From NCBI GenBank assembly GCA_000004985.1, contig GG739344.1: a stretch of DNA of 1,705 nt. One strand, 5' to 3'. The position numbers were made by a program, and so were the translations under genes. Positions 1-1,705 of this stretch are shown piece after piece. Below the pieces are notes generated by a model. The model made no database searches, had not been told where the DNA came from, and saw only the letters and a program-made list of their open reading frames with translations. This DNA is from Naegleria gruberi (taxonomy: Eukaryota). Each line of letters starts with the position of its first letter. The stretch's first letter is position 1.

Positions 1-14
1 TATTGTGTGAAATA

Positions 15-23
15 AAGGTAAGT
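15..23 (+). other. Perfect 5' splice donor consensus AAG|GTAAGT on the plus strand at the window edge
   Basis: Plus-strand aaggtaagt at 15-23. One plus-strand frame, ttg tgt gaa ata aag, is open from the window start up to it. This is compatible with the 3' end of a plus-strand exon lying mostly outside the window, converging on the minus-strand 69-227 segment. Confidence 0.15.
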
Positions 24-68
24 GATTGAATGGGCAGTAGTATTAAAATTACTTCCTTATTATCAAGT

Positions 69-227
69 TTAACATGGACGTCCTTTTCCTTCATTGAACA
101 CAAGATCTTTCCAATCCTCGAAATCTGCCAAAGTTAATTGATCTGGATTGAGAATAGTTTCTCTTGCAATGATCTGACATCGTACAATTGGCCAATCCTG
201 TACCAACAAAACTGTAAGGTTGTCTTG
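69..227 (-). CDS. Putative 3'-terminal coding exon with no in-frame ATG. Translation: QDNLTVLLVQDWPIVRCQIIARETILNPDQLTLADFEDWKDLVFNEGKGRPC*. Family not recognised.
   Basis: Fifty-two stop-free codons on the minus strand, bounded by TGA (rc of 229-231) and TAA (rc of 69-71). The translation is protein-like and non-repetitive. G1 enrichment is 17 of 35 G overall and 12 of 23 in the distal part. GC3 is about 29%. Candidate acceptor ttttgttggtacag| ends at 198 on the minus strand, so the exon would start at 197 (DWPIV...). Confidence 0.35.
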   Translation of the reverse strand, partial: QDNLTVLLVQDWPIVRCQIIARETILNPDQLTLADFEDWKDLVFNEGKGRPC

Positions 228-303
228 TCAACACTGGGGGTTCTGGTCTGTAAATGCAGTGATAGTCACTCTGGCGTTGACAAGCAAATTTGTTGACAAT
301 CAT
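91..303 (-). CDS. The ORF-track 70-aa ORF (MIVNKFACQ...RSCVQ). It is probably not the real reading frame.
   Basis: It overlaps the 69-227 segment in another frame. It shows no codon-position-1 G enrichment (4 of 12 G in its unique 5' part). Its 3' part translates as low-plausibility peptide (SRSINFGRFRGLERSCVQ), whereas the alternative frame gives LNPDQLTLADFEDWKDLVFNEGKGRPC. It is kept only because it is the sole ATG-ORF in the window. Confidence 0.12.
   Translation of the reverse strand: MIVNKFACQRQSDYHCIYRPEPPVLTRQPYSFVGTGLANCTMSDHCKRNYSQSRSINFGRFRGLERSCVQ
224..284. repeat. Inverted repeat of 9 bp, cttgtcaac at 224-232 and gttgacaag at 276-284, with a further gttgacaatc at 292-301 that recurs at 1675-1684
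   Basis: The inverted copies are exact reverse complements with a 43-nt spacer. The 10-mer gttgacaatc occurs twice in the window. Confidence 0.2.
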
Positions 304-753
304 AAGAATTTTGTATTAGTCTAACACAGTGTTCTCTCTCGTTTGTTGTTAAAGTGTACTCATGAAAACATGGTTGTGTAAGTGTATATCTATTGAATTC
401 CGAATTGCGAACAATGAGGGATATAGTAGTGAATGTATGCCAACATCAACAGTGAACGATTATCCTTGTTCTATTATTCAAATTTAATAATGCTGTTTGA
501 GATCCACTCTTGTTCGTATGCTAAGACTATAGTAAATGTGTGATCATCGCTATACCTGCCGCTTAACTCCTATGTTCCGTTTTCTAGATGTTAAAGAGTA
601 TTCCTATTGCTCAAACTTGCCTATCTCTGAAAAAATAACTTAACTGTACGTACATTACAATATTTCGGGCATTGTCGCGTCACTACCACTCAGCAGACTG
701 TTTACGATAGAGAAGGAATGAAGATTGAATTTGGAGAATTGGGAGTTACTTCA

Positions 754-778
754 TGAGTAATTGAGTAGTTCTGAGTAA
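754..778. repeat. Three closely spaced copies of TGAGTAR
   Basis: TGAGTAA at 754-760, TGAGTAG at 762-768 and TGAGTAA at 772-778, with spacing of 8 and 10 bp. The minus strand reads TTACTCA, CTACTCA, TTACTCA. Confidence 0.3.
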
Positions 779-1026
779 ATGTAAAAGTTGCTGCCTTCCT
801 AGTTCTCAACCATTACTCCACTCTTAGGATATTCTCATTGAAAGATCATTTTGTATCTTTGAAGCTGCTGACATTTCGGTCTGGAACTTGTTCTACTACT
901 AAAAATAAACATTTTATTCTAAGTTTGCTTATTTTGTTGGATTCATTGTATGTTGCTAGTGGTTGGGTAATAGACAGTGTAATAGTTGGTTTTTAGTTGG
1001 CTTTGTTCCTTCTCAACCCCATCCAC

Positions 1027-1095
1027 AACCATTCAGTTATTACATGGTAAACATTCAGTGACTATTCGGTGAACATTTAGTTTCTTTGCGGCTTT
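1027..1095. repeat. Degenerate tandem direct repeat, three units of about 23 bp
   Basis: Units are aaccattcagttattacatggtaa, aacattcagtgactattcggtgaa and acatttagtttctttgcggctttt. Unit 1 versus unit 2 match at about 17 of 23 positions and unit 2 versus unit 3 at about 14 of 23. The core is CATTCAGT / CATTCAGT / CATTTAGT at a 22-23 bp period. On the minus strand this reads CTRAATGKT x3, about 85-150 nt downstream of the putative stop at 1177. Confidence 0.35.
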
Positions 1096-1171
1096 TAGTG
1101 TGTTGGTATTTGACTGAAAGTTTCCCTTAATTTACCATTACAATTTTCATAATTTGAGTAAAACTGATTAA

Positions 1172-1177
1172 TTTATT
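1172..1177 (-). terminator. Polyadenylation signal AATAAA on the minus strand, overlapping the TAA stop
   Basis: Plus-strand tttatt at 1172-1177 is AATAAA on the minus strand, within gTAAATAAAtt directly following the stop codon of the 1177-1323 segment. Confidence 0.35.
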
Positions 1178-1323
1178 TACAATTGTTGTGCTTCTTCTGA
1201 GTCTGATTGACCATTATCTGAATAAAGATCTGCACCATCTGATTCCATATCAAGCAAATTAATTGCGTCTGCTGAAGGTTGTGTTGCTCTTGTCAGGTTT
1301 TTTGATCCAATCTTTAACAAGTG
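1177..1323 (-). CDS. Putative 3'-terminal coding segment in a different frame from 1259-1471, ending in an acidic Ser/Asp/Glu-rich tail. Translation: ...AINLLDMESDGADLYSDNGQSDSEEAQQL*
   Basis: A minus-strand frame is open from 1323 down to a TAA at 1177-1179 (plus-strand tta). From about 1258 down to 1180, 15 of 20 G residues lie at codon position 1 (GAT, GAA, GCA, GGT, GAC codons) and GC3 is about 20%. That is a strong coding periodicity. The upstream part of this frame (1323-1260) lacks the periodicity, and there the previous frame carries it instead. Confidence 0.4.
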   Translation of the reverse strand, partial: HLLKIGSKNLTRATQPSADAINLLDMESDGADLYSDNGQSDSEEAQQL

Positions 1324-1471
1324 TTAAAAAAACAACTTGTTCATCTTCTGCAACATAGCTCTGCAATGAAGAGAATTGACCATTGTTGGCTCTGACATGT
1401 TCTCTTGTTGGTGAAGAGGTAGAAGGTTGAATTTCTGTTGCTTGAATTGAGGATTGAACTCCTTCTATATA
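1259..1471 (-). CDS. Putative coding segment with no in-frame ATG, probably an internal or 5'-proximal exon. Translation: YIEGVQSSIQATEIQPSTSSPTREHVRANNGQFSSLQSYVAEDEQVVFLTLVKDWIKKPDKSNTTFSRRN*. Protein family not recognised.
   Basis: Seventy stop-free codons on the minus strand, bounded by TAA (reverse complement of 1472-1474) upstream and TAA (rc of 1259-1261) downstream. There is no Met codon, so the ORF track does not list it. About 19 of about 29 G residues fall at codon position 1 (chance expectation one third) and GC3 is about 26%. Both are typical of genuine coding sequence in an AT-rich genome. The last 15-20 codons lose this periodicity (see the frame-switch finding). Confidence 0.4.
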   Translation of the reverse strand, partial: YIEGVQSSIQATEIQPSTSSPTREHVRANNGQFSSLQSYVAEDEQVVFLTLVKDWIKKPDKSNTTFSRRN

Positions 1472-1494
1472 TTAGAAACTTCGACATTGGAATT

Positions 1495-1530
1495 CTTCTT
1501 TCTTTTTGGCTTCTCTTTTTTCTTTAATTC
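1495..1530 (-). promoter_or_regulatory. Purine-rich (GA/A-rich) leader on the minus strand, a polypyrimidine CT tract on the plus strand
   Basis: Plus-strand cttctttctttttggcttctcttttttctttaattc reads on the minus strand as gaattaaagaaaaaagagaagccaaaaagaaagaag, immediately 5' of the minus-strand ATG at 1485-1487. An A/G-rich leader of this kind is typical of 5'UTRs and upstream regions in AT-rich eukaryotes. Confidence 0.3.
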
Positions 1531-1569
1531 TATTAGACTCTTTAAAAGAACTCCACAGATTGCTGAATA

Positions 1570-1581
1570 TCTTACTGACAT
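1570..1581 (-). other. ATG-TCA followed by a consensus 5' splice donor GTAAGA on the minus strand (candidate micro first exon or 5'UTR intron donor)
   Basis: Minus strand reads ttaATGTCAGTAAGAtattcag. ATG is rc of 1579-1581 and GTAAGA is rc of 1570-1575, matching the eukaryotic GTRAGT donor consensus 79 nt downstream of the TATA box. A possible acceptor tttctaatatatag| at 1465-1478 would give a 111-nt A-rich intron, but the resulting frame does not match the periodicity-supported frame. Confidence 0.2.
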
Positions 1582-1659
1582 TAACAATAGCTCTAATTAA
1601 TTGTTGGAAAATAATTAATAAATAATTAAGGATAAACTTCACTTACAATACTTTGCACG

Positions 1660-1667
1660 TATTTATA
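1660..1667 (-). promoter_or_regulatory. TATA box TATAAATA on the minus strand
   Basis: Plus-strand tatttata at 1660-1667 is TATAAATA on the minus strand, a canonical eukaryotic TATA octamer. It lies 79 nt upstream of a minus-strand ATG (1579-1581) and about 175 nt upstream of the ATG at 1485-1487, with the right orientation and spacing for a core promoter of the minus-strand coding region. Confidence 0.3.
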
Positions 1668-1705
1668 TGTATCCGTTGACAATCCATTAACATGTTTTCT
1701 GAGCA

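What the first reader, a model, noticed from the sequence alone, without database searches (positions are those of the whole stretch)
69..303. The only listed ORF is probably the wrong frame; a start-less alternative frame encodes a better protein
The 70-aa ATG-ORF at 91-303 overlaps a 52-codon stop-free frame at 69-227. That alternative frame gives a non-repetitive, protein-like sequence (…IIARETILNPDQLTLADFEDWKDLVFNEGKGRPC*) and has G1 enrichment and low GC3. The listed ORF has neither. The lack of an ATG suggests a downstream exon of a spliced eukaryotic gene. A candidate acceptor ttttgttggtacag| ends at 198. A speculative 37-nt GT..AG intron at 198-234 would join the listed ORF's N-terminal 23 codons in phase to this exon, though the donor gtgttg is weak. 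This may be a second gene or a further exon relative to the 1177-1471 unit.
Basis: seen in the sequence. Interest (0 to 1): 0.5.

Follow-up and report, generated by a model that had tools for sequence, protein, structure and literature searches.

The report
Overlapping chance ORFs in Naegleria spacer
Two overlapping open reading frames lie in spacer DNA of the amoeba Naegleria, downstream of a broken copy of an orphan gene; the ATG-started one looks like chance, the start-less one has a codon-like base pattern but no relatives, no start and no convincing splice partner, so no real gene can be shown here.

Summary
In detail: both minus-strand frames, their translations, the AG at 198 and the in-phase 37-nt GT..AG all exist. 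The window is Naegleria DNA (35% GC). Its only homology-supported gene is a frame-disrupted copy of a multi-copy Naegleria gruberi orphan (NAEGRDRAFT_79192/80659) at 1177-1705(-). That gene's stop lies about 950 nt upstream of the finding.

Neither frame has any relative in 1.84 billion or 5.8 billion proteins, or in Pfam, PDB, PHROGs or the contig collections. Region 72-303 is the GC-richest, most stop-poor part of the window, and five of six frames are open there, so openness is no evidence.

The listed ATG ORF has no coding signature and is best read as chance. The alternative frame does show real codon-position asymmetry (G1 0.33, GC1-GC3 +0.27; about 0.002 per frame, about 0.01 family-wise), matching the verified gene. 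A small local codon model does not favour it.

The proposed intron is one of 32 equally in-phase GT..AG pairs. Its donor is weak, and it is shorter and less AT-rich than the verified 54-nt intron.

Verdict: most likely non-genic spacer (about 0.55). An unannotated orphan exon remains possible (about 0.3). Low interest.

The parts
69..227 (-). Alternative frame: 52 sense codons (72-227) plus TAA stop (69-71), with no ATG. It has a coding-like G1 and GC1-GC3 asymmetry, strongest at 86-205.
   Evidence: Translation. Composition. No homologue. AF2 single-sequence pLDDT 57.5 with two helices.
91..303 (-). Listed 70-aa ATG ORF. It has no coding signature and is best read as a chance ORF.
   Evidence: G1 0.20 and GC1-GC3 +0.04. 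No homologue. Not on record as a called gene. AF2 pLDDT 45.1.
198..234 (-). It exists and is in phase but is not credible as proposed.
   Evidence: it is one of 32 stop-free in-phase GT..AG pairs, none has a GTAAGT-like donor, and it is 59% A+T against 81% for the verified intron.
72..303 (.). Compositional island: highest GC in the window (0.405) and lowest stop-trinucleotide density on both strands (7.8 per 100 nt against 13.8 in the rest of the spacer). Five of six frames are open here.
   Evidence: No excess RNA structure on either strand. No Rfam or tRNA match.
225..299 (.). Cluster of three exact GTTGACAA motifs (225-232 minus, 276-283 plus, 292-299 plus). The first two form a 9-nt inverted repeat CTTGTCAAC/GTTGACAAG 43 nt apart.
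   Evidence: 4 copies in the window against 0.15 expected; motif-agnostic probability of any 8-mer reaching 3 or more copies within 80 nt is 0.029.
1177..1705 (-). Context: a frame-disrupted copy of the Naegleria gruberi orphan gene family NAEGRDRAFT_79192/80659/76782. It comprises the end of exon 1 (1647-1705), an intron (1593-1646) and exon 2 (1177-1592), and runs off the right edge of the window.
   Evidence: E 2e-44, 96% identity. tblastn shows the match switching between frames -1 and -2 four times, with in-frame stops.
1593..1646 (-). Verified 54-nt spliceosomal intron, att|GTAAGTGA...caattaattag|AGC, used as the local reference for Naegleria splice signals.
   Evidence: The junction ...YKYVQSI|SYCYV... 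in P0001 mapped on the window.
18..67 (+). Candidate 50-nt intron on the opposite strand: a perfect donor ataaag|GTAAGTGA and a pyrimidine-rich acceptor ttattatcaag|. It is a possible last intron of a convergent gene entering from the left edge.
   Evidence: the only 7/7 donor match on either strand; 70% A+T, and it begins with the same GTAAGTGA as the verified intron. This is inference only.

Best explanation
Window 69-303 is non-genic spacer DNA of a Naegleria genome. It lies about 950 nt downstream of the stop codon of a frame-disrupted copy of a multi-copy Naegleria orphan gene (1177-1705, minus strand). A convergent gene may enter from the left edge.

The segment is a small island that is GC-richer (40% against 34%) and therefore poor in stop codons. 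Five of its six reading frames stay open for 43-74 codons.

The 70-aa ATG ORF and the 52-codon start-less frame are two of those by-products. Neither is shown to be translated. The listed ORF is chance.

The alternative frame's codon-like G1/GC1 excess is then either a statistical outlier or the fossil of a former coding sequence. It is not evidence of a working exon.

Shown: the organism, the neighbouring gene and its stop, the absence of homologues, the island, and the non-uniqueness of the splice model. Inferred: that the region is not translated.
For: 1. Source and context. The only protein hit of an exhaustive phmmer search is N. gruberi NAEGRDRAFT_79192, matching 1180-1700(-). The paralogues end at the stop 1177-1179. 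The window's 35% GC equals the published N. gruberi value (PMC6125883).
2. No relative of either frame in any search:
   - word-indexed search of 5.8 billion proteins;
   - exhaustive search of 1.84 billion representatives;
   - six-frame screen of every open stretch of at least 25 aa in 1-1180;
   - Pfam, PDB and PHROGs;
   - metagenome, viral and genome contigs, where the single hit L002 is a bacterial permease sharing TLADFEDWK by chance;
   - phage and plasmid blastn;
   - exact DNA scans;
   - neither ORF is on record as a called gene.
3. Open-frame length is at chance. Region 72-303 has the lowest stop density of all sliding windows, and five of six frames are open.
4. No ATG in the alternative frame. 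There are 32 equally in-phase GT..AG joins, none with a consensus donor. No upstream open stretch has a coding signal.
5. A codon model from the verified gene scores the three minus frames equally (-0.23, -0.24, -0.23), within the null.
6. The neighbouring gene copy is itself frame-disrupted, so the locus looks decaying.
Against: - The alternative frame's G1 (0.33) and GC1-GC3 (+0.27) match the verified coding segments and exceed all 12 other non-genic open stretches in the window. The joint probability is about 0.002 per frame under local-composition nulls, about 0.01 family-wise.
- The island is also the GC maximum of the window, as exons tend to be in AT-rich genomes.
- AF2 gives a slightly better model, two helices at pLDDT about 60, for the alternative frame than for the listed ORF.
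- A 42-aa exon of a fast-evolving orphan would not be detectable across Naegleria species. The negative homology result is therefore really informative only about the annotated N. gruberi proteome.
- Small two-exon genes are often missed by annotation.
Confidence: 0.55

Rival explanations
1. The alternative frame (about 72-197 or 72-210, minus strand) is the 3'-terminal coding exon of an unannotated, lineage-restricted small Naegleria gene. It would be spliced to a short upstream exon through an AG at 198 or 211, and the listed ORF would simply be its out-of-frame shadow.
For: - Codon-position asymmetry at the level of the verified gene.
- GC maximum of the window.
- An acceptor-like pyrimidine-rich AG at 198.
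- AF2 helices begin right after that junction.
- Naegleria genomes are gene-dense with short introns (PMC6125883), and short orphan genes are easily missed.
Against: - No protein in any database contains it, including the annotated N. gruberi proteome that supplied the neighbour's paralogues.
- No in-frame ATG.
- No consensus donor within reach. The two score-5 donors between the exon and the neighbouring gene, at 653 and 1135, would need 456-nt or 938-nt introns and have no coding-like exon behind them.
- The codon model is neutral.
Confidence: 0.28
2. The alternative frame is a decayed partial duplicate of the C-terminal part of the neighbouring orphan gene (residues about 193-232 of NAEGRDRAFT_80659, LVKDW...DLYSDNGQ). 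It would be the remnant of an old tandem paralogue.
For: - Best Smith-Waterman score of 20 open stretches against the paralogue (35; permutation p 0.023).
- Both segments are C-terminal and acidic, and both are followed by a stop within 4-9 residues.
Against: - BLASTP finds no alignment at E up to 100.
- DNA similarity is at chance (p 0.28).
- A frameshift-tolerant collinear chain of the whole paralogue against 1-1176 is no better than shuffled DNA, shuffled protein or reversed protein (p 0.1-0.6).
- The apparent N-terminal matches at 768-923 are noise (p 0.26).
Confidence: 0.07
3. The listed 70-aa ATG ORF 91-303(-) is the real gene, a stand-alone small protein.
For: It has an ATG and a stop and is the longest ORF in the window.
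Against: - No codon-position asymmetry (G1 0.20, GC1-GC3 +0.04).
- Three open stretches of at least 70 codons are seen against 1.6 expected (p 0.23).
- No homologue and no gene call on record.
- AF2 pLDDT 45, mostly unstructured.
- The Cys/Arg/Ser-rich composition is typical of out-of-frame translation.
Confidence: 0.03
4. The island is a regulatory or 3'-end region rather than coding. One option is the 3' UTR or terminator zone of a convergent plus-strand gene whose last intron is 18-67. Another is a binding-site cluster marked by the three GTTGACAA motifs at 225-299. This is compatible with the best explanation and refines it.
For: - A perfect donor AAG|GTAAGTGA at 18 with an acceptor 50 nt on. 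It is the only 7/7 donor match in the window.
- GTTGACAA occurs 4 times against 0.15 expected, three of them within 75 nt.
Against: - The upstream exon lies outside the window and cannot be checked.
- The motif was found post hoc, and the motif-agnostic p is only 0.03.
- Neither idea explains the three-base periodicity on the minus strand.
Confidence: 0.07

Closest known systems
Chance ORFs in AT-rich eukaryotic intergenic DNA (out-of-frame or 'shadow' ORFs in locally stop-poor segments)
   Same: - Length is within chance expectation.
- Several overlapping frames are open at once.
- No homologues.
- No start codon in the better-looking frame.
- No credible splice partner.
   Different: One of the frames carries a G1/GC1 excess that random open frames of the same local composition reach only about 0.2% of the time.
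Naegleria gruberi hypothetical protein family NAEGRDRAFT_79192 / 80659 / 76782 (XP_002679016, XP_002674185, XP_002668307)
   Same: It lies on the same strand and in the same window. There is a weak C-terminal resemblance, LV(K/Q)DW followed by an acidic tail (p 0.02).
   Different: The family's ORF ends at 1177-1179. BLASTP, DNA and chain tests show no real relationship. The family has no Pfam domain and no relatives outside Naegleria.
Unannotated small ORF or microprotein genes with one short intron in protists
   Same: That size class is routinely missed by annotation pipelines.
   Different: There is no expression, conservation or homology evidence here. The donor is weak, and the 37-nt intron is well below the 54-nt local example and the roughly 80-nt median reported for N. 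lovaniensis.

Membership tests
Protein-coding exon of a real gene (alternative frame 72-197/227, minus strand) | Open reading frame longer than chance allows | tested here: not met
   8 stretches of at least 52 codons against 5.8 expected (p 0.2). Five of six frames are open in this stop-poor island.
Protein-coding exon of a real gene (alternative frame 72-197/227, minus strand) | Codon-position compositional asymmetry like known genes of the organism | tested here: met
   G1 0.33 and GC1-GC3 +0.27, equal to the verified gene segments. Joint p about 0.002 per frame and about 0.01 family-wise.
Protein-coding exon of a real gene (alternative frame 72-197/227, minus strand) | Codon usage like known genes of the organism | tested here: inconclusive
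   A model from 151 codons of the neighbouring gene scores all three minus frames alike (-0.23, -0.24 and -0.23; p 0.17-0.33). The training set is too small to be decisive.
Protein-coding exon of a real gene (alternative frame 72-197/227, minus strand) | Homologous proteins or an annotated gene model containing it | tested here: not met
   None. The one metagenome hit is a chance 9-mer in a bacterial permease.
Protein-coding exon of a real gene (alternative frame 72-197/227, minus strand) | Start codon, or a credible splice to an upstream coding exon | tested here: not met
   No ATG in the frame. 32 non-unique GT..AG joins, none with a consensus donor. No coding-like upstream stretch.
Protein-coding exon of a real gene (alternative frame 72-197/227, minus strand) | Transcription, splicing and translation evidence | not testable with these tools
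   No RNA-seq, EST or proteomic data are available here.
Protein-coding exon of a real gene (alternative frame 72-197/227, minus strand) | Purifying selection across copies or strains | not testable with these tools
   No second copy of 69-303 could be retrieved. L001 covers only 813-1406, and look-ups of the paralogues' loci failed.
Canonical Naegleria spliceosomal intron (proposed 198-234) | GT..AG termini joining two frames in phase | tested here: met
   although 31 other pairs do the same.
Canonical Naegleria spliceosomal intron (proposed 198-234) | Donor resembling GTAAGT, and length and A+T content like known introns | tested here: not met
   Donor GTGTTG; 37 nt; 59% A+T. The verified intron is GTAAGTGA, 54 nt and 81% A+T. 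The N. lovaniensis median is 80 bp (PMC6125883).
NAEGRDRAFT_79192/80659 orphan family (as an extra exon or a decayed paralogue) | Significant sequence similarity to family members | tested here: not met
   Permutation p 0.023 only. BLASTP finds nothing. DNA p 0.28. Chain p 0.1-0.6.
NAEGRDRAFT_79192/80659 orphan family (as an extra exon or a decayed paralogue) | Continuity with the family's reading frame (no stop in between) | tested here: not met
   All members end ...SEEAQQL* at 1177-1179, about 950 nt upstream.
Pfam Tox-ODYAM1 (PF15642) | Score above the gathering threshold | tested here: not met
   10.7 bits against a cutoff of 25, E 0.26.
Structured non-coding RNA | Rfam match, or folding energy beyond shuffles | tested here: not met
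   No Rfam or tRNA hit. z -0.34 and 0.00.

The most novel reading that the evidence does not exclude
The alternative frame is the terminal exon of a previously unannotated, Naegleria-specific small protein gene. It might be two-exon and about 45-65 aa, with an unusually short or non-consensus intron, and it would sit next to a decaying copy of a multi-copy orphan gene.
Probability: 0.25. Interest if true: 0.25.

Novelty: not a real feature. Interest (0 to 1): 0.12.

Why it matters
It matters little beyond annotation hygiene. If the alternative frame were a real exon, it would add one small orphan gene to Naegleria. It would also be another example of annotation pipelines missing short spliced genes.

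The practical lesson is methodological. In AT-rich protist DNA, a locally GC-richer, stop-poor patch opens several frames at once. An ATG ORF there is not evidence of a gene, and an in-phase GT..AG join between two overlapping frames is expected by chance (32 were available here).

Identifying the window as Naegleria, and finding the frame-disrupted multi-copy orphan gene beside the region, are useful context for the other findings in this window.

Tried and rejected
1. Homology for either frame. All of these were negative: word-indexed search, exhaustive search, six-frame screen, Pfam, PDB and PHROGs, and the contig collections.
2. The metagenome hit L002. Rejected as chance: it is an 811-aa bacterial ABC-type permease at 56% GC that shares TLADFEDWK, selected through an exact 8-mer seed.
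3. A second, diverged tandem paralogue of the neighbouring gene spanning about 960-69. Short collinear matches suggested it (LRIKC/IRIYC, DRNVSSFKD/DTAMSSCKD, SFNENILR/TFGETLFR). It was rejected because the chain statistic and the segment alignment are at chance.
4. The alternative frame as a duplicate of the neighbour's C-terminal exon. Only p 0.02 by permutation, and nothing by BLASTP or at the DNA level.
5. Retrieving paralogous or allelic genomic DNA, to test conservation in each frame. Exact look-ups of P0001, P0002, P0003 and four window ORFs failed. The only contig found, L001, is 510 nt and stops at window position 813.
6. Structured RNA. No Rfam or tRNA hit and no folding excess.
7. 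Prokaryotic, phage or plasmid origin. No blastn match.
8. A local codon-usage model. It was uninformative with only 151 training codons.
9. AF2 single-sequence models. Both had low confidence, so no fold search was run.

Full report
**Observation.** The finding concerns the minus strand. The ATG ORF is the only ORF of at least 60 aa in the window. The alternative frame has no ATG. The acceptor-like ttttgttggtacag| ends at 198. A GT at 234-233 gives a 37-nt GT..AG that joins the first 23 codons of the listed ORF in phase to DWPIV.... The quoted composition is right: G1 is 0.33 for the alternative frame against 0.20 for the listed ORF, and GC1/2/3 is 0.56/0.32/0.29 against 0.39/0.47/0.34.

**Where the window comes from.** One exhaustive phmmer search of 1.84 billion representative proteins used a concatenation of the alternative frame, the listed ORF and two frames of the 1177-1471 unit. 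It returned a single hit: Naegleria gruberi hypothetical protein NAEGRDRAFT_79192 (193 aa, 96% identity, E 2e-44). That hit matched only the 1177-1471 part of the query. Its 90% cluster holds two more annotated N. gruberi paralogues on other scaffolds (241 aa and 109 aa). It also holds a 47-aa ORF call, from an ENA metagenome contig, that is identical to window ORF 1177-1320. The family has no Pfam domain and no relatives outside its cluster. The window's 35% GC equals the published value for N. gruberi (PMC6125883).

**The neighbouring gene.** tblastn of the paralogues onto the window places the gene on the minus strand from the right edge to the stop at 1177-1179.
- The end of exon 1 is ...RKHVNGLSTDTYKYVQSI at 1647-1700.
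- A 54-nt intron, att|GTAAGTGA...aattag|AGC, lies at 1646-1593.
- Exon 2 follows the intron.
- In the window the match switches between frames -1 and -2 four times and meets in-frame stops (SYC-TAA at 1581-1583; TAA at 1472-1474). This copy is therefore frame-disrupted relative to the annotated paralogues.
- One of the shifts, near 1288, is shared with the independent metagenome contig L001.

The finding therefore lies about 950 nt downstream of a completed, probably decaying, orphan gene. It is not a further exon of it.

**Homology for the two frames.** Nothing was found in any of the following.
- Word-indexed search of 5.8 billion proteins: no candidate at all for the alternative peptide.
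- Exhaustive search: no hit to query positions 1-122.
- Concatenation of every stop-free stretch of at least 25 aa, in all six frames of 1-1180: no hit at E up to 0.01.
- Back-translated scans of viral, genome and metagenome contigs: one locus, L002. It is a 56% GC bacterial contig whose 811-aa permease contains TLADFEDWK, a seed-selected coincidence.
- Exact DNA scans and phage or plasmid blastn: empty.
- Neither ORF is on record as a called gene.

One caveat applies. For a 42-52-aa orphan peptide, cross-species detection within the deeply diverged genus is unlikely. The informative part of this negative result is therefore that no annotated N. gruberi protein contains it.

**Intrinsic evidence.**
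- Length is worthless. There are 8 open stretches of at least 52 codons against 5.8 expected (p 0.2).
- Region 72-303 has the highest GC of the window (0.405). It also has the lowest density of stop-type trinucleotides on both strands: 7.8 per 100 nt, against 13.8 in the rest of the spacer and 10.7 in the verified exon. Five of six frames are open for 43-74 codons around 190-227.
Against random open frames of 45-60 codons, G1 and GC1-GC3 each fall in the 0.7% tail, while GC3 alone does not (p 0.15).
- A frame plot shows that 86-205 in the alternative frame is the only place outside the verified gene with G1 of at least 0.3, GC1-GC3 of at least 0.25 and no stops.
- The joint probability is 0.0003-0.001 family-wise with the region background. 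It is 0.002 per frame with three local-composition nulls. I take about 0.01 after allowing for the five open frames. The thresholds are post hoc.
- The listed ORF, including its first 23 codons, shows no such signal.
- A codon log-odds model trained on the 151 verified codons of the neighbouring gene does not separate the three minus frames (-0.23, -0.24, -0.23) and lies within the null. It has low power.
- Single-sequence AF2 gives pLDDT 57.5 with two helices for the alternative peptide and 45.1 for the listed ORF. That is weak evidence.

**Splice model.** Joining the ATG frame to the alternative frame needs only a GT..AG whose length is 1 modulo 3. There are 32 such stop-free pairs of 20-300 nt, so the in-phase junction is expected by chance.
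- None of the 32 has a GTAAGT-like donor.
- The proposed intron is 37 nt and 59% A+T with donor GTGTTG. The verified local intron is 54 nt and 81% A+T with donor GTAAGTGA.
- The only score-5 donors between the exon and the neighbouring gene (653 and 1135) would need 456-nt or 938-nt introns. They have no coding-like exon behind them.

**Alternative ideas tested.**
- The alternative frame aligns weakly with the paralogues' C-terminus, LVKDW...DLYSDNGQ against LVQDW...DLVFNEGK. It is the best of 20 open stretches, with permutation p 0.023.
- BLASTP finds nothing, and DNA similarity is at chance.
- A frameshift-tolerant collinear chain of the whole paralogue against 1-1176 is no better than shuffled or reversed controls.
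- I therefore reject both a decayed tandem paralogue and a duplicated exon as supported explanations.
- There is no RNA-structure signal.

**Conclusion.**
- The listed ATG ORF is a chance ORF (confidence about 0.95).
- The alternative frame is not part of the neighbouring gene (about 0.85).
- Whether the alternative frame is or was coding cannot be settled here. Its codon-position asymmetry is real and moderately significant. Against that, it has no start, no credible splice partner, no homologue and no annotation, and it sits in a multi-frame-open compositional island beside a decaying gene copy.
- I commit to non-genic spacer with chance ORFs, possibly bearing a fossil coding imprint, at 0.55.
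- I keep an unannotated orphan terminal exon at about 0.28 and a decayed duplicate at 0.07.
- Either way this is an ordinary annotation question of low interest.

Noticed in passing
window 1177-1705 (-): A copy of the multi-copy Naegleria gruberi orphan gene family (NAEGRDRAFT_79192/80659/76782; no Pfam domain, no relatives outside the cluster). Relative to the annotated paralogues the window copy needs four frame switches and has in-frame stops (TAA at 1581-1583 and 1472-1474). All four switches fall in homopolymer or dinucleotide contexts, so it is either a pseudogene copy or carries indel errors.
   Followed up: partly
window 813-1406 versus L001 1-510: An ENA metagenome contig (ERZ929261, 510 nt) is 99% identical to window 1027-1406 and 95% identical to 813-915. 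In place of window 916-1026 (111 nt, including the tandem TAGTTGGCTTT x2 at 983-1004) it has 27 nt. It shares the frameshift near 1288, so at least that frameshift is not a sequencing artefact of the window.
   Followed up: partly
window 18-67 (+): A perfect splice-donor consensus ataaag|GTAAGTGA, the only 7/7 match on either strand and starting with the same eight bases as the verified intron. A pyrimidine-rich acceptor ttattatcaag| follows 50 nt downstream. This may be the last intron of a convergent plus-strand gene entering from the left edge. If so, its terminal exon or 3' UTR would overlap the finding in antisense.
   Followed up: partly
window 225-232 (-), 276-283 (+), 292-299 (+), 1675-1682 (+): The 8-mer GTTGACAA occurs four times against 0.15 expected. 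Three copies lie within 75 nt, just upstream of the alternative frame and inside the listed ORF. The first two form a 9-nt inverted repeat, CTTGTCAAC/GTTGACAAG, 43 nt apart. The motif-agnostic probability of such a cluster is about 0.03. It may be a binding-site cluster, or chance.
   Followed up: partly
window 72-303: A compositional island: GC 0.405 (the window maximum) and the lowest stop-trinucleotide density of any 232-nt sliding window (7.8 against a median of 13.0 per 100 nt). It leaves five of six frames open simultaneously.
   Followed up: yes
L002 2385-2426 (metagenome contig Ga0302177_10009376): A bacterial 811-aa ABC-type permease contains ...DPQQVTLADFEDWKRQ..., a 9-residue identity with the alternative peptide. 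It is a coincidence created by exact 8-mer seeding across 241 million contigs, not homology.
   Followed up: yes
window 1326-1332 and 1259-1323 (-): In the window copy, the frame carrying ...VKDWIKKPD runs on to a different, shorter C-terminus (KSNTTFSRRN*, stop 1259-1261). The acidic tail of the annotated paralogues (TRATQPSADAINLLDMESDG...QQL*) lies in the other frame because of a 2-nt difference near 1288.
   Followed up: partly

What the first reader, a model, noticed from the sequence alone, without database searches (positions are those of the whole stretch)
1177..1471. Coding periodicity jumps between two minus-strand frames at a T6/A6 homopolymer (1298-1303)
Two adjacent minus-strand segments both show strong codon-position-1 G enrichment, but in different frames. 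The first segment runs 1471->~1300 and ends in TAA at 1259-1261. The second runs ~1258->1180 and ends in TAA at 1177-1179. The switch maps to the minus-strand run caAAAAAAcc (plus-strand T6 at 1298-1303). Removing one A joins the two into a single 97-codon reading frame (no in-frame start codon), ...VVFLTLVKDWIKNLTRATQPSADAINLLDMESDGADLYSDNGQSDSEEAQQL*. The only in-zone GT...AG candidate is gttaaag...ccttcag, 47 nt. It gives the wrong phase and has a poor donor with T at position +3. Possible explanations are a homopolymer indel in the assembly, a genuine frameshifted pseudogene, a slippery-run translational frameshift, or a short intron I could not identify.
Basis: seen in the sequence. Interest (0 to 1): 0.6.

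Follow-up and report, generated by a model that had tools for sequence, protein, structure and literature searches.

The report
Frameshifted copy of a Naegleria orphan gene
The two out-of-phase coding signals are the two halves of one ancestral reading frame of a small, Naegleria-specific multi-copy gene, split in this copy by a real 2-base deletion just downstream of the A-run; with three more frame-breaking indels upstream, this is most likely an ordinary decayed gene copy.

Summary
Minus-strand 1468..1292 (frame 0) and 1290..1180 (frame 1) both show strong G enrichment at codon position 1 (19/59 and 16/37; at most 2 of 10,000 shuffles reach this). All coordinates and the fused peptide reproduce.

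Both segments match annotated Naegleria gruberi proteins NAEGRDRAFT_79192 and NAEGRDRAFT_80659. In those proteins they form one continuous sequence, ...VKDWIKKPDTRATQPSADAINLL...EEAQQL*.

The junction is KKPD|TRAT. The window therefore lacks 2 nt (AC) at 1292/1291, six to seven bases downstream of the A6 run. The homopolymer is not the lesion.

An independent short-read metagenome contig (L001) is 100% identical across 1406-1109, including the A6 run and the missing AC. The lesion is therefore not a homopolymer or long-read assembly artefact.

Against the same paralogues the window carries three further frame-breaking indels upstream: +1 at ~1582, -5 at ~1543 and +TA at 1470-1469. These follow a conserved 54-nt GT..AG intron (1646-1593). 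A Willaertia magna homologue supports the paralogues' frame across the first two of these.

Best reading: a pseudogenised or frameshift-variant copy of a Naegleriidae-specific orphan gene family. Programmed frameshifting and a hidden intron are not supported. Ordinary; low interest.

The parts
1647..1705 (-). 3' end of the upstream exon (minus frame 2), encoding (L)RKHVNGLSTDTYKYVQSI. It runs off the window edge.
   Evidence: 1700..1647 is identical to residues 86-103 of P0004 and 37-54 of P0001. Codon 1703-1701 reads L where all three NEG-M models have F.
1593..1646 (-). 54-nt spliceosomal intron, GTAAGTGA...TTAATTAG.
   Evidence: The frameshift-aware protein-to-DNA alignment places the only long gap here, with GT..AG ends. 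P0003 (NAEGRDRAFT_76782) ends ...VQSIVSEVYP*, which is read-through into this intron as translated from the window.
1581..1582 (-). Frame break 1: one extra A. The window has TGT TAA TGTC where the paralogues need TGT TAT GTC (C-Y-V). It creates an in-frame TAA three codons after the acceptor.
   Evidence: The Willaertia homologue aligns through this point in the paralogues' frame.
1540..1546 (-). Frame break 2: 5 nt missing. The paralogues have F-K-R-K-S; the window has TTT A AAG AGT.
   Evidence: Willaertia magna has SIKHKTLIE opposite SFKRKSLIE, which supports the paralogues' frame.
1469..1470 (-). Frame break 3: an extra TA in a (TA)n run. The window has AATATATAGAAGG; the paralogues need AAT ATA GAA GG (N-I-E-G).
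1292..1468 (-). Segment A of the finding (minus frame 0): IEGVQSSIQATEIQPSTSSPTREHVRANNGQFSSLQSYVAEDEQVVFLTLVKDWIKKPD.
   Evidence: 57 of 59 residues are identical to P0001 and P0004. G at codon position 1 is 19/59.
1298..1303 (-). The A6 (plus-strand T6) run, encoding K-K in frame 0. It is intact relative to the paralogues' protein (KKPD is retained) and is not the lesion.
   Evidence: The run has the same length in the short-read contig L001.
1291..1292 (-). Frame break 4, which is the finding's frame switch: 2 nt (AC) missing. The window has CCT GAC A AGA GCA; the paralogues need CCT GAC ACA AGA GCA (P-D-T-R-A).
   Evidence: The same state is present in L001 and in the database protein P0005.
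1180..1290 (-). Segment B of the finding (minus frame 1): RATQPSADAINLLDMESDGADLYSDNGQSDSEEAQQL, the ancestral acidic C-terminal tail.
   Evidence: 37 of 37 residues are identical to P0001 and P0004. G at codon position 1 is 16/37.
1177..1179 (-). The ancestral TAA stop codon of the gene.
   Evidence: P0001 and P0004 end ...EEAQQL, immediately before it.
1259..1261 (-). Out-of-frame TAA reached in frame 0 only because of the 2-nt deletion (...KKPDKSNTTFSRRN*).
   Evidence: The peptide KSNTTFSRRN has no counterpart in the paralogues.

Best explanation
The window carries, on its minus strand, the 3' part of a copy of a small multi-copy gene known only from Naegleria. The annotated N. gruberi NEG-M models are NAEGRDRAFT_80659, NAEGRDRAFT_79192 and NAEGRDRAFT_76782, and there is a distant homologue in Willaertia magna. 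In the intact copies, the terminal exon after a 54-nt intron is a single reading frame ending ...VKDWIKKPDTRATQPSADAINLLDMESDGADLYSDNGQSDSEEAQQL*. In this copy a 2-nt (AC) deletion at 1292/1291 throws the last 37 codons into another frame, so two adjacent stretches keep their codon periodicity but in different phases. Three further indels upstream (+1, -5, +2) also break the frame. With the canonical splice acceptor the message would stop after ...VQSISYC*, so the region of the finding is most likely not translated in this copy. It is a recently decayed gene copy (pseudogene or null allele). Shown: the homology, the position and size of the indels as inferred from protein, and the presence of the AC-less state in independent short-read data. 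Inferred: that the intact form is ancestral, and that this copy is non-functional.
For: P0001 (NAEGRDRAFT_79192) was found with window peptides. Its 90%-identity cluster also holds P0004 and P0003, which sit on other scaffolds (530 kb, 362 kb and 7 kb), and P0005. P0001 and P0004 read continuously through both segments. The frameshift-aware alignment gives one 54-nt GT..AG intron plus four frame-breaking indels, with 57/59 and 37/37 residue identity in the two segments. L001, a MEGAHIT k127 contig from ENA ERZ929261, is 100% identical to window 1406-1109, including the A6 run and CCTGACAAGAG. It differs in the 3' flank by substitutions and by 2-, 64- and 20-nt indels, so it is an independent sequence with the same lesion. 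The Willaertia magna protein P0002 aligns to P0004 residues 52-137 (39% identity, E 1e-13), straight through the first two upstream break points in the paralogues' frame, so the window's state there is derived. Segment B keeps significant periodicity and a 37-codon open frame, which would be unexpected if it had always been non-coding.
Against: No DNA of the intact paralogues could be fetched, so the indels are inferred from protein sequence, not from a nucleotide alignment. Four indels against only about 3 amino-acid replacements is an unusually indel-rich pattern for natural decay. Only the AC lesion is confirmed in independent data, so the three upstream breaks could still be assembly errors in the window's source. 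The Willaertia homologue does not reach the finding's junction. The coding part is 100% identical between the window and L001 while the flank has diverged, which could hint at residual constraint, gene conversion or simply chance. There are no expression data.
Confidence: 0.8

Rival explanations
1. Assembly or sequencing indel error: the gene is intact in the organism, and the frame breaks, including the one in the finding, are artefacts of the assembly the window comes from.
For: All four breaks sit in short low-complexity contexts (AA, a purine-rich A/G run, (TA)n, ACAC), and indels outnumber amino-acid substitutions. This resembles uncorrected long-read error. Three of the four breaks have no independent confirmation.
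Against: The break that causes the finding is present, base for base, in an independent short-read MEGAHIT contig from a different sample, whose flank differs from the window. The A6 run has the same length there. The database protein P0005 is exactly the 47-aa frame-1 ORF of this state.
Confidence: 0.1
2. The frameshift variant is still a functional allele or paralogue. It would encode a shortened protein, for example using another start or acceptor and ending ...KKPDKSNTTFSRRN*. The identical coding sequence in the window and L001 would then reflect selection.
For: Window and L001 show 0 differences over about 300 nt (the coding part plus the first 70 nt of flank), against 4 substitutions and 4 indels in the next roughly 300 nt.
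Against: With the conserved intron acceptor the frame hits TAA after three codons. The frame-0 stretch upstream of segment A ends in TAA at 1474-1472, and segment A has no in-frame ATG. The conserved N-terminal domain (shared with Willaertia) would be cut off from it. Expecting about 3 differences in 230-300 nt makes zero only marginally unusual.
Confidence: 0.07
3. Recoding: programmed +1 ribosomal frameshifting or transcriptional slippage at the A6 run joins the frames, or an unrecognised short intron removes 1 (mod 3) nucleotides.
For: An A6 run lies 6 nt upstream of the break. Formally, 52 GT/GC..AG pairs would restore an open frame.
Against: The paralogues keep K-K-P-D after the run and join the frames by two extra bases, so the fused peptide implied by slippage (DWIKNLTRA) is not the family's sequence. 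A_AAA_AAC is in phase with frame 1, not with the incoming frame 0. The 88 nt downstream fold no better than shuffles (z = +0.91). A6 is short for transcriptional slippage (own knowledge). Every candidate intron would delete residues that are coding in the paralogues, and none has a donor like the confirmed GTAAGT. Three other frame breaks upstream have no such site.
Confidence: 0.02

Closest known systems
Naegleria gruberi NEG-M hypothetical proteins NAEGRDRAFT_80659 (XP_002674185.1, 241 aa) and NAEGRDRAFT_79192 (XP_002679016.1, 193 aa)
   Same: About 97% amino-acid identity over every alignable block. The intron position is the same (after ...YKYVQSI), as are the C-terminal acidic tail and the stop codon.
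   Different: The window needs four frame corrections (+1, -5, +2, -2 nt) and has about 3 amino-acid replacements (F>L, P>Q, A/D>E). It cannot encode the full protein.
NAEGRDRAFT_76782 (XP_002668307.1, 109 aa, on a 7.2-kb scaffold)
   Same: Its model ends ...YKYVQSIVSEVYP*, which is exactly the intron read-through also encoded by window 1700..1629.
   Different: It has F where the window has L at 1703-1701, so it is not the same sequence. Its downstream exon state is unknown.
Willaertia magna hypothetical protein ABK040_003205 (KAL9649525.1, 150 aa)
   Same: Homologous over the N-terminal and middle part (P0004 residues 52-137; 39% identity; E 1e-13 pairwise, 2.8e-7 library-wide). This shows the family is a real Naegleriidae gene and fixes the ancestral frame at the first two upstream breaks.
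   Different: It has no counterpart to the C-terminal half that holds the finding.
ENA metagenome contig L001 (ERZ929261, ERR1078381, PRJEB11402; k127_325338) and its 47-aa gene call P0005
   Same: Identical to window 1406-1109, including the frameshifted state. P0005 equals the window ORF 1177..1320.
   Different: The 3' flank differs by 4 substitutions and by 2-, 64-, 20- and 2-nt indels. The TTG 'start' of P0005 is an artefact of prokaryote-style gene calling.

Membership tests
NAEGRDRAFT_80659/79192/76782 protein cluster (Naegleriidae-specific orphan family, no Pfam domain) | High sequence identity to cluster members over the alignable length | tested here: met
   Blocks of 18/18, 24/24, 57/59 and 37/37 identical residues. 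The window's 47-aa ORF is itself a member (P0005) of the 90% cluster.
NAEGRDRAFT_80659/79192/76782 protein cluster (Naegleriidae-specific orphan family, no Pfam domain) | Conserved intron after ...YKYVQSI | tested here: met
   A 54-nt GT..AG gap at 1646-1593.
NAEGRDRAFT_80659/79192/76782 protein cluster (Naegleriidae-specific orphan family, no Pfam domain) | An uninterrupted terminal-exon reading frame, that is, an intact gene | tested here: not met
   Four frame-breaking indels, with TAA three codons after the acceptor. The window is therefore a derivative (pseudogene or null copy) of the family, not an intact member.
Programmed ribosomal frameshift site | A slippery sequence in phase with the incoming frame, and a product matching the family's protein | tested here: not met
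   A_AAA_AAC is in phase with frame 1, not frame 0. The family's peptide keeps KKPD and then T, which slippage at the A-run cannot produce.
Programmed ribosomal frameshift site | A stable stimulatory RNA structure downstream | tested here: not met
   MFE is -12.6 kcal/mol against a shuffle mean of -15.1; z = +0.91.
Programmed ribosomal frameshift site | Conservation of the frameshift arrangement in homologues | tested here: not met
   Both full-length paralogues are in a single frame. Only the near-identical L001 shares the shifted state.
Spliceosomal intron bridging the two frames | GT..AG ends, length of 1 mod 3, and removal of sequence that is absent from homologous proteins | tested here: not met
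   All 52 formal candidates delete residues present in P0001 and P0004. None has a GTAAGT-like donor.
Processed or decayed pseudogene (general category) | Lack of transcription or translation of this copy | not testable with these tools
   No RNA-seq, EST or proteomic resource for Naegleria is available here.

The most novel reading that the evidence does not exclude
The frameshift-bearing form (window plus L001, with identical coding sequence despite diverged flanks) is a maintained variant of a dispersed multi-copy Naegleria gene. The gene might be the cargo of an undescribed mobile or gene-converting repeat. Its reading frame would be switched on and off by indels at short repeats (A2, (TA)n, (AC)n), or rescued by +1 frameshifting at the A6 run, rather than being a dead copy.
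Probability: 0.04. Interest if true: 0.55.

Novelty: already known. Interest (0 to 1): 0.1.

Why it matters
It matters little. The result is a clean worked example of codon periodicity in two phases correctly flagging a frameshifted gene relic. It also corrects the site of the lesion, which is a 2-nt deletion and not the conspicuous homopolymer. For annotation of Naegleria genomes, it shows that the orphan family NAEGRDRAFT_80659/79192/76782 is multi-copy, has at least one decayed copy, and has a Willaertia homologue, so it is a real lineage-specific gene and not a spurious ORF. No new mechanism is implied.

Tried and rejected
This was a false negative of the sparse index, because a composite query found the roughly 95%-identical P0001.
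- Searching again with P0001 returned only P0001 itself.
- The exhaustive phmmer search added only the Willaertia protein.
- Pfam gave no significant domain for the window peptides or for P0001, P0002 and P0004. The PDB sequence search gave nothing.
- The single-sequence AlphaFold model of P0004 was unusable (mean pLDDT 40), so no fold search was run.
- DNA of the intact paralogues could not be retrieved.
- Five other window ORFs are not on record as gene calls.
- JGI metagenome scans by DNA pattern, with or without the AC, and by protein found nothing.
- Literature searches for the locus tags, accessions and PRJEB11402 found nothing.
- Rfam, tRNA and repeat scans of the window found nothing relevant.
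- A ciliate-type genetic code (TAA read as Gln) and tiny 15-22-nt introns were considered from the sequence and dropped once the Naegleria homologues explained every frame change.
- A weak resemblance between the minus-strand ORF 72-227 and the family's C-terminus is not significant (44 of 2000 shuffles).

Full report
**1. Checking the observation**

The window is AT-rich (about 35% GC) and looks eukaryotic. Every coordinate in the finding reproduces:
- the T6 run at 1298-1303 on the plus strand;
- the minus-strand TAA stops at 1259-1261 and 1177-1179;
- the 97-codon fused frame obtained by deleting one A.

The periodicity is more than chance.
- In 1468..1292 (minus frame 0), G occupies codon positions 1/2/3 in 19/6/3 of 59 codons.
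- In 1290..1180 (minus frame 1), the counts are 16/3/3 of 37.
- Only 2 and 1 of 10,000 within-segment shuffles reach these values in any phase.
- A sliding window shows the dominant phase flipping between about 1340 and 1310.

**2. What it is**

A composite of the window's stop-free stretches did hit one protein, P0001. This is Naegleria gruberi hypothetical protein NAEGRDRAFT_79192, 193 aa. The earlier miss shows that the index is sparse.

P0001's 90%-identity cluster has three other members:
- P0004 (NAEGRDRAFT_80659, 241 aa, on a 362-kb scaffold);
- P0003 (NAEGRDRAFT_76782, 109 aa, on a 7-kb scaffold);
- P0005, a 47-aa ENA gene call that is exactly the window's ORF 1177..1320.

P0001 and P0004 both read ...VAEDEQVVFLTLVKDWIKKPDTRATQPSADAINLLDMESDGADLYSDNGQSDSEEAQQL. 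The finding's two segments are therefore one continuous protein in other genomic copies.

**3. Anatomy**

tblastn shows that P0001 is a mosaic of all three minus-strand frames of the window. A frameshift- and intron-aware protein-to-DNA alignment that I wrote gives the following layout on the minus strand:

| Window position | Feature |
|---|---|
| 1700..1647 | Exon end, RKHVNGLSTDTYKYVQSI |
| 1646..1593 | 54-nt intron, GTAAGTGA...TTAATTAG |
| ~1582 | Frame break 1: one extra A (TGT TAA TGTC where TGT TAT GTC is needed) |
| ~1543 | Frame break 2: five bases missing (F-K-R-K-S becomes TTT A AAG AGT) |
| 1470-1469 | Frame break 3: an extra TA in ATATATAG |
| 1292/1291 | Frame break 4: two bases (AC) missing (CCT GAC A AGA where CCT GAC ACA AGA is needed) |

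Between the breaks, residue identity to the paralogues is 18/18, 24/24, 57/59 and 37/37.

The fourth break is the finding's frame switch. It lies six to seven bases downstream of the A6 run. The run itself encodes the retained K-K of KKPD, so it is not the lesion.

With the conserved acceptor the window reads ...VQSI SYC*. This copy therefore cannot make the full protein, and the region of the finding is probably untranslated here.

**4. Real sequence or artefact?**

The exact 47-aa product led to L001, a 510-nt MEGAHIT contig (k127_325338) from ENA metagenome assembly ERZ929261 (ERR1078381, PRJEB11402).
- L001 is 100% identical to window 1406-1109, including the A6 run and CCTGACAAGAG.
- Further into the 3' flank it differs by four substitutions and by 2-, 64-, 20- and 2-nt indels.

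L001 is thus an independent sequence, from short reads, carrying the same AC-less state. This argues strongly against a homopolymer or long-read assembly error for the finding's break. The three upstream breaks are not covered by L001 and remain unconfirmed.

**5. Which state is ancestral?**

An exhaustive phmmer search of 1.84 billion representatives found only one further relative, P0002 (E 2.8e-7). P0002 is Willaertia magna hypothetical protein KAL9649525.1. Willaertia belongs to the same family (Naegleriidae) as Naegleria.

P0002 aligns with P0004 residues 52-137 (39% identity, E 1e-13). The alignment runs straight through the first two upstream break points in the paralogues' frame: SI-YCYVSKIF against IRYSYCSKLF, and SFKRKSLIE against SIKHKTLIE. 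This shows two things:
- the family is a real, lineage-restricted gene;
- the window's state at those two points is derived.

The Willaertia protein does not reach the finding's junction. There, the ancestral status of the continuous frame rests on two points:
- two independent NEG-M copies have it;
- segment B retains significant periodicity and a 37-codon open frame.

**6. Rivals**

- *Programmed frameshifting.* The A_AAA_AAC heptamer is in phase with the outgoing frame, not the incoming one. The family peptide cannot be produced by slipping on the A-run. The downstream 88 nt fold no better than shuffles (z = +0.91). Three other breaks upstream have no such site.
- *Hidden intron.* There are 52 formal GT/GC..AG pairs that restore the frame. 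Each deletes residues that are coding in the paralogues, and none has a donor like the confirmed GTAAGT.
- *Assembly error.* This is contradicted for this break by L001. It remains possible for the other three breaks. The high ratio of indels to substitutions (4 indels against about 3 replacements) is the main oddity.
- *Functional truncated allele.* There is no in-frame ATG and there are upstream stops. The identity between window and L001 over about 300 nt is only marginally unusual.

**7. Comparison with what is known, and novelty**

The protein family has no Pfam domain and no PDB relative. The single-sequence AlphaFold model is unusable (pLDDT 40). The locus tags do not appear in the searchable literature.

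The phenomenon, a frameshifted decayed copy of a multi-copy lineage-specific gene, is a well-known kind of thing. Nothing here calls for a new mechanism.

**8. Verdict**

Confidence is about 0.8 that this is a genuine frameshifted, non-functional copy. Interest is low (0.1).

The decisive missing step is a nucleotide alignment with the NEG-M loci and read or transcript mapping. Neither could be done because no Naegleria DNA or RNA resource was reachable.

Noticed in passing
window 72-233, minus strand: A 52-codon stop-free stretch (QDNLTVLLVQDWPIVRCQIIARETILNPDQLTLADFEDWKDLVFNEGKGRPC*) preceded by an acceptor-like ttacag. It is possibly the terminal exon of a neighbouring gene about 950 nt downstream of the pseudogene. 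It weakly resembles the family's C-terminus (LVKDW...), but 44 of 2000 shuffles score as well. It has no Pfam hit.
   Followed up: partly
window 813-1108 compared with L001 299-510: The 3' flank differs between the window and the metagenome contig by a 64-nt indel (window ~1026-963), a 20-nt indel (~930-911), two 2-nt indels and 4 substitutions. The preceding roughly 300 nt are identical. This means either two strains or two genomic copies of a repeat.
   Followed up: partly
protein cluster of P0001: Three NEG-M gene models on three scaffolds are at least 90% identical, so this is a dispersed multi-copy gene. The models disagree on the acceptor (SI|SYCY against SI|YCY). One of them (NAEGRDRAFT_76782) ends by reading into the intron, which suggests inconsistent annotation or a further defective copy.
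   Followed up: no
window 1472-1642, minus frame 0: The lysine-rich stretch SFKESNRIKEKREAKKKEEFQ looks like coding sequence. According to the paralogues and the Willaertia homologue it is the wrong frame. The true frame reads KSLIELKKKEKPKRKKNSNVEVSNI.
   Followed up: yes
window 17-25, plus strand: A consensus-like splice donor, AAG|GTAAGTG, lies on the plus strand at the very left edge of the window. It could be chance or the end of a plus-strand exon lying outside the window.
   Followed up: no
tool behaviour: The word-indexed protein search missed a roughly 95%-identical database protein when given a 97-aa query. Negative results from that index for short queries are weak evidence.
   Followed up: yes

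What the first reader, a model, noticed from the sequence alone, without database searches (positions are those of the whole stretch)
1172..1667. Compact gene-like unit on the minus strand
On the minus strand the order 5' to 3' is as follows. TATAAATA sits at 1667-1660. ATG candidates follow at 1581-1579 (then TCA and a GTAAGA donor) and at 1487-1485, the latter preceded by an A/G-rich leader at 1530-1495. About 300 nt of sequence with coding-type base periodicity come next, then a TAA stop at 1179-1177 with AATAAA overlapping it at 1177-1172. All elements are co-oriented and correctly ordered for a small gene of roughly 100 codons encoding a Ser/Thr/Gln/acidic low-complexity protein. No listed ORF covers it, because the periodicity-supported frame contains no Met. 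The true start must therefore be supplied by splicing from upstream or lies in another frame.
Basis: partly seen in the sequence, partly recalled or inferred. Interest (0 to 1): 0.55.

Follow-up and report, generated by a model that had tools for sequence, protein, structure and literature searches.

The report
Frameshifted copy of a Naegleria gene
The "compact gene" is the last two-thirds to four-fifths of a copy of a small, uncharacterised, multi-copy Naegleria gruberi gene that starts outside the window, has one 54-nt intron, and in this copy is broken by four small frameshifts, so it is an ordinary and probably decayed gene copy.

Summary
The gene model is wrong. The minus strand 1703-1177 matches residues 36-193 of the Naegleria gruberi hypothetical protein NAEGRDRAFT_79192 (193 aa), and the same part of its 241-aa paralog NAEGRDRAFT_80659. 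The first 35 (or 83) residues lie beyond window position 1705. TATAAATA (1667-1660) encodes Thr-Tyr-Lys-Tyr inside an exon. Both candidate ATGs are out of frame. The "A/G-rich leader" encodes a conserved basic stretch (ELKKKEKPKRKK). The true intron is 1646-1593 (GTAAGT..TTAG, 54 nt, phase 0), and its position is conserved in the only distant homolog, from Willaertia magna. The TAA at 1179-1177 is the real stop. AATAAA is no more frequent than chance and its role is untested. Compared with both intact paralogs, the window copy has four non-triplet indels (+1, -5, +2, -2), and the first creates a premature TAA at 1583-1581. An independent metagenome contig is 100% identical across the -2 site, so that one is not a sequencing error. 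Most likely this is a non-processed pseudogene or degenerate allele of a family found only in Naegleria and Willaertia. Function is unknown, with no known domain. Interest is low.

The parts
1647..1705 (-). 3' part of the upstream coding exon, cut by the window edge. Codons from 1703 encode (L)RKHVNGLSTDTYKYVQSI, which is P0001 residues 36-55.
   Evidence: tblastn and segment map: 18 of 19 residues identical to P0001. The match starts 2 nt from the window end.
1593..1646 (-). Spliceosomal intron, 54 nt, GTAAGT...TTAG, phase 0.
   Evidence: P0001 joins ...VQSI to SYC... across it. The W. magna homolog has a 42-nt GTAAGT..AATAG phase-0 intron at the homologous position. P0003 is a gene model that reads through it to the same ...VSEVYP* stop seen in the window.
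1581..1592 (-). Start of the terminal exon. It encodes SYC and then a premature TAA (1583-1581), created by one extra A compared with the intact paralogs (TGTTAATGTC instead of the inferred TGTTATGTC). This is frame break 1 (+1).
   Evidence: P0001 and P0004 read SYC-Y-VSKIF, and W. magna reads RYS-Y-CSKLF.
1541..1579 (-). Encodes VSKIFSNLWSSFK (P0001 59-71) in a second frame.
   Evidence: 13 of 13 identical.
1468..1542 (-). Encodes KSLIELKKKEKPKRKKNSNVEVSNI (P0001 73-97) in a third frame, after a 5-nt deficit (frame break 2, -5; the Arg72 codon plus 2 nt are missing). It is followed by an extra TA at about 1467-1466 (frame break 3, +2), which gives an in-frame TAG.
   Evidence: KSLIELKKKEKP aligns with W. 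magna KTLIEEKVIEKP, so this is the ancestral coding frame.
1292..1465 (-). Encodes EGVQSSIQATEIQPSTSSPTREHVRANNGQFSSLQSYVAEDEQVVFLTLVKDWIKKPD (P0001 98-155, two substitutions). It carries a period-3 signal.
1177..1293 (-). Encodes TRATQPSADAINLLDMESDGADLYSDNGQSDSEEAQQL plus the TAA stop (P0001 156-193) after a 2-nt deficit (frame break 4, -2). This is the acidic C-terminal tail.
   Evidence: 38 of 38 identical. The same variant sequence is in independent ENA contig L001, 100% identical over 1406-1108.
1172..1177 (-). AATAAA overlapping the stop codon. It may be a poly(A) signal, but this is unproven.
   Evidence: Present and also present in L001, but the motif is not enriched in the window and there are no transcript data.
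813..1176 (-). 3' flank that is also conserved (about 98-99%) with ENA contig L001, apart from 64-nt and 20-nt stretches present only in the window.

Best explanation
Window 1705-1177 (minus strand) is the 3' two-thirds to four-fifths of one copy of a small multi-copy protein-coding gene family of Naegleria gruberi (gene models NAEGRDRAFT_79192, _80659, _76782). The family has one detectable homolog elsewhere, in the related amoeboflagellate Willaertia magna. The gene starts upstream of the window. It has a 54-nt phase-0 intron at 1646-1593 and ends at TAA 1179-1177. The encoded protein has a conserved, probably helical N-terminal region, then a Lys/Arg-rich stretch, then a non-conserved acidic Ser/Thr/Gln-rich tail that is predicted to be disordered. 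In this copy four small non-triplet indels (+1, -5, +2, -2 nt, all in low-complexity sequence) split the reading frame into five pieces in three frames. A correctly spliced transcript would stop at TAA 1583-1581, inside the conserved region. The copy is therefore most likely a duplicated, non-processed pseudogene or a null allele. Shown: the homology, the frame map, the intron position, the multi-copy status, and that the -2 variant is real. Inferred: pseudogene status, and any function. A nuclear role is only a guess from the basic stretch and acidic tail.
For: The only hit for the spliced model among 5.8 billion proteins is P0001, from N. gruberi, at E = 1e-43. Segment mapping recovers 154 of 158 P0001 residues (36-193) from the window, in three frames. 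At each junction the flanking peptide segments are encoded by contiguous or overlapping window bases, so only indels can explain the differences, not introns. P0001's 90% cluster holds two more N. gruberi models on different scaffolds (362 kb and 7.2 kb) and an ENA fragment. Both long models, P0001 and P0004, share the uninterrupted frame. The W. magna homolog P0002 aligns without gaps across ...YKYVQSI|SYCYVSKIFSNLWSSFKRKSLIELKKKEKP... (39% identity, E = 1e-15). That supports the uninterrupted frame as ancestral across breaks 1 and 2. The intron position and phase are conserved in W. magna. L001 is 100% identical to the window over 1406-1108, including break 4. Published N. gruberi statistics are 1.7 exons per gene and a mean intron of 203 bp, and a 30-bp minimum intron was used for N. 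fowleri read mapping (PMC8296547). N. lovaniensis has a median intron of 80 bp (PMC6125883). A 54-nt intron fits these figures. The 15- and 25-nt GT..AG stretches that could restore the frame do not.
Against: I could not obtain the DNA of the reference loci, so the indels are inferred from protein models, not from a nucleotide alignment. Only break 4 has independent support; breaks 1-3 could still be assembly errors. Very few substitutions accompany the four indels (3 amino-acid differences in 158), which is unusual for an old pseudogene. It fits either a very recent inactivation or sequencing errors. The region from break 3 to the stop still shows a strong period-3 signal and is identical between two independent sequences. 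There are no expression data.
Confidence: 0.72

Rival explanations
1. The window copy is really an intact, functional member of the family. Some or all of the four frame breaks are sequencing or assembly errors, or belong to a low-quality alternative-haplotype contig.
For: All four indels sit in low-complexity contexts (TTAATG, AAAG/A-G run, ATATATAG, GACAAG), where sequencing and assembly errors are common. Amino-acid identity is otherwise about 98%. The ratio of indels to substitutions is high.
Against: Break 4 is reproduced exactly in an independent ENA metagenome contig, and the two sequences are 100% identical over 299 nt. That argues the window is accurate there. Gene model P0003, on a third scaffold, stops in the intron and does not continue. 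That would be expected if that copy is also broken downstream, although this is only an inference.
Confidence: 0.13
2. The copy is expressed and makes a product despite the breaks. Either it makes a truncated protein ending ...VQSISYC*, which keeps part of the conserved N-terminal region, or unusual splicing restores the frame. Such splicing would use a 25-nt GT..AG at 1336-1312, a 15-nt GT..AG at 1479-1465, and an alternative acceptor near 1571.
For: A fully open 144-codon path ending at the true stop can be built with three short GT..AG removals. Only 7 of 200 shuffles allow such a rescue. The tail keeps its period-3 signal.
Against: That path reads exon 1 and the basic stretch in frames that disagree with the frame conserved in W. 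magna. The candidate introns are 15 and 25 nt, begin GTTTCT and GTTGTT rather than the GTAAGT seen in the genuine introns, and are shorter than the 30-bp minimum used for Naegleria. The shuffle control is biased, because the real sequence is made of genuine coding pieces.
Confidence: 0.08
3. One reading: a self-contained compact gene of about 100 codons, with a TATA box at 1667-1660, a start at ATG 1581 or 1487, a stop at 1179-1177 and an AATAAA signal.
For: The motifs are present and in the right order and orientation. The stop codon is correct.
Against: Homologous proteins continue through and upstream of the 'TATA box' to the window edge, and 35-83 residues beyond it. The ATGs are out of the conserved frame. 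TATAAA and AATAAA occur at chance frequency.
Confidence: 0.02
4. The multi-copy sequence is a passenger or ORF of an unrecognised mobile element, not a cellular gene family.
For: There are at least three near-identical gene models on different N. gruberi scaffolds, plus the window and L001 variants. Similarity to L001 extends at least 360 nt past the stop.
Against: The window has no terminal or inverted repeats. No transposase, RT or integrase domain appears in any frame. In W. magna the homolog is single-copy, contains introns, and sits among ordinary cellular genes such as myosin, RCC1 and Kelch. There are no viral relatives.
Confidence: 0.05

Closest known systems
NAEGRDRAFT_79192 (XP_002679016.1 / EFC46272.1, UniProt D2VAA5), hypothetical protein, Naegleria gruberi, 193 aa
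   Same: 154 of 158 residues (36-193) are encoded in the window in the same order. The C-terminus and stop are the same, and the intron site is the same.
   Different: The window needs four frame changes (+1, -5, +2, -2 nt) and has three substitutions (F36L, P101Q, D106E). The first 35 residues are outside the window.
NAEGRDRAFT_80659 (XP_002674185.1, D2VNN8), predicted protein, N. gruberi, 241 aa
   Same: The same family and the same uninterrupted frame as 79192. It is probably the full-length model, with 48 more N-terminal residues.
   Different: It lies on a different scaffold (362 kb). It lacks the Ser after the intron junction and has Ala where 79192 has Asp and the window has Glu.
NAEGRDRAFT_76782 (XP_002668307.1, D2W5T9), predicted protein, N. 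gruberi, 109 aa
   Same: It ends ...TDTYKYVQSIVSEVYP*, which is the intron read-through found in the window's frame at 1703-1629.
   Different: It has Phe where the window has Leu at the first window codon, so it is not the same sequence. The model stops in the intron.
ABK040_003205 (KAL9649525.1), hypothetical protein, Willaertia magna, 150 aa
   Same: 39% identity over P0001 residues 3-89. It has a basic stretch after the conserved region and a phase-0 GTAAGT intron at the homologous position.
   Different: It has no acidic Ser/Thr/Gln tail. It is single-copy, lies in a 16% GC genome, and has a different N-terminus.

Membership tests
NAEGRDRAFT_79192/80659 family (uncharacterised protein found only in Naegleria and Willaertia) | Collinear sequence similarity to family members | tested here: met
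   E = 1e-43 for the spliced model. 154 of 158 residues recovered segment by segment.
NAEGRDRAFT_79192/80659 family (uncharacterised protein found only in Naegleria and Willaertia) | Phase-0 intron between ...(V/K)(Q/K)(S/K)I and (S/R)Y(C/S)Y... | tested here: met
   Window 1646-1593 is GTAAGT..TTAG. W. magna has a 42-nt intron at the same site.
NAEGRDRAFT_79192/80659 family (uncharacterised protein found only in Naegleria and Willaertia) | Uninterrupted reading frame through the conserved region and the tail | tested here: not met
   Four non-triplet indels, and a premature TAA at 1583-1581 after correct splicing. The window is therefore a disrupted copy, not an intact member.
NAEGRDRAFT_79192/80659 family (uncharacterised protein found only in Naegleria and Willaertia) | N-terminal part and start codon | not testable with these tools
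   This part lies beyond window position 1705. The reference genome DNA could not be retrieved.
   TATAAATA lies within codons for T-Y-K-Y of P0001 residues 46-49. Both ATGs are out of the family frame.
Canonical AATAAA polyadenylation signal | Located 10-30 nt upstream of a mapped cleavage/poly(A) site | not testable with these tools
   There are no transcript data. The motif frequency is at chance. W. magna has no exact AATAAA within the 22 nt after its stop that were read.
Processed (retrotransposed) pseudogene | Loss of introns, and a poly(A) tract at the 3' end | tested here: not met
   The 54-nt intron is retained, and there is no A-tract after 1172. If this is a pseudogene, it is the duplicated, non-processed kind.
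Transposable element ORF | Terminal repeats, or a transposase, RT or integrase domain | tested here: not met
   No significant repeats. No Pfam hit in six frames. The test is limited by the 1.7-kb window.

The most novel reading that the evidence does not exclude
Naegleria might splice ultra-short GT..AG introns (25 nt at 1336-1312 and 15 nt at 1479-1465), which together with an alternative acceptor would restore an open frame in this copy. The 'broken' copy would then be an expressed variant with a different basic region. Such introns would be far shorter than any I found reported for Naegleria in the papers read here.
Probability: 0.02. Interest if true: 0.5.

Novelty: new member of a known kind. 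Interest (0 to 1): 0.12.

Why it matters
It matters little beyond annotation. The window holds an unannotated and probably decayed copy of a hypothetical gene family that is already in public databases. Two modest points come out of it. First, the family is real coding sequence and not an ab initio artefact, because its N-terminal region and intron position are conserved between Naegleria and Willaertia. Second, it shows how AT-rich eukaryotic coding sequence can mimic a complete TATA / ATG / AATAAA gene layout by chance.

Tried and rejected
1. Ciliate genetic code (TAA/TAG = Gln). It opens one long frame, but I rejected it once the Naegleria homology explained the frames with the standard code.
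2. My own three-intron rescue model (54 + 15 + 25 nt). It was useful as a search query, but it reads exon 1 and the basic stretch in frames that disagree with the family and with W. magna.
3. Pfam on the models, on P0004 and P0002, and on all six frames of the rest of the window: nothing above threshold.
4. PDB sequence search: nothing.
5. Rfam and tRNA scans: nothing.
6. AlphaFold2 on the four-sequence alignment: mean pLDDT 38, too poor for a fold search, so none was run.
7. Retrieving the reference loci by exact protein look-up failed for P0001, P0003 and P0004.
8. JGI metagenome and IMG/VR scans found no relatives.
9. The 60-330 minus-strand ORFs have no homolog. Ten other window ORFs are not in the protein collection.
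10. tblastx of the window against the W. magna locus found no synteny.
11. Literature searches for the locus tag and for the ENA project returned nothing. The N. gruberi genome paper is not held.

Full report
**Observation.**
The window is 1705 nt with 34% GC.
- TATAAATA at 1667-1660
- ATG at 1581-1579, followed by TCA and GTAAGA
- ATG at 1487-1485
- an A/G-rich stretch at 1530-1495
- TAA at 1179-1177, with AATAAA at 1177-1172

No single ORF spans the region. The period-3 signal is real in 1464-1337 (4 of 300 shuffles reach it) and in 1311-1177 (0 of 300). It is absent from 1705-1480 and from the other 1170 nt. The signal motifs are not enriched: AATAAA occurs 6 times against 3.6 expected, and TATAAA once against 2.2 expected.

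**What it is.**
I built a provisional spliced model and searched it against 5.8 billion proteins. It hit one cluster at E = 1e-43, whose representative is NAEGRDRAFT_79192 (P0001, 193 aa, Naegleria gruberi). A tblastn search and an explicit segment map show that P0001 residues 36-193 tile the window from 1703 to 1180 in order, but in three reading frames:

| Window coordinates | Encodes or feature | Change compared with the intact paralogs |
|---|---|---|
| 1703-1647 | (L)RKHVNGLSTDTYKYVQSI | first exon, cut by the window edge |
| 1646-1593 | 54-nt intron, GTAAGT..TTAG | none |
| 1592-1584 | SYC | followed by one extra A |
| 1579-1541 | VSKIFSNLWSSFK | followed by 5 missing nt |
| 1542-1468 | KSLIELKKKEKPKRKKNSNVEVSNI | followed by an extra TA |
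| 1465-1292 | EGVQSS...KKPD | two substitutions; followed by 2 missing nt |
| 1293-1177 | TRATQ...EEAQQL, then stop | none |

At each junction the neighbouring peptide segments are encoded by contiguous or overlapping window bases. The differences from the reference proteins therefore cannot be introns and must be small indels. P0001's first 35 residues have no counterpart in the window, and the match begins 2 nt from the window edge. The gene therefore starts outside the window.

- TATAAATA is part of the codons ACA TAT AAA TAC (T-Y-K-Y).
- ATG 1581-1579 with its GTAAGA corresponds to the family's Tyr-Val-Ser-Lys codons (TAT GTC AGT AAG). The window carries one extra A just upstream, in TAATG.
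- ATG 1487-1485 is AAT GTC (Asn-Val).
- The "A/G-rich leader" encodes ELKKKEKPKRKK.
- The TAA at 1179-1177 is the genuine stop.
- The role of AATAAA cannot be tested here.

**A multi-copy family.**
P0001's 90%-identity cluster also contains:
- P0004 (NAEGRDRAFT_80659, 241 aa, on a 362-kb scaffold). It has the same uninterrupted frame and 48 more N-terminal residues.
- P0003 (NAEGRDRAFT_76782, 109 aa, on a 7.2-kb scaffold). It reads into the intron and ends ...VQSIVSEVYP*, as the window's frame does.
- P0005, a 47-aa fragment from an ENA metagenome contig (L001). It is exactly the window's ORF at 1320-1177.

L001 is 100% identical to the window over 1406-1108, including the -2 frame break. It stays about 98-99% identical down to 813, apart from 64-nt and 20-nt stretches that only the window has. 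At least that frameshift is therefore a real variant, and the window sequence is accurate in that stretch.

**Is the family real coding sequence?**
An exhaustive HMMER search of 1.84 billion cluster representatives found only one other relative, P0002 from Willaertia magna (150 aa; E = 2.8e-07 for the whole library, 1e-15 pairwise; 39% identity over P0001 3-89). A profile search added nothing more. The alignment with P0002 runs without gaps through ...YKYVQSI|SYCYVSKIFSNLWSSFKRKSLIELKKKEKP.... It therefore supports the uninterrupted frame of P0001 and P0004 across the intron and across the window's first two frame breaks.

In the W. magna genome the gene has a 42-nt GTAAGT..AATAG phase-0 intron exactly between VKKI and RYSYCSKLF. 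That is homologous to the window's 1646-1593 intron. Its neighbours there are ordinary cellular genes (myosin head, RCC1, Kelch).

Published figures (1.7 exons per gene and a mean intron of 203 bp in N. gruberi; a 30-bp minimum intron used for N. fowleri read mapping; a median intron of 80 bp in N. lovaniensis) are compatible with a 54-nt intron. They are not compatible with the 15- and 25-nt GT..AG stretches that could otherwise restore the frame.

**Interpretation.**
The window copy, correctly spliced, would terminate at TAA 1583-1581, inside the conserved region. With four frame-breaking indels compared with two intact paralogs, it is most likely a duplicated, non-processed pseudogene or a null allele (confidence about 0.7). 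The intron is retained, so it is not a retrocopy.

The main rival is assembly error at breaks 1-3 (about 0.13). All four indels lie in low-complexity sequence, and there are few substitutions. I could not obtain the reference DNA or reads to settle this.

**Function.**
No Pfam family reaches its threshold and no solved structure matches. AlphaFold2 gives only a low-confidence model (pLDDT 38), with helices at roughly residues 38-128 of P0004 and a largely disordered tail. I therefore ran no fold search. A conserved helical region, then a Lys/Arg-rich stretch, then an acidic tail suggests a small nuclear protein, but that is a guess.

**Rest of the window.**
There are no Rfam or tRNA hits, no notable repeats, and no Pfam domain in any frame. 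The ORF pieces at 60-330 have no homologs and no period-3 signal.

**Verdict.**
This is an ordinary, probably decayed copy of an annotated hypothetical gene family found only in Naegleria and Willaertia. Interest is low.

Noticed in passing
window 69-303, minus strand: Two ORF pieces in different frames: 303-91 (70 aa) and 209-69 (46 aa, ...QDWPIVRCQIIARETILNPDQLTLADFEDWKDLVFNEGKGRPC*). They look vaguely protein-like, but they have no period-3 signal, no homolog and no Pfam hit, and they are not in the protein collection. They are probably non-coding.
   Followed up: partly
window ~963-1026 and ~913-932: A 64-nt stretch and a 20-nt stretch are present in the window but absent from the otherwise 98-99% identical ENA metagenome contig L001. 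These are length polymorphisms in the 3' flank of the gene copy. Their origin (slippage, small insertion or deletion) was not determined.
   Followed up: partly
L001 (ENA ERZ929261, run ERR1078381, project PRJEB11402), 1-510: A contig labelled as metagenome carries N. gruberi-like sequence that is 100% identical to the window over 299 nt. So a Naegleria very close to the window's source was present in that sample. No paper mentioning the project was found.
   Followed up: partly
L002 (Willaertia magna JBEGDK010000091.1), 10001-10737: The W. magna homolog lies in a locus with only 16% GC. Its introns are short and begin GTAAGT, and its last intron is at the same position and phase as the window's intron.
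   Followed up: yes
window 1609-1629: An 11-nt unit, AAATAATTAAT (written on the + strand), is repeated 1.9 times inside the 54-nt intron. This is AT-rich intron filler of no evident significance.
   Followed up: no
window 11-23, plus strand: AATAAAG is followed directly by GTAAGT on the plus strand, at the very start of the window. It could be an exon end and splice donor of a plus-strand gene lying off the window, or chance (GTAAGT occurs 3 times against 1.0 expected).
   Followed up: no
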